A DNA stretch of 64,000 nucleotides, from the NCBI GenBank assembly GCA_963737265.1, contig CAVTRY010000015.1, forward strand, positions 1-64,000, written 5' to 3'. The notes under the pieces are model-generated. The model was not told where the DNA came from. It saw only the letters and a program-made list of their open reading frames with translations, and searched no databases. Position 1 is the stretch's first letter. The number at the start of each line of letters is the position of its first letter. Both the position numbers and the translations under genes were made by a program. Origin of the DNA: an uncultured delta proteobacterium. Its GTDB lineage: Bacteria; Myxococcota_A; Polyangia; Fen-1088. Of this stretch, positions 1-64,000 are shown in pieces.

Positions 1-559
1 TGTTTCGGCGCAAAACTGGCTGCGGCCGCCCGACGAGGTGGCCATGCTGATGCAACTTCTGCGCGACTACGTCATCGACGAGCGCGCGGAGATCATGGAC
101 AACGACATTCGCCTCATCACCATCGGCAATGTCGACAGGCTGCCTGATTTCGTCCGCGACCCTCTCGAGTCGCTCAAACGGGATTCGGCCAATAATCGCG
201 AAATGACCCTTTGCCTGGCGCTGTCGTACGGTGGCCGCGAGTCGATTTTGGCGACCACGCGCTCGCTGTGCGACATGGTGAAAGCCGGCGTCCTTAATCC
301 CAAGGACATCGACGAAGAACGCTTCCAGGCCGCGATGCAGACCCACGGACTGCCGCAACTCGATCTGATGATTCGCACCTCCGGCGAAGAGCGGCTGTCC
401 AATTTCCTCTTGTGGGAATCCGCCTATGCTGAGCTCTATTTCACCGAGACCTTCTGGCCCGACTTCGGTCGGTCCGAGTTCCTGCGCGCCATCGACTCGT
501 TTCGCGGGCGCGAGCGTCGCTTCGGTCGAACCCGCGAGCAGCTGCGCCGGCTCGGCTAG
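1..559 (+). CDS. uppS: Undecaprenyl diphosphate synthase / isoprenyl transferase (5' end outside window)
   Basis: Motifs FxxxNWxRPxxEV, ALSYGGR, DLMIRTSGEERLSNFLLW and RRFG; directly upstream of cdsA, the canonical synteny. Confidence 0.95.
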   Translation, partial: VSAQNWLRPPDEVAMLMQLLRDYVIDERAEIMDNDIRLITIGNVDRLPDFVRDPLESLKRDSANNREMTLCLALSYGGRESILATTRSLCDMVKAGVLNPKDIDEERFQAAMQTHGLPQLDLMIRTSGEERLSNFLLWESAYAELYFTETFWPDFGRSEFLRAIDSFRGRERRFGRTREQLRRLG

Positions 560-565
560 GCAAGC

Positions 566-1387
566 GTGGTGTCCGCGGTGAATCCGCAGCGCGAGAACCT
601 GCTCGCCAGGGTGGCTAGCGCGGTCGTCGGCCTGCCGGTTTTGGGCATCGTCGTGTTCTGGCGCGACCCACGTGGATTTGCCGGGCTCTGTTTCATCGTC
701 GCCGTGCTGTCCCTGCTTGAATACACGGCGCTCACCATGCGCGGCCGGCCGTTGGCCGAACGCCTGAGCATCGTGCTCGTCGGGTGCGGGCTGTTTCTCG
801 GCCTCGTGCTGCAACCGGCGCTGGCCCTTGTTTGGATGTTGTCCGGCGTGATGGCGGTCGGCTTGCTGATTTTGCCGCGAGCCGCGGAGCCAGCGACGGC
901 CTGGACGCGGCTGGCGTCGTCCGGTTTTGGCGTGTTCTACGTGGGGGGCCTGCTGGCTGCTCTGCCAATCTTGCACGACCGGTTCGGCCCGGCTTGGGTC
1001 GCGCTCGCCATCGCGGTCACCTTCGGCAACGACACTGGCGCCTATTTTGCTGGGCGTGCCTTTGGCAAACGCAAGCTGGCGCCCGCTATTTCGCCCGGAA
1101 AAACGGTCGAGGGCGCCGTCGGCGGGCTGGCGGCGAATCTCGCCGTCGCTTTCGCCGCGCGAGGTCTCTTCATGCCTGCGCTGACCGTGCGGGATTGCGT
1201 GATGATCGCCGTTCCATCGGCCGTCGTCGGCCCGGCCGGGGATCTGGTGGAATCGTTGCTCAAACGCTCGGTCGGTGCCAAGGATTCCGGACGACTGATT
1301 CCCGGCCACGGCGGTCTCTTGGACAGGATCGATGCTCTTCTTTTCGTAGGCGCGTATGTTTGTCTCTACGCCACACAGATCCGCTGA
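566..1387 (+). CDS. cdsA: Phosphatidate cytidylyltransferase
   Basis: Multi-TM protein with DTGAYFAG, ISPGKTVEG and GDLVESLLKRSVGAKDSGRLIPGHGGLLDRID signatures. Confidence 0.95.
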   Translation: MVSAVNPQRENLLARVASAVVGLPVLGIVVFWRDPRGFAGLCFIVAVLSLLEYTALTMRGRPLAERLSIVLVGCGLFLGLVLQPALALVWMLSGVMAVGLLILPRAAEPATAWTRLASSGFGVFYVGGLLAALPILHDRFGPAWVALAIAVTFGNDTGAYFAGRAFGKRKLAPAISPGKTVEGAVGGLAANLAVAFAARGLFMPALTVRDCVMIAVPSAVVGPAGDLVESLLKRSVGAKDSGRLIPGHGGLLDRIDALLFVGAYVCLYATQIR

Positions 1388-1774
1388 CATGAGTGCGACC
1401 AACTCGCCCAAAACTGCACAGCCCCCGTGGAAATCGTCCACGAGGGCTGCGGGGCCACTAAGGCGATGCTGGTTAAGTCTGGCTATCTATGTTAATCGAT
1501 TGTCTTTGACATTCGCGAGAAGAGGCACACCGGGTAGAGCCGGTGCGTGGGAGGAGGAGCAGCAATCGGAGTTAAGAATTACGATCGCTGCTCGCCGACT
1601 CACCCAGCAAGTCCCATGCCGGATTCTTCCGAACCCATCCCTTGTGAGATATCCTATCGATATTTTGGGGATTCCATGAAAATCCCAAAAACCCAACCGT
1701 GGCCCGCCAGGCTGCATCCCACGACATTGTCGTCAGGGATCTTCACGCCGGGCCGCAGAAATCTGCAGGGCTAG

Positions 1775-3598
1775 ATGTCCAACACGTTGTTGCTCATCAA
1801 CGCGGACGGCCCCGAAACACGCGTTGCGCTAGTGGAAGGCGGCCTTTTAGGCGAGCTTTACATCGAGCGGAAACAAGAACGGGGTATTGCCGGAAACATC
1901 TACAAGGGGCGCGTCGATCGCGTGCTGCCTGGGATGCAAGCGGCCTTCGTAAACATCGGGCTCGAGAAGTCGGCCTATCTCCACGTCTCTGACGTGCGCG
2001 GTACACCCGACGATCTCAAGCGCCTGGTCGCCGCCGGGGACAGCTCGCGGCGCGACAGCGACGACGACGACGAGCCCGAGCCACCGTCGGGGGGCGCGCG
2101 CATCGAGGATCTGCTCAAGGAAGGGCAAGAGATCGTCGTGCAGGTGACCAAGGAGCCCATCAGCACCAAGGGCGCGCGCGTCACCCGCTACATTTCACTG
2201 CCCGGGCGCCACCTGGTTTTCATGCCTACCGTCGAGCACGTCGGCATTTCGCGCCGGATCTCGTCCGACAAGGAGCGCCGACGCCTGCGCGAGATCATCG
2301 ACCAGATGCGTCCGCCGGGAACCGGCTTCATCGTGCGCACGGTGGCCGAGAACGTGCCTGACAAAGACCTCAAGGCCGACATGGATTTCCTCGTCAAGCT
2401 GTGGAACAACGTCGTCCAGCGCACCGAAACCGGACGTTGTCCGTCCCTGATTTACAACGACCTCGATCTGTTGCTGCGCACCGTGCGCGACATGTTCACG
2501 CCCGATGTGGACAAGCTCATCATCGACTCGCGCTCCGAATACGACCGCATCAAGAAGTTCATCGCCGCCTTCATGCCCGACTTCGCCGGCCAGATCGAGC
2601 TTTACACCAGCCCCGAGCCCATCTTCGACGGCTACGGCATCGAGATCGAAATCGACCGCGCGCTCGAACGCAAGGTGTGGCTCAAGTCGGGCGGCTATCT
2701 CATCGTCGACGAGATGGAGGCGCTGACCGCGATTGACGTCAATACCGGGCGTTTCGTCGGCAAGCGCAACCTGGAAGACACCATCACCCAGACCAACCTC
2801 GAAGCCGCGCGCGAGGTCGCGGAGCAACTGCGCATCCGCTCCATCGGCGGCATGATCGTGGTCGATTTCATCGACATGGATCGGTCGTCCAATCGCGATA
2901 AGGTGACCCGCTCGTTCAACGACTTTCTTCGCAAGGATCGCTCCAAGGCGGCGGTCACGCGAATTTCCGAGCTGGGCCTGGTCGAGATGACGCGCAAACG
3001 GACGCGCGAGTCGTTGCTACATCACCTCACCGAGCCGTGCCAACACTGCGAGGGCAAGGGCTACACCAAATCGCGGCGCACGGTTTCGTACGAGCTTCTG
3101 CGCGAGTTGCGCCGGCAGGGCAACCTCATCGAAGGCGATACCGTGATGACCGAGGTTCATCCCGACGTGGCCCAGGTGCTCGCCGGACCCGACCACGTCT
3201 ATCTGGAAGAGATCGAAAAGCGCCTGCAAAAGCGCGTGATCGTGAAGGCGCGTGCGACCTTCGCGGTGGAGGATTTCGAGATCCGTTCGCCGGGTCAGAA
3301 AGCCCTCGAGCGCAGCGAGCCCGGCCGCGACGATCGGCTCGAATCGCGCCGTCAGCGCCGGCGCAAGAAGATTGGTCCGCCCGCCGAGGTGCAGGCGATG
3401 CTCGACGAGGAAGAGCAAAATAGTCTGACCATGGAGGGGGGCAGCGTGGGCGACGTGGAGGAGCGTCCGACGACGAATGGCGCGCGCGAAGGCGCCGCGG
3501 CTAGCGCGGCCCCGACAACGCCACCACCCAGCGCAGCTGCAGCTTCGCAGTCGCCACCGGAGCCGAGCCAACCCGACTTGCCCAAGAGCGAATCCTAG
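1775..3598 (+). CDS. rng: Ribonuclease E/G family endoribonuclease
   Basis: GNIYKGRV..VLPGMQAAFV S1 region, AIDVNTG, GGMIVVDFIDM, Zn-link CQHCEGKG; short disordered C-tail with an Arg-rich patch. Confidence 0.93.
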   Translation: MSNTLLLINADGPETRVALVEGGLLGELYIERKQERGIAGNIYKGRVDRVLPGMQAAFVNIGLEKSAYLHVSDVRGTPDDLKRLVAAGDSSRRDSDDDDEPEPPSGGARIEDLLKEGQEIVVQVTKEPISTKGARVTRYISLPGRHLVFMPTVEHVGISRRISSDKERRRLREIIDQMRPPGTGFIVRTVAENVPDKDLKADMDFLVKLWNNVVQRTETGRCPSLIYNDLDLLLRTVRDMFTPDVDKLIIDSRSEYDRIKKFIAAFMPDFAGQIELYTSPEPIFDGYGIEIEIDRALERKVWLKSGGYLIVDEMEALTAIDVNTGRFVGKRNLEDTITQTNLEAAREVAEQLRIRSIGGMIVVDFIDMDRSSNRDKVTRSFNDFLRKDRSKAAVTRISELGLVEMTRKRTRESLLHHLTEPCQHCEGKGYTKSRRTVSYELLRELRRQGNLIEGDTVMTEVHPDVAQVLAGPDHVYLEEIEKRLQKRVIVKARATFAVEDFEIRSPGQKALERSEPGRDDRLESRRQRRRKKIGPPAEVQAMLDEEEQNSLTMEGGSVGDVEERPTTNGAREGAAASAAPTTPPPSAAAASQSPPEPSQPDLPKSES

Positions 3599-3738
3599 CC
3601 AAGCGGCGACCACGTCGCGGGGCGACTCCCGCATCCAGCGCGGGCTACAGAACGTCAGCCTCCGTGCCGATAACAGGCCCGAGGTGACGAGTTGTCGACC
3701 CGGAGCAAGGTGCTGGAAACTCGCGGCATGCGGTCGCG

Positions 3739-4993
3739 GTGGAGGCTGTCGTGAGGCTGGGTGAAATCCTTGTCAAGCACGGGTTGATTAGCGAATCCCA
3801 GCTTTACTCGGCTCTGGCTCGGAGGGAAGCGGACGGCAAGCGCATCGGTAGCTACTTGGTGGAAAAAGGAATCCTCAGCACCAATCAAGTCGCGCTTGCG
3901 CTGGCCGAGCAAGTGGGCGTTCCGCCCGCGCTCGAACGCGGATTTCGCGCGATCCGAACCGTCGGTGCGGCGTCGCCTTGGCGCGCGACAGGCAGCTGAG
4001 TTTCGTGCCATTCCGCTCTTCGTCACCGGTCCCCGGCGGGTCGCCGTGGCCATGGCGAATCCCACGAATCCAGCAACGCTGGACAAGCTGGCGTTCATTC
4101 TCGGCGCAACCGTCGATCCCATGATCGCGACCGACCTGGCCATCGCGAAGCATATCGAATGCCTGTACCAAGTGCCGCGGGCGGCATGTGCCGATACCAG
4201 GCTGTCGACGGGCGCGCCGCACGCGCCACAAGAGCCGGCGCGCAAACAGCCACCGCCGAAGGAGTCCGAAATCCGACTCGCGCTGCGAGCACATCGGCGG
4301 CCACTCAAGGGCCTGCGCCTCGTTCCACTTCTACCGGGCGCAGCCACGCCAGCCATACCAGAGCCGGGTGCGCCGATTGCCGCGATGGAAGACGCCTTGT
4401 GCTTTACGCCCACGCCCCTCACATTCATTCCGCCGGCGACCGCGCTGACACCGCCCACGCCAACGCGGGTGGCGGCACGCCATCCCCTGACGCCCATCGT
4501 GGTGCCCATGACCCACGCGGGCACGGAACTGGCCGTCGAGCAAATACGTTTCGCGACCGACCAGCAAGGTGTATCGGACAACCTCTTCACCTTCATGCGG
4601 GCATGTTTCGCTGTGGGAGCGATGTTTTCGGTGGACGGGGCCGTCGCCCAGGGGCGGTTCGGCTTTTCCGACGGAGCGGTTCGTCCAGAGGTTGAAGGCA
4701 TCACCATTTCGTTGTCCCTGCCGTCTTGCTTTCGTATCGCCCGCAGCCGGCGCGCGACGTTCCGTGGAACCCCGCCGCCCGACGGTTTGGCCGTTCACCG
4801 CGCCTTGTGGGCAGCGCTGCGCTGCCAGCCAGCCAGGGATGCCTTGGTATCTCCGGTCATCGTGGACGGACATGTCACGCTGTTGCTCTACGCTCAAGGT
4901 GAAGGTGCTGAACCCATCGACAACTTGGCCGCGGGCCGCATGGAACGGATCTGCGACGCCCTCAGCAGCTCGCTGCCGCGCCTCGCGGTGTAG
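3739..4993 (+). CDS. MshEN / GspE N-terminal domain protein with Pro-rich linker and GAF-like C-terminus (frameshift near 3935, probably sequencing error)
   Basis: ORF 3739..3999 carries tandem MshEN motifs RLGEILVKHGLISESQL and RIGSYLVEKGILS; ORF 3896..4993 continues with AIPL...VAMANP (T2SSE_N). Confidence 0.75.
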
Positions 4994-5021
4994 GATCGAG
5001 CTGGCGGATTCGCCAGCCGTG

Positions 5022-6143
5022 CTATCCAGCCATGGTCACGCCGATGAGCTTGCCGATGGCAAAGGTCACGCTGGCGGCCAGCAAGCCAAGCAGCAACTGT
5101 CGGCCGGCGGAAAACAGCACCGAGCGGCCGGTGAACACGGCGATGGCGGTGCCGATGAGGGCGAGTCCTGCGCCGCCCGCAGCGATGCTGGCCGCGATCG
5201 CGGTCGAATTTTTCAGGAACATGAAGGGCAGAAGCGGAATCAGGGCGCCGAGCGCAAACAGCAGCATCGAGGTGCCGGCCGCGACCCAGGGCGAGCCGCC
5301 GCGTTCGGCCGGGTCGAGACCAAGCTCCTCGCGCGCGAGAAAGTCGATGGCACTCTGGGGATCGCTCAGCAGTTTGGTGGACAGATTGGAGGCTTCGTCC
5401 GAGCTTAGACCCTTGGCCTCGTAGATGAGCTGGAGCTCTTGGCGTTCTTCTTCGGGATTGGCTTCGAGCTCGTCGCGCTCGGTTTGAATTTCGCGCTCGG
5501 CGAGCTCGCGCGAGCTGGTCACCGAGATCCACTCGCCCATGGCCATGGAACAGGCGCCCGCGAGCAGGCCGGCTGCGCCGGTGAGCAGAATCGTGTGGGT
5601 GTCCAGGCTGGCGCCGGCCACGCCCATGACCAGGCTGAGGTTCGACGACAGGCCGTCGTTGGATCCCAGCACGGCCGCGCGCAAGGCATTGCCCCCCAAA
5701 CGCCGGTGGCCTTTTTCCGTGCGCACGAAGCTGGCGGCGCCCAAGCCGGTTTTGGCCAGGATGGCACGCAGCACGCGCGCGTGGGCGTGCTCCTCGGTGG
5801 TCATGCTGGTCGCCGCGGTTTCCTGCTGTGGAACGTAGTCGTTGCGGTTCTCGTATTCCTCCGAGGCGACGGTCTCGAGCACCGATTTCGCGCCCCAGCG
5901 ACGGACGCAGAAGATGAGCACGCGCGCACGCCAACTTGGTTTGCGCGGCCCCGGCTGGTGGCCGGCCGCGCGCATACGGGTTTCCCAAAACTCGGCGTGC
6001 TTCTTCTCGATCGAGGCGAGGTTCTCGTAGACCCGCGCAGTGCCCACGTCGGGTTCGTGCGCCGCCATGGCCAGATATTGTTCGGTGCTGTCCACTTCCG
6101 CCTGCCAGTTGGCGAGGTAGCGACGAATATCAGGGGAGATCAT
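5022..6143 (-). CDS. Rubrerythrin-like + VIT1/CCC1 iron transporter (MbfA-like)
   Basis: N-terminal ExxH pairs (EKKH, EHAH); VIT1 motifs LRAAVLGSNDGLSSN, AGACSMAMGEWIS and REELG. Confidence 0.88.
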   Translation of the reverse strand: MISPDIRRYLANWQAEVDSTEQYLAMAAHEPDVGTARVYENLASIEKKHAEFWETRMRAAGHQPGPRKPSWRARVLIFCVRRWGAKSVLETVASEEYENRNDYVPQQETAATSMTTEEHAHARVLRAILAKTGLGAASFVRTEKGHRRLGGNALRAAVLGSNDGLSSNLSLVMGVAGASLDTHTILLTGAAGLLAGACSMAMGEWISVTSSRELAEREIQTERDELEANPEEERQELQLIYEAKGLSSDEASNLSTKLLSDPQSAIDFLAREELGLDPAERGGSPWVAAGTSMLLFALGALIPLLPFMFLKNSTAIAASIAAGGAGLALIGTAIAVFTGRSVLFSAGRQLLLGLLAASVTFAIGKLIGVTMAG

Positions 6144-7462
6144 GGCTTGGCTCTTTCATTTCCTGCATGCGTTGTCGTCGGGGATTCGTTGAGCTCGAAC
6201 AAACCTTCGATGGCGCTGACCAACAGATCGGTGTGCCAGTCGCCGAAGTCTTCGTCTTTCGCCCAATCGCGCATGCGCAGGGTGGGCGCGTGCAGCAGCT
6301 TGTCGACGGCGGCTGCGAGCGCGCGCCGCAAGACTTCTTTCTGTGCCTCTTCCAGGGTCAGCCGCTGTCCTCGCAAACTGCGATCGAGCTCGGCCTCGAG
6401 CACGGCATGGAAGCGCTCGCGCAGGGCCACCAGCGTGGGCGTAATTCGCTCGGCGTGCGCTCGGCGCACGTAGTGTTCGGTCTCTTCGTCGACGATGGCG
6501 GCCGCCCGTCCGGCCTCGCGTTGTCGATCCGTGAGGGCGGCGTCCGCCACGTGCGACAGATCGTCCACGTTGTAGAGGAACACGCCGTCGAGGTCGCCGA
6601 TGCGTGGATCCACGTCGCGTGGCACGGCAAGATCGACGAGGAAGAGATTCCGTCCGTGGCGCTGCCGGCGCGCTTGGGCGAGGTGCTCGAGCGTGATGAC
6701 GTGTCCGCGCGCGCTGGTGCTGCTAATCACGATGTCGGCGTCGACGAGCAGGGTCGGCAGGTCGTCCCAGTTGCGGGGCAGGGCGCCCAGCTTCTGTGCG
6801 AGCTCGCGCGTCTTTTCGGCGTTTCGCCCGACCACCGAGACATGGGCGCCAGAGCGTCCGAGCAAGGTGGCGACCAGAGTTGCCATTTCGCCCGTGCCCA
6901 CCAGCACCACCTTGTGTCCGGCGAGCTCGCTGAAAATCTCGCGCGCGAGATCCACGGCCACGGTGGGAATGCTTACCTGTCCGGCGCCGAGAGCGGTCTC
7001 GGTTCGCACGCGTTTGGCCACCCGGAAGGCGTGCTCGAAGGCGCGATTCAGCCACGGCCCCACCGCGTTCGCGGCACGCGCGCTGGCAAAAGCGTTCTTG
7101 AGCTGTCCCAAAATCTGTGGCTCGCCCACCACCAGTGAATCGAGCGAGCCGGCCACGCGAAACAGGTGTTCGATGCCGGCGCGATCTTCGCGCACGTAAA
7201 GGTAGGGGCAAACCTCCGGCGCGCCAACCGTAAGCTCGTCGACGATGCGCAGCCCGAGCGCGCCTGGGGAGTCGGCAAGTCCAGGTTGCGGTGCCGCCAT
7301 CACTTCCACGCGATTGCAGGTGCACAGCAGAACCATCTCGCCGGCACGGGTACGCTGTTTCAGCTCACCCAGGCGGGACACCAAGTCGGCGGGTGCAACG
7401 GCCAAGCGCTCGCGCACTTCCACCGGGGCGCTCCGATGCGACAGTCCAACGACGACGATCAC
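6140..7462 (-). CDS. hemA: Glutamyl-tRNA reductase
   Basis: GTG start at 7462, VGLSHRSAPVEVRE, TCNRVE catalytic Cys, SLDSLVVGEPQILGQ, DLAVPRDV. Confidence 0.95.
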   Translation of the reverse strand: MIVVVGLSHRSAPVEVRERLAVAPADLVSRLGELKQRTRAGEMVLLCTCNRVEVMAAPQPGLADSPGALGLRIVDELTVGAPEVCPYLYVREDRAGIEHLFRVAGSLDSLVVGEPQILGQLKNAFASARAANAVGPWLNRAFEHAFRVAKRVRTETALGAGQVSIPTVAVDLAREIFSELAGHKVVLVGTGEMATLVATLLGRSGAHVSVVGRNAEKTRELAQKLGALPRNWDDLPTLLVDADIVISSTSARGHVITLEHLAQARRQRHGRNLFLVDLAVPRDVDPRIGDLDGVFLYNVDDLSHVADAALTDRQREAGRAAAIVDEETEHYVRRAHAERITPTLVALRERFHAVLEAELDRSLRGQRLTLEEAQKEVLRRALAAAVDKLLHAPTLRMRDWAKDEDFGDWHTDLLVSAIEGLFELNESPTTTHAGNERAKP

Positions 7463-8284
7463 AGCCCCTCTCCCAGCAGCGCCCGCGCGACGTAAAGCCC
7501 AATGACGGCGAAGATGCCCGCCACTCCCACGAGCGTCGCATAGGCGGGTTTTCGCCCGCGCCAGCTGGCAAACTGGCGCAACGCCAACACCGCGAGCAGG
7601 AGCACCCAGCTTGTCCCGGCGAGGCCAGCTCGAGCTTTTTCCCCCACAGTGACGATGTCCACGTGCTTGATCACGATGCGTCCCGTTAGCATCCCGACGG
7701 TGAGCAGCGGCAGCCCGATCCAAAGCAGCCGGTGCACCACGGCGTCGAGGGCCTCGAGGGGAGGGCAGCTTGGGGCCGTGCTTTAACAGCTTTCGCGCTT
7801 TCAAGCGGTGCTCGTTCCACAAATAGAAAGCACTCGCGCACCCGGCCACGAGCAAAATGCCACCTCCCAGCAGGTTCGAGGTGATGTGAATAGCCATCAG
7901 CCAGCGGTCGTTCGGCCCCGGGACCTGCGCCGCTATCAGGCGTGCGGCCACCATGAAGATACCCGCCGTGGCCGCGACGAATCCCCCGATGGCCTCCAGA
8001 TGTCGGCCCCGGCTGAGGACCACGTAGGTCACCACGCCAACCAGAGAAACGAATCCCAACGCCGAGTGGAGCGAGAAAACAGGACAGCGGCGGTCCACAA
8101 GCGCGTAGAGAATCAGGTAGCTGAGATGAAGAAGAGCGCCGATTTTCAGCAGTCGCGGCGCCCATCTTGGCCCAAGCCTGGAATGCGTCGTGGCGCGCTG
8201 CCGGGACTGCGCCACGAAAAGAAGACATGCCGCCACGTAGGCTGCGGCACTCAGGAAGAAGGACGCCCAGAGGAGTTCGCTCAT
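7459..8284 (-). CDS. ccsA: Cytochrome c assembly (CcsA/HemX-like) membrane protein; frameshift in a C-run near 7760
   Basis: Multi-TM with WLMAIHI and KLPSLEALD...GLPLLTVG...GWRGRK after removing one base; lies directly upstream of hemA as in deltaproteobacteria. Confidence 0.8.
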
Positions 8285-8463
8285 TGCGTTTGGGCACGAA
8301 CCTTACCACCAAGTCATGCGGCCACGAGGCCGGGTCGCAGTTTCCTCGCATGGAAGGAACGGCGCCGTCGGTTCCCGGGGACGGGCGGCGCCGAGCCTAC
8401 CTGCCATCGAACCGCATCCGAGGGACCTCATCCCATGGCGCGCGCTTCGCCGGCTGCCGTGAG

Positions 8464-8490
8464 GGTGACGGATCGGTCACGCACCTTTCA
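8464..8490 (-). promoter_or_regulatory. ECF sigma-like promoter motif, copy 2 (TGAAAGGT-N9-ATCCGTCACC)
   Basis: Identical 8 nt and 10 nt boxes with the same spacing as the copy at 9415..9441; CGTC resembles an ECF -10 box. Confidence 0.5.
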
Positions 8491-9366
8491 GGGGCACTTT
8501 GCGAGAGCGCGCGCGGCGCGCTGGCCAAGAACATCAGTGGCGGTGTTGAGCATCACGGCAGAGAGATCCACGTGCGCCTCTCGACAGCGGCCAGCCTGCG
8601 CGCGCAGTTCACCGCGTAGGGTGTGCAGCTCGCGTGAACGCGGCAGGCTCGCCAGGCTCAGGGAATCGAGCACCACCAGGGCCTCAGCGCGGCGCCCGAT
8701 GGCGAGCAGAATCTCGGCCCGCGCCACCCTGGCCTCAACAGATAGGGCGCCGTCCCTGAAGCTGCGCTCATGCGCACTGAGCAGGGTCAACGCGGCCTCG
8801 GCGTTGCCGTCGCGACGCCAGCGCGCCAGTGCGTCCGACAAGGATCGCGCCTCCGCGGATACCGGAGCCTCGGTCGCGGCGCCCTCGGACAATTGCGGAG
8901 CCGGCGGCAGGACCGGTTCCTGGCGAAGCCATCGCCGCGCGACGACCGTCCCGCGCGTCTTGAGAACAGGCGCGAGTTCCGGAGATGGCGCGGATTGCGC
9001 CGCGACCGGCGTTGGATTGGCCGCTCGCACGGCGCTCGCGGTTGGAAGCGCCGTCTTCGGTCGCGCGGGCGATGGCGAAGGTTTTCGATCGATGAAGGGC
9101 AGCCGTGGGCGCCACCCATCAACCAACGCAATCGCGCTGCCCGCGGCGAGCAACACGGCAATGGCGGCGAGCGCTGGCATGAGACGAACACCCCGTCGGA
9201 CGGATTCTCGATGCACGAGGCGCCGCTCGATCGCACCCACGACCGCATCGCTCAACCCTGTTGTGTGGCGAGCCTCGCCCAGGAACGCCCCGGCTCGCAC
9301 CTCGAGCGCGGCCGGGCGTTCGTCGCCCTTGCCGAGTCGTTGCATGGTTTTCCGTTCAGGCGTCAT
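8488..9366 (-). CDS. Membrane-anchored TPR protein, anti-sigma-factor-like
   Basis: Short N-terminal domain, one TM helix, Pro/Ala linker, C-terminal AEARSLSDAL...EARVARAEILL TPR-like helices typical of myxobacterial ECF modules. Confidence 0.55.
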   Translation of the reverse strand: MTPERKTMQRLGKGDERPAALEVRAGAFLGEARHTTGLSDAVVGAIERRLVHRESVRRGVRLMPALAAIAVLLAAGSAIALVDGWRPRLPFIDRKPSPSPARPKTALPTASAVRAANPTPVAAQSAPSPELAPVLKTRGTVVARRWLRQEPVLPPAPQLSEGAATEAPVSAEARSLSDALARWRRDGNAEAALTLLSAHERSFRDGALSVEARVARAEILLAIGRRAEALVVLDSLSLASLPRSRELHTLRGELRAQAGRCREAHVDLSAVMLNTATDVLGQRAARALAKCP

Positions 9367-9414
9367 CGCCGTACCTCTGGTTAGCGGACCGGTTGTCGCA
9401 GCAGTCAACCGTCT

Positions 9415-9441
9415 GGTGACGGATTGGACCCAGACCTTTCA
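9415..9441 (-). promoter_or_regulatory. ECF sigma-like promoter motif, copy 1 (TGAAAGGT-N9-ATCCGTCACC)
   Basis: Repeated at 8464..8490; sits upstream of the anti-sigma-like gene. Confidence 0.5.
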
Positions 9442-10131
9442 CTACGGCGACCAAAGGAGTCCGAGACCGAACCCAGCGTCCCAGGGCGGCAGTTCGGCAG
9501 TGGCCGAGGCATCGTCGAGCCGCAACTCGTGCCTGCCTAACCAGTAACCGCCAGTCACGATGAAAAATGGCGAGAATCGCTCTCCTGCCAAGACCAGGCG
9601 CAGGTTCATCGCTATGCCAGACATGAGCCGCATATCGAGATGGGTCACCGGCATGTCCTTGCCGCGCACGATAGCCACGCCAAGTCGAACCGAAGCGCCG
9701 ATCTCCGCTTGCAGGCGCGTACCTGGGAGTCGCAGCGCTGGCCCGAGATCGAGAGCGGGGCGCGTGTAGCCGGCGAGCCCAGGCCCGATGCTTCGATCGC
9801 GCTCGTTCGTCGACGTCAACCCGATGCACGCGCGCCAAGGGCCGACCAGCCGGCGCCTTGCCTCGATCGCAACGCCCCATGCGGCCTCGCCGCCGTCGTA
9901 GGCACCGGCGACCGCCAGCCCGATTTCGCTTCTTCGCTCCGGTGACGTCGGGGTGGGCACAGGCTTGGGCGGAGGAGCGGTTGACGGTGGTGCTGGCGCT
10001 GGCCGTGACGGTGCTCTCTCCGGTTTCGGGCCTTCTGGCCAGATGCCCATCCACGTGGCCACCAGCACCGCTGCCACCGTGGCCCGCGCGTGACAGCGGT
10101 GGAATCGTCTGGTGGAGCCAGTTCCACCCAC
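9442..10131 (-). CDS. Hypothetical protein, Pro-rich linker plus beta-barrel-like C-terminus (probably N-terminally truncated)
   Basis: Alternating hydrophobic strands ending GFGLGLLWSP; start uncertain. Confidence 0.5.
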   Translation of the reverse strand: MGGTGSTRRFHRCHARATVAAVLVATWMGIWPEGPKPERAPSRPAPAPPSTAPPPKPVPTPTSPERRSEIGLAVAGAYDGGEAAWGVAIEARRRLVGPWRACIGLTSTNERDRSIGPGLAGYTRPALDLGPALRLPGTRLQAEIGASVRLGVAIVRGKDMPVTHLDMRLMSGIAMNLRLVLAGERFSPFFIVTGGYWLGRHELRLDDASATAELPPWDAGFGLGLLWSP

Positions 10132-10228
10132 GTCGTGGATGGTTCAACTTCGAGATTGGAGCGGCCGGTATTTCCAGCTGGTATGAATGAGCCGCGCCGG
10201 CGGGGTCTGGGGACAGGCAGCGCCGGGC

Positions 10229-11002
10229 CTACCTGCGCCCCGCGAGATAGGCTTGGTAATTATGGGGCGTGCACCGGGATAGCAGACCCGCAAGGCAAGC
10301 CCTTATCGATGCCACGCTCACCGGCCTCGTCATGTCGGCGGGATGGATGGCGAGTCGGGTGTCCTTCGCAGCTCGCCCGCGCTGCACGGCTGCCCACCAC
10401 GACGTGGCGCGGGCCTCGACCGCAGTGAGAGATCCCCATCCCACGAGGCGCCGTGCATGCAACTCTCCGTTGGCGAAGATACCACCAAGCTCTTCGCAAA
10501 AGTCGAAGCCCTCGCCCCGAACGACAGCGCGGGCCCCGGGTGACAGCAGCCACGCCGGTGGGACGAAACTGGTGGTCGCCGCTTCAAGCCCGGCCCGACG
10601 CAGGATCGCGCGACCCCGGTCCAACCGCATTTTCGTGTCGCCGGCATCCGAACGATAGAGCTCGCCCTGGCCGCGGGCAAAACCATGCGCCCACAACAGG
10701 CCGTGGGGCGAGTAACACCGCCCAGACATGCGGTGGGAGTAGCCGTGCATGACCAGGGCGGCACCGTCGCTGGCCAGCGTGGTTAGCCAGTCCCGCGTGC
10801 CGGTGTCCTGATCGATCGCACATCGTTCCTCGTGATGGGGGATTACCAAGATGGTCAGGCCAGAAACTGGAACGCCGGCCGAGAGGGCGATATCCACGGC
10901 GCGGCGACTGTGCTGCAAGGTGAGCGGCGAGACATCGTGCACGGACACGAGCAACGCCGGTCGTGCATGAGTGGTCGTCGCCCCGTTGGAGTCCTGGTTC
11001 AT
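10229..11002 (-). CDS. DUF2334 / polysaccharide deacetylase (CE4-like) protein
   Basis: VSVHDVSP, MHGYSH, FVPPAW and LAIHPAD motifs. Confidence 0.8.
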   Translation of the reverse strand: MNQDSNGATTTHARPALLVSVHDVSPLTLQHSRRAVDIALSAGVPVSGLTILVIPHHEERCAIDQDTGTRDWLTTLASDGAALVMHGYSHRMSGRCYSPHGLLWAHGFARGQGELYRSDAGDTKMRLDRGRAILRRAGLEAATTSFVPPAWLLSPGARAVVRGEGFDFCEELGGIFANGELHARRLVGWGSLTAVEARATSWWAAVQRGRAAKDTRLAIHPADMTRPVSVASIRACLAGLLSRCTPHNYQAYLAGRR

Positions 11003-11021
11003 CCCATCCCGTCAGCAGGGT

Positions 11022-13445
11022 TCACGACGGGGTACGAATGCCGAGCGTCCTCACCATGGTCGTCCAAATATGCTCGAAATCCGCCTTGCGCCACAGCGCC
11101 AGCGTGTGACGGCGCCCGCCTTCCGCAAGCCGACTCGCGCAATCGGGATTGTCCAGCACGAGAGCAACCGTTCGCGCGAGATCTTCGGTTTCGGGCGCGA
11201 AAAACATCGCGGTATTGCCGTGGTCGAGCGACTGCGCGATGGCCGAATCGTCCGGGACCAGAATGGGAACGCCACTGGCCAGGGCTTCCAGATTGACGAG
11301 ACCCAGGGTATCCACGCGGCTGGCGAAGACGAACACGCGGGCCGAGGCGTAGAGGTTGCGCAAGACCTCGCCTTGTTGAAAGCCGAGGAAGACAACGAAT
11401 TCCTTGTCCCTGCATCGCATTTCCAGATCCCGTCGCAATGGCCCGTCGCCCACGATGACGAGCAAAGGCGGGTTCTCGCGCTCCTGCAGACTCTCCACAG
11501 CCGCCACCACCAGGGGAATGTTCTTCTCTTCCGACAGACGCCCGACGCTGAGAATGATGGGCCGGTCGCGCGTGTCGACGCCGAGGCCGGTAAAGGCGGT
11601 GGCCGAAGACTTGTGCGGCGAGAAGTCCGCCGGGTCGACCGCCACGGGCATGAGCGTGATGGTCCTTTCCGGCACGCCCATGGCGACCAGCTTGTCGCGC
11701 GAGGCTGGCGAAAACGCGAACACGCGATCCACCGCGCGGTAGAACCAACCAAGGTAACTGCGCGCCAGCTTGGCCAGGCCCGGTTCGCCAGTGAGGGCGG
11801 CAAGGAGATCCGGAAGGTCGGTGTGGTAGCTGGCCGTGACTGGCAGGCGCAACAGCCGGCCCGCTGCCAGGCCAGCCAGCCCCATCGGACCGGGTGTCGA
11901 CACTTCCACGTGCGTGATGCCTTTCCGCCACAGCATCTCCACCGTCGCGGCGAGCGAAGGAATGGTGAGCTCGAAGCCGGGATAGATGGGAAGGTCGAAG
12001 CGAGCCACGAGCGGGATGCGTTCTGCGTCGCGCGGTTCGTCCTTGCCCGCGGCTGCTTCGCCTGGGGGCGTGCTGCCGCAGGCCGCGAACCAAACCTGGC
12101 GGCCGGCCTTGCTGGCTTGCTGGCCGAATCGTCCGCACCAGATGGCGACGCCATCGACCTTGTCGAGGGAATCCGAAAAAACCGCCAGGCGTTCGGGCGG
12201 ATTCGGCGCCGGAAAGGTGGTCCAGTCCCGCCAGACGTCGCGGATCTGGCTTTCCTGCTTGGCAAAATGGTTGGCGGCAAAAAGCATCGGCGCGGCCGCT
12301 ACCAAGGCACCCGTCAGGTCGGGCAGGACCGCCAAGACACCGTAGATGTCGAAGGCCAGGATCGAGTCGGCCAGATTCTTGACGGTCTTGGCTAGCAGGG
12401 CATCGCTCATTTGCACGACCGCCGTGCTGACGCGTTCGTCGCACTCGGCGCTCGGCACCTCGGGCGTTCGGCTGATGTCGATGGCCGGCTGGCCAACATG
12501 GGCGATCTTGCTTGCGGACGCCACCAGGCTTTCCACCAGGGCGGTCGCTGTTCTGGTCGTATCCCGTGTAATTCGCGGAGGACGTCCGGCAATGCAGTCC
12601 ATCAGATCCACGAAGGGGCTCTGGCCGCGCTGCCCGTCCTTGCATTCGCGCCGGAAGTGCTCGTAGCTGGTGTGTTTGATACAAGCGGCCATGCGGTTCA
12701 TGTCCGCGGTGCTGCCTACCGGGCGCCCTTCGCCGCGCATGATCCTGTCGAGGAAGGCCGCAGCGTCGAGCTCGCCGTCGGTTGCGGTGAACACCGTGCC
12801 GCAGCGCCGGTGGACGTGATCGTCCGAGCCGGCGGTCAGCGCGGGCCGGCGCGCGCCACCCTCGGGAAGGGGAATTCCGTGTTTGCGCGAAAGCGCCTCA
12901 AGCACCTCGGGCGTTAGCGATCCCAGCAGATGCGCCATGCTTGGATCCGTCCGTCGGTCGACCAGGCCGTTGAGGGATTCGAGCGTGGAGAAGAGAACCA
13001 GGCTCTTTTCCAGCGTGACTGCGTCGAGCCGCCAGTTCGAGCTCAGCAGGGGATGAGCCAGACCATGCGCCAAACCAGTGGCGCGCAGGTAGCGCGACAG
13101 ATCGTAAATGTTGTCGCGTCGGCGCTGGAGCTCCTGGTGGTGGTCCGCGGTGATGTTCCACACGAGGACGTGCATCACGCAGCCGTTCTCGGGAAAGCGG
13201 GTCGTCACTTCCTCGGACAGAAAAAAGTCGGAACGGTCTAAAAGGCGAAGGCCGCCCTCGATGCTGTCGTGGTCGGTGAGGGTCACGAGCGTCATACCGC
13301 GTGTTTTGCACAGCTCGTACTGTCGCACGGGGTTGGCGTAGCTTTCCGGACAACCGAAGAACTTCGTGTACCACTCGTCGTTCATCACCGAGGCGTCCGA
13401 GTGTACGTGGAGGTCGCATCGGCTGACCGCATCAAAGGAATCCAT
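11022..13445 (-). CDS. PHP-domain + GT4 glycosyltransferase fusion
   Basis: N-terminal DLHVHS, TLTDHDS, AHP and AGSDDH (PHP); C-terminal YHTD, VGRLSEEKN, VGDGP and DTLGLVNLEALASGVP (GT4). Confidence 0.88.
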   Translation of the reverse strand: MDSFDAVSRCDLHVHSDASVMNDEWYTKFFGCPESYANPVRQYELCKTRGMTLVTLTDHDSIEGGLRLLDRSDFFLSEEVTTRFPENGCVMHVLVWNITADHHQELQRRRDNIYDLSRYLRATGLAHGLAHPLLSSNWRLDAVTLEKSLVLFSTLESLNGLVDRRTDPSMAHLLGSLTPEVLEALSRKHGIPLPEGGARRPALTAGSDDHVHRRCGTVFTATDGELDAAAFLDRIMRGEGRPVGSTADMNRMAACIKHTSYEHFRRECKDGQRGQSPFVDLMDCIAGRPPRITRDTTRTATALVESLVASASKIAHVGQPAIDISRTPEVPSAECDERVSTAVVQMSDALLAKTVKNLADSILAFDIYGVLAVLPDLTGALVAAAPMLFAANHFAKQESQIRDVWRDWTTFPAPNPPERLAVFSDSLDKVDGVAIWCGRFGQQASKAGRQVWFAACGSTPPGEAAAGKDEPRDAERIPLVARFDLPIYPGFELTIPSLAATVEMLWRKGITHVEVSTPGPMGLAGLAAGRLLRLPVTASYHTDLPDLLAALTGEPGLAKLARSYLGWFYRAVDRVFAFSPASRDKLVAMGVPERTITLMPVAVDPADFSPHKSSATAFTGLGVDTRDRPIILSVGRLSEEKNIPLVVAAVESLQERENPPLLVIVGDGPLRRDLEMRCRDKEFVVFLGFQQGEVLRNLYASARVFVFASRVDTLGLVNLEALASGVPILVPDDSAIAQSLDHGNTAMFFAPETEDLARTVALVLDNPDCASRLAEGGRRHTLALWRKADFEHIWTTMVRTLGIRTPS

Positions 13446-13766
13446 GAACCGTCGACGTTATGCCGTCTCTTTGTCAATGGACAGCTCTATTCCGTAATCC
13501 CGCGGCAAGCGCAGCGACATCGCGGAAGGCGGCAGAAAAAAGGGGCGCCTTTCCAGGATGGACGCGCCACCCAGTTGGAGCGATGAAGAGTGGTCGTAAG
13601 CGTCGTCGTCGTCGTGGCCTTGTGCGCCTATGGCGGGATACGGTTTTTCAAAGGCTTCGTGCTGGCAGTCCCGTGGAAAACACAGGTGGGTGGCGACGCT
13701 AAAATCCCCCGGTCCCGCGTGGCATCGACACTTGATTCGCGGCCGGCAAACGAACAAAGTCTCCCC

Positions 13767-14276
13767 ATGGACTTCCAAGAATTGATTCGCGTTCGTCGTA
13801 GTTTGCGCGGTTACAAACCCGATCCGGTCGCCGAGGATATTTTGCATCGCGTGCTGGGCGCGGGTCGGATAGCGCCAACCGCCGCCAATTTGCAGCCGTT
13901 CCATTTGATCGTCGTGACCGATGCCGAGACCCGCGCGCGCATGAAAGCCGTCTATGCGCGGGACTGGTTTCACAGTGCGCCGATCATTCTCGTTGGGTGT
14001 GTCGAATCGGAAAAGGCGTGGCAGCGCGGCGATGGCTTCAACTCCGCTGAGATAGATCTGGCCATCGTCATGGATCACATCATCCTGGCCGCCACCGAGG
14101 AGGGCCTCGGCACTTGCTGGATCTGCGCGTTTGACGAAGCCAAGGCCAAGGACATCCTCGGCATTCCCGCCGAGGTACGCGTGCTCGCCATGACCCCAAT
14201 CGGCTATCCTGATGCGCAGCCGCGGCCCTTTGCGCGCAAACCCCTTGCGGACCTGGTGCACAAGAATCGTTGGTAG
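13767..14276 (+). CDS. Nitroreductase family protein
   Basis: RRSLRGY, APTAANLQP and EGLGTCWICAF motifs. Confidence 0.9.
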   Translation: MDFQELIRVRRSLRGYKPDPVAEDILHRVLGAGRIAPTAANLQPFHLIVVTDAETRARMKAVYARDWFHSAPIILVGCVESEKAWQRGDGFNSAEIDLAIVMDHIILAATEEGLGTCWICAFDEAKAKDILGIPAEVRVLAMTPIGYPDAQPRPFARKPLADLVHKNRW

Positions 14277-14409
14277 TCGCGCTGGTAGCGAAACTCGCAT
14301 AGTCCGCTGCAAAATTCGCATGGGCAGCGACAAAGGATGCCAGAATCAGTGGCGATGCAGTCGGCACACCGCTTGCTTTGCCCCGGAGGAAGTCCTCGGG
14401 GAAGAAACC

Positions 14410-14916
14410 ATGACAAATCAGTCCATGACAAAGCAAGTAGGGTTGCTCCTGGCTGCGGTCAGGCGGCGCCAGCGCCAATCGGTCGAAGCGCGCGTTGCCT
14501 GCCTCGGGCTATCGAGCCAGCAATTCTGGGTCCTCGAGGCGCTCTACCAACGGGGTGAGTGCTCGCTCGGCGATGTTCTGGCCACCTTGCCGATGGATCA
14601 GCCCACGGCATCGCGCGTGTTGGCCGCCCTTGATGAACGCGATCTGGTCCGGGTGGAGAACGACCCATCCGACCGGCGCCGACGTTGTCTCCGCCTAACC
14701 GCCAGGGGCACGCGACTAGCCCAGCGCTGCGCAGACATCGCGCTCGAGATCCGCAAGGCAATCGTCGGGGGATTTTCGCACAAAGAACTTTCAGCCTTGC
14801 ATTCCTACCTCGATCGCTTTGTCGCGAACCTGGATCATCTCGACGTCGTCTCGCCGCCGCCGTCGGCCGCCGCCAGCGGGAATGCATTGGCGAAAGCACG
14901 CATGAGTGATAGCTAA
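14410..14916 (+). CDS. MarR family transcriptional regulator
   Basis: LSSQQFWVL, MDQPTASRVL and DPSDRR..LRLT winged HTH; heads the efflux operon. Confidence 0.9.
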   Translation: MTNQSMTKQVGLLLAAVRRRQRQSVEARVACLGLSSQQFWVLEALYQRGECSLGDVLATLPMDQPTASRVLAALDERDLVRVENDPSDRRRRCLRLTARGTRLAQRCADIALEIRKAIVGGFSHKELSALHSYLDRFVANLDHLDVVSPPPSAAASGNALAKARMSDS

Positions 14917-16285
14917 CAGACGCAACATGAGGTGGCTAGGCTCGAAGAGGCTGTGGTTTGTCGTCGTTCTCGCGGGCATCGCGGCTGGCGCGACCGCCGT
15001 TGTCGTCAAGCGCCGAAACACCAAGCCGGCGGTTCAGTGGGAGACCACGCCAATTGACCGCGGTCGCATCGTTGCTCGGGTCACCGCCACCGGCACGCTT
15101 TCGGCGTTGGTCACGGTGCAGGTGGGAAGCCAGGTGTCGGGCTCGATCCAGAAGCTGTTCGCAGACTTCAATTCGCCGGTGAAAAAGGGCCAGCTCATTG
15201 CCAAGATCGATCCGCGCCTATTCCAAGCAGCGCTGGAAAACGCGCGCGCGAACTTCGCGCAGGCGAAGGCCACGCTGATGAAGGACGAAGTCCAGGCCCG
15301 TTTTAACGAGCGGCAGTCCAAGCGTCAGGGCGCCTTGGTCAAGGACAAGCTCATCGCGCCGGCCGACTTCGACACCGCGGAATCCGCGGCCGGAACCTCG
15401 CTGGCGCAGGTGGAAGCGGACAAGGCCAACGTGCAGCAGGCGCGCGCCATCCTTCACCAGGCGGAGGTGAACATGGAGCTGACGAACATCGTGTCGCCAA
15501 CCGACGGGGTCGTGATCTCGCGCAATGTGGACGTGGGCCAGACCGTGGCCGCGTCGCTATCGGCGCCGATCATTTTCGTGATCGCCGAGGATCTGCGCAA
15601 GATGCAGGTGGATACCAGCGTGGCCGAGGCCGACGTGGGCAAATTGACCGCGGGCATGGACGCGACCTTCATGGTGGACGCCTATCCGGGTGAAAAGTTC
15701 AAGGGCAAGGTCCGCCAGATCCGAAACGCGGCCCAGACCGTGCAAAACGTCGTCACCTACGATGCGGTGATCGACGTGAACAATTCGGATTTGAAGCTTC
15801 GTCCGGGCATGACCGCGAATGTGAACTTCGTCTTCGCCAATCGCGAAGACGTCCTGCGCGTCCCCAACGCGGCGCTGCGCTTCCGCCCCGGTGCGGAGCT
15901 GCTGGCCGCGCTCAAGCTCGAAGCAGGAAGGCGTGGCCGAGGTGGCGAGGAGGCACCAGCGAGCGGCGATGCCTTGGCGGCTTCGGGTGCGCGAGCGGAA
16001 GCGGGCGATCGCCATCGGCCAGGGGCGGGTGGCGGATCCTCGGGCGGCAAGGACGAAGCACCGAATCGGCGATCGGTCTGGGTGCTGAGCGGTGCCGTGC
16101 CCCATTCGACGCAGATCAAGACCGGAACCAGCGACGGTACCAAGACCGAGGTCATCGATGGGGCTCTGGCCGAGGGCGATCAGGTCATCACCGATGGCAC
16201 GCTCACCGGCGGCGCGAAACCGCCCGCAAGCCTATTGCCTGGTGCCCCGGCTCCGCGCAGCGGCGGTGGGCCGCGGCCCTTCTAG
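14906..16285 (+). CDS. Efflux periplasmic adaptor (MacA-like)
   Basis: VTATGTL, VQVGSQVSG, IVSPTDGVVISRNV and LRPGMTA motifs. Confidence 0.9.
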   Translation: MIANRRNMRWLGSKRLWFVVVLAGIAAGATAVVVKRRNTKPAVQWETTPIDRGRIVARVTATGTLSALVTVQVGSQVSGSIQKLFADFNSPVKKGQLIAKIDPRLFQAALENARANFAQAKATLMKDEVQARFNERQSKRQGALVKDKLIAPADFDTAESAAGTSLAQVEADKANVQQARAILHQAEVNMELTNIVSPTDGVVISRNVDVGQTVAASLSAPIIFVIAEDLRKMQVDTSVAEADVGKLTAGMDATFMVDAYPGEKFKGKVRQIRNAAQTVQNVVTYDAVIDVNNSDLKLRPGMTANVNFVFANREDVLRVPNAALRFRPGAELLAALKLEAGRRGRGGEEAPASGDALAASGARAEAGDRHRPGAGGGSSGGKDEAPNRRSVWVLSGAVPHSTQIKTGTSDGTKTEVIDGALAEGDQVITDGTLTGGAKPPASLLPGAPAPRSGGGPRPF

Positions 16286-16293
16286 GTGCGGCG

Positions 16294-17040
16294 ATGGCGG
16301 GCGCGCTCATCGAGGTCAAACACGTGAGCAAGGTGTACCGGATGGGGGACGTCGAGGTACACGCCTTGCGCGACGTCTCGCTTGCCATCGCCGAGGGCGA
16401 ATCCGTGGCGGTCATGGGACCGTCGGGTTCCGGCAAGTCCACGCTCATGAACATTCTCGGCTGTCTGGATCGGCCAACGGCGGGCAGCTACCACTTGGTG
16501 GGGGAAGAGGTGTCGACCCTCGACCGCAATGCCTTGGCCAGGCTTCGTAATCGCACCCTCGGCTTCGTGTTTCAAAGCTTCAACCTGCTTGCGCGCACGA
16601 GCGCGCTCGAAAATGTGGAGCTGCCGTTGCTCTACGCCGGTGTTTCGGGGCGCGAACGCAAAAGGCGCGCCCGCGAAGCGCTCGAAAAGGTAGGCCTTGG
16701 CGACAGGCTCCACCACCATCCCAACCAAATGTCGGGCGGACAACAACAGCGCGTGGCCGTGGCGCGCGCCCTGGTTACGCAGCCGCGTTTGATGGTCGCC
16801 GATGAGCCGACGGGAAATCTCGATTCGCGCACGAGCGTGGAGATCATGGCCCTGTTCCAGGAGCTCGGACGCAGCGGCATCACGCTGCTGCTCGTGACCC
16901 ACGAGCCCGACATCGCACGCTATGCCTCGCGCGTGGTCGTCATGCGCGACGGCCTGGTGCAATCCGATCGGCGTCAGGCGCCGCTTTTGGCCGACGTGGC
17001 TGCGGCCCGCGCCGAAGCCGTGGCAGCGGGGATCCCATGA
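16294..17040 (+). CDS. ABC transporter ATP-binding subunit (MacB/LolD family)
   Basis: Walker A GPSGSGKST, MSGGQQQRV, ADEPTGNLD. Confidence 0.95.
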   Translation: MAGALIEVKHVSKVYRMGDVEVHALRDVSLAIAEGESVAVMGPSGSGKSTLMNILGCLDRPTAGSYHLVGEEVSTLDRNALARLRNRTLGFVFQSFNLLARTSALENVELPLLYAGVSGRERKRRAREALEKVGLGDRLHHHPNQMSGGQQQRVAVARALVTQPRLMVADEPTGNLDSRTSVEIMALFQELGRSGITLLLVTHEPDIARYASRVVVMRDGLVQSDRRQAPLLADVAAARAEAVAAGIP

Positions 17041-18266
17041 ATCCCTTGCAGGTTCTTCGCGTGGCCATCCGGGCGCTCCTGCGCAACAAGCTGCGATCGT
17101 TTCTCACCACGCTCGGCGTGATCATCGGCGTGTCCGCGGTCATCGCCATGGTGGCCATCGGCGAAGGCGCCAAGGCGCGCGTGGCGGACGCCTTCGCTTC
17201 CATGGGATCCAACATTCTCATCGTTCTGTCGGGCAGCACGACCACCGGCGGCAACCGTGGCGGGTTCGGCAGCTTGCCCACGCTGACCTGGGACGACCTC
17301 AAAGCCATTCGCTCCGAGTGCAGCGCGGTTCGCTACGCCACCCCGCAATTGCGCGGGTCGGCCTCGGTCATCAGTGAGGACCAAAACTGGGGCACGAGCA
17401 TCAATGGCATCTCGCCCGAGTTCTTCGCCATCAAGGATTGGGCGGTCGCGAGCGGCAGCAGTATTTCCCAATCGGACATCGAGGGCGGCACCAAGGTGGT
17501 CGTGCTTGGCCAGACGGTGGTCGAAAAATTGTACGGGCCGAGCTCGGATCCGGTGGGGCAAACGGTGCGCATCAAGAACTTTCCCTTCCAAGTCGTCGGC
17601 GTGGCCGAGCGCAAAGGACAATCCGTGACGGGGCAGGACCAGGATGACGTCGTGTTCATGCCGTATTCCACGTTTCAGGCCAAAATTCAGGGCGGTTTGC
17701 AGAAATTCGTTCCCGGTATCGTCATGGTCAGCGCCAACAACAGCGACGATACCGTGCGAGCGGAAAAACAAATGACCAACCTCTTGCGCGACCGCCATCA
17801 CATTCCCATCGGTGGCGACGACGACTTCTCCATCCGCAATCTGACCGAAATGATGACCGCGCAACAGGAGGGCCTAAATACCATCACGTCGTTGTTGGCC
17901 AGCATCGCCCTGGTGTCGCTGCTGGTGGGAGGCATCGGCATCATGAACATCATGCTGGTGAGCGTGACCGAACGGACGCGCGAGATCGGCATCAGGATGG
18001 CCGTGGGTGCGCGTCCGCGCGACGTTCTCGCCCAATTCCTGGTGGAGGCCCTGGCCCTGTCGTGCTTTGGCGGAATCGTCGGCGTGCTGTTGGGGCTGTT
18101 TGCGGCCAATCGGCTAGCCGGTCACTTTGGTTGGCCAGTGCTGATTCGTCCCGACATCATCGCCGTCGCGGTTTCCTTTTCCGGTCTCGTGGGCGTGATC
18201 TTCGGCCTCTATCCGGCCCTCAAGGCCTCGCGCCTGGATCCCATCGACGCCTTGAGGTTCGAATGA
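17037..18266 (+). CDS. ABC permease (MacB/FtsX family)
   Basis: LRSFLTTLGVIIG, GGIGIMNIMLVSVTERTREIGIRMAVGA and LDPIDALRFE. Confidence 0.95.
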   Translation: MNPLQVLRVAIRALLRNKLRSFLTTLGVIIGVSAVIAMVAIGEGAKARVADAFASMGSNILIVLSGSTTTGGNRGGFGSLPTLTWDDLKAIRSECSAVRYATPQLRGSASVISEDQNWGTSINGISPEFFAIKDWAVASGSSISQSDIEGGTKVVVLGQTVVEKLYGPSSDPVGQTVRIKNFPFQVVGVAERKGQSVTGQDQDDVVFMPYSTFQAKIQGGLQKFVPGIVMVSANNSDDTVRAEKQMTNLLRDRHHIPIGGDDDFSIRNLTEMMTAQQEGLNTITSLLASIALVSLLVGGIGIMNIMLVSVTERTREIGIRMAVGARPRDVLAQFLVEALALSCFGGIVGVLLGLFAANRLAGHFGWPVLIRPDIIAVAVSFSGLVGVIFGLYPALKASRLDPIDALRFE

Positions 18267-18273
18267 GGCAATC

Positions 18274-19635
18274 ATGAGTCTTCGCCAACTCGCCACGTTT
18301 CTCTGTGCTGGAGTCGCCATCTCAGGCGCCACTTGGGCCGGCGATTCCGAAACCGCGCCAGCCGATGCCGTCGCTTCGGCGCACACCGTGACCCTCGCCG
18401 AAGCAGTGCGGGCAGCGCGCGCACACCAACCGGCGCTGGCGCTCGCACGTGGAAATTTGGTCACGGGGGTCGGACTGGCCGACCAGGCGCGTGCCGCCCT
18501 TCTGCCCCAGCTCAATGCCAGCGCCTCCTACACTCGCGCAACCGACAACTTCGTCTTTCAGCCTGGTGGAACCACGCTCAACTCCAACGGCAAGCTGCTC
18601 CCGGCCCCGTCGACAGATACCTCGCCGTTGTTGCGATACGGCCTTAGCGCCAGCCAGCTGGTCTACGACTTTGGCGAGACTGTCAACCGCTACAAAGCTG
18701 CCCGTGTGGCGGCCGATGCTCTGGGCGAGAGCGTTCACGTCACCGAGGCACAGATCGACTACAACGCTCGCGTCGCATTTTTCACTGCCCGCGCCGCCAA
18801 AGATATGGTGGTGGTCGCCCGCGACACCATAGCCAACCAGGAGAAGCACCTGGGTCAGGTCAAAGGCTACGTCGCAGCCGGCACGCACCCCGAGATCGAT
18901 CTGACGCAAGCGCGCGCCGATCGCGCCACTGCCCAACTCCAGCTCATCAATGCCGAGAATTCCTACGCTGTCGCTAGGGCCATCCTCAATCAAGCGATGG
19001 GTGTCGAACGGTCGATCGATTACGACCTGTCGGACGAAGACTATCCCGCTGTCGAGGGCGAAGAGGGCGCTGTGGAGAAGTTAGTCGACGAAGCCAAACG
19101 CCTGCGTCCCGAAATGGCGAACCTGCGCCTCAGCGCCAAGAGCCAAGAGCTGACCCTTCGTTCCGCGCACGACATGTACTGGCCGCAACTGGCACTAAGC
19201 GGCAGCGCTAATGAAAGCGGTCCCTATTTTGCCGATCACCTGACGTATAACTTCAGCGGCATGATCGTCCTAACCGTGCCGATCATTCAGGGTGGGGCGA
19301 TTAACGCCCAGATTAGGCAGGCCGAGGGACAACTTGCGCAAGCTCATGCGCAGATCGAGACCCAGAAGCAGCAAGTTCATCTCGATGTGGAGCAGGCGCG
19401 CCTCGGTATCCGGGCCGCCAAGGGCGCCATTGCCGCCTCTGAGGACGCGCTGGCCAACACGCGCGATCGGCTGCGCTTGGCCGAGGGGCGCTACACCGCC
19501 GGCGTCGGCAGCATGATTGAGCTTGGCGACGCGCAAGTCGCGCTGACCACCGCCGCCGCTCAGCGGGTCCAGGTCCAATATCAGCTCTACACCGCCCGCG
19601 CGCAGCTAATCAAAGCCCTGGGCAGGAAAGACTAA
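18274..19635 (+). CDS. TolC family outer membrane efflux protein
   Basis: Signal peptide, two OEP repeats (LLPQLNASA; YWPQLALSG; RYTAGVGS..ELGDAQ). Confidence 0.9.
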   Translation: MSLRQLATFLCAGVAISGATWAGDSETAPADAVASAHTVTLAEAVRAARAHQPALALARGNLVTGVGLADQARAALLPQLNASASYTRATDNFVFQPGGTTLNSNGKLLPAPSTDTSPLLRYGLSASQLVYDFGETVNRYKAARVAADALGESVHVTEAQIDYNARVAFFTARAAKDMVVVARDTIANQEKHLGQVKGYVAAGTHPEIDLTQARADRATAQLQLINAENSYAVARAILNQAMGVERSIDYDLSDEDYPAVEGEEGAVEKLVDEAKRLRPEMANLRLSAKSQELTLRSAHDMYWPQLALSGSANESGPYFADHLTYNFSGMIVLTVPIIQGGAINAQIRQAEGQLAQAHAQIETQKQQVHLDVEQARLGIRAAKGAIAASEDALANTRDRLRLAEGRYTAGVGSMIELGDAQVALTTAAAQRVQVQYQLYTARAQLIKALGRKD

Positions 19636-19794
19636 GGGCTCGTCAGCGAATATCTGCAGCGATTTGGACGCCGATCCGTCCCGGCTGGCTTTGCTGCTCG
19701 TCGTTGCAATACGTCGAGTATTCCTCCTCCTCGCGCCTCGCCAGCCGGGCGCCCTCGTCGCCCAACTCGTAGCCATCTATTCTCTGACGAGCCC
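19636..19794. mobile_element. MITE (159 bp) with 17 bp TIRs and TAA target duplication
   Basis: Left GGGCTCGTCAGCGAATA; right end reads GGGCTCGTCAGAGAATA as reverse complement (16/17); TAA on both flanks; core shared with 45440..45605. Confidence 0.85.
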
Positions 19795-19892
19795 TAAGAA
19801 CGACCGCCGTTGTTGCAGGCGCCTGGCTAGCCCTAAGCTTCTCGGCTTCCAGCTTGCTTGCAGGGAGCACGGCAGTCCACGATACTGCGAAA

Positions 19893-20462
19893 GTGTCACT
19901 GAAGCTGCCCGACGATCCGCTTCCCTGGGAAGGCATCGACGAAGAATATTTGTTCCGCCGGCCACCCTGGCTGGTCCTGCGCCGCCAGCGTTTTCGTCTG
20001 CCAAACGGGCGCGAAATCGCGGATTACTGGATTTCGGAGTACCCGCCCTGGGTGAACGTCGTCGCCGTGACTCAAGATGACTGCCTTGTGCTTCTGCGCC
20101 AGTACCGGCCCGGCATCGCCGCCGTTCACTACGAGATTCCGGCCGGCGTGGTCGACGGGGGAGAGGACGTGGAGACCGCAGCCAAGCGCGAGCTGCGCGA
20201 GGAAACCGGGTTCGGCGGCGGGCACTGGACCCAGCTTTCGCGTTTGTCGGCCAACCCGGCCCTGCAAAACAACATCACCACGACGTTTCTGGCCGAAGGG
20301 GTGGAGCAACTTGGACCGCCCGCGCCCGAGTCCACCGAAGACCTGCGCATCCACCTGGTGAAGATGGGCGATGTCTTGCCGCTGTTCGACGCGGGCGAAA
20401 TGATCCAAGCCCTGCACGCGGCGCCGCTGCTGCGCTACCTGCTTGCTCGGGCCACGCGCTAG
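19893..20462 (+). CDS. NUDIX hydrolase (ADP-ribose pyrophosphatase-like)
   Basis: Nudix box EIPAGVVDGGEDVETAAKRELREETG. Confidence 0.92.
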   Translation: MSLKLPDDPLPWEGIDEEYLFRRPPWLVLRRQRFRLPNGREIADYWISEYPPWVNVVAVTQDDCLVLLRQYRPGIAAVHYEIPAGVVDGGEDVETAAKRELREETGFGGGHWTQLSRLSANPALQNNITTTFLAEGVEQLGPPAPESTEDLRIHLVKMGDVLPLFDAGEMIQALHAAPLLRYLLARATR

Positions 20463-21411
20463 CTAGAGCTTGGGCGTTTCGAAGCACACGAGGTCGGCGA
20501 ACGCGGCGATGCGCGCGCGGATGGCGCCCGCGTCCAGGGTGCGAAATCGATCGAGGCTGAAGTCCTCGACGCAGAACGAGGCCAGCACCGTGCCGGCCAC
20601 CAACGCCGTCCGCACGCCCGCCGCCGAGGTGTCGCCGGTGCGCGCGAGGTATCCCATCAACCCGCCGGCGAATGAATCTCCGGCTCCCGTCGGGTCGACA
20701 ACCTTGTCGAGCGGGAAGGCGGGCGCCGCGAAGACTTCCTCTTGCTGGAAAAGCAGCGCGCCAGCATCGCCGCGCTTGATCACGACCGCCTGCGGGCCCA
20801 TGGCGGAAATCGCCTTGGCCGCGGCCGGCAGGCTCGAACTGCCCGGAAAGCTGGCGCGCTTCCTCGTCGTTGAGCAGCAGCATGTCCACGCGTTCGAGCA
20901 CGCGCAAAAGCTCGGCGTGCTTGCCGCCAATCCAGAAGTTCATGGTGTCACAAGCGGAGAAGCGCGGCTTTTTCACCTGCATCAGCACTTCGAGCTGAAG
21001 CACGGGATCGATGTTGGCCAGGAAAACAATCGGCGTCTCGGACCAACCCGCCGGCAGCTTCGGCCTAAAAGTCTCGAACACGTTGAGCTGGGTGTCGAGT
21101 GTGGTGCGCGTGTTGAAGTCCGCCGCGTAACGGCCGGCCCAGCGAAAGGTTCGGCCCGCAGCACGTTCCAGGCCGCCGAGGTCAATGCCGTGCGCCCGCA
21201 AGAAGTCTTCGTGGACCTTGGGAAAGTCCGTGCCCACGACGCCCACCAGGCGGGTCGGCGCGAAGAAAGACGCCGCGTAGGAGGAAAACGACGCCGCGCC
21301 ACCCAGGATTTCGTCGCGCCGGTCCTGGTTCGTTTCAACCGTGTCGAGCGCGACGGAGCCGACCACGAGCAAGGGCGACGATGAATGGCTGGCAAAAGTT
21401 GGGTCTGTCAT
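20463..21411 (-). CDS. PfkB family sugar/nucleoside kinase; frameshift near 20838
   Basis: VVGSVALD, LGGAAS and NDEEAR in one frame; IKRG and DPTGAGDSFAGG in the next. Confidence 0.88.
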
Positions 21412-21467
21412 TGGGAACGAATCTCCTCTTGGATGTCCACCTGCTATCACGAATCGCGCCGCCAGAG

Positions 21468-22757
21468 CTACTGGCCCCAACCGGCGAAAAGCTGGGTGAA
21501 GAACAGCGGCACGGCCCCATCCTCCTGCTTTCCCAGCGCCACGCCGACACCCACGTGGGTCAGCGCCGGGTTGAGAATATTGTCGCGGTGGCCGGGACTG
21601 GCCATGAATCCGCGCTCGGCGCTAGCCGCCGAATAGTCGCGGCCGACGTTTTCGGCGATGACCCTGGGCATGGGTAAGATGCCGGCGATGCGAACGCGAT
21701 CCACGGCGTTTCCGCTGCGACGAGAAACGTGGCCGACGTCTCCCATTTCCTCCATCTCGCTGCTGTAGCGACGCGCAATCCGCGCGAGTCTTGGATCGCG
21801 CACGAGCGGCGGCAACCCATTGGAGGCACGATCCCGATCCAGAAGATCGAGGATCTGCTGTTCGACCGCGGCCGGATCGGTCGCCCGCGGGCTAGGAGAC
21901 TTCCTCGCCAGGAACGTCGCGGGGGGATCGACACCGCAGTACACCGGAAAGTTGGCGAGAACGGTCGGCCCACGCGAGTCTTCCGCGCTGACTTCGACCT
22001 GATAGACGCCGTCGCCCTGATTGCATTCAAGCTGTGCCACGAACGTGTCCTGCTGGACCTTGGCGGCAAGCTTGTGAACCGTACCTCCTGGCGACGCGAC
22101 CAGGACCTCGGGAGAGCGAAACATGGCTTCGACCCGACCTGCAATGGGCGCCCGGCCGCCCGACGGTAGCTTGCGCGGAATGGGCTCTATATCCACATGG
22201 TGCTCGTGAAAAGCCAGCACCGCGGTCCACAGGCCGGAACCACGCCTCACGCCGATTCCGACCCTCCGCCACGCCACCGAAGACGTGGAAATACTAGCAA
22301 GTTGCCGATGTAGGTCGGCCACGGCGGACTCTTCGGCGCCGTCCCTGCCATTGATCAGAATCAGGTTGGGCTCGGGCTCGACCAGACCGTAGTACGCCAG
22401 CAGGAACGCAATGGCGTCGGAGGCCGGCACGTTCATCTCGCCGGTCAGCAACGCCAGGTCGTGCGCCAGGCCATCGAGTCTCACGTCGTGAACGAGCGCA
22501 GGCAGACCTCGCTTCCGTCGGGTTCGGTCGACTTCCGCCGCCAGCTGCAGCGCCAAGGAATCCGCCATGGCGCCGAGCACCGCACCTGTGGCGTAGCGAC
22601 CCGCCGGCAGACCCGAGGGAAACCCCGTCACGACGGGCGCTGAAATCGCTCCGCCGCCGGGAACGATGTTCTGGGCTCGGGTGCCCGCGCAGGCAACGCA
22701 CGCAAAAACGAGTCCTCGCAACAACTTTCCGGGCAAGACCTGGGGAGCCTTACACAT
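21468..22757 (-). CDS. CAP (SCP) domain protein, two CAP-like regions, probably exported
   Basis: C-terminal ENVG...FMASPGHRDNILNP..THVGVGV; degenerate N-terminal CAP; start uncertain. Confidence 0.8.
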   Translation of the reverse strand: MCKAPQVLPGKLLRGLVFACVACAGTRAQNIVPGGGAISAPVVTGFPSGLPAGRYATGAVLGAMADSLALQLAAEVDRTRRKRGLPALVHDVRLDGLAHDLALLTGEMNVPASDAIAFLLAYYGLVEPEPNLILINGRDGAEESAVADLHRQLASISTSSVAWRRVGIGVRRGSGLWTAVLAFHEHHVDIEPIPRKLPSGGRAPIAGRVEAMFRSPEVLVASPGGTVHKLAAKVQQDTFVAQLECNQGDGVYQVEVSAEDSRGPTVLANFPVYCGVDPPATFLARKSPSPRATDPAAVEQQILDLLDRDRASNGLPPLVRDPRLARIARRYSSEMEEMGDVGHVSRRSGNAVDRVRIAGILPMPRVIAENVGRDYSAASAERGFMASPGHRDNILNPALTHVGVGVALGKQEDGAVPLFFTQLFAGWGQ

Positions 22758-22996
22758 AAATCGGACCCATTCGGTTTGTTTGATCGTCACAGGGCCAAGA
22801 AAAAGGGCCGCCTGGCGAGCGCCGGACGGGTACCTTGCATGAACCCGGGTTTTGGAGTGAAGCGACCGGAAACCCAAGGGCGCATCCTCAAGAGCGGGTC
22901 GCGAGACCTGCCACGCCGAGAGAATGGATGGAAAACCCGAGCCTGTGCAACGCACCCGCGCCGGACGGCCTTCTTGACTTCCGTGGCGCCTGAAAA

Positions 22997-24400
22997 CTAG
23001 GGTTTGGTGGCATCGACCTTCTTGGCCTTGCCGCCCGCTTTGCTCTTGTCGGCGGCGGCCTTTTCGCCCTTCTTGTCGTCCTTCCTTTCGTCCTTGACCA
23101 CGGCTGCTTTGGGCGGCGGAACTTCGCCCTTCTCGTCGCCGAAGACGATCTGGCCGAAGCGGTCGAGCTTGTGGAAGTCGCCCACCAGCGGCGGGCTCCA
23201 GCCCACGGCGATCTGCGGCTTGTCTTTGGGGGAATCGAGGCGATACATGTTCACGCGCCAGACGTCGCCGACCGCCGGGGGAATCTTCACGCCCGGCTTG
23301 TCGAGACCGTTCGCGTCGGCAAGCGGCAGAGCCATCTCGACCGTCCAGCTCTTGTCCTGATCGTCCCGCTTGTTGAGCGTGCCGTCGACCTTGACCGCCG
23401 CCTTCAGCTTGGAGTTCCAGTCGTACATCTTGCGCTTGGGATCGATGCTGTCTTCGTATTTGCGATAGGTGGGCAGGTACGAATCGAAGATGTTGCCGTT
23501 GGGCGCGACTTGCAGCTCGATGTACGTCTTGCCGTTGCCATCGGCATCGATCATCACCTCAACCGCCTCTTGCGTCCACAGCTTGGCATCGCGCTCAGTC
23601 AGCGTCGACCAAATGTCGGTGTCCTGGTTCTCGAATGCGATGTACAGGTTCTGGTTGTCCCACAGCAACTTCGCCTCGGTGGCAATGCTCGCCGGATTGC
23701 CGGACATGGTGTCCACGAAGAGCCCCGTCGAAGGAGCGGTCTTCCAGGCTGCCTCGTCCAACTTGCCGTCTATCTTGATGGGCTTGGTGGTCTTGGTGAC
23801 GATGTAGCGCTTGAGCGGCGCCGAGGCTTTGACGTTCATCGGGATGCTGGCGGCGAATACGCGGTTGTCGTTCTGCGGACCCGACTTCACGGTCATGCGA
23901 TCGTGGCCCCGGTAAAGGCCAGTGTAGACCTCGAGGTGATCGTAGGTCCACCCCGCCGGCGGACGGAAGGTGTGCTGATCGCGGACAATTTCCCCCGCCT
24001 TCCAACGCGCGGCCGGGTACTTGCCATTGACCGGCGTGTGGTCCACGTTGGCGAAACCTTGCTGCTTGGGACCGCTGATATGGGTGAACATCTTCCACCC
24101 TTCGCCGGGCGCCTCGTTGACCTTCCAGTAGTGGGTCAGCCTCACGTCCTTGCCCGCCTCGACTGGATTCGGGCTGACATCCAAGCCGAGGTAGGTCACC
24201 TTGCCGTCGAGATCCGCGTTCACCACGAACTGCGGTGTCGGCGGGGTGGTGAGGATGTTCTTCTTGATGAACTCCTCGTCCTCTTTGGTGGGCTTGTCCT
24301 CCGCCTGTTCCACGCAACCCAAGGCGAGACTGGAGAGCGCCAGGGCGTAGAGCCAACCGCTGGAACGTCTGCTGCAAACACTAGCTAAGACTGGTGACAT
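22997..24400 (-). CDS. Lipoprotein with CBM9-like (sugar-binding DOMON) domain
   Basis: Lipobox LALGC; IKIDGKLDEAAW, KLLWDNQNLYIAF, WTVEMALP; Lys-rich tail. Confidence 0.8.
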   Translation of the reverse strand: MSPVLASVCSRRSSGWLYALALSSLALGCVEQAEDKPTKEDEEFIKKNILTTPPTPQFVVNADLDGKVTYLGLDVSPNPVEAGKDVRLTHYWKVNEAPGEGWKMFTHISGPKQQGFANVDHTPVNGKYPAARWKAGEIVRDQHTFRPPAGWTYDHLEVYTGLYRGHDRMTVKSGPQNDNRVFAASIPMNVKASAPLKRYIVTKTTKPIKIDGKLDEAAWKTAPSTGLFVDTMSGNPASIATEAKLLWDNQNLYIAFENQDTDIWSTLTERDAKLWTQEAVEVMIDADGNGKTYIELQVAPNGNIFDSYLPTYRKYEDSIDPKRKMYDWNSKLKAAVKVDGTLNKRDDQDKSWTVEMALPLADANGLDKPGVKIPPAVGDVWRVNMYRLDSPKDKPQIAVGWSPPLVGDFHKLDRFGQIVFGDEKGEVPPPKAAVVKDERKDDKKGEKAAADKSKAGGKAKKVDATKP

Positions 24401-24567
24401 CGGTAATTTTCCCTTTCCCGGCCAGCCAGCATCAAACGCTGCCGGCAGCCAGCGACGGCGTTTCTACTGAAGACCGGCCGGATTTGCAAACGCAAGCGGC
24501 GCGATGCACGCTCGGAGTGCCGAAAAAGAGCGCAGCGGCCGGTGGCGAGGTCGCATATACCTCCGCA

Positions 24568-24825
24568 TCAGCGGGGGACGCGACGAGCCTGAGCCACCAC
24601 CCGCACCTTGGGCGCCTCGCCAATCTCGTTGATGAGAACGGGCGCGCCGTCGGAAAGGTCACCGTCGCCGAAAGCCTCGGCGGCAGCCTTGAGCGCGAGA
24701 TCGAGGGAGGTATGCACGCCGACGAGCCGGCGCCCACAAACCACGGCAAACTTGCCGCTGTGCTCGTCGAGAAGCGCCTGTTTACAGCTATCGAAAAACG
24801 CGGTCTCTTCGGATGCGTGAAGCAT
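24568..24825 (-). CDS. Small hypothetical protein (DUF5678-like)
   Basis: FF...LLDEHSGKFAVVCG..LVG pattern; fills an otherwise empty gap. Confidence 0.45.
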   Translation of the reverse strand: MLHASEETAFFDSCKQALLDEHSGKFAVVCGRRLVGVHTSLDLALKAAAEAFGDGDLSDGAPVLINEIGEAPKVRVVAQARRVPR

Positions 24826-24913
24826 GCCCCAGAGTCAACCGTCGCGGTGGTCCCGTCAAGAAACTGACTACGCGCGACGGTACGCGTTGCCCCCGCAATC
24901 GCCGACTCCAGAG

Positions 24914-25702
24914 TTACAGCTTGTTGAGCCCGGCTAGAGGATCGTTGTCCAGCTTCTTCTTCTTCGCAATGGTGGGCACATCGGCGGACTTCGCTGCGGC
25001 AGGCTCAGACTGGGCTGTGTGCCGAGCCGAGCGCGAAGCTTTGCGGCTCGTAGCGTGCGACGCTCTTGCCGGCGCCGACGGTTTTTCGACCTTTGCCGTT
25101 GCCGCCATGGCCGGCGCGCTCGGCGCGGCGGAAGCGGCCGGCGCTATCGCCGGCGCCGGGACCATCGCCATTGTGGCCTTGAGCTTGTCCTCGCATTGTC
25201 TGAGGTTCGTCTTCGACTGCTGGTCGGCCCTGGCGGCGGTCTCGACGGCCCGGTTGCGCGCCTCCTCGGACTGCGCGATCGTTGCATTCTTCGCGGCAAG
25301 GAGCGCCTGCGTGTCGTTCTGCAGCTTCACGTAGCCAGCTCCGCCCGCGCCGATGAGGACGATTGCCACAGCAACCGCTGCCTTGACCGATGTTCTCGGT
25401 CGAACCAACACCTGCGCCGGTGCCGTATCGTAGCCGATGGGCGCGCGACCATAGGCGACCCGATTCGCGCTCCCGCTATCAAACCCCGAGCTGGAATCAA
25501 ACCCCGCGGATTTTCGCAACGCGGACAAGTCGGCCCCCTGAATAGGCGGCGGAGTGAGTTGATCTGCGGCGGGGTCTTCGGCCGACACCGAGTGCCCGGA
25601 ACCAATGGCCGCTCTCGCATGGGTCTGACGGGTAATGCGCTCGTTCTTTAGCTTGCGGAGCTCGTTCAGCGAAGTGACTACGGAATCCTCGTTCTCCATC
25701 AT
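24914..25702 (-). CDS. Single-TM coiled-coil hypothetical protein
   Basis: N-terminal EDSVVTSLNELRKL, TM helix, coiled coil, C-terminal DNDPLAGL; SD-like AAGGAG upstream. Confidence 0.65.
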   Translation of the reverse strand: MMENEDSVVTSLNELRKLKNERITRQTHARAAIGSGHSVSAEDPAADQLTPPPIQGADLSALRKSAGFDSSSGFDSGSANRVAYGRAPIGYDTAPAQVLVRPRTSVKAAVAVAIVLIGAGGAGYVKLQNDTQALLAAKNATIAQSEEARNRAVETAARADQQSKTNLRQCEDKLKATMAMVPAPAIAPAASAAPSAPAMAATAKVEKPSAPARASHATSRKASRSARHTAQSEPAAAKSADVPTIAKKKKLDNDPLAGLNKL

Positions 25703-25886
25703 GCGCGGCTCTCCTTGTCGAGGGGTGTTTCGGGCTGCCACTGTTTGCGAGCGACTAGGCTCTTGGGGGGGCGACTCGGCAGGTGTTCAAGGGTAACACA
25801 TCCAACTCGCACCACGTGCGTAGAACGACACTTTACCACCGAAATCCGTAGACTCAATCGCAGAAAACCGCGCTTCGCGAGATTTG

Positions 25887-27185
25887 TCAGCGAGGCTGTT
25901 GCTCCGGCATCCGTGACAACCCTCGCAGGCCGCCCCACAGGCCCAGCCAGACGGGAAGAAACAGCAGAATGAACGGCCAATTATCTTGGTTTAGGCCCGG
26001 CAAAACCTTGCTCACGATCCCAAGCGCGGAAAAGACCAGCGCGGAAAGCGCCACGCCGCGCGCTTTCCTGGTTGAATTTCGCCGGCCCAGCGCCGCGCCG
26101 ATTCCGTAGCCGACCAAGAGCACCGCCCACGGGGCGAGTTGCAGGATATTCGCGTTGGCGTGCGCGGCTTTGTGATCCGTGAATGCCCACAGGCACACCA
26201 GGATCAACCCCAGCAGTCCCAAGCCGAGCCCCAGCGCGGATGCTACAAGCCCCAACAACACCCTAGCGCCTGCGACGCGTCTTCCCAGCCCTCCTAGTAG
26301 GAACAGCACGATCCCCGCCGTCGCACCGATTCCCAGAAAATACACATTCCAGCAGGGCGGCGCTGGCGGTTTGGCCGGCCGTGTGGACTGGTAGACGACT
26401 CTCTCCGATCGGACCAAAGGCTTCTCACCCGTGCCATCCGGGATCCGCGCCGCACGCAGCAGGTCCGACAACCGCTCGGGCAAGAATGCTTCGTTCCAGA
26501 AATTGATCGGCACATCGGTGGCTCGGCCAAGGCCGAGGTAGAGCCCCAAGTATTCGGGCAAGAGGTCGGCGGTCACGCGGAGCGCATGGGCGCGAAAGGT
26601 CAGGCGCGCCGGCGCCTGTCCAGCCGCACGCACGTGGCCATCCGTTACGCGATCGATGGCGTCGCGAACTCGTGTCGAACAGTTATCGTAGAAGTAGTCA
26701 TAAAGGTATTCGCGATTTTCCGGTCGGGCATTTTCGCGCAGCGCCTGCCACAGGGCCCAGCGCTGGGCAGGTGCCAGATCCAGTTCCTGCGCCAGGATCG
26801 TCCGGTCGGCGGCCACATACGATTCCATCGTGTCGTCCGCGCCCGAGACGGAAAGCCAGTACTTGAACTTGCCGCGCAGAAACTTGGGGATCAGCGCGGG
26901 GGAATCGAACTGAAACGTACCGAAGTTGAACACGAGCCCCTGTCCGTTCTTGGGCTGCAGCAAGATGGCGTTGTGCCCGAACTTGAAGAACGGGTGCTCC
27001 CCAGGCCCGAAGGTCAGGGCGGACACGGTTAGGTCGTCACCCGGTTCAGCATGCGCGCAACGCGAAACCGCCATGACGGCGGACACGATGGCGAACAAGC
27101 TGGCGGTCGCGGCGACCACGCGTCCTGATCCACGGCCTCCGAGAGCCTTCGCGTGGCGCGACGATTGTTCCAGCGGTCGTGTCAT
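25887..27185 (-). CDS. DUF4105 / Lnb-type lipoprotein N-acyltransferase-like membrane protein
   Basis: FGHNAI, FNFGTF and YDYFYDNCSTR (His/Cys dyad); C-terminal TM helices. Confidence 0.8.
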   Translation of the reverse strand: MTRPLEQSSRHAKALGGRGSGRVVAATASLFAIVSAVMAVSRCAHAEPGDDLTVSALTFGPGEHPFFKFGHNAILLQPKNGQGLVFNFGTFQFDSPALIPKFLRGKFKYWLSVSGADDTMESYVAADRTILAQELDLAPAQRWALWQALRENARPENREYLYDYFYDNCSTRVRDAIDRVTDGHVRAAGQAPARLTFRAHALRVTADLLPEYLGLYLGLGRATDVPINFWNEAFLPERLSDLLRAARIPDGTGEKPLVRSERVVYQSTRPAKPPAPPCWNVYFLGIGATAGIVLFLLGGLGRRVAGARVLLGLVASALGLGLGLLGLILVCLWAFTDHKAAHANANILQLAPWAVLLVGYGIGAALGRRNSTRKARGVALSALVFSALGIVSKVLPGLNQDNWPFILLFLPVWLGLWGGLRGLSRMPEQQPR

Positions 27186-27186
27186 G

Positions 27187-27315
27187 AGGCTTCAGGCTTC
27201 AGGCTATAGTGCAGACGCGTGGCGAGATCCAGCGCGATCTCATTCGGGCCATGGAAAGGGTGATAGCCGCTCCCGACCAGACAACCTGAAGCCTGACGCC
27301 CGGAGCCTGAAGCCT
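27187..27315. repeat. Inverted arrays of a heptamer (AGGCTTC x3 ... AGCCTGA x~5)
   Basis: 27187..27206 AGGCTTCAGGCTTCAGGCTA; 27283..27315 AACCTGA AGCCTGA CGCCCGG AGCCTGA AGCCT. Confidence 0.8.
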
Positions 27316-27353
27316 CGGGTTGCGGGCGAAGCCCGCGATGCAGCGCAATGGGT

Positions 27354-28188
27354 TCATCGGGTCTCAACTTTCGCAGTGGGAATGACTTCGACTTCGTAAA
27401 GATGTGGCCACAGCTTCCCGGTCACGAGCAAGTGTCCCGTGTTCGGCAGCTCGGCGATTCCGTTCAGCACGTCAGCGCCGGCGGACTCGTTCGCGTCGAG
27501 GAGCCCGCCGGCGTCGATCCAAGCCGTAACATTGCCCGAGCTGGCGTCGATGCGGGCAATGTGGTTGTCCTGCCAGACATTGGCGAAGATAGCACCGCCG
27601 GCGCATTCTAATTCGTTGAGGTTGGCGAGCGGCTGTCCGGCCAAGCGAACGCGTATTTCGCCCTCCTTCGCGAAGGTTGTTCGAGCTGCGCTGGGTCAGC
27701 TTGTCGCTCCCGTCGCTCATGATGAGGTGATTGCCGTCGAAGCAAAGCCCCCAGCCTTCACCGTCGTAGGTGAATTCCCGATCCTTGGTCAGGCGGGCCA
27801 AATCCCAGACCAGAGCTTTCCCATTCTTCCACGTAAGCTGGAACAGGCGCTGGCCCACCAGGGCCAGGCCCTCGCCGAAGAGCTCGGCGGGAAGTTTGGC
27901 CTCCAGTTCCACCTGACCGCTCGCAAGATCCACGCGACGAATCGACGAGCGGGCATAAAGACCCGTGCTTTCGTAGAGCTTGCCGTCGAGAAAGAGCAGT
28001 CCCTGAGTAAACGCGTGCGGGTCATGCGGATACACGCGCACGACCCTCAGGCGAAAGCTCGGAATCGCCGCCGGGTGCGCGGCCGGCTTCGCGCAGACGC
28101 CTGCCGCCGTCATGGCGAGGAAGGCCACCGCCAAGCGCAGAACGCGCGCGGCTGCCAGTTGTGGTCGTGCCTGCATGACCCGCATCAT
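27354..28188 (-). CDS. Glutaminyl-peptide cyclotransferase (type I QC); frameshift near 27675
   Basis: YPHDPHAFTQGL, ESTGLY, FGEGL, QLTWK, EGWGL and MSDGS, then LNELE, FANVWQ, VLNGIA and VTGKLWP in the next frame. Confidence 0.9.
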
Positions 28189-28207
28189 AACCGACCCGGT
28201 GAACTGG

Positions 28208-28867
28208 TCAGAACGTTACCGGCATGGCCAAGGCTATTTTCAGGCGGCGAAGGAATTCGGACCTGGGAATCTCGGTTGCTCCGAGACTAGCCAAGTGCGA
28301 CGTCATGACCTGTCCGTCGAGGAGGGCGAAGCCACGGGCTCGAAGGTGCGTCACCAAGTGGGCAAAGGCGGCCTTGGACGCATTGGCGCGCCGGCGGAAC
28401 ATGGACTCGCCGCCGAAGAAGCCGCCCATGGCAATACCATAGAGACCGCCCACGACCTCTTTCCCCTCATAGACTTCCACGCTATGAGCTATCCCTCGCC
28501 GATGAAGCTCGCCATAACCGACGATGAACTCCTCCGAGATCCAGGTACTCGGTCTGTCAACCGTGGGTTCAGCACATCGTCTCATCGTGCCTTCGAAATC
28601 CCTGTCCAGATGGAAGGTCCAGCCTGACTGGCGAATCTGCTTGCGCAGGCTGCGCGGCGCTTGGAACGAATCCAGCTCGAAGATAGCTCGCGGGTCTGGA
28701 CACCACCACGTGACAGCTGGCTGCGATGACCAGGGAAAGATCCCCATGCGGTAAGCCTTCTCCAGAATGTCTGGATGCAGCGTCCCCCCAACCGCCACCA
28801 ACCCCTCATCGTCCGCCTCCAAGCCGTGATCTGGCTCACAGTCAGGAGGATTTTTTGAAGGTGGCAT
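28208..28867 (-). CDS. aat: Leucyl/phenylalanyl-tRNA--protein transferase
   Basis: AYRMGIFPW, WWCPDPR, TWIS, AHSVEV, GGLYG and FGGESMF...NASKAA. Confidence 0.95.
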   Translation of the reverse strand: MPPSKNPPDCEPDHGLEADDEGLVAVGGTLHPDILEKAYRMGIFPWSSQPAVTWWCPDPRAIFELDSFQAPRSLRKQIRQSGWTFHLDRDFEGTMRRCAEPTVDRPSTWISEEFIVGYGELHRRGIAHSVEVYEGKEVVGGLYGIAMGGFFGGESMFRRRANASKAAFAHLVTHLRARGFALLDGQVMTSHLASLGATEIPRSEFLRRLKIALAMPVTF

Positions 28868-29036
28868 TCTCTTTTTCTCTCGCGGCGGCGCCAAGTTTTG
28901 TAGAAAGAGCGGGTAGGTTGGTTCGTCTAGGAGAACACGAGAACATCGCAGCAGAAAAAGTTTTACTTTTGTAACATTTTGAGTAGGATACCGCGCCAAG
29001 GCGTTTAGGCAGAGAACAAACCCAGGAGAGAAGGTT

Positions 29037-29462
29037 ATGATGAGGAAGTTTGCTATTACGGTATTTGCACTTTCGCTGACAGCGTTGGGCTGCGGCAGCG
29101 ACAGCGGGACCCCGGTCGCGGATAGTGGTCATGCTGGCGATACGGCTGTGACCACGGGAGCGGAGGCTGGTGCGCCCAAGGACACCGGGTCGACGCTGGA
29201 TGCTGGAGCTACAGTCGATGTACCGGGCGTGGACGTTGCGTCGGCAGACGTTGCCGCACCCAGCGACGTTGCGCAACCAGCGGACGCAGGCCAAATCACG
29301 GAGGCAGGCAAGCCGGATGCGCCACCATTGCCGGTTGATGGCGGACCCCGAATCGACGGCTTGTCCGTGGATTCGAACGCCCAGGCGGATGTCGCTGCAC
29401 CAACCGACGTATCCGTGGCGGGGGAAGCGGGCCTTGCCGCGGACTCCGGCGCGACTGACTAG
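29037..29462 (+). CDS. Low-complexity acidic lipoprotein
   Basis: Lipobox LTALGC followed only by D-A/S-G/T-rich disordered sequence; AGGAG upstream. Confidence 0.7.
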   Translation: MMRKFAITVFALSLTALGCGSDSGTPVADSGHAGDTAVTTGAEAGAPKDTGSTLDAGATVDVPGVDVASADVAAPSDVAQPADAGQITEAGKPDAPPLPVDGGPRIDGLSVDSNAQADVAAPTDVSVAGEAGLAADSGATD

Positions 29463-29474
29463 CTCCACGTCAAG

Positions 29475-29510
29475 CTCGCATCCGATCTCGCATCCGATCT
29501 AGCATCCGAG
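29475..29510. repeat. 3 x 12 bp tandem repeat CTCGCATCCGAT
   Basis: ctcgcatccgat ctcgcatccgat ctagcatccgag. Confidence 0.85.
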
Positions 29511-29541
29511 AAAAGCGGGTCCCGCTGGGGATCCGCTTTTT
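29511..29541 (+). terminator. Rho-independent terminator
   Basis: AAAAGCGGGTCCC-gct-GGGGATCCGCTTTTT hairpin with T-run after the lipoprotein gene. Confidence 0.75.
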
Positions 29542-29732
29542 CGTTTTCGGGCGACGTATTTTGTCGCTTGCTGAACCCAGTTCTTGGCTCCCGGACAAGA
29601 ATCGTCGCGTTGCCGAGGAATCGCGCTGCCGCCGGTCCGCCTCCTTTGTCACCTAATTCAGGCGATCCCGAGAACCGTCGCTTGCTTCCCCTGGCCAACC
29701 AGGGTATCTGAGGCGGGCTACCAACGGAAACC

Positions 29733-30599
29733 ATGGCATCTGACCAAGCCGTTACAGCGACCCTCCTCGTGAACTGCCGCGACCGCACCGGCCTCGTGGC
29801 CGCGCTGTCTAATTTCGTTTTCAATCACGGTGGGAACATCCTCGACGCGGATCAGCATGCCGAGCTCGACAGCGGCGAGTTCTTCATGCGCCTGGTTTGG
29901 GATCTAGCGGGATTCGCCATCGAACGGGGTCAGATCCGCTCCGAGATCGCCAAGCTCGCGCAGCACTTCGATCTCAAGTGGGAGCTTACGATCTCTGACC
30001 GGATCCCCCGCGTCGCGGTGTTCGCGACCAAGGCATCCCATTGCCTATACGATCTCCTTCTCTGCCAACAAATCGGCGACCTTGGCGGAGAAATCGTGTC
30101 CGTCGTCTCCAACCACGATGTGCTTGCCGATGTTTGCAAGCATTTCGACGTCCCCTTCACGGTCGTCCCGGTCGACCGAGGTGACAAACGCAAGGCCGAG
30201 GATCAGCAGATCACGCTGCTCGACTCGCTCGACGTCGATGTCATCGTCCTTGCCCGCTACATGCAAATTCTGTCGGGCGAGTTCGTGGCAAGGTGGCCGA
30301 ATCGCATCATTAACATCCACCACTCTTTTCTTCCAGCTTTCGCCGGAGCGCGTCCCTACCACCAGGCCAAAGAGCGTGGCGTGAAAATCATCGGAGCGAC
30401 AGCCCACTACGTCACGGCGGAGCTGGACCAAGGACCTATCATCGAGCAGGACGTTCGCCGCGTCTCGCACCGCGACGAAGTCGAGGATCTGATGCGAGCC
30501 GGCCGCGACCTCGAACGCGAGGTGCTGACCCGCGCCGTACGGCTGCACTTGCAGCGTCGAGTCCTCGTTTCCGGCAACCGGACCATCGTATTCGGATAG
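29733..30599 (+). CDS. purU: Formyltetrahydrofolate deformylase
   Basis: ACT domain CRDRTGLVA; VLARYMQILS, INIHHSFLPAF.GA.PY and GVKIIGATAHYVT..LDQGPIIEQ. Confidence 0.96.
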   Translation: MASDQAVTATLLVNCRDRTGLVAALSNFVFNHGGNILDADQHAELDSGEFFMRLVWDLAGFAIERGQIRSEIAKLAQHFDLKWELTISDRIPRVAVFATKASHCLYDLLLCQQIGDLGGEIVSVVSNHDVLADVCKHFDVPFTVVPVDRGDKRKAEDQQITLLDSLDVDVIVLARYMQILSGEFVARWPNRIINIHHSFLPAFAGARPYHQAKERGVKIIGATAHYVTAELDQGPIIEQDVRRVSHRDEVEDLMRAGRDLEREVLTRAVRLHLQRRVLVSGNRTIVFG

Positions 30600-30821
30600 C
30601 CGACTCCAGAATCGGAGCAGCCGAGCCAAGGGCTCGGTGAGGTGAAGTCCGCGAATTTATTTCGCGGACGAGGCGAGGGCCGCGGCCCTCCCTTCAACAA
30701 TCTTCAAGACGGGTCCATTTATGGACACGTCTTGAGGGACATGTTGACTGGCGCACGAGGGCGTCCGATTATTCCTTACAGGCCCTGCGACTGACGGCCC
30801 TCTAGGCGGAAGGAGACTGCG

Positions 30822-31337
30822 ATGAAGACTCTACTGGTTGGACTGGCGATGTTGCTGACCGCGAACAATGCGGAGGCCGCCCAAAAGCGCGATGCAAAGA
30901 AGGCTGCGTCGGTGCCAGCGGTCGATGCGAATCTGGCGGTCGCCAAAGCGCACGGGGGTAAGGTGTATGTGGTGGTCGAGCCTCCTCCGAATTCCGAAGG
31001 CGAAGAGCTAAGCAAGTGGCTTTCGAGCCGACCGGCCACCACCGAGATCGCAAAGAAGGCGAATGAGGAACGATGGCCGATGACCTTTATTGCCGTGTTC
31101 AAGAAGCCCCCGGCCAAGGGCCCCATGACGGTCGAGTTCATGGACAAGAAGGATCCGTCGACCCTGGTCGACCAGTATTCGCCACAAACACCGGGCGGCT
31201 CTCTGGTGTTCCAAGAACCCTACGATTTGGAGACGAACAACGGCTTCAACAAGGGTCACGTCTACATCATCAAGGTCGGCCAGATCATCAAGAGCAAGTT
31301 TGTTTCCTACGCCAGCGGCGAGGTCTCATTGAAGTAG
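30822..31337 (+). CDS. Exported hypothetical protein
   Basis: AAGGAG SD, signal peptide, high GC3 codon usage. Confidence 0.7.
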   Translation: MKTLLVGLAMLLTANNAEAAQKRDAKKAASVPAVDANLAVAKAHGGKVYVVVEPPPNSEGEELSKWLSSRPATTEIAKKANEERWPMTFIAVFKKPPAKGPMTVEFMDKKDPSTLVDQYSPQTPGGSLVFQEPYDLETNNGFNKGHVYIIKVGQIIKSKFVSYASGEVSLK

Positions 31338-31461
31338 GCAACCCGCCATGGGCCGCGCAGACGCGGCGTGACTCAAAGAAGATTCGGCGCGACGAAAATC
31401 AAACGACGTGGCCGCGTGGTAACTTGCTTGCCTTCGTCGTGCCGGACTGGCACGAGTAGAG

Positions 31462-32859
31462 GTGACTTCGGATCCCGAGTTGACTTCACCCGCAGCAAGC
31501 AGCACACGCCCGCGGCCAGGCGACGAGTTGGTCGTAACCGTCGATCGCCTCACCTATGGCGGGGAAGGTATCGCGCGCGCGCAGGGACTGGCGGTCTTCG
31601 TGACCGGGGCAGCGCCGAACGAGGTCGTGCGCGCGAAAATACGCAAGATTCACCGCCGCCACGTGGAAGCGAACCTCGTTGCGGTCGAGCAGGCATCGCC
31701 GCACAGGGTGGAGCCACGCTGCCGGCACTTCGCGGAAGGCTGCGGCGGCTGCTGCTGGCAGCACGTGTCTTATGAGGCGCAGCTTGCGGCCAAGGCAGCA
31801 TCCGTACGCGACAGTCTGCAGCGGTTAGGCGGATTTCTCGATCTCTCCATCCATCCCATCATCCCCGCGCCGGATACCTTCTACTATCGCAACAAGATGG
31901 AGTTCACCTTTCACCCCGACGGCACGCTCGGACTCCATGCCCGTGGCGCCTGGTACGACATCATCAGCCTCAAGGAGTGCTTGCTGGAATCGCCTCTGGC
32001 GGTGACCATCGTCAAGGCGGCGCAGGAATTCGTTCGAGCGCGTGGCATTTCGCTCTACCACCCTCGCTCGCAGCAGGGGCTGCTGCGGGAGCTTTGCATT
32101 AGGCAGAGTCGCGCAACCGGTGCGACCCTGCTTGGCATCGTGACCAGCCCGGGCGGCTTTCCAGAAGGCAAAGAGATGGCCGCGCACCTAGCCCAGATCG
32201 ACCAGGGGATCACCGGCGTCGTTCGCAGCATCCGCGCTACGCCCGACTCCGCCGCGCCTCTCGGGGAGACCACCGAGCTTTTTGGCAGCGACACCATCAC
32301 CGAGATTACGGCGTGCCTGCGTTTTTGCATCCGCCTCGACACCTTTTATCAGACCAACTCGGCACAAGCCGAGCGGCTCGTGGCCGTGGTCAAGGACTTG
32401 GCCGGCGACGTAACCGGTGCCCAGGTCGTGGATGTCTATTGTGGCGTGGGAGTCTTCAGCCTGGCACTGGCCGCGGTCGGCGCACGCGTCGTCGGCGTCG
32501 AGGTCGTCGAATCCGCAATCGAAGCCGCGCGCGCCAACGCCATCGCGAACGGCCTCGACGGCGTCACCTTTCATGCTGGCGACGCGCGCAAGGTGCTGGC
32601 CGACGTGCTGCCAGCAGGGCTCGCGCCCAAGGTGGTCGTGCTCAATCCACCGCGCGCCGGCGCTGGCGGCAAAGTCATGCGCCGGATCGCCCGCGCCTGT
32701 CCCGAGCGCATCGTCTACGTTTCCTGCAATCCGACGACGCTCGCGCGCGACCTCGTGGAGCTGCGCCCCTTCGGCTACCGCGTAACCGCCGTTCAGCCCA
32801 TCGACCTCTTTCCGCAGACCTACCACGTCGAAACCGTGCTGACCTTGGAGCGCGAGTGA
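31462..32859 (+). CDS. rlmD: 23S rRNA (uracil-1939-C5)-methyltransferase
   Basis: TRAM domain, CRHF..GCGGC Fe-S motif, YRNKMEF, FYQTN, DVYCGVG, YVSCNPTT, DLFPQTYHVE. Confidence 0.9.
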   Translation: MTSDPELTSPAASSTRPRPGDELVVTVDRLTYGGEGIARAQGLAVFVTGAAPNEVVRAKIRKIHRRHVEANLVAVEQASPHRVEPRCRHFAEGCGGCCWQHVSYEAQLAAKAASVRDSLQRLGGFLDLSIHPIIPAPDTFYYRNKMEFTFHPDGTLGLHARGAWYDIISLKECLLESPLAVTIVKAAQEFVRARGISLYHPRSQQGLLRELCIRQSRATGATLLGIVTSPGGFPEGKEMAAHLAQIDQGITGVVRSIRATPDSAAPLGETTELFGSDTITEITACLRFCIRLDTFYQTNSAQAERLVAVVKDLAGDVTGAQVVDVYCGVGVFSLALAAVGARVVGVEVVESAIEAARANAIANGLDGVTFHAGDARKVLADVLPAGLAPKVVVLNPPRAGAGGKVMRRIARACPERIVYVSCNPTTLARDLVELRPFGYRVTAVQPIDLFPQTYHVETVLTLERE

Positions 32860-35381
32860 ATAGCAGACAAGCGACGCCCGGTCCCAAGACCCGAGCCTTC
32901 ATCGCATGGTCCCTGCGCCACGGCCGCCTGCTTTGGTGCGTGGCACTGCTGCTCGTGCTTCCCGCCGGCTGGCGCACCGCCAACCTCTATGTTCATCTGC
33001 GCAGCGACATTGAAGAGCTGCTTCCTCGCAGCGCCCCTAGCGTCAAAGCCATCGACGAGTTGCGGACGCGCTTGCCCGGACTGCAGTTCCTCGGCGTGCT
33101 GATTGACGTGGGCAGTGCCGACAACATGGCCGCGGGCGAACGCTTTCTCGACGATCTCGCGGCGCGCGTGCGCACTTACCCGCGCGAGCTCGTGCGGTCG
33201 GTGCGCGTGGGCTACGCCGCCGAACGCGATTTCCTGGAAAAACACGCTCCCCTGTATTTGGCGACCGCCGATCTGGAAAGCATCCGCGACCGCATCGATG
33301 ATCGGGCGCGTTTCGAGTACTCCAAGAAGACCGGCATGCTGCTCGACGAAGAGGAGCCGCCACCCAGCCTCGATTTCTCCGACATCGAAAAAAAGTACAA
33401 CGGAAACTTCGACGACAGCTCGCTGGCCAACGGCCGCTTTTCCAATCCCAAGCTGAACCTGACCCTCATGTTGGTCGAGGTCGGCGCCTTTCATACCGGC
33501 AACTCCCAAGCCCGCGCGCTGTGGAACCGAGTCCGCCACGACATCGACGATCTGGGCGGGCTCGCCCACTACGCGCCGGGCATGCGCCTCGGCTTCACCG
33601 GCGACGTGGCGATTTCCGTCGAGGAGATGTCGGCTCTGGTGGTCGATCTCACGACCTCCAGCCTGTTCGTGGTCTTGCTCGTCGTGCTCGTCCTGGTGAT
33701 CTACTATCGCTGGCTGCGCAGCGTGCTGGCTTTGTTTGCGCCCCTCATCGTGGGCGCCCTAATCGCCTTCGCCGCGGCGAGCTTGCCGCCCTTCGGAATC
33801 ACCGAGCTCAATTCGAACACGGCCTTTTTGGGTTCCATCATCATCGGCAACGGCATCAACTTCGGCATCATCTTGCTGGCGCGCTACGTGGAAGCTCGTC
33901 GCGAGGGAACGTCCATCGAGGAATCCCTCGCCATCAGCCTCACCGGCACGCGCGTAGGAACCCTGTCGGCGGCACTCGCCGCGGCGGCCGCTTATGCGTC
34001 GCTCGTCGCCATGCGCTTTCGTGGCTTCCACCAATTCGGCATCATCGGCGGCCTCGGCATGATCGCGTGTTGGTCCACCACGCTTCTGCTGATGCCGTCG
34101 CTCGTCGCGTGGCTCGACAACGGCAAGCTCAGCACGCGCACAGAGCCCTCCGGGTTTTATCGACCGATGACGGCCTTGGCCAACAGCGTGGCCGCCCATC
34201 CGGGTCGATTTCTGGTGGCGGCGGTGGCCATCACCGTGCTGGCCGCGGTCGAGGTTCGCCGCTTCGGGCACGCCCAACTAGAATACGACTTTTCCCGCCT
34301 ACGGCGCGTCGACACCTGGATCTCGGGCGAAGGGTATTGGGGCAAGCGCATGGATAAGCTCCTGGGTCGCCAGGTGACCCCGACGGTGATCATGGCCGAC
34401 GATCAGGCGCAGGCGCGCGCCATCACCGTGAAATTGCGCGAGGCCTTGCAGCGGCCGCCGCTGTCCCAGATGGTTTCGCAGATCCGGACCAGCGACGACA
34501 TGCTGCCGCTCGATCAGGACAGAAAGGTCGACATCGTCACGGAAATCCGGCGCAAGCTGACGCCGCGAATTCGCGCCGACCTGGGCGAGGAGTGGCAGAA
34601 ACGGCTCGACCGCTATCTCGGGACCGAGCCGCCAACGCGGATAGGTGCAAACGACCTGCCCGAAGGGTTGTGGGCTGGGCTGAAGGAGAACGACGGCAGC
34701 ACTGGGCGTGTCATCCTGGTGTTTCCTCGCCCTTCAGAAACATGGTGGCAGGGACCGGCCATAGCCAACTACGTGGGAACCCTGCGCGATGTGGCGGGAT
34801 CGGCGATGGGTCCAAGCGGAAGGGCGGCGCGCGTGGCCGGCGGTCCACCGCTGACCGCCGACATCCTGCAATTCATGGGGACTGATGGGCCGCTTGCATC
34901 GCTGCTTGCCCTGGTGGGCGTCGTCGCCACGGTGTTGCTGCTTTTCCGCTTCAGTATCGCCAGTCCCTTCGTCATCGGCTCGCTCGTCGTCGGCGTGCTG
35001 TGGATGCTCGCCGCCACCATCGTCCTCGGCGTGAAAATCAACTTCATCAACCTCATCGCCTTTCCCATTACCTTCGGCATCGGCGTCGACTACGCCGTCA
35101 ACGTGATGGGGCGCTACTTGCAGGATGGGCGCAGCGACGTCACGGCGGCCATCCGCGCTACCGGCGGCGCCGTCGGCCTTTGTTCGCTGACCACCATCAT
35201 CGGGTATTCTTCGCTGCTGCTGGCGCAAAACCGCGGCCTGTTTCTCTTTGGTCTGGTGGCGGTTCTCGGCGAGGTAACCTGCCTCACGACCGCAGTCGTC
35301 ATGCTGCCCGCGGCCCTGCTGGCCTATCAGAAATACCGAGAAAAGCGCGCCACTAGTCTCGATGCGAAAGGCGCGGCCTAA
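32856..35381 (+). CDS. MMPL/RND family transporter
   Basis: GTG overlapping the rlmD stop; two repeats with IIIGNGINFGI and ITFGIGVDYAV TM motifs. Confidence 0.87.
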   Translation: MNSRQATPGPKTRAFIAWSLRHGRLLWCVALLLVLPAGWRTANLYVHLRSDIEELLPRSAPSVKAIDELRTRLPGLQFLGVLIDVGSADNMAAGERFLDDLAARVRTYPRELVRSVRVGYAAERDFLEKHAPLYLATADLESIRDRIDDRARFEYSKKTGMLLDEEEPPPSLDFSDIEKKYNGNFDDSSLANGRFSNPKLNLTLMLVEVGAFHTGNSQARALWNRVRHDIDDLGGLAHYAPGMRLGFTGDVAISVEEMSALVVDLTTSSLFVVLLVVLVLVIYYRWLRSVLALFAPLIVGALIAFAAASLPPFGITELNSNTAFLGSIIIGNGINFGIILLARYVEARREGTSIEESLAISLTGTRVGTLSAALAAAAAYASLVAMRFRGFHQFGIIGGLGMIACWSTTLLLMPSLVAWLDNGKLSTRTEPSGFYRPMTALANSVAAHPGRFLVAAVAITVLAAVEVRRFGHAQLEYDFSRLRRVDTWISGEGYWGKRMDKLLGRQVTPTVIMADDQAQARAITVKLREALQRPPLSQMVSQIRTSDDMLPLDQDRKVDIVTEIRRKLTPRIRADLGEEWQKRLDRYLGTEPPTRIGANDLPEGLWAGLKENDGSTGRVILVFPRPSETWWQGPAIANYVGTLRDVAGSAMGPSGRAARVAGGPPLTADILQFMGTDGPLASLLALVGVVATVLLLFRFSIASPFVIGSLVVGVLWMLAATIVLGVKINFINLIAFPITFGIGVDYAVNVMGRYLQDGRSDVTAAIRATGGAVGLCSLTTIIGYSSLLLAQNRGLFLFGLVAVLGEVTCLTTAVVMLPAALLAYQKYREKRATSLDAKGAA

Positions 35382-35433
35382 TCGCCCTTCACTCGGCGCT
35401 GGGTTCGTGTAACCTGCGGCGGAAGGAGAGACT

Positions 35434-37086
35434 ATGCCAAATCCACTTGCTGGAAAGCCTGCCCCTGTCGAGATCCTCGTGGACGTCGACCGTCTCGTTG
35501 ACGCCTACTTCACGAAGCAGCCGGACATCGACGACACCGAACAATTGGTAAGCTTCGGAACCAGCGGCCATCGCGGTTCGTCCCTGCAGGGGTCGTTCAA
35601 CGAGCCGCATATCCTGGCGGTGACGCAAGCAATCTGCGACTACCGCCGGCAGGAGGGCATCTCCGGGCCGCTCTTCCTCGGCAAGGACACCCATGCCCTG
35701 TCGCGTCCCGCGGAACGGACTGCCTTGGAGGTTCTCGCCGCCAACAACACACAGACCGTGCTGCAGCACCGCGATGGCTACACCCCGACGCCCTCGATCT
35801 CGCGCATGATTTTGGCCGCCAACCGCGGCAAGCGAACCGGCTTGGCCGACGGCATCGTGGTCACGCCGTCGCACAATCCACCCGCGGACGGCGGTTTCAA
35901 GTACAACCCGCCGAGCGGCGGCCCGGCCGACACCAACGTCACGGCGTGGATCCAGGACCGCGCGAACCAGTTGCTCCGCGCCGGCAATCGTGGCGTGCGC
36001 CGCATGCCTTTCGAAGCCGCGCTCAAGGCGCCGAATACATGCCAAGACGACTTCGTCGCACCCTACGTCGAGGACTTGGTCAACGTCGTCGACGTGAATC
36101 TCATCCAGTCGTCAAAGATCAAATGCGGCGTGGATCCGCTGGGCGGCGCCTCGGTCGACTACTGGCAACCCATCGCCGACCGCTGGAAGCTCGATCTGCA
36201 GGTCGTCAACCCAGCCGTCGATCCGCGCTTTGCCTTCATGACCGTGGACCACGACGGAAAAATCCGCATGGACTGTTCCAGCCCCTACGCCATGGCGAAC
36301 TTGGTCCATTTGAGCAGCGCCTATCAGGTTGCCTTCGGCAACGATCCCGATGCCGATCGACACGGCATCGTCGTTCCGGGCACCGGGCTGCTCAATCCCA
36401 ACCACTACCTCGCCGTCGCCATCCGCTACCTCTTCACCCACCGGCCGAACTGGTCTGCGCGGGCATCGATCGGCAAAACGCTGGTTTCCAGCGCCATCAT
36501 CGACCGCGTGGCGGCGGCGCTCGGCCGCGACCTGCGCGAGGTCCCGGTGGGATTCAAGTGGTTTGTCGAGGGCCTGCTCGACGGCAGCATGGGCTTTGGC
36601 GGCGAGGAAAGCGCGGGGGCCAGTTTCCTGCGCTTCGACGGATCGGTGTGGACTACCGACAAGGACGGCATCATCCTGGCGCTGCTCGCATCTGAAATCA
36701 CCGCGCGCACGGGCAAGGATCCCGGCCAGCACTACGCCGAAATCACGGCCGAGCACGGCAACCCGGTTTACACGCGCATCGACCAACCTGCCACGCCGAC
36801 CGAGAAGGCAAAGCTCAAGCAGCTCTCGCCGACGCAGGTGAAGAGCGCGTCGTTGGCGGGCGAGCCGATCCGCGCCATCCTGACCCGAGCACCGAGCAAC
36901 GGGGCCGCTATCGGCGGGCTCAAGGTCGTGGCGGAAAATGGTTGGTTCGCCGCGCGTCCGTCGGGCACCGAAAACGTGTACAAGGTTTACGCCGAGAGCT
37001 TCAAAGGCGAGGCCCACCTGGCGCAAATCCTGGGCGAGGCGCGCGGCATCGTGCAAGCCGCGCTGGCCGAACCGCGACTATCGTAG
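35434..37086 (+). CDS. pgm: Phosphoglucomutase
   Basis: [16 protein letters not shown] phosphoserine, [22 protein letters not shown]. Confidence 0.96.
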
Positions 37087-37174
37087 CTCCATTTTCGGCA
37101 CCGCCCCGATGCGATCATCGCGGCGCCTTTTTGCGCGGCCCCAATTTGGGGCATAAGGTTTCGTAAGTGCATTG

Positions 37175-39271
37175 ATGAAAACCGTCTCTCTCGCCTTCAC
37201 TGCTTCGGCCGCCCTCGCCGGTATCCTGGGCTGCCATGCCGGAACGCAGGCGCCCCCGTCGACCACGCCGCCGCAAACTCTACCGCCGCCCACGCCGACG
37301 AATGCGCCGGGCTCACCGGCCGTCGCGCCAAACACCCACCCTGCGCCGGCGGCGCCAAGCTCGGTCGCCCCGGAATCCGCGCCCGCGGAAAACCAAGCCC
37401 TGGTGATTCACGACGGCAAGGACAGCTCGGTCGACGCCAGCGCCGCCGCGCGCTCGGGTTACACCATCGTGGACCTCAGCGACGACTGGACGCCCTTCAT
37501 CTTCGCCGAGCAGCGTGCGCCGGATGGGACCGTGCTACACAACCGCTATCGCCGCGTTTTCCTCGGCCTGGCCAACGACACCCTGGACGAAGACGGCGAA
37601 CCGCTCCCGGCGGGCGAGAAGAACTATCTCGAGCTCTATGGCGTTCCGCCTTCCTTGGGCGTGCTACGCGCCCGCTTCCTCGCCAACGAACAGCAGACCT
37701 GTCACGCCACCATCAGCCAGGAAAAGCTGGAAGAGGTCGAGACCATCACCTACGTCGCCCCCGAAAAGATGAAGGCCGACGAACAACGGACAGAGCGCAT
37801 GCATCGCGAGCTGGAGGACGCGCGCCACAAGAACAAGGCCGCGACCCTCGCCGAGCTTGCCGAAAAAGATCCGGCGCAGGCGCCCAAGATCAAGGTCTAT
37901 GAAAAGCGCGTGGCCGAAAAGGCCGCCATGGTCGAAGTCGAGAAGCGGCTCGCCTGCGAAGGCATGCTCAAGCACGGCAGCCACCACGGCGCGGGCATCT
38001 ACGACGATGCCATGCGACTGGCGGTACGACGCTTTCAACAAAAGAACATGATCTACGAAAGCAACTACCTGCGTTCCAAGACCATGGACGCCCTGGCCCG
38101 GCCGCCGCTCGCCAACGATCACATGGCCTTCATGCGCGCCTTGCGCGAGCGCGTGGTTGCCGCCGCTGGTGTCGTCGAGGACGGCAGCACGGACACCAAG
38201 ACGGGCCCAGCGACCTACACCAACAAAGCGGGCAAAGTTGTGCCTCTGCGCAATCTGGCCGACGAGCTCACGCAGGCGGCGGCCGAGCAACTTGGATTCA
38301 CGACCGCCGAAGGCGTGCTGGCGTTCTTCAAGCGGCATACGGCCGCCGATTTTCGCCACCTGCGCGTGGCGGTGAAGCTGCCGACGCTGCCCGAGTACTA
38401 CGGGCCGGACATGGATCTGTCGATCGTGATCGACCGCGGCGATGTCTGGTACGACTTGCCCTGGGACGCGAGCGGCGTTCGCCACGCGCAGCCCCGCAAG
38501 CGCTATCCCAGCTTTCACCTTTATTTGAAGTACAACAACCAACGCATTCTGCTGGCCCGTTGGCGCACCACCGTGGGCGGTTGGCGCGCGGAACAAGCGT
38601 CCGACGGCTATGAATACTTCCGCTACAAGGGATCGGACATCGGCCCGCGCGTAATTCGCAACGTCGTTGCCGGCCCGGTGTGGATCGCACCCGAGTCGAC
38701 GCCGATTCGCTCGCTGCTCAAGAGCAAGGGCGTGAATAGCAGCTGGCAGCGCGTGGTGAACTACGACGAGCTCGGGCCGGGCTACCTGTCGGCCTACGGC
38801 CTCGTCGCCGGCTACTTCGTCGTGCCTGGCAAGAACGGCAAGCCCGACTGGGACAACGGCATCCGCGCCCACGGCTCGTCGGACTACTTGTCCATCTACA
38901 GCTCCGAGGGCTACTCGCACGGCTGCCACCGCCTACCCAACCACCTCGCCATTCGCCTCTATTCGTTCATCCTGCGCCACCGGCCCATGCGCATCCTCGG
39001 CGATCAAGGCATGGGCTTCGCGCGCCAGTTTCTCGCCAGCGACGACGTGTTCGAGATCCGGCTGCCTTCGCGCGGCTTCTCGTACCAGCTCGAACCGCCC
39101 CTGCCGGTCGAGGTTCTCGAGGGCGACATCAAAGGCACGCTCAAGACGCCGGTCCTGACCTACGTGCCCAAACCCGGAATCAAGTATCCGGGCCCGCCGC
39201 CGCCGGTTCGCAATACCGAGGAAGGCCGCGCAGGCGCGGGAGCAACGCAAAAATTGGAGGGCGTAGAATGA
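37175..39271 (+). CDS. Lipoprotein with peptidoglycan-binding and L,D-transpeptidase-like domains
   Basis: Lipobox ILGC; GIYD..MRLAVRRFQ (PG-binding); GIRAHGS...YSHGCHRL (YkuD His/Cys motif). Confidence 0.8.
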   Translation: MKTVSLAFTASAALAGILGCHAGTQAPPSTTPPQTLPPPTPTNAPGSPAVAPNTHPAPAAPSSVAPESAPAENQALVIHDGKDSSVDASAAARSGYTIVDLSDDWTPFIFAEQRAPDGTVLHNRYRRVFLGLANDTLDEDGEPLPAGEKNYLELYGVPPSLGVLRARFLANEQQTCHATISQEKLEEVETITYVAPEKMKADEQRTERMHRELEDARHKNKAATLAELAEKDPAQAPKIKVYEKRVAEKAAMVEVEKRLACEGMLKHGSHHGAGIYDDAMRLAVRRFQQKNMIYESNYLRSKTMDALARPPLANDHMAFMRALRERVVAAAGVVEDGSTDTKTGPATYTNKAGKVVPLRNLADELTQAAAEQLGFTTAEGVLAFFKRHTAADFRHLRVAVKLPTLPEYYGPDMDLSIVIDRGDVWYDLPWDASGVRHAQPRKRYPSFHLYLKYNNQRILLARWRTTVGGWRAEQASDGYEYFRYKGSDIGPRVIRNVVAGPVWIAPESTPIRSLLKSKGVNSSWQRVVNYDELGPGYLSAYGLVAGYFVVPGKNGKPDWDNGIRAHGSSDYLSIYSSEGYSHGCHRLPNHLAIRLYSFILRHRPMRILGDQGMGFARQFLASDDVFEIRLPSRGFSYQLEPPLPVEVLEGDIKGTLKTPVLTYVPKPGIKYPGPPPPVRNTEEGRAGAGATQKLEGVE

Positions 39272-39756
39272 GCTCCTCGCCGACATCGACAAGACCGCGC
39301 GGCTGGCGCGTGCGCACGGTATCGACCGCCGCGGCTGGCGTGGCGCTGGTGATTTCCGTTGCGGTCCTGGGCGCCGGGAAATCCCAGAATGAAAATCCGT
39401 CGTCCGACAGCTCGGCCACTTCGGCCAAGCCGGACACCGTCCACATCTATATCCAAACCGTCCCGCCGCGCAAAGCCTCGGTCAAATGGGGTCAGAAGAA
39501 CCTGGGCGTGATCCCAGCGCCCCGCCCGCTCGTGGTCGAGCGGCCGCGCGACAGCGGCCCGCTCGATGTGGTGATTCGCGCCAGTGGCTTTCTGCCCGTG
39601 CACACGCGCGCCTATACCTTTTCCGACTCGCGTATCTCGGTGAAGCTGACGCCTCCGACGGAAAAGAACACCTTGTTCGGCTACCGCCAAGAAACCCCGC
39701 CGAACGCCCCGCCGAACCCCGACGGCGGCGTGGCCGAGCCGCCGAAAGCGCAATGA
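39268..39756 (+). CDS. Membrane-anchored PEGA-like hypothetical protein
   Basis: ATGA overlap with the upstream gene; TM helix; IQTVPP..ASVKWG..LG beta-sandwich pattern. Confidence 0.65.
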   Translation: MSSSPTSTRPRGWRVRTVSTAAAGVALVISVAVLGAGKSQNENPSSDSSATSAKPDTVHIYIQTVPPRKASVKWGQKNLGVIPAPRPLVVERPRDSGPLDVVIRASGFLPVHTRAYTFSDSRISVKLTPPTEKNTLFGYRQETPPNAPPNPDGGVAEPPKAQ

Positions 39757-39763
39757 GAAGGCG
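39667..39763 (+). repeat. Direct repeat copy 1 (att-like, gene 3' end)
   Basis: Matches 42689..42786 with 4 substitutions and 1 indel. Confidence 0.92.
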
Positions 39764-39965
39764 CCTGCTGCTGCCCCATCCAATTGACCAGCCCTTTACA
39801 AGGTGATGCAGGAACATTTGCTCACCTTCGAGCAAGAGGGACCGACGTCGCCATACACACTTTTCCGAGCGCCTTCGATTCGCCTACCCGTCGTAGCCAG
39901 AGATTGGCGCTAGGGTGTGCTCAGCAGAGAATGGTGTCGTCGGTCTTCGAGCTGGTCTCGCCATG

Positions 39966-40784
39966 CTACAGGCAGCACCCCGGCGGAGGCGGTGGGAGTG
40001 GAGCCGTTCCCCAGCAGACGAAGTTGCCGTCGGTCTTCAATCCGCACTCTGAAGCGCCCGCATGGATAGACGTGAATGTGTCTTCCGGTGGAATATCGTA
40101 GCCGCGGCCCCCGCAGGCTACGGTACCATCCGTCTTCAGTCCGCATACAGAATCACCAGCACTAACGGAAGTGAAAGTACCGGCGGGCGGAATCACGTAG
40201 TTGTCGCCCCAACAGGCTATGGTGCCGTCCGTCCTCAACCCGCAAGCGCAAAAAGCACTTCCGAGGGAACGTGGCACTACTTTCTTCTCCAAGATCGTCG
40301 TTCTGGTGAGCCAAAGTGCAATCATCACCGGTAAGTTGACGACGAGAGCCCAGCCTCGGATACGCTCGAATGCGAAAGTCACCAACGTAAAGCTGTCAGC
40401 GTAAAAGCCCGATGTCCAGAGTCGGTCTGCGCCAGACACAGCGAGACCGCATAGACCCAGCATCGTATGTCGATACTGGAACCCTGGTACACGTACGCTG
40501 ACCAGTTGTGGCGCAAACACAAGATAGCAAACTGGCCAGCTCAGCCTCTTGCGCCGCGCGAGTCGAAATCCGGCGTATCCAGTCAGAACAGCAAGCGTCG
40601 CAAACAGACTCATCAATCCAAGCGTGGCTCCTGCAGCCGCAACTGTTCCCTCTATCCTCGCTTTCGGAAGGGCGCGCACCGCTTCAACCAGTGGCGGAAG
40701 AACGAAGCTGGTCGTGACAACGCTTCCCAATATGAGTGTTGGTCCTATGGACACAGCAAGAAAGAGAGCCTTGTCTAGCTTCAC
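39966..40784 (-). CDS. Chimeric ORF: membrane protein joined to RCC1-like repeat fragment
   Basis: Hydrophobic N-terminal part with atypical codon usage, then three CGL(R/K)TDG..(A/V)CWG repeats. Confidence 0.5.
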   Translation of the reverse strand: MKLDKALFLAVSIGPTLILGSVVTTSFVLPPLVEAVRALPKARIEGTVAAAGATLGLMSLFATLAVLTGYAGFRLARRKRLSWPVCYLVFAPQLVSVRVPGFQYRHTMLGLCGLAVSGADRLWTSGFYADSFTLVTFAFERIRGWALVVNLPVMIALWLTRTTILEKKVVPRSLGSAFCACGLRTDGTIACWGDNYVIPPAGTFTSVSAGDSVCGLKTDGTVACGGRGYDIPPEDTFTSIHAGASECGLKTDGNFVCWGTAPLPPPPPGCCL

Positions 40785-41214
40785 GATTCTCCGTAGCGAT
40801 GGCTCGGATCATTGTCCACGCTATGAACACGCGCGGCGGTATCCCGCCGAGCAGCCAGACCATGGCTCGATTTTTAGGCTGCTGGTTTGCATAGGTCATC
40901 ATGGCGGCAACCACGACAATCCCCAGAAGACCCATGATCAATCTCGCGACAATCGGCTTCGTAAGACCAGCCCCCGTCCCTCTTGCTAGGAACATGCCGG
41001 GCGTCATCGTCATCGCGACGCCCCTGGTCACGGCTTGTTTCCGGGTTCCCCGCAGCGCATCCGCAACTACGTCCATTCTACCGCTTTCGACGCCGATCGC
41101 CTCTTCGATTTCCCAGAGCTCAGTTCCCCCTGGATTCTTCTCGTCCCCCTCAACGCCCTTGATCATTTCGATGATTCTCACCGCATCATCTAGCAGGTAC
41201 TGCGTCTCATTCAT
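40684..41214 (-). CDS. Hypothetical, probably chimeric or fragmentary protein
   Basis: AGGTGAG SD-like sequence upstream; acidic N-half abruptly joined to a hydrophobic C-half. Confidence 0.4.
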   Translation of the reverse strand: MNETQYLLDDAVRIIEMIKGVEGDEKNPGGTELWEIEEAIGVESGRMDVVADALRGTRKQAVTRGVAMTMTPGMFLARGTGAGLTKPIVARLIMGLLGIVVVAAMMTYANQQPKNRAMVWLLGGIPPRVFIAWTMIRAIATENREARQGSLSCCVHRTNTHIGKRCHDQLRSSATG

Positions 41215-41221
41215 GGCTCAC

Positions 41222-42235
41222 CTATTGGATCGGCACACCCTGAGAGGCTAGATCTGCCAACCCATCTCCGTTCACATCGAGGACTTGACTCGTGGCATAT
41301 CCACCCCCGCATGTGGTTCCGGAGTTATCCACCTCAGCAGTCTGTGTTCCGATGGAAACCGTTCCTTGTCCATTGCTCTGACTTAGAGCGACTCCAGTCG
41401 CAAATGTTCCGTCGGGATTGGCAGTCTGGACGGTCACCAAGGTCCTTTGAACGGGGTCGGGGGTAGTGCCGATACCAACGCCCCGGCAGCTGTTCCCCAT
41501 CTGGAGCAAGTCCGCTCTACCATCTCCGTCGAAGTCGACAATCCGAAGACCGGGGTCTCGCGGTTTGCCGTTGCCATTGAGCACATCCAGCGACTGGCCC
41601 ATCTTATCCGTCGACTGCTGGAAGATTGGGATGGGCGGCAAAAAGCCTCGGCCGCTATTTTTCCACACACGGATACTGGGCGGAGGGTTGAGCGGATTTG
41701 TGGTGCTAGCACTCCCATTGATAGGAATCTCGATGGCATCTGGCAGGCCGTCGCCGTTCACGTCCGCAAACTGATATCTCACCGAGCCCGGTGTCTTGTT
41801 GCTGGAGAGAAGGCTCGTTAGGGCCGTTGAGACTGCACCACCATTCGGGCCACTGAAAAGCGCCCGCATGTGGTTCGACGGCGGGCTCGGGGTTATAGTT
41901 CCGGAATCCCAGGAAACGATTGCGACTTTGCCATCCCCGTTGATATCGGCGAGATAGGAATTCCACGGCTGGGTCAGGTCATATGCTCCAATAAATTTCC
42001 AGGAGCTGGCGGATGAGCCGAAGCCGTTTGAGGAGTTTGGCAAATAGTACCAAAGTGGCGAATGGTTGAGTGAGAACTGAATTGGCTTTATGAGGTCGGG
42101 CAGTCCATCGCCGTCAAAATCGCCAACCATCGGTAACACCGCTTTTCCCTGAAGAACCAAGTTGTCGGTCGGCGCTGGCCCAATGGAGTTTCCTGAGGTG
42201 CCGTCCGCACACCAGTTTGCCGCACAGAGCTCCAA
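41222..42235 (-). pseudogene. Internal fragment of an FG-GAP/VCBS-repeat protein (Rhs/YD-toxin-type N-terminal region)
   Basis: Repeats GDFDGDGLPD, ADINGDG, ADVNGDGLPD, VDFDGDGRAD and LDVNGDGLAD; no signal peptide, both ends abrupt. Confidence 0.7.
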
Positions 42236-42688
42236 AGACGGCGGTCAACGAGCGCGACCAGCAGGTGTCGCGCGGTTGGGCGTGGGTCGACCGCGTGGCT
42301 GGCAGCCTCGGCGTGCTGGCAAGCACGGATCAGGTGCTGGACACGGCGCTGATTGCGGCCAAACCCACCGACGATGCCGAGCTGGAGGCGGGCATTCGCG
42401 CGCTTGCAACCATCTAATATGGAAACCCTGAGAGGGTTTCCATGCCTTCCCGCGAATGGTGCGCCGCCAGCAAAGCTGGCGGGCTCCCCACGCGACCTGA
42501 ACGAAAGCAAGTCGCGGCTGCCGCCGGATGCCGAGGCGGACAAGCGCCTGGCCGAGGTCGATGCCCTGCGTACGTCCCTGCAAACATCGCCCGGTACGGT
42601 GCACACGTCCAAGGGCCAGACCCTGGCGGACACGGTGCAGATCGATCTCTACGACGGCACGCTCTACGCAAGCAGGCGCGACCTGAAA
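42217..42688 (+). pseudogene. Fragment of a helical hypothetical protein, fused in frame to repeat copy 2
   Basis: Broken ORFs 42217..42417 and 42353..42778 with host-like GC3. Confidence 0.4.
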
Positions 42689-42786
42689 AACACCTTGTTC
42701 GGCTACCGCCAAGAAACCCCGCCGAGCGCCCCGCCGAACCGCGACGGCGGCGTGGCCGAACCGCCGAAAGCGCATTGAGAAAGGCG
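42689..42786 (+). repeat. Direct repeat copy 2 (att-like)
   Basis: AACACCTTGTTCGGCTACCGCCAAGAAACCCC... matches 39667..39763. Confidence 0.92.
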
Positions 42787-42797
42787 ATCTGAGCCTG

Positions 42798-44060
42798 CTA
42801 CTGTCCCATCCAGTTGACGACGAACTGTCCGTGCCCGCCCTGGATTGCAGTCCCTGATACAGGCAGAGTGCCCGGGTAAGACGCCCCCGCCACGTCGCTG
42901 CTGAGCGTGTTGCTCGGCCAGGGCCCGTCGAGCGAGGCGTTCCCGCCAAGGATGCAGCTCGCGTCCGCGCACTGGTCGAGCTTCCAGGCCACGCCGCTGA
43001 TGTTGTTCTGCGACATCCACGCGAACCAGAGGTTGGCCTCGTCCGCGCAGACGTAGTTGTGATTTTGGGCGAGTCCCCCGTCGGAGAAGGTGGCGCCGAA
43101 TTCGGTCACGAACAGGGCGATGCCACCCGCGATGGCCTTGTCGCCCAGGCTGCGGAACGATTGTCCGTGTGTGCACGAATACCAGTGCAGGGTGTAGAGC
43201 AAGTTGGTGCCAACCACCGGATCCGCGGCCGCCTGATCGACCCGCTGAGACCATTGCGGCGTACCTAGGACCATCAGATTGTCCGAACCCGCGGCGCGAA
43301 CCGCGTCGACCACTGCCTGGTGATAGGCCTTGATCTGCGGCCAGGTGGGGCCGGCCGGTTCGTTGTACGGCTCCCAGATTACATTCGGGTAGGCACCGTA
43401 CTTGGTCGCCATTTCGGTGAAGAAAGCGACGGCGGCCGTCTGCTGATTCACCTGCGGATCCGCCGCCGCCGCCACCTCGGTGTGCCAGTCGACCAGCACG
43501 TAGACGCCGAGCTCGATGGCGTTTTGGATCACGGCCTCGACCTTACTGTTCATGCCGACGGGATCGGTCAGATATCCCCCCGATTGCTCGGTGCCCATGG
43601 ACGCGCGAATCACCGAGAGATTCCAGTGGTCGCGCATGTACTTGAGTGCATTCTTGCTTTCGGCGAAGGGCAGGCTCTCCCACGCGAGCCACATGCTGCT
43701 GGCGCCCTTGAGCTGGAAGGGCGTTCCATTCTGGTCCACGAGCTGGCTGCGCACGATCGGACTTGCCGCATCGGCGGCCGGACTTCCGCCGTCTACCGCC
43801 GGAGTTCCGCCGTCCGCCGCCGGACCTTCCCCGCCAGCGAGAGGATTTTCGCCTGCATCGACCGTCGGAGTGGTCACCACCGTCGCGACCACGCTCAGCC
43901 GACCATGGATAGCCACCGGAGATCCTACCGGAGCGCTTCCCGCATCGGGGCCCTGCCAGTTATCCGAGGGATTATCCGAGGAAGGAGTGCTGGCGCACCC
44001 GATGGACAAGCAGAGCGCTGCGGAAACGACTAAAGACATCGAACTACTACGACTTCGCAT
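42798..44060 (-). CDS. Glycoside hydrolase family 5 (endoglucanase-like) lipoprotein
   Basis: Lipobox SIGC; VYVLVDWH, WEPYNEP (acid/base), YTLHWY, FVTEFG (nucleophile). Confidence 0.9.
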   Translation of the reverse strand: MRSRSSSMSLVVSAALCLSIGCASTPSSDNPSDNWQGPDAGSAPVGSPVAIHGRLSVVATVVTTPTVDAGENPLAGGEGPAADGGTPAVDGGSPAADAASPIVRSQLVDQNGTPFQLKGASSMWLAWESLPFAESKNALKYMRDHWNLSVIRASMGTEQSGGYLTDPVGMNSKVEAVIQNAIELGVYVLVDWHTEVAAAADPQVNQQTAAVAFFTEMATKYGAYPNVIWEPYNEPAGPTWPQIKAYHQAVVDAVRAAGSDNLMVLGTPQWSQRVDQAAADPVVGTNLLYTLHWYSCTHGQSFRSLGDKAIAGGIALFVTEFGATFSDGGLAQNHNYVCADEANLWFAWMSQNNISGVAWKLDQCADASCILGGNASLDGPWPSNTLSSDVAGASYPGTLPVSGTAIQGGHGQFVVNWMGQ

Positions 44061-44445
44061 CACGATCCTCTCGGGTTGTGTTCGAAAAAATGGACTGCCC
44101 CGGAGTACGCAGGGACTTGGCGGAAGAACCCGGATAGAAGGCAAAATGGGCATGCGCACCGACGCAAAATTCCGATGTAGCCAGCGCCGACAGTCGGTGC
44201 GGCGTAGGTGCGTCGAGCAGGATCCATTCCGGCCCCTGGCCCCGTTTCGCCGCGCACCCGAGCCACACCCATGTGGTGCGCACATACGTATGAATGGTCG
44301 GCAGTAGTGCGGCCGATCTTGAGGCCCGCTTCCACGGACGCACCGAATCGGCCATGATGGTCTCGTCCTTGGAATCTCGCGTCCAATTCCAGAATCGCCG
44401 GATTGCCTTCGCCGAATATGGCGATCCGGTCGGCCTCCGCTTTCT

Positions 44446-45253
44446 CTAGCCCGCGCGTTCTTCGAGAAAGCCGAGCACTCTCTCGACAAACATTCCCGGC
44501 CCCGTGGACATAGCGGCGTGGCCCTGCCCGTGCAGTTCTTCGATGCGGCTGCCTGCCACGGCGGCGCTGGCCATCTTGGTTGCAGCGTGCATGTAGTCGG
44601 GGCTGATGCTGCCGACGAGGAAGAGCGTGGGCACACGGACATGGGCGAAGGTCTCGGCGGCAAAGCGGTAGGTGTTGGCGATGCCGACTTCGCGCGGGAT
44701 GGTGGGCGCGGCCTGCACGCGCACGGGCCAGCTCGACGAACGGCGCAGGCGCTCGAACGTCGCTGTCGTCCAGCCGAATCACCTCGCGCAGAAAGCCCTC
44801 GACCACGGCTTCGTGCTTGCCGGCGGCGAGCAGGGCCTGCAGGCGGTGCGCGAGATCGGCGGCGAAGATCAAGCCCCGACCGGGCAACGGCAAGGGCGGC
44901 TCGTAGAGAACCATTTTGGCGATGCGGGTGGTAAGGCGCGAAGCCTCCAGCGAGCAGATGGCGCCGTAGGAGTGGGCCAGGACGCACGCAGGTTCCGGCG
45001 TCGCATCGAGTACGGCGGCCACGTCCTCGAATTCCCTTTCGATGGCATACGCGGGACCATCGCCACTTTTGCCGCGTCCGCGCCTGTCGACCAGGTACAG
45101 CGAAAAGCGCTCGGCCAGCCTAGTCACGATGGTGCCCCAGCGGGTGTGATCGAGGGTGGTACCGTGCACCATCACGAGCGGCTGCCCGTGGCCCCGCCGT
45201 TCGAAGGCGATGCGGGTTCCGTCCTTGGATTTGACCGTTTCGATGAGGCGCAT
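44446..45253 (-). CDS. Alpha/beta hydrolase; frameshift near 44757
   Basis: VMVHG, DRRGRGKSGD, AHSYG nucleophile elbow and LYEPP; C-terminal ELHGQGH in the next frame. Confidence 0.85.
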
Positions 45254-45439
45254 GCGAATCTAGCAGCCCGTGGTGAAAGTCGGACCGAGCCGTTCGGAGT
45301 GGATCTGGGCCGGATGCAAGGAGCAGCGAAGCGCTGAATACTAGAGGTATTCAAGCGAACGGCGACGCAGCAGACGGCCCAAATCCGCCCGAACGGCGAC
45401 GTGGAGACTTTTACCACGGGCTGCTAGATGGCGTGCTAA

Positions 45440-45605
45440 GTACAGCTTCCCGCAATTTCGTGCCCATCTGGTCGCGGATCCATCCCGCCGGGCCGCGTTT
45501 CTCGTCGTCGTAATACGTCGGGTATTCCTCCTCCTCGCGCCTCGCCAGCCGGGCGCCTCGGCCGCCTCGGCACCCGACTCGTGGCATCTACTCTCTGACG
45601 AGCGC
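45440..45605. mobile_element. MITE-like element, second copy with a non-matching left end
   Basis: Shares the core CTCGTCGT..AATACGTCG.GTATTCCTCCTCCTCGCGCCTCGCCAGCCGGGCGCC and the right end CTCTGACGAGCGC-TAA with 19636..19794; CTAAG at both flanks. Confidence 0.75.
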
Positions 45606-45648
45606 TAAGGTAGCGCGCGTTTACGTCCATGATCCGCCACGGAGATAT

Positions 45649-46659
45649 CTATTCCGAAATCCGCACCAACTGCTTGCCCCGATTCTCGCCCGAGAACAGC
45701 CTAGCCAGGGCGGCCGGCGCATTTTCGAAGCCCTGAACCACATCGACGCGATCCTTGATCCGACCCTCGGCAAACCACGCCGCTAGCGCAGCGGTTGCTT
45801 CGTTGGCGCGGGTCATGTAGTCCGTGACCACGAAGCCCTCCATCCGACCTCTGCGAGTGAGGAGACGAAGATAGGCCTTGGGCCCAGGCGCTGGTGCATC
45901 TAGGTTGTAGGTAGAGATGGCGCCACAGATCACGATCCGGCCGCGCATGGCGAGGTTGCCTAAAGCCGCGTCGAGAGCGGCGCCGCCGACGTTGTCGAAA
46001 AACACGTCGACACCCTTTGGACAGGTCAGGCGCAGGCGGGTGAGCAGGTTCTCATTCTTGTAGTCGATGGCGGCGTCGAAGCCTAGCTCGTCGGTGAGGT
46101 AGCGACACTTTTCGGCGGACCCGGCGAGGCCCACGACACGGCAGCCCAGAAGCTTGGCGATCTGGCCAACCACCGAGCCGGTCGCCCCGGCGGCGCCCGA
46201 CACCAGCACGGTCTCTCCCGCCTTGGCCTGGCCGATGTCGAGTAAACCAAAATAGGCGGTCATGCCGGTGAGGCCGAGCACGCTCATGCCGTTTTCCAGG
46301 GGAATTCCATCGGGGATGGCATTCATGAACGTGGTCTGCCCAGGCCGAACGCAGGCGTAGTCCTGCCAGCCGAAAATCCCCTGTACGCGTTGACCCACGG
46401 GAAAACCCGGGTCGAGGGAGCGGACGACCTCGCCTCCGGCAATGCCGCGCATGACCTCGCCAATGGGCACCGCCGGCAGGTATGTGTCATAGGCCATCCA
46501 GCCGCGCTGGGTGGGGTCGCAGGATAGAAGATCAATGCGTACGAGGACTTCCCCGTCGGCGACTTCGGGGATAGGGGACTCGGTAAGTCGGAAATCGGCG
46601 GGGCATACCAATCCATTGGGCCGCCGGGAAAGTCGCCATTGTCGGTTCGTAATTCGCAT
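45649..46659 (-). CDS. NADP-dependent alkenal/one oxidoreductase (PTGR/CurA-like MDR)
   Basis: LSCDP..RGWM, GMTAYFGL, VSGAAGATGS, FFDNVGG, CGAISTYN, GENRGKQLV. Confidence 0.92.
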   Translation of the reverse strand: MRITNRQWRLSRRPNGLVCPADFRLTESPIPEVADGEVLVRIDLLSCDPTQRGWMAYDTYLPAVPIGEVMRGIAGGEVVRSLDPGFPVGQRVQGIFGWQDYACVRPGQTTFMNAIPDGIPLENGMSVLGLTGMTAYFGLLDIGQAKAGETVLVSGAAGATGSVVGQIAKLLGCRVVGLAGSAEKCRYLTDELGFDAAIDYKNENLLTRLRLTCPKGVDVFFDNVGGAALDAALGNLAMRGRIVICGAISTYNLDAPAPGPKAYLRLLTRRGRMEGFVVTDYMTRANEATAALAAWFAEGRIKDRVDVVQGFENAPAALARLFSGENRGKQLVRISE

Positions 46660-46833
46660 CGATTTTTCCTGAATCGCTCAAGCGGGCCCGCACATCCAGC
46701 GGGGCGAGAGTCAATCTAGCCAGGCGGAGTTTGCTGGCCACACTTGCCTTTCCCGTAGTCGAATGCAATAATCAGTTTAGCCGAGTGGAGTTTGCTTGGC
46801 CACTTTGCCTTTTTTCTAATCGAATAGACCTTC

Positions 46834-47994
46834 ATGACAGAATCAAACGGTTTCGACCTCAGCCCCGCCCAACGCGAGCGCGTGGATGCGGTCCTTCGCT
46901 TCGCTCGAAGTCGCCTTTCACCGGGTGCTCGCGAACGAGAAGCCAAGAGTGTATTCGAACGAGGTCTGTGGACCGAGGCTGCCGACTTTGGCTTGACCGG
47001 ATTGCCCGTCCCCGAGGAATGGGGTGGGGGCGGCCTGGACGCCGTGGACACGATGTTGGTGATTGAGGCCCTGGGCCGCGGCTGCGAAGACGGTGGCCTG
47101 GTGTTCTCGCTTTGTGCGCACATGTTCGCTTCGGTGGTGCCCATTTGGCGATCTGGTGCGAAGGAGCTGCACGAACGCTATCTGAGCGATCTGGCGGCGG
47201 GGAAAATCATTTGCGCCAACGGTACCAGCGAGCCCGAGGCCGGCTCGGATGTGCACGCCATGAAGGCCACTGCCCGTCGCGACGGCAATGGCTATGTCCT
47301 CGATGGCACCAAGTGTTTCATCACCAACGCGCCGGTTGCCGACCTATTTTTGATCTACGCAAAGACCAACCCAGCAGCCGGATTCATGGGGATTTCCGCC
47401 TTTCTCGTTCCGCGGGCAAGCCAAGGTCTTCGCGTCGTTCCCGAACATGGCAAGAACGGCCTGCGCACATCGCCGTGGGGCACGATCTACCTTGAGGAAT
47501 GCCGCGTGCGCGAGGGCGACCGGATGGGTCCCGAGGGCTGCGGGGCTGCCCTGTTCGGTGAGTCGATGGTGTGGGAGCGTTGCTGCCTGTTCGCCTACTA
47601 CGTCGGCGCCATGGCGCGCAGCCTCGACCAATGCATCGATCATGTGCGCTCGCGCCAGCAATTCGGTCATCGCATCGCCAGCTACCAGTCCGTCGCGAAC
47701 CGCATCGTGGACATGAAGCTGCGGCTCGAAACGAGTCGCCTCCTGCTTTACCGTGCCGGCGAGCTGCACCGCCTGGGCAGGCGCTGCGACGAAGCCGTGG
47801 CCATGTGCAAGTTGTGGATCTCCGAGGCGGCCGTTCAGTCGGGGTTGGACGCCATCCAGATCTTCGGCGGCTCGGGCGTGGTGACCGATACGGGGGTCGA
47901 CGCGCTGCTGCGCGATGCCGTGCCGGCGCAGATCTTCTCGGGCACCTCGGAGATGCAGCGGATGATTATCGCGCGAGCGCTGGGCGTCTTCTGA
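46834..47994 (+). CDS. Prolyl-carrier-protein dehydrogenase (PltE/RedW/AnaB-like acyl-CoA dehydrogenase fold)
   Basis: LGRGCEDGGLVFSLCAH..VVPIW, SEPEAGSD, FITNAPVAD, MVWER and IFSGTSEMQ; coupled to a Pro-type A domain. Confidence 0.82.
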   Translation: MTESNGFDLSPAQRERVDAVLRFARSRLSPGAREREAKSVFERGLWTEAADFGLTGLPVPEEWGGGGLDAVDTMLVIEALGRGCEDGGLVFSLCAHMFASVVPIWRSGAKELHERYLSDLAAGKIICANGTSEPEAGSDVHAMKATARRDGNGYVLDGTKCFITNAPVADLFLIYAKTNPAAGFMGISAFLVPRASQGLRVVPEHGKNGLRTSPWGTIYLEECRVREGDRMGPEGCGAALFGESMVWERCCLFAYYVGAMARSLDQCIDHVRSRQQFGHRIASYQSVANRIVDMKLRLETSRLLLYRAGELHRLGRRCDEAVAMCKLWISEAAVQSGLDAIQIFGGSGVVTDTGVDALLRDAVPAQIFSGTSEMQRMIIARALGVF

Positions 47995-49574
47995 TGCCCA
48001 CAGAGACGCGCATAGATCGGTTGGTCGCGCCGATTGCCAAGCTTGCGCCCGATCGCATCGCCGTCGACGGTGTGGGCGAGGCTCTGAGTTATCGCGACCT
48101 CGATGCCTTGGCCAACCGCTTCGCTCGACTTTTCCGCCGCATGGGCGTGGTCCCTGGCGACCGGGTGGGCGTGCATGTGCCGCGCTCGGGTCGCACGGTG
48201 GCCGCCATGCTCGGCGCTTCGCGCGCCGGCGCGGTGTACGTGCCACTCGATCCGAGTTCGCCGCCAGCGCGCATGAAGGTTATCGCCAACGACTGCGGAC
48301 TGGCCCACGTCGTGATCACGCCGGCGCTGCTGGACAACTGGTTGGCCGCGGGTGTGAGCGCGCCGATCCGCCATTTTTTTCTGGCAGCCGATGGGCCGGT
48401 GCCTGCGTTGCCCGCTGGTATCGCCGTTCATCCGTGGTCGGAAGTCATGGCCGAGGATAACGGTCCCGTGGTGGCACCCTCTGACTCGCCCGACGACCTG
48501 GCCTATCTGCTTTACACCTCGGGTTCGACTGGGACGCCCAAGGGCGTGATGATCTCCCATCGCAACGCGCTCGCCTTTTCCGAATGGGCCGCCGAACAGA
48601 TAGCGCTGTCGGCTGACGACCGGGTGGCCTCCGTCGCGCCCTTTCACTTCGATCTGTCGGTCTTCGATCTGTGGGCCTCGCTGTCGCGCGGATCGACCAT
48701 CGTGATCGTGGACGAAAGCATGGTGCTTTCGGGCGCGCGCATGCTTGACCGGATTCGCGAGAAATCCATCACCGTGTGGTACTCGGTGCCGACGGCGCTG
48801 GTGCTGATGCTCGAAAGCGGCGGGCTGGCAGCACGAGGCGCGCCGTCGCTACGCGTGGTCTTCTTCGCGGGCGAGGTGTTTCCCGCACGCCACTTGCGGC
48901 GGACCATGGCGGCGCTGCCCGAGGCCCGGTTCTTCAATCTCTTTGGTCCCACGGAGACCAACGTCTGTCTAGCCCACGAGGTGACGCGCAGCCCAGTCCA
49001 GCACGGCGATGTTATTCCCATCGGCCGCCCAAGTTGCGGAAACAGCGTATGGATCGTCGACGAGCATGGTCAACCCGCACCCGATGGCACGGTCGGCGAA
49101 CTTCTTGTGGACGGCCCCACCGTCATGCTCGGCTATTGGGCCGCGGGCCAGCGAACGCGGGCGCCGCGGCCTTACCCAACCGGCGATTTCGTGGCTCGGC
49201 GTCCTGATGGTGAAATCATGTATCGCGGCAGGCGCGACCACATGGTCAAGGTGCGTGGCTTTCGCATCGAATTGGCCGAGGTCGAGGCGGCGCTTCTTCG
49301 TCACGAAGGGATTCGCGAAGCCATCGCCATGGCCATCGAAGGTCAGTTGGTCGCGGTGGTGCAACCCTCCGACTCCCAGCTTTCGGTGTTGGCCATCAAA
49401 CGCCATGCCGCCACCCACCTGCCTCCGTACATGATCCCCACCGACATCCGCCTGGTGGCCGAAGTTCCCCGCACATCGAGCGGGAAGGCCGATCGCGTGC
49501 GACTAAGAAACGCCGTGGTAGGGGGCGACATCCTTGTATTGAGGCCGTTCGGTCAATCCGCCAATGGGAGTTGA
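47994..49574 (+). CDS. Stand-alone amino acid adenylation enzyme, proline-type (PltF/RedM/AnaC-like)
   Basis: YTSGSTGTPKG, APFHFDLSVFD, VWYSVP, FFAGE, NLFGPTETNVC, PRTSSGK; specificity residues read by eye approximately DLFYFALVCK. Confidence 0.82.
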   Translation: MPTETRIDRLVAPIAKLAPDRIAVDGVGEALSYRDLDALANRFARLFRRMGVVPGDRVGVHVPRSGRTVAAMLGASRAGAVYVPLDPSSPPARMKVIANDCGLAHVVITPALLDNWLAAGVSAPIRHFFLAADGPVPALPAGIAVHPWSEVMAEDNGPVVAPSDSPDDLAYLLYTSGSTGTPKGVMISHRNALAFSEWAAEQIALSADDRVASVAPFHFDLSVFDLWASLSRGSTIVIVDESMVLSGARMLDRIREKSITVWYSVPTALVLMLESGGLAARGAPSLRVVFFAGEVFPARHLRRTMAALPEARFFNLFGPTETNVCLAHEVTRSPVQHGDVIPIGRPSCGNSVWIVDEHGQPAPDGTVGELLVDGPTVMLGYWAAGQRTRAPRPYPTGDFVARRPDGEIMYRGRRDHMVKVRGFRIELAEVEAALLRHEGIREAIAMAIEGQLVAVVQPSDSQLSVLAIKRHAATHLPPYMIPTDIRLVAEVPRTSSGKADRVRLRNAVVGGDILVLRPFGQSANGS

Positions 49575-49587
49575 TAAGGAGTTAGCA

Positions 49588-49839
49588 ATGGAAGAACGCA
49601 TACACAAGACTATCCGCGACTATGTCGTCAGCACCTGGCTGTCCGGCGACGAGCGCGGCTTCGACGACAATACTGACCTATTGCAAGCCGGCATTCTGGA
49701 CTCGTTTAGTACCCTAAACATTGCGGCGTTTCTCGACGAGAGTTTCAAAACGCAGCTCGAACCTTCAGAGATTAATCCACAGAACTTTCGAAGCGTGGCG
49801 AGCCTAGCCGCGATCGTGATGGCCAAGTCGAACAGCTAA
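49588..49839 (+). CDS. Peptidyl carrier protein (PltL/RedO-like)
   Basis: AAGGAG SD; acidic ~83 aa protein with GILDSF Ppant serine and INPQNFRSV. Confidence 0.85.
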   Translation: MEERIHKTIRDYVVSTWLSGDERGFDDNTDLLQAGILDSFSTLNIAAFLDESFKTQLEPSEINPQNFRSVASLAAIVMAKSNS

Positions 49840-49855
49840 TCAGGAGGAAATTACC

Positions 49856-50080
49856 ATGGAAGACACCCTTAGAACCGTCGTAGCCAAGATTGCCGAGATT
49901 ACCCCAGACTTCGAGGCCGATGCCGGACTGCGTGACGACCTTGGCGTGGACTCGGTTCGCGCGCTCGAGCTTATTTTCGAGATCGAAAGGACCCTGGCCG
50001 TCAAGGTGCCGGACAATCGCTATGGGCGAGTGCGAACGTTCAAAGACTTGGTCGCCCTCGTGAGCGATCTCAAGAACTGA
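49856..50080 (+). CDS. Acyl carrier protein
   Basis: AGGAGG SD; DLGVDSVRALEL motif. Confidence 0.9.
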   Translation: MEDTLRTVVAKIAEITPDFEADAGLRDDLGVDSVRALELIFEIERTLAVKVPDNRYGRVRTFKDLVALVSDLKN

Positions 50081-50090
50081 GATTTTCCAC

Positions 50091-51317
50091 GTGTCCTCGC
50101 GACGGAATGTCGTCATCACGGGCTGCGGCGTGGTGAGCGCGGCCGGCAACGACCTCGAGGGCTTCTGGAACGCCCTCATGGCCGGGGCCACTCTCATCGC
50201 TCCGCTCAAGAACTACTCGGCGCCCGAGCTGGATATTCTCTGGGGCGGTGAGGCGACTCTCGACGGTGAGGACGCGATACCAACCGGTGAGGCGACCATG
50301 GCTCGCCGTGAGCGCTGCGATCTGCTGGCCCTGGCTGCGTGCCGCCGTGCCCTGGACCACGCGGGGCTTTGGGGGAACGCGGAGAAGCTGGCGGATACGG
50401 GCGTGGTCATGGGTACGACCGTCGGCGAGGAGCGCCAGGTGGGCGAACTCAGCGAGCGCTGGCCCGCCGAGGGTACGGATGCTCTGGACGCTGGATTTTT
50501 CGACCGGGTGGACAACCACCGACTGGCGGCGTCGCTTGCCACTCGCTTCGGCATGGGTGGTCCCGTGCTTCTCAATGCAACGGCGTGTAGCTCGGGCAAC
50601 GCGGCCGTGGCTTGGGCCTTCGATCTGGTGGCGGGCGGCCAATGCGACGTGGTGGTCGCGGGCGGAGCCGATACTTTCACGCGGCTGCTCTACAACGGCT
50701 TTTCGCGCATGAGTGCCCTATCCAAGGGCGCGTGCAAACCGTTCGATAAGCATCGCGATGGGGTGTCCTTCGGCGAAGGGGCGGGTGTCGTGGTGGTAGA
50801 GTCGCTCGATCATGCGCGCACTCGCGGCGCCCGGGTGCTGGCCGAAATTGGAGGTTATGGCATCAGCAATGACGCCCATCACGTCACCGCGCCCGAACCC
50901 AATGGGGCGGGCTATGTTCGCGCCATTCGGCAAGCGCTTGCGACCAGCGCCACCAATCCGGCGCGCGTGGGTTACATCAGTGCTCACGGCACAGGTACGC
51001 CGTACAATGACCAGGGCGAAGTGCGGGCCATCAAGGCCGTGTTTGGCGACCGAGCGAACGCCATTCCCATCAGTTCGATCAAATCGATTATCGGGCACAC
51101 CAACGGAGCCGCCGGAGCCATCGCCACCATCGCGTGCGTCCTTGCGCTTGCTCATCAGAGGGTTCCACCCACCGCCGGCCTGGTCGAGCCAGACCCCGAG
51201 TTCGGCCTCGACTTCGTGGTTGGGGCGGGACGTCCGGTGACGCTTGATACATGCCTTAACCTTTCGGCCGGCTTTGGCGGCATGAATGCCTGCCTCTTGC
51301 TGGCGAGGGCGCCATGA
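50091..51317 (+). CDS. Beta-ketoacyl-ACP synthase, active KS
   Basis: TACSSG catalytic Cys, SAHGTGT and IGHTNGAAG His-His, GFGG. Confidence 0.92.
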   Translation: MSSRRNVVITGCGVVSAAGNDLEGFWNALMAGATLIAPLKNYSAPELDILWGGEATLDGEDAIPTGEATMARRERCDLLALAACRRALDHAGLWGNAEKLADTGVVMGTTVGEERQVGELSERWPAEGTDALDAGFFDRVDNHRLAASLATRFGMGGPVLLNATACSSGNAAVAWAFDLVAGGQCDVVVAGGADTFTRLLYNGFSRMSALSKGACKPFDKHRDGVSFGEGAGVVVVESLDHARTRGARVLAEIGGYGISNDAHHVTAPEPNGAGYVRAIRQALATSATNPARVGYISAHGTGTPYNDQGEVRAIKAVFGDRANAIPISSIKSIIGHTNGAAGAIATIACVLALAHQRVPPTAGLVEPDPEFGLDFVVGAGRPVTLDTCLNLSAGFGGMNACLLLARAP

Positions 51318-52501
51318 CCCGGCCGTCGCCAGTTGCCATCACCGGCGCGGCCGTCATCACACCGCTCGGCGACAGTCCGGCGGCTTTGGCCCGAGCGCTG
51401 CTGGAGGGACAATCCAAAATCGCGCCCATGACCAATTTTCCAGGTGTGTGGGCTTCTCGTCTGGAGGACTTCGACGCCACTCGCTACGCCAACGTACGCG
51501 GCATGCGGGTCTACAACCGGGCCTCGCGCATGGGCATTGCGGCCACCCGCCTCGCTCTCGTGGACGCGGGGCTAGAAAATGCGGGTCTTTCCGGCGACGA
51601 ACTGGGCATCGTGACCGCTTCGTCCTTCGGTCATCTCGATACCTTGATTGAATATGACCGGAGTCTCGTCGGGCAAGGGCCTTCGCGCACCAATCCTGCG
51701 CTCATGCCGCTGGCCATTCCCAGCGCGCCTGGCGCAGTCATTGCTCTGTCATTCGCGGCCAAGGCGTTTTCCATTACGCTGGCAGCTGGGGGCGCAAGTT
51801 CGCTCGATGCCCTGGGACTTGGCGCGCGTCTCATCCGCGATGGGCGCGCACGTGTTTGTGTGGTGGTATCGGCGTTTTCGCTTACCGACGAATTCTTGTT
51901 GTCGGCGGCGCGCGCGTCGGTGCTCGCTCCTCTAGATGGATTTCGGCCTCTCGACATCGCCAGCCGAGGTACCGCGTTCGGCGAAGCGGCGGCGGCCGTG
52001 GTTCTCGAATCCGTGCAGACCGCGCAGTCCCGCGGCCGGCGAGCGCGTGGTCTTGTGCGCGGCCAATCTTCCCGCTTTGCTCCCACTAGAAACCTGCTAC
52101 CGGCGGCTCTCGTTCGCGCCGCGACCGGCGCCTTGGCGAACGCGGGAATCACACCCGAGGAACTAGCTCTGGTTAGTACCGGCGCCAACGGCGTGCCCGA
52201 GGATGACCGGGCCTTGGCGGCAGGCCTCGGCGACGTCGTCGGTAAGTCCGCCACGCCGGTCGCCGCGTTCAAATCGATGCTCGGCGAGACCGTCGAGTGC
52301 GCGGGGCTCCTGCACACGATTGTTGCGCTGGAATTCTTGAGCGCAGGCCGTGCCGCGGGCATCGCGCGTTTGGCCACGCCCATCCTTCCAGGGCTTGCCT
52401 ACCTGACTCAGTCGTCCGTGTTGAGCGGCCCCCACGCGCTCGTCACCGCCAGCTCGCGCACCGGCGCCGTGTCGGCCTTGGTGGTATCCGCGCATGACTA
52501 A
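51314..52501 (+). CDS. Catalytically inactive KS homolog / chain length factor
   Basis: KS fold (VAITG..., [11 protein letters not shown]) but Cys replaced (LAAGGASS) and both His absent ([15 protein letters not shown]); ATGA-coupled to the KS. Confidence 0.82.
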
Positions 52502-53242
52502 TGCCGATTCCAACGAAAGACGCGTTGCCATTGTGACCGGCGGATCGCGCGGCATCGGACGTGCCATCGTTGAGCATCTGGCGCGGTCTGGCGTCGATGT
52601 CACCTTTACCTATGTCAGCAACGAAGCCGCGGCCAACGCGGTATCCGAAATGTCGGGTTCGCTCGTGCGCGCCGTGCGCGTGGATGCCCGCGACGCCAGC
52701 GCGTGCGCACATCCTTCGTCGAACGGGTCATTGCCGAGCACGGTTGTGTCGACTTACTCGTCAACAACGCCGCGGTGATTCGCGATCGTTTATTGGCCAT
52801 GATGACCCTTCCCGACTGGTCGGTCGTTCTCGAAACCAGTCTCAATGGGCTTTTCGGCACGACCCAACCCGTGGCCAAGCAAATGATGCGCCAGCGTCGG
52901 GGCCGCATCGTCAACCTGACCTCGGTTTCGGGTGTGACAGGGATTGTCGGACAGACGAACTATTGCGCGGCCAAGGCCGCGATTATCGGGTTCACACGAT
53001 CTTTAGCTAAGGAGCTGGCGCCAGTCGGTGTCGTGGTGAATGCAGTGGCGCCGGGCTTCGTGGACACCGATATGCTGGCCGGCTTCTCCGAAGAACAGCG
53101 CGCGAACGCTATGGCTCGCGTGCCCATGCGGCGCTTTGCCACAGCGGACGAGATCGCCGAACTGGTGGGCTACCTTGGCCTTCAAGCCCCGAGCTATCTG
53201 ACCGGCCAAACCCTGATCATCGACGGAGGGCTAACAGCGTAG
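52494..53242 (+). CDS. 3-oxoacyl-ACP reductase (FabG-like KR); frameshift near 52710
   Basis: VTGGSRGIG, then [18 protein letters not shown] and [12 protein letters not shown]. Confidence 0.88.
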
Positions 53243-53248
53243 CTTCAT

Positions 53249-53896
53249 GTGGAAGAAACAAATGCCAACAGCAAGGACGTCGAAAGGATCGCCGTGATAC
53301 CAGAGTTCGTGCGAAAGGGTCTCAGGGGTGCGTTGTCCCTCGTGGCGCGCGAGCACGCCGCACCAGCGTCCAACATCCCGCCTGAGAAGTTGTCCTTGCG
53401 AGACCTTCTTGCCGAGGATTTCGCAACCCACGACGGTCTATTGATGGAACCTGGATTCTGGGCCGTGGCGGTGCATCGCCTGGGCGAACGCGCGACCGGC
53501 GCAGGGCTCGCGTGTGGCCCTCTGGTCATGGCGCACCGGCTCCTGGCCACGGCCGTGGATTGGACCTGGGGTATTTACCTGCCCACAAGCGTCCGTCTCG
53601 GGCGCCGCGTGCGCATCTGGCATCACGGTTCCATTGTCATCAACGCACGCTCCGTCGGCAACGACGTGCATCTCCGCCAGAACACCACCATCGGCCCGGT
53701 GTATTTGCGCGACGCCAATCGCCCGGAGTGCCTGCCCGTGCTTGGCGACGGTGTCGATATTGGCGCCGGAGCCTGCGTACTCGGCGGCGTCTCGGTAGGC
53801 ATCGGGGCGATCGTCGGGGCTAACAGTGTTGTCGTGGACGATGTCCCTGGCGGCGCCACCGCGTTTGGCGTTCCCGCGCGAATTTTGCTCGCATGA
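53249..53896 (+). CDS. Left-handed beta-helix (serine acetyltransferase-like) acyltransferase 1
   Basis: LLAEDF...PGFWAVAVHR, IWHHG, hexapeptide repeats, GVPAR. Confidence 0.82.
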   Translation: MEETNANSKDVERIAVIPEFVRKGLRGALSLVAREHAAPASNIPPEKLSLRDLLAEDFATHDGLLMEPGFWAVAVHRLGERATGAGLACGPLVMAHRLLATAVDWTWGIYLPTSVRLGRRVRIWHHGSIVINARSVGNDVHLRQNTTIGPVYLRDANRPECLPVLGDGVDIGAGACVLGGVSVGIGAIVGANSVVVDDVPGGATAFGVPARILLA

Positions 53897-54507
53897 CTCG
53901 ACCGCTCCATTACAACCGTCCTGTCGTCCATTTCGCCAGCAATGGCGAAACCGATGGCAATCCGAAGAGTATCGGCATCCTGGCGCTCTTGGCCGAGGAT
54001 TTTCGTACCCACGGCAGCGATCCGTTTTCGCCGGGGTTTTGGGCGCTGGCCGTCCATCGTTTTGGCAACTGGCGCATGGGAGTGCGGCGAAAGCTGCTGC
54101 GGGCGCCCTTGTCCGCGATGTACCGGACCGCCGACAACGGGATCGTCGCATTGTGGGGCATTTCTTTGCCGTACAAAATCCGTGTTGGCCGGCGCCTGCG
54201 CCTAGGGCACCACGGCTGCATCATCATGGGTGCGAGGGAAATCGGCGACGACGTGACGGTTCAGAACAATGTGACCATTGGGCTGTTCAGACGAAACGCG
54301 CAGGAGCTTCCGACCATCGGAAATCGCGTAGAGCTGGGCGCGGGCGCGTGCATCGTGGGCGGGGTTTCCGTCGGCGACGATTGCCATGTGGGTCCCAAGA
54401 CGGTACTGGCACGTTCACTCAAGCCCGGCACGGCTGTGCTGGGGATTCCGACTCGTCAGGTGGACCTGGAAGGACTACGGAAGAAGCGAGGATCGATGGA
54501 AGGCTAG
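53893..54507 (+). CDS. Left-handed beta-helix acyltransferase 2 (paralog)
   Basis: LLAEDF...PGFWALAVHR, LGHHG, hexapeptide repeats, GIPTR; ATGA-coupled. Confidence 0.82.
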   Translation: MTRPLHYNRPVVHFASNGETDGNPKSIGILALLAEDFRTHGSDPFSPGFWALAVHRFGNWRMGVRRKLLRAPLSAMYRTADNGIVALWGISLPYKIRVGRRLRLGHHGCIIMGAREIGDDVTVQNNVTIGLFRRNAQELPTIGNRVELGAGACIVGGVSVGDDCHVGPKTVLARSLKPGTAVLGIPTRQVDLEGLRKKRGSMEG

Positions 54508-54680
54508 GCTGGACGGCGCCAACCAGGTGGACGAGAACACTGCGAAGCGCGTGGGCAGGCGGAGGGGTGGGTCCCGAAGTCCCTGAAGGGGGCGAGGGCA
54601 CCCTGGTCACCGATGAGACCGTTTCGATGAGGCGCATGCGAGTGCAAGTGGCGTGCTAAGGTGGGGCGAGCTTACGTCCC

Positions 54681-55442
54681 ATGATCCCGATCGGCGACGA
54701 CAACCCGACCCTGCGTTTCCCTTTGGTGACGGTAGCGATTCTCGTGACCCTGGGTCTCGTGTGGCTGTTCGTGCAAGGGGCCGGCCTCGATCCCATGCGC
54801 CTGTCCGAAACCGTGTGCAACTTCGGGCTGGTGCCGGGAGAAATCACCCAGCGCGCGGCGGTGGGAACCGCGGTGCCGCTCGGCATGGGCCTCTACTGCG
54901 TCGTGGATCGCGATCCCATCAACATCCTGACGCCGCTTCTGTCCATGTTTCTGCACGGAGGCTGGGCGCATTTGCTCGGCAACGGTCTATTTCTTTGGGT
55001 CTTCGGCAACAACGTCGAGGACAGCATGGGCCGTGGTCGCTTTCTCATCTTCTACCTTCTGTGCGGCCTGGCCGCGGCCGGCGCGCAGATTGCCATCGAC
55101 CCGGCCTCGCCCGCGCCTATGGTGGGCGCTTCGGGCGCCATCTCGGGCGTGCTGGGCGCGTACATCATTCTCTATCCCCGGGTGCGCGTGCACGTGTTCG
55201 TCGGATTCTTTCTGTTGTCGCTGCCGGCCTACTTCGTGTTGTTGATGTGGATTGGGCTCCAACTCGTCTCCGGCCTGCCGCAGGTGACGTCGCTAAGCCA
55301 CGCGGCCTCGAGTGGCGTCGCCGTGTGGGCGCACATCGGCGGCTTCTTCGCCGGCGTGATTCTGGTCAAGTTCTTCGAGAACCCCGAGCTGGTCAGCGCG
55401 CGGAGCTCCATCCGGCGGCACAACCACCCGACCCATTGGTGA
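54681..55442 (+). CDS. Rhomboid intramembrane serine protease
   Basis: MFLHGGWAHLLGN, MVGASGAISG, WAHIGGF. Confidence 0.93.
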   Translation: MIPIGDDNPTLRFPLVTVAILVTLGLVWLFVQGAGLDPMRLSETVCNFGLVPGEITQRAAVGTAVPLGMGLYCVVDRDPINILTPLLSMFLHGGWAHLLGNGLFLWVFGNNVEDSMGRGRFLIFYLLCGLAAAGAQIAIDPASPAPMVGASGAISGVLGAYIILYPRVRVHVFVGFFLLSLPAYFVLLMWIGLQLVSGLPQVTSLSHAASSGVAVWAHIGGFFAGVILVKFFENPELVSARSSIRRHNHPTHW

Positions 55443-57292
55443 CCCTGCCCTTGCGTCTCGCTGTGGGTATCGTTTGCCTAGCCGCCACGCTCGCCTCCGC
55501 GAAGAGCGCGCGGGCGCGCGACGACGAGCACGTTTGCCGCGAGTCCGCCGACACGCGCATCTGGTGGTCACCGCTGGCGCCCGAGGCGGGGGCGAGGCTT
55601 CGCATCTTGGTGGTAAGCGAGGATGTACGGGATGGCGAAATCCAGGTGACCTTGCCGGGACAGATGCCGCGGCGGATCGCGACCTCGAAGCGCGGCGGAC
55701 CGCCTTTCAGCTTCGCAGCCGACTTACTTCCGTCCAAGCCCGGCAACCTGCGCGTCGATCTGGTTCGCAACAACGAATCCGTCGCGTGCCGTCGCATTTC
55801 CATCGCGGTCCATGGCCACGCGACCGCGCCAGCGCGCGGGGAAAGCCCAGGGGCTTGGCACGCCACCCAGGAATGGAGCCGCGCCACCGAGAATTTCTTT
55901 TCGGCGTGGATCGAGCGCATGTTCGATGCGCCGGCCGACGAGTCGCTGGGCTTTCCCTCGCTGGCGCCGGTGTTGCACGATCCCGCGCGCAACTTTCTGT
56001 GGGGCTACCTCGGCTTGCGCGAGGACGATCCCAAGAATCGCGACATTCCGCGCGCGGTGCCCGACTGCGCGGACTTGCCCTATTACCTGCGGGCCTATTT
56101 CGCCTGGAAGATCGGGCTGCCGTTCGCGCTACGCGACTGCGACCGAGGCAAGACCGACCGGCCGCCGAAATGCGGGTCAATCCTGCACAACGAACAGGCC
56201 GAGGATTCCATTCGCGGCCACGGCGCGCTCGAACGATTTCGCGCCTTCTTGCGCGTGCTCGCCAATCGCGTGCACTCGGGCAGCGCGCGTACCGCCCTCG
56301 ACGACGACGAGACGGATTTCTACCCGGTGGCGCTCACACGCACGGCCCTGCGGCCGGGGACCATTTACGCCGATCCCTTCGGTCACGTGCTCATGGTTGC
56401 CGCCTGGATCGACCAATCGCCCATGAGCGGTGGCTTGCTTTTCGCCGTGGACGGCCAGCCCGACAATTCCGTGGGCCGCAAGCGCTTCTGGGAAGGCACC
56501 TTCATGTTCGCCAGCGACACCGCCAGCGCCGGCCCGGGCTTCAAGGCCTTTCGGCCGATTGTTCGCACGCCCAAGGGTGACGCCGCGTTCGCGCCGCTGC
56601 CCAATCAAGCCTTGCGCGCCGACCGCCGCTTTGCTCCCTTTTCCGACGAGCAGGCACACCTCGATCGCGACACCTTTTACGCGCGCATGGCCAAGCTGAT
56701 CAATCCGGCGGGCCTGGACGCGCGTGCGGCCTACGCCGAGACCATGAATGCCCTGGTGGAACAGCTCACCACGCGCGTCGGCTCGGTCGCCAACGGCGAG
56801 CGCTTCATGCGCGAGAAGAACAACCCGGTGGTGCCCATGCCGGTGGGACCGAAAATCTTCGAAACGGTCGGACCGTGGGAAGATTATGCGACGCCTTCGC
56901 GCGACATGCGCCTGCTCATCGCCCTGCGCGTTCTGACCGGCTTGCCGGCGCGCATTTCAGAGCACCCCGACCTGTTTATGCTGGGCGGACGCGCGCCAGC
57001 GGCGGTGCGGGCGGAAATCGAAGGGCTGCACGAGCGGCAGATTCGCGAACGCGGCGTCGACTACCAACGCAGCGACGGCTCGACCTTTCGCCTCACCGTG
57101 GCCGACATCCTCGCCCGCCGGGCCACGCTGGAGATGGCGTACAACCCGAACGACTGCGTCGAGATTCGCTGGGGGGCGAGCGAGGGAAGCGGCGACTTCG
57201 CCACCTGCAAGCGCCATGCGCCCGAAGAGCAGCGAGCCCAAATGCAGGAATTCCGCGCCTGGTTTCACGAGGCCCGCCGGCCGCCACGCTGA
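55439..57292 (+). CDS. Exported protein with papain-like/NlpC-type Cys-His motifs
   Basis: GTG overlapping the rhomboid stop; signal peptide; PDCADLPYYLRAYF and DPFGHVLMV. Confidence 0.6.
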   Translation: MTLPLRLAVGIVCLAATLASAKSARARDDEHVCRESADTRIWWSPLAPEAGARLRILVVSEDVRDGEIQVTLPGQMPRRIATSKRGGPPFSFAADLLPSKPGNLRVDLVRNNESVACRRISIAVHGHATAPARGESPGAWHATQEWSRATENFFSAWIERMFDAPADESLGFPSLAPVLHDPARNFLWGYLGLREDDPKNRDIPRAVPDCADLPYYLRAYFAWKIGLPFALRDCDRGKTDRPPKCGSILHNEQAEDSIRGHGALERFRAFLRVLANRVHSGSARTALDDDETDFYPVALTRTALRPGTIYADPFGHVLMVAAWIDQSPMSGGLLFAVDGQPDNSVGRKRFWEGTFMFASDTASAGPGFKAFRPIVRTPKGDAAFAPLPNQALRADRRFAPFSDEQAHLDRDTFYARMAKLINPAGLDARAAYAETMNALVEQLTTRVGSVANGERFMREKNNPVVPMPVGPKIFETVGPWEDYATPSRDMRLLIALRVLTGLPARISEHPDLFMLGGRAPAAVRAEIEGLHERQIRERGVDYQRSDGSTFRLTVADILARRATLEMAYNPNDCVEIRWGASEGSGDFATCKRHAPEEQRAQMQEFRAWFHEARRPPR

Positions 57293-57387
57293 CTGTGGTT
57301 AGATTCCTACCTGGTGTGAGGAACCGCCTCGTGCGTGATGAAATGTTTTTCTAGTGCTGTCGATGTATGTCCTATGATCGAGGGACC

Positions 57388-57978
57388 ATGGTGAGCACAC
57401 GCGACGATGAGGCGGGATTCACCCTGACCGAGCTCATGGTGGTCGTTGTGATTCTTTCCCTGCTAGCCGCGCTCTCGACGCCGCTGTTCACGAAGGACAA
57501 CAACGCGCGCCGGGGCCGCGACTGGGCCAAGGCGGTGGCGCAAACCCTCCAGCGCGCACGCTTTCAGTCCCTGGGAGACAGGGCGAACATTCACGTCATG
57601 CTCTACCGCACGCGCATCGACATGTACCGCGAGGAACCGGCGCCTGCGGCGACGGGAACCTTCACCCTGCTCAGCACGACCAATGGCCCCACCGCCGCCG
57701 CGACAGCCACCGTGGCAATCTGGGATGCGAAGACAGACGGCACGAGCCCCACGGGCCAGAACGCCGCGCTGACCGGTGCACCTGTCCCGCCCACGACAAC
57801 TCCCGCGGCGAATGAAATCATCTTCACCCCGCTCGGCGGGACGCTCACCAACTCCAATTGGCAGGTGTTCGTTCGCAACGAAATTCTTCCATCGGCCCAT
57901 CCCGATGCATCGTTCAGCGTCACCGTCGGCGGCTTGACGGGCTTCATTTCGTCGCGAAACAAGGTGACCTTGCCTTGA
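57388..57978 (+). CDS. Minor pilin, FimT/FimU-like
   Basis: Prepilin motif G/FTLTELMVVVVIL. Confidence 0.85.
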   Translation: MVSTRDDEAGFTLTELMVVVVILSLLAALSTPLFTKDNNARRGRDWAKAVAQTLQRARFQSLGDRANIHVMLYRTRIDMYREEPAPAATGTFTLLSTTNGPTAAATATVAIWDAKTDGTSPTGQNAALTGAPVPPTTTPAANEIIFTPLGGTLTNSNWQVFVRNEILPSAHPDASFSVTVGGLTGFISSRNKVTLP

Positions 57979-58439
57979 GGAGTGAAGGCGGCTTTACGCT
58001 GCTCGAGGTCCTGATGGCGATGCTCATCGGTTCCATCGGACTGATGGGCACGATCGCGGTTCAGCAATCGATCACCAACGCCGCGAAGAACGCCAACGAC
58101 GCTGCGGTCGCGCTTCGCTTGGCCACGCAAAAGGCGGACGAGCTTGGCAGCCGCTCCACCGATACCCAAACCACCGACAGCGCGCGTGGGTTGGCGCCGC
58201 TTGCCGGGGGGGCTTGGTCGGCGGCCGAATTCGTCGACGCCCAGGGCGCAACGCTGGCAAGTGTAACGTCGTCCGGCACCAGCGCGACCGCCTTCAGCTA
58301 TCGATGGATCCGCCAGTGGAAGGTCACCAACGACGGCACCGGCATGCCCTATGTCATCTCGGTCATCGTGACGTTCACCAACGACGCTGGCGATCCCAAG
58401 ACCACGCGCCTCGACATCGAGCGAAGGAAATCATGGTAG
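57975..58439 (+). CDS. pilV: Minor pilin, PilV-like
   Basis: TTG start, G/FTLLEVLMAMLIGSIGL. Confidence 0.75.
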   Translation: MRSEGGFTLLEVLMAMLIGSIGLMGTIAVQQSITNAAKNANDAAVALRLATQKADELGSRSTDTQTTDSARGLAPLAGGAWSAAEFVDAQGATLASVTSSGTSATAFSYRWIRQWKVTNDGTGMPYVISVIVTFTNDAGDPKTTRLDIERRKSW

Positions 58440-59785
58440 GGCGCGCACCACGCCCACGGTCCAGCAGCGCTGGAATGACTTTGGTCGAGATCATGATCAC
58501 CCTGGTCATTTCCTCGATTATCGCCGCGTCGACCTTCCTGTTCTTCGCCGGTCAACAGCGCATCTACGAAACCCAAACCAAGATTCTGAATATCCAGCAG
58601 AACGCGTGGGCCTCCATCGAGGTTTTGTCCCGCTACGTGCGCGCCGCGGGAAGTGGCATGTACGAGTGCGTGCGCCCGGCGGATTACGCGAACCCGACGA
58701 CCGGCGAACGTCTGTCTAGCTCGATTCCGGACGACGGACCGGTGACGAGCGGTGGCGCCGTCATCACGAGCCTTGCGGCTCGGCCGCAGACCGGGATTCG
58801 CGCCTACGACCAGGTCGGAGGCGTCCAGCGCATTCCGCCGTTGTGGATCGTCAACAACTCGACCAGCGACACCATCGCTGGCATGGCGGTGGTCCAGGGC
58901 ACCGATATCCTCACCGTGGCACTCGGAAATAGGACCTCGGGCACCGACACCGACGCAACCCTCGCGGCGGCCGTCGGCCAGACCGATCCGGGTACGATTT
59001 TCAATCTCGTCGGCGCCGGCACCGGCAGCATGTTTCGCGCGAGCGAGTTTGTCCTCTTGCTGGCCACGCCGCTGTGGAGCTACGGCATCGATCCATCGGC
59101 CGACCGGGGTTGTAGCCTGTTTCAGATCACGAGCGACCCCACCGGGGGCACGACCTTGCTGCACGCGTCGGGTTCGCCCCCCGGTGGCAGCCCATGGAAT
59201 CCCGTGGGCAACGTCACGGCGATGCTGCCCGTGGGCGGCTACGTTGCAGCCCAGGCGGGGGTGCGCAATTTCGGTACGCTCACCTGGGTGCGGTTCTTCA
59301 TCCGTTACGATCCCGGGACCCTCCCGGGCAGCGCGGGTTCGCCCCCGATTCCGCAGCTCATGATGCAACGGCTGGACCTCAGCCCTTCAAACACACCCCA
59401 AGTCCTCGCGGATGGAATCGAAGACCTGCAAATTGCCTTCGCCTGCGATGTCGGCACCGCCCTCGGGCCAGATCTGACCCAATTGGATGGTACCTTCAGC
59501 GAAGGCAGCGACGACATCTCTCGTCGCCGCGACGAATGGTGGAACAATGTCCCGGGCGACAACCCGCCCGCGCTCGGGGCCGCCGGCTTTTGCAACCTAC
59601 CCACGGCTGTTCGCTTGACCCTGGTCGCCCGATCGCTGACCCCGGATGACCTGATCGACCCGACCGCGACCAACAACGGGCCGTCCGACATCGAAGACCA
59701 TCGCTATTCACCTCGCCCGGTCGATCAGTTCCGCCGCCGGGTCCTCTCCACCACGGTCTACCCGCGCAACAACAAGCCCTGGTAG
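58433..59785 (+). CDS. pilW: Minor pilin, PilW-like
   Basis: G/MTLVEIMITL, QQNAWASIEVL, LADGIEDLQIAF, AVRLTLVAR and TTVYPRN. Confidence 0.8.
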   Translation: MVGRAPRPRSSSAGMTLVEIMITLVISSIIAASTFLFFAGQQRIYETQTKILNIQQNAWASIEVLSRYVRAAGSGMYECVRPADYANPTTGERLSSSIPDDGPVTSGGAVITSLAARPQTGIRAYDQVGGVQRIPPLWIVNNSTSDTIAGMAVVQGTDILTVALGNRTSGTDTDATLAAAVGQTDPGTIFNLVGAGTGSMFRASEFVLLLATPLWSYGIDPSADRGCSLFQITSDPTGGTTLLHASGSPPGGSPWNPVGNVTAMLPVGGYVAAQAGVRNFGTLTWVRFFIRYDPGTLPGSAGSPPIPQLMMQRLDLSPSNTPQVLADGIEDLQIAFACDVGTALGPDLTQLDGTFSEGSDDISRRRDEWWNNVPGDNPPALGAAGFCNLPTAVRLTLVARSLTPDDLIDPTATNNGPSDIEDHRYSPRPVDQFRRRVLSTTVYPRNNKPW

Positions 59786-59812
59786 TTGTCTTCTCTCGCC
59801 CCCTGACGCAAC

Positions 59813-59859
59813 AAACCCACCGCCATCGGGCCTTGCGGCCGAACGGCGGTGGGCTTCTT
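59813..59859. terminator. Probable bidirectional terminator between pilW and groEL
   Basis: AAACCCACCGCC...GGCGGTGGGCTTCTT hairpin between convergent genes. Confidence 0.7.
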
Positions 59860-59895
59860 GCGCCGGATCGACGGTCGTCCTTCGATCCGTCTTCT

Positions 59896-61576
<1,681 letters not shown>

Positions 61577-61604
61577 TTACGTTCTCGTTCTAGATTTCCA
61601 GGTT

Positions 61605-61895
61605 TTACTTTTCGATCACGCCCAGCACTTCTTCCTCGCGCAGGATGATGTGCTCGGTGCCGTCGATCTTGATCTCGGATCCGCTGTATTTTCCGAACAG
61701 CACGCGGTCGCCCTTCTTCACTTCCAGGGGGCGAATCTCGCCCTTGTCGTTGGGCTTGCCACCGCCCACGGCGATGACCTCGCCTTCGGCCGGCTTTTCC
61801 TTGGCGGTGTCGGGAATGATGATGCCGCCCTTCGTCTTCTCTTCCTCGGCGACGCGGCGAACTAGAATGCGATCATGTAGCGGGCGAACTTTCAT
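61605..61895 (-). CDS. groES: Co-chaperonin GroES
   Basis: [28 protein letters not shown]. Confidence 0.97.
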
Positions 61896-61922
61896 CGAAT
61901 CTGCCTCCGTTTGGGGTCGTGG

Positions 61923-61949
61923 CTAGCAGTCCCTTATTGTGACTGCCAA
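61923..61949 (-). promoter_or_regulatory. CIRCE-like HrcA operator
   Basis: TTGGCAGTC-N9-GACTGCTAG vs consensus TTAGCACTC-N9-GAGTGCTAA, just upstream of groES. Confidence 0.8.
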
Positions 61950-62007
61950 TGGTAGGTCGCCAATCTATGCACCAAAACCGGCAAGTCAACCCGCCGGCCG
62001 TCGAATT

Positions 62008-62856
62008 TCACCCCAGACGCAAGTTGTCGATGAGTCTTGTTGCGCCAACGAAAGCCGCTACCAGCATGACCGCCGGGCGGTCCAGGCGTTCGACCGGGAG
62101 AAGCGAATCGAGGTCGCAAACCTCGATATAGTCGACGCGATCCACGCCAGTTCTTATCTTGGCAAGCGCCGCCTCGACCAGCGCACCGGCCCGCCGCTCG
62201 CCCGCGGCGAAGCGTTCGCTGGCCGCCGCCAGCCCTTGATGGATAGCGAGCGCACGCGCACGGTCCACTGGTGACAGATAAACATTGCGCGACGACATGG
62301 CCAGGCCGTCCGCCTCGCGTACGATGGGGTGGCCGATGATTTCGACAGGCAAATTCAGGTCCGCGACCATGCGCCGGATGACCGCGAGCTGCTGAAAGTC
62401 CTTCTCGCCGAAGATGGCGATGTGGGGCCGCACGATGTTGAAGAGCTTGCACACCACCGTGGCCACACCGGTGAAATGTCCCGGCCGCCGCTCGCCGCAC
62501 AGCCCTTGCGACACCTCGCGCACGTCGATGAAGGTTTGGGCGCCGGGCAAGTACATGTCATCCGCAGCGGGCACGAAGGCCACGTCGGTACTCGCGGCCG
62601 TCGCCTTCGCCAAATCGCCCTCAAGGTCGCGCGGGTAGCGGGCCAGATCCTCCTTCGGTCCGAATTGCGTGGGATTGACAAAAATGGAAAGCACGACGCG
62701 CTCTCCTCGCTTGCGCGCGTCGGAAAGCAGCGCAACGTGCCCCGCGTGCAAGGCGCCCATGGTGGGGACGAAGGCGATACGCTCGCCGCGCGCTCGCGCC
62801 GCCTCGGACCAGGCGCTCATCGCGGCCGGCGTGGTGATGACTTGAATGTTGGACAT
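62008..62856 (-). CDS. panC: Pantoate--beta-alanine ligase
   Basis: FVPTMGALHAGH, SIFVNPTQF, RPGHF.GV, FGEKDFQQL, READGLAMSSRN, RLIDN. Confidence 0.96.
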   Translation of the reverse strand: MSNIQVITTPAAMSAWSEAARARGERIAFVPTMGALHAGHVALLSDARKRGERVVLSIFVNPTQFGPKEDLARYPRDLEGDLAKATAASTDVAFVPAADDMYLPGAQTFIDVREVSQGLCGERRPGHFTGVATVVCKLFNIVRPHIAIFGEKDFQQLAVIRRMVADLNLPVEIIGHPIVREADGLAMSSRNVYLSPVDRARALAIHQGLAAASERFAAGERRAGALVEAALAKIRTGVDRVDYIEVCDLDSLLPVERLDRPAVMLVAAFVGATRLIDNLRLG

Positions 62857-63046
62857 CGCGACGGTTTTGCCACGATTTGAGTCCGCTGACGACGGTCGGC
62901 GTCGGGCCGATCGCCTGGGCGAAAGACAGGGCTGGGCCGGTACCGGCGGCATTCACGCCGGCGCCAGTCAGGATGGTCCGCAAAATTCAGCGAAACAGAA
63001 GCTCATGAAGCTGGCATAATTTGTTGTACCCTACGGGGTTGCCGCC

Positions 63047-64000
63047 GTGAGTGAAAAGAGAGATTACTACGAAGTCCTGGGCGTAAGCCGCGATGCCGAC
63101 TCAGCCGAGCTCAAGCGCGCCTATCGCAAGCTCGCCCTTGATCTGCATCCAGATCGCAATCCCGGCGATAGCGAGGCGGAGGCGCGTTTCAAGGAAGCGT
63201 CGGAGGCCTATCAGGTTCTCTCCGATGCCGAAAAGCGCGGCCTTTACGACAGGTTCGGCCACGACGGCCCGCGCGGTGGTTTCGGCGGGGGCGGCTTCTC
63301 GAACGTGGGCGATATCTTCTCGGCGTTCGGCGACATCTTCGGCGACATGTTCGGCGGCTTCGCTGGCGCTTCGGCACGAGCCTCCGCGCGTGGTGCCGAC
63401 ATCGAAACCCACGTCGAGCTGAGCCTAGCCGAGGTCGCCGCCGGCGCGAGCAAAGAGGTTGGCGTCCGTCGGCGCGTGGCGTGCAAGGGTTGCGGGGGCT
63501 CGGGTGCGGCCGCGGGAACCGGGCGCGAAAGGTGCCAGCAGTGCGGAGGGCGCGGGCAAGTCATGCACCAGCAGGGCTTCCTCATGATTCAGACGACCTG
63601 TCCCATCTGCCGCGGTGAAGGCTCCATTGTGCGCAAGCCGTGTCAGACGTGCAAAGGCGGTGGGCTGACGGTGGCCGAGGAGCGGCTGCAGGTCAACATT
63701 CCCGCCGGCGTCGAAGACGGTTCGACCTTGCGGATGACCGGTCGTGGCGAGGCAGCGCCAGGCAACGGCCAGCCTGGCAACCTCTACGTCACTTTGCACG
63801 TGGCGAACGATCCGCGTTTCGAACGCGATGGCGCGGATTTGCACACGCAGGTTTTGCTTTCCTTCCCACAAGCGGCGCTGGGCGCGACACTCAAAGCACC
63901 GTCGCTCGACGGTGAGATCGACCTGGCCGTGCCCGCGGGCACGCAACCCGGCGACGCCCTGAGCCTGCGCGGCAAGGGGCTACCGCGCCTGCAAGGCCGC
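63047..64000 (+). CDS. dnaJ: Chaperone DnaJ (3' end outside window)
   Basis: GTG start [13 protein letters not shown] motif, G/F region, four CxxCxGxG Zn-finger repeats. Confidence 0.95.

Follow-up and report, generated by a model that had tools for sequence, protein, structure and literature searches.

A predicted pyrrolyl-primed, short-chain, reducing type II polyketide synthase-like operon in an uncultured soil member of the Myxococcota

Three proteins, namely an adenylating (A) enzyme, a peptidyl carrier protein (PCP) and an acyl-CoA-dehydrogenase-like flavoenzyme (ACAD), supply the starter in the pyoluteorin (PltF/PltL/PltE), prodigiosin (PigI/PigG/PigA) and Bmp4/Bmp1/Bmp3 systems. In the known pyrrolyl-PCP pathways the pyrrolyl group goes on to a type I polyketide synthase (PKS), a nonribosomal peptide synthetase (NRPS), a fused PigJ/RedX protein, a thioesterase or a halogenase. 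We analysed a 64,000-nucleotide stretch of DNA (the window) from an uncultured soil bacterium of the Myxococcota and found an accessory biosynthetic operon with the same three proteins in the same predicted roles. Here, however, the pyrrolyl group would pass to a ketosynthase (KS) paired with a dead KS, both discrete proteins served by an acyl carrier protein (ACP) and a ketoreductase (KR) of their own, and there is no halogenase. The PigJ/PigH (RedX/RedN) step of bipyrrole (MBC-type) biosynthesis shares the proposed chemistry, transfer from a PCP to a KS with an inactive KS-like partner and one condensation with malonyl-ACP, whereas the window proteins are unrelated and dissociated. The aryl polyene (ApeO-ApeC/ApeR) and ishigamide (Iga11-Iga12) systems have in common with the window a discrete KS, a Cys-less partner, an ACP and a FabG-like KR. 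They use an aryl-CoA or acetyl unit, while the starter here would be amino-acid-derived and carried on a PCP. Finally, AmcF-AmcG of the cispentacin pathway are a type II PKS-like pair that extends a starter other than acetate, loaded by an adenylating enzyme, a single time, although the starter and downstream enzymes differ from those of the window. Our literature search found no paper describing the operon, in keeping with an earlier note on this DNA that had not recognised it as a characterised pathway; we regard it as a gene combination without a described product and as a variant of known biosynthetic logic. From homology, we judge it fairly probable that it encodes a pyrrolyl-primed, short-chain, reducing type II PKS-like pathway, in which a "type II NRPS" starter trio is joined to a discrete FabF-derived condensing pair. 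The genes are:

45649-46659, minus strand: CurA/YncB-like NADPH-dependent medium-chain double-bond reductase (ADH_N_2 and ADH_zinc_N)
46834-47994, plus strand: ACAD, prolyl-PCP dehydrogenase of PigA type (NCBIfam PigA equivalog)
47994-49574, plus strand: A domain, free-standing adenylation enzyme, predicted L-proline-specific (AMP-binding and AMP-binding_C)
49564-49839, plus strand: PCP, prolyl-type peptidyl carrier (weak PP-binding; prolyl-carrier structures)
49856-50080, plus strand: ACP, presumed malonyl/extension carrier (PP-binding, 42.3 bits)
50091-51317, plus strand: KS, active, FabF-like (ketoacyl-synt N and C domains)
51314-52501, plus strand: Cys-less KS partner in the "chain length factor" position, catalytically dead (Gly/Gly/Glu at the triad positions)
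52494-53242, plus strand: KR, FabG-like ketoreductase (adh_short on both pieces)
53249-53896, plus strand: LbH acyltransferase 1, left-handed beta-helix, serine-acetyltransferase-like (Hexapep)
53893-54507, plus strand: LbH acyltransferase 2, left-handed beta-helix, serine-acetyltransferase-like (Hexapep, 43.6 bits)

The nine plus-strand genes are those that the earlier note had described as a tightly packed operon. A check of the open reading frames recovered all of them at the same coordinates, with -11 to +16 bases between neighbours, and Pfam and NCBIfam confirmed all nine family assignments. The note's remark that the cluster holds no halogenase or phosphopantetheinyl transferase (PPTase) also held: none was present among the flanking reading frames scanned, the Trp_halogenase family had no match anywhere in the genome, and the three PPTase-family matches in the genome all lie on contigs other than that of the operon. 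Co-conservation of the gene set, on which the earlier note had staked its reading, was likewise found. Using orthologues of the dead KS partner to define the family, we collected 24 related loci, all of them from Myxococcota metagenome-assembled genomes. A seven-gene core (dehydrogenase, A enzyme, PCP, ACP, KS, partner and KR) recurs in these loci, and the arrangement can hardly be due to chance: 21 loci have the core complete, in 20 its genes are colinear, and in the three incomplete loci contig ends interrupt it. The genes that flank the operon in the window (GH5, hydrolase, rhomboid, pilins) occur in none of the 24.

The starter trio is well supported by sequence, as the earlier note had proposed. 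The ACAD scored 564 bits against the NCBIfam PigA equivalog model, above the cut-off of 500, which no other ACAD of the source genome and no protein of 14 control genomes exceeded, and its closest solved relative is 5ZW0, a PigA-type L-prolyl-PCP dehydrogenase (E-value 4.7e-114). The A enzyme scored 368 bits against the AA-adenyl-dom model (cut-off 317), and PltF (6O6E) is its top solved relative over the full length (4.5e-111). The PCP, at 18.8 bits, fell below the Pfam PP-binding cut-off of 20.8; it has a Ser within a Leu-Asp-Ser motif, and its top solved relatives are all prolyl carriers (the Bmp1 carrier domain 6CXT_A, 1.1e-10; PigG, 5.8e-8; PltL, 4.6e-3). Most likely, the operon makes a pyrrole building block from proline, four-electron and two-electron oxidation being indistinguishable by sequence.

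It is unlikely, in our estimate, that the dehydrogenase halts after two electrons like AnaB of the anatoxin pathway, in which case a pyrroline-carboxyl starter would be extended, the reactive imine would allow cyclisation to a bicyclic alkaloid-like product, and the substrate of the medium-chain reductase would be the imine or an enone. AnaB (4IRN) is a strong relative of the ACAD (8.7e-91), and a reductase is conserved nearby. Moreover, the ACAD missed the RedW model (431 bits against a cut-off of 650) while passing that of PigA, so that the models do not agree in placing it in the pyrrole-forming clade. However, passing the PigA equivalog cut-off itself speaks against an AnaB-like halt. So do the higher scores of the ACAD with PigA (384.6 bits) and with Bmp3 (317.8 bits), whose annotation places both in pyrrole pathways, than with AnaB (308 bits), and the 57.8% identity it shares with an ACAD that a Methylocystis plasmid encodes in a canonical bipyrrole (MBC-type) cluster.

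The substrate of the A enzyme was considered by means of its ten-residue signature, whose residues were assigned by what we take to be the GrsA numbering and not by calculation from a reference. Among the 22 family members compared, 19 carry DLFYFALVCK and the other three DLFYLALVCK. The former agrees with PltF at 8 of 10 positions and with the PigI-type enzyme of the Methylocystis cluster at 9 of 10. Both differences from PltF replace Leu by Phe, and these conserved pocket residues could point to a non-proline substrate, for example another cyclic imino acid, so that no pyrrole would be made; the top NCBIfam match of the PCP, an ornithine-lipid carrier model, points the same way. We consider this highly improbable. 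One Phe is common to the PigI-type enzyme, whose exact signature is the one borne by the three remaining members; the adjoining dehydrogenase and PCP are of prolyl type, and the ornithine-lipid match (48.6 bits) lies far under its cut-off of 130.

The discrete KS, dead-KS partner, ACP and KR named in the earlier note were confirmed by Pfam and NCBIfam and by active-site residues. The KS triad is complete (Cys166, His299, His336), the partner has Gly, Gly and Glu at the equivalent positions, and the genes of the two proteins share 4 bases. For both proteins the best solved match is 9S5H, which together with 9S5I represents a complex of a KS, a KS-like protein and an ACP under the depositor's name 3-oxoacyl-ACP synthase; about half of the residues in the alignment are identical, as estimated by eye. 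Since the KS matched chain 9S5H_B (2e-95, 323 bits) and the partner chain 9S5H_C (3.6e-41, 145 bits) of one entry, their pairing as a heterodimer is supported. Our literature search found no papers citing the code 9S5H. FabF enzymes rank after this entry for the partner and also for the KS (about 1e-76), where they are followed by Iga11 (6KXD_A, 1.7e-64) and the act KS (3e-60); the KS scored 359 bits against the FabF model, below the cut-off of 494. The top matches of the ACP are models of fatty acid synthase-type ACPs and ACP structures.

Comparison with the bipyrrole clusters of Methylocystis and Thioclava, in which both KS halves reside in one protein of about 790-870 residues, showed how far the window pair stands from them. 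The window KS is 33% identical to the active half of the fused KS over 278 residues, the partner showed no significant likeness to the fused protein, and the PigJ model gave 99.9 bits against a cut-off of 900. No PLP-dependent PigH-type enzyme was found, and the KR occupies its place. The next-best pathway-specific NCBIfam model was that of AmcF-AmcG, with 261 bits for the KS and 101 bits for the partner, both below the cut-off of 325.

Overlooked in the earlier note was that the KR is split over two frames in the window, from 52494 to about 52700 and from about 52694 to 53242. The cause is a surplus of two bases near 52705 in the window: in four public runs the short-read contigs, one of them otherwise identical to the window, lack the two letters at about 52705, which restores a single KR frame, and the KR of the relatives is intact. 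A Gly-rich nucleotide motif and a Tyr-x-x-x-Lys motif are both present, and the C-terminal piece scored 217 bits against the NCBIfam 3-oxoacyl-ACP reductase model.

The earlier note had gone further and called the system a pyrrole analogue of aryl polyene systems, and this description was not borne out. It would have the KS pair iterate as a highly reducing type II PKS to give a pyrrole-capped polyene, comparable to aryl polyene or ishigamide-type pigments. A discrete KS, a dead partner, an ACP and a KR are indeed the parts list of reducing type II systems, Iga11 is clearly related to the KS, and the C-terminal piece of the KR reached 195.6 bits against a flexirubin reductase model (cut-off 340). 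Nevertheless we regard a polyene product as quite unlikely. Our search for dehydratases, confined to the FabA/FabZ types, found none in the window or in any of the 24 related loci, whereas the same queries detected FabZ beside a Bacillus KS pair. FabF enzymes outrank both Iga11 and the act KS, and 7F28 and 6QSP, named as ApeO-ApeC entries (PMC8358021), are absent from the best 60 of 130 matches of the KS and the best 60 of 70 of the partner. Furthermore, the C=C reductase conserved nearby is curcumin-reductase-like and would be expected to saturate the chain instead of keeping a polyene, and no thioesterase, lipid-transfer, lipid-anchoring or export genes are conserved near the core among the 24 loci.

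For the pyrrolyl-primed short-chain pathway, homology suggests four steps. The A enzyme would charge the dedicated PCP with L-proline, and the PigA-like flavoenzyme would convert prolyl-S-PCP to pyrrolyl-2-carboxyl-S-PCP. The KS, as a heterodimer with its dead partner, would then accept the pyrrolyl group and condense it with malonyl-ACP, charged by a housekeeping malonyl transferase, to give 3-oxo-3-(pyrrol-2-yl)propanoyl-ACP, whose ketone the FabG-like KR would reduce to a 3-hydroxy thioester. The remaining two steps are more speculative. In the fifth, the activated pyrrolyl carbinol may dehydrate spontaneously, through a housekeeping FabZ or after O-acetylation by the LbH enzymes, and the curcumin-reductase-like enzyme may saturate the heteroaryl-conjugated double bond to leave a 3-(pyrrol-2-yl)propanoyl unit. 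This unit may be extended again, single and repeated elongation being unreadable from sequence. Release, the sixth step, may depend on the genome and proceed by LbH acyl transfer in the window, by amino-acid coupling on a C-A-T-TE module in some relatives, or by self-release. Such a pathway should end in a pyrrolyl-acyl compound that is short and reduced rather than in a polyene.

The genes assigned to these later steps vary among the relatives. The reductase lies outside the coordinates covered by the earlier note and is transcribed divergently from the operon. Its top NCBIfam match, curcumin/dihydrocurcumin reductase, extends from end to end of the protein, yet its 332.7 bits are below the equivalog cut-off of 440. 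CurA owes its name to the reduction of aryl-conjugated enones; to our knowledge, no role on carrier-bound pyrrolyl-enoyl thioesters has been described for the CurA/YncB family. In 15 of the 24 loci an orthologue with 61-70% identity stands no more than 10 kb from the core, in varying position and strand; the other nine loci, two of them on short contigs, lack one there. The two LbH proteins are 42% identical to each other; the first scored 90 and 83 bits against the EpsC and CysE models, both below their cut-offs, and the top solved relatives of the second are serine acetyltransferases (6.4e-13). LbH genes of this family occur in 14 of the 24 loci and are missing from 10. Hence, of the nine genes grouped by the earlier note, the seven of the core stand together and the two LbH genes are accessory, their place being taken in some relatives by a C-A-T-TE NRPS module. 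With the reductase and the LbH genes missing from these loci, steps five and six cannot be universal as written.

Release enzymes differ as well. In the relatives L019 and L029 a C-A-T-TE NRPS module directly follows the KR, while L021, L026 and L041 have no release enzyme adjoining the core and in L041 a PPTase follows the KR. These last three loci would suit a cassette that only primes, delivering pyrrolyl-hydroxyacyl-ACP to the housekeeping fatty acid synthase for omega-pyrrolyl fatty acids of membrane or outer-membrane lipids, with no diffusible metabolite. The FabF-, FabG- and AcpP-like character of the KS, KR and ACP and the FabZ elsewhere in the genome are consistent with such a role. 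We consider it very unlikely, however, since an ACP and an enone reductase dedicated to it speak for a pathway that is self-contained, and the C-A-T-TE modules point to a small acyl-amino acid. Moreover, the occurrence of the family is patchy, unlike that of a core lipid trait: orthologues are present in 5 of the 12 congeneric genomes, and a sample of 400 genomes across the phylum yielded 1 genome with them.

The nine forward-strand reading frames at 46834-54507 of the window follow one another with overlaps or gaps of no more than 16 bases, and the coordinates assigned to them in the earlier note proved correct to the base. By Pfam and NCBIfam they encode an ACAD-family protein, an amino-acid adenylation enzyme, two small carriers (PCP and ACP), a KS, a KS-like partner, a KR and two hexapeptide-repeat LbH transferases. 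A scan for promoters and terminators returned one promoter-like site, 5' of the first gene at 46744-46772, which is not above the number found in shuffled sequences (mean 1.8). The G+C content of the window ranges from 0.57 to 0.67 across 2 kb windows; the value at 40001-42000 is 0.568, against 0.61-0.67 in the remaining ones, and this segment holds a frame for an FG-GAP repeat protein and frames with no family assignment.

Three proteins of the operon bear on the starter unit. The ACAD scored 564 bits with the NCBI equivalog model for PigA, passing its cut-off of 500, and did not pass that for RedW (431 against 650). It is the sole ACAD of its genome above the PigA cut-off, the runner-up scoring 236 bits, and none of 14 control genomes contained a protein that reached this value. 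Its best solved relatives were the L-prolyl-PCP dehydrogenase 5ZW0 (4.7e-114), the dehydrogenase of 6CXT (9.6e-94) and AnaB (4IRN, 8.7e-91). Among 72,556 plasmids, its best match (57.8% identity) was the ACAD of a Methylocystis plasmid cluster, which encodes in order a class III aminotransferase, a methyltransferase, a carrier, a class I/II PLP enzyme, an AMP-binding enzyme, an 870-residue fused KS protein, a PPTase, a nitroreductase-family protein and the ACAD. By comparison with the pig cluster, we take this gene order to be that of the bipyrrole (MBC) pathway. The adenylation enzyme is free-standing and resembled PltF most closely among solved structures, over its full length (6O6E, 4.5e-111). 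Its ten pocket positions, placed by the conserved core motifs with the conventional GrsA numbering, read DLFYFALVCK, a signature found in 19 of the 22 alignable members of the family, the other three having DLFYLALVCK. Read likewise, PltF gives DLLYLALVCK and the PigI-type enzyme of the Methylocystis cluster DLFYLALVCK; on this position mapping, the agreement is 8/10 with the former and 9/10 with the latter. The best matches of the PCP were the carrier domain of Bmp1 (1.1e-10), PigG (5.8e-8) and PltL (4.6e-3); its phosphopantetheine serine motif is present and its Pfam PP-binding score lies slightly below the cut-off. The second carrier matched ordinary acyl carrier proteins. The dehydrogenase, the adenylation enzyme and the first carrier all point to proline and pyrrole, and the predicted starter trio is, by every sequence test that we applied, a member of the known prolyl/pyrrolyl family, which upholds the assignment originally made for it.

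The condensing enzymes were compared with solved structures and with the fused proteins of bipyrrole clusters. The discrete KS retains a Cys166, His299, His336 triad, and the adjacent partner has Gly, Gly and Glu at the corresponding positions. Both proteins found their best solved match in a single entry, 9S5H, the KS in chain B (2e-95) and the partner in chain C (3.6e-41), which supports a putative heterodimer of a KS with a dead KS; a companion entry of 9S5H also contains an ACP. The PDB code itself returned only unrelated matches in the papers searched. The KS pair of a Bacillus cereus plasmid was considered as a candidate for 9S5H and was rejected, since it proved to be another protein (38% identity to the KS of the window). 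After 9S5H, the KS matched FabF enzymes (about 1e-76 to 1e-65), Iga11 (1.7e-64), the act KS (3e-60), AntD (1.6e-54) and ApeR (7F27, 3.9e-49), and Iga11 ranked below some 25 FabF entries among the best 60 of the 130 matches. The ApeO-ApeC structures, entered as 7F28 and 6QSP according to PMC8358021, were not among the matches listed for either protein (the best 60 of 130 for the KS, the best 60 of 70 for the partner). The KS is 33% identical over 278 residues to the fused PigJ-type protein of the Methylocystis cluster, in its active half only, and the partner showed no significant likeness to that protein. Since FabF enzymes rank ahead and the PigJ-type likeness is confined to the KS and the active half, the pair is by descent an apparent offshoot of FabF, and any PigJ-like work that it performs would be by analogy only. 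The partner's sole match among plasmids was distant (27% identity) and lay in an unrelated Bacillus cluster. Formally, the predicted set of KS, partner and ACP qualifies as a type II system.

The KR raised a question of sequence quality that had been overlooked in the earlier note, as the gene occupies two frames in the window with a switch near 52700. When contigs from public sequencing runs were compared over 52200-53300, the contig spanning the site lacked two letters at 52705 in each of four runs; in run X1, this deletion was the sole difference between a 151-base contig and the window. X1 may come from the window's own sample and is not evidence from an independent organism, but it represents a different assembly type that disagrees exactly at 52705. 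With the two bases removed, the KR reads in one frame, and its product is as long as the intact KRs found in relatives. Since the run contigs lack the two bases and the joined frame matches the relatives in length, the break is most likely an assembly error rather than the mark of a dead gene. The source genome is a MAG of 6.55 Mb in 25 contigs (completeness 99.5%, contamination 7.6%), with the window on contig 15, and frame breaks were also seen in the window's GroEL, in several genes of related long-contig MAG loci and in another ACAD of the same genome. The GroEL gene, on the reverse strand at 59896-61576, is split into overlapping frames at 60602-61576 and 59896-60696, near a GroES gene (61605-61895) and a DnaJ-like frame starting at 63047; the split looks like the same indel-type error as in the KR. 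The other ACAD, at G000:C7:380191-381319, was matched in two pieces, one with an internal TGA, which again suggests that the assembly contains frame errors. In X20, a soil metatranscriptome library, three contigs cover most of 52270-53256, where the partner gene ends and the KR lies, and each differs from the window at 17-29 letters. These contigs derive from a related organism and are no proof of transcription.

The distribution of the operon was determined at the level of proteins and of loci. A metagenome protein collection held at least 202 relatives of the partner, of which one is 94% identical and the others among the matches listed 47-62%, as well as 416 relatives of the KS at E <=1e-60; the few named relatives carry Polyangiaceae or Anaeromyxobacter-type MAG labels. 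When one genome was scanned for each of 185,579 species, 24 close loci (49-64% identity) and one unrelated match were recovered. All 24 belong to MAGs that bear the label Myxococcota or "delta proteobacterium"; no cultured strain is among them. As antisense ORFs in this G+C-rich DNA confused ORF calling and clustering, our conclusions on neighbourhoods rest on tblastn and HMM searches. With the window's proteins as tblastn queries, the core of seven genes (ACAD, adenylation enzyme, PCP, ACP, KS, partner and KR) was complete in 21 of the 24 loci and colinear in 20, the exception being L040, in which the KR and an LbH gene lie 5' of the KS. The three incomplete loci (L022, L028 and L036) are cut by contig ends, and no core member is missing from any locus where sequence exists, so the co-conservation on which the original proposal depended is borne out. 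The window's GH5, hydrolase, rhomboid and pilin-like genes recur in none of the 24 loci. Neither does the 617-residue frame at 55439-57292 on the forward strand, which lies 3' of the rhomboid protease gene (54681-55442); this frame could be assigned to a family by neither Pfam nor NCBIfam and is not kept beside the cassette in relatives. The core is kept while none of these other neighbours recurs; therefore, the cassette moves as a unit. Among 12 other genomes of the genus, 5 contained orthologues, as did 1 of 400 genomes sampled evenly across the phylum. This distribution is patchy, and the family is so far confined to Myxococcota that inhabit peat, fen and soil and are uncultured.

We compared the cassette with the known systems that it most resembles. 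The earlier note had read it as a pyrrole analogue of aryl polyene systems. Searches by tblastn with the FabZ of the window's genome, with two further hotdog frames and with a FabZ of Bacillus gave no FabA/FabZ-type match in the 64-kb window or among the 24 loci, a negative that covers dehydratases of this hotdog type. As a positive control, the same queries recovered the FabZ beside the Bacillus KS pair, and the three FabA-family matches of the window's genome all lie on other contigs. The Bacillus locus (L045, 7742-14565 of a Bacillus cereus plasmid) encodes FabG, an ACP, a KS, a dead-KS partner, FabZ, an aminotransferase and an aldehyde dehydrogenase beside an NRPS. It is a reducing type II set with its own dehydratase, whereas the window's cassette is without one of the FabA/FabZ type. 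Aryl polyene clusters also feature lipid-attachment and export genes (acyl and glycosyl transferases, LolA-like and MMPL proteins), and none of these was found among the genes conserved across the loci. With neither a FabA/FabZ-type dehydratase nor conserved attachment and export genes, the operon is unlikely to be a pyrrole version of the aryl polyenes, and this part of the original reading is not supported. Aromatic type II PKSs have a Gln at the partner's active-site position where the window's partner has Gly, and no cyclases or aromatases were present among the conserved neighbours of the loci. The MBC pathway employs a fused PigJ/RedX double KS, whereas the window's KS scored 99.9 bits with the PigJ model, below its cut-off of 900. 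The PigH-type ACP with PLP-dependent oxoamine synthase and the PigM/F/N tailoring enzymes, present in the Methylocystis and Thioclava clusters, were absent from the operon and from the scanned neighbours of its relatives. Tested as an aromatic or an MBC system, the operon fails, and as an aryl polyene system it fails on the dehydratase and on the attachment and export genes.

The genes around the core vary between loci, and the features concerned are as follows.

Accessory features of the window and of related MAG loci
45649-46659 of the window, reverse strand: CurA-like medium-chain reductase (best model curcumin/dihydrocurcumin reductase CurA, 332.7 bits against a cut-off of 440)
L019:8296-12354, fen MAG relative: C-A-T-TE NRPS module directly 3' of the KR
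L029:11903-15778, fen MAG relative: C-A-T-TE NRPS module directly 3' of the KR
L041:11951-12595: Sfp-type PPTase directly 3' of the KR
L021:4348-5328, reverse strand: different conserved frame of about 325-360 residues, divergent upstream position
L026:4290-5261, reverse strand: the same frame and position
L041:4335-5414, reverse strand: the same frame and position

Of the 24 loci, 15 have a CurA-like reductase no more than 10 kb from the core, whether upstream in divergent orientation, downstream, or on the strand of the core. L021, L026 and L041 are without it, and the divergent position is taken there by the frame of about 325-360 residues, which had no Pfam match in these three loci and, for the L021 copy, no NCBIfam match either. 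An HMM built from the window's LbH genes detected the LbH family in 14 of the 24 loci, with one or two copies per locus, on either strand. The two copies in the window are paralogues (42% identical), and among solved structures they come closest to serine acetyltransferases (6.4e-13). L033 carries an A-T-TE frame, and the A-domain pockets of the NRPS frames in L019, L029 and L033 resemble the glycine signature; the arrangement in L019 and L029 points to a putative N-acyl amino acid as the end product in these lineages. The PPTases of the window's own genome are on other contigs.

Taken together, the operon probably encodes a pyrrole-primed, reducing system that probably makes short chains, a new variation on known logic. 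In the pathway that we propose, proline would be loaded by the adenylation enzyme and oxidized to pyrrolyl-S-PCP, and the KS and its partner would then carry out one decarboxylative condensation with malonyl-ACP. These steps have the most support, because they involve close homologues of proteins of known function that are strictly co-conserved. Ketoreduction would follow, as an intact FabG-like KR is always present. A hydroxyl on the carbon adjoining a pyrrole is easily lost in chemical terms, and the sole additional enzyme that is conserved, the CurA-like reductase, belongs to a family that takes its name from the reduction of aryl-conjugated enones; the frequent LbH enzymes resemble an O-acetyltransferase that could act on a beta-hydroxyl group. 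The labile hydroxyl, the conserved CurA-like enzyme and this O-acetyltransferase likeness suggest that the hydroxyl may be lost without a dehydratase and the product then saturated to a pyrrolyl-propanoyl unit, perhaps to be extended again. The end of the locus varies, with LbH genes, an NRPS module with a thioesterase, or nothing, which suggests that release differs between lineages. A bolder proposal, which we consider rather unlikely as a whole, is that this is the first dissociated (type II) system, of a polyketide or fatty-acid-like kind, to be primed with a pyrrole, in a family confined so far to uncultured Myxococcota of peat and soil; that its beta-hydroxyl is removed without a dehydratase, by LbH O-acetylation and elimination or spontaneously through an azafulvene; and that saturation by the curcumin-reductase-like enzyme leads to a new class of small pyrrolyl-acyl metabolites, whether free, glycine-capped or self-cyclised to a pyrrolizinone.

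Every part of the cassette belongs to a known family. What we found without a described example is the wiring, in which a type II NRPS pyrrole starter would feed a discrete, FabF-derived pair of KS and dead KS that has an ACP and a KR of its own. The literature searched contained no account of a discrete KS pair primed with pyrrole, and a 2025 review of type II PKSs (PMC12664062) has no occurrence of "pyrrol" or "proline". The pair is provisionally undescribed, as these searches did not reach MIBiG, antiSMASH, supplements or the majority of subscription journals. The suggestion of a new natural-product system stands, on these provisional terms, for three elements: how the parts are wired, the dehydratase that is missing, and the confinement of the family to soil Myxococcota without cultured members. 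The parts themselves and the opening steps are conventional. As an observation the operon is real and conserved, and it is worth expression work. If the reading is true, a heteroaromatic, amino-acid-derived starter joins the short list accepted by dissociated KS pairs, and the seven small genes form a compact, portable set for starting an acyl chain with a pyrrole. The lack of a dehydratase in a locus with a linked enone reductase raises, in addition, a minor question of mechanism, namely the route by which the hydroxyl is lost. Myxococcota are valued for their natural products; because this family is restricted to uncultured members reached through DNA alone, the window is a concrete target for synthesis and heterologous expression.

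Related starter genes also occur on plasmids of cultured bacteria, where the pyrrole trio lies beside fused PigJ/RedX-type proteins or a FabH-like KS. On a megaplasmid of the cultured fungal endosymbiont Mycetohabitans rhizoxinica (L051, 7128-11095), a FabH-like KS, an ACP, an adenylation enzyme and a PigA-like ACAD (43% identical) form another wiring of a proline-type starter to a discrete condensing enzyme. A Pseudohalocynthiibacter plasmid (L052, 7564-11741) carries a carrier, a PigA-like ACAD, a methyltransferase and an adenylation enzyme without any KS, adjoining genes for polysaccharide export and glycosyltransferases.
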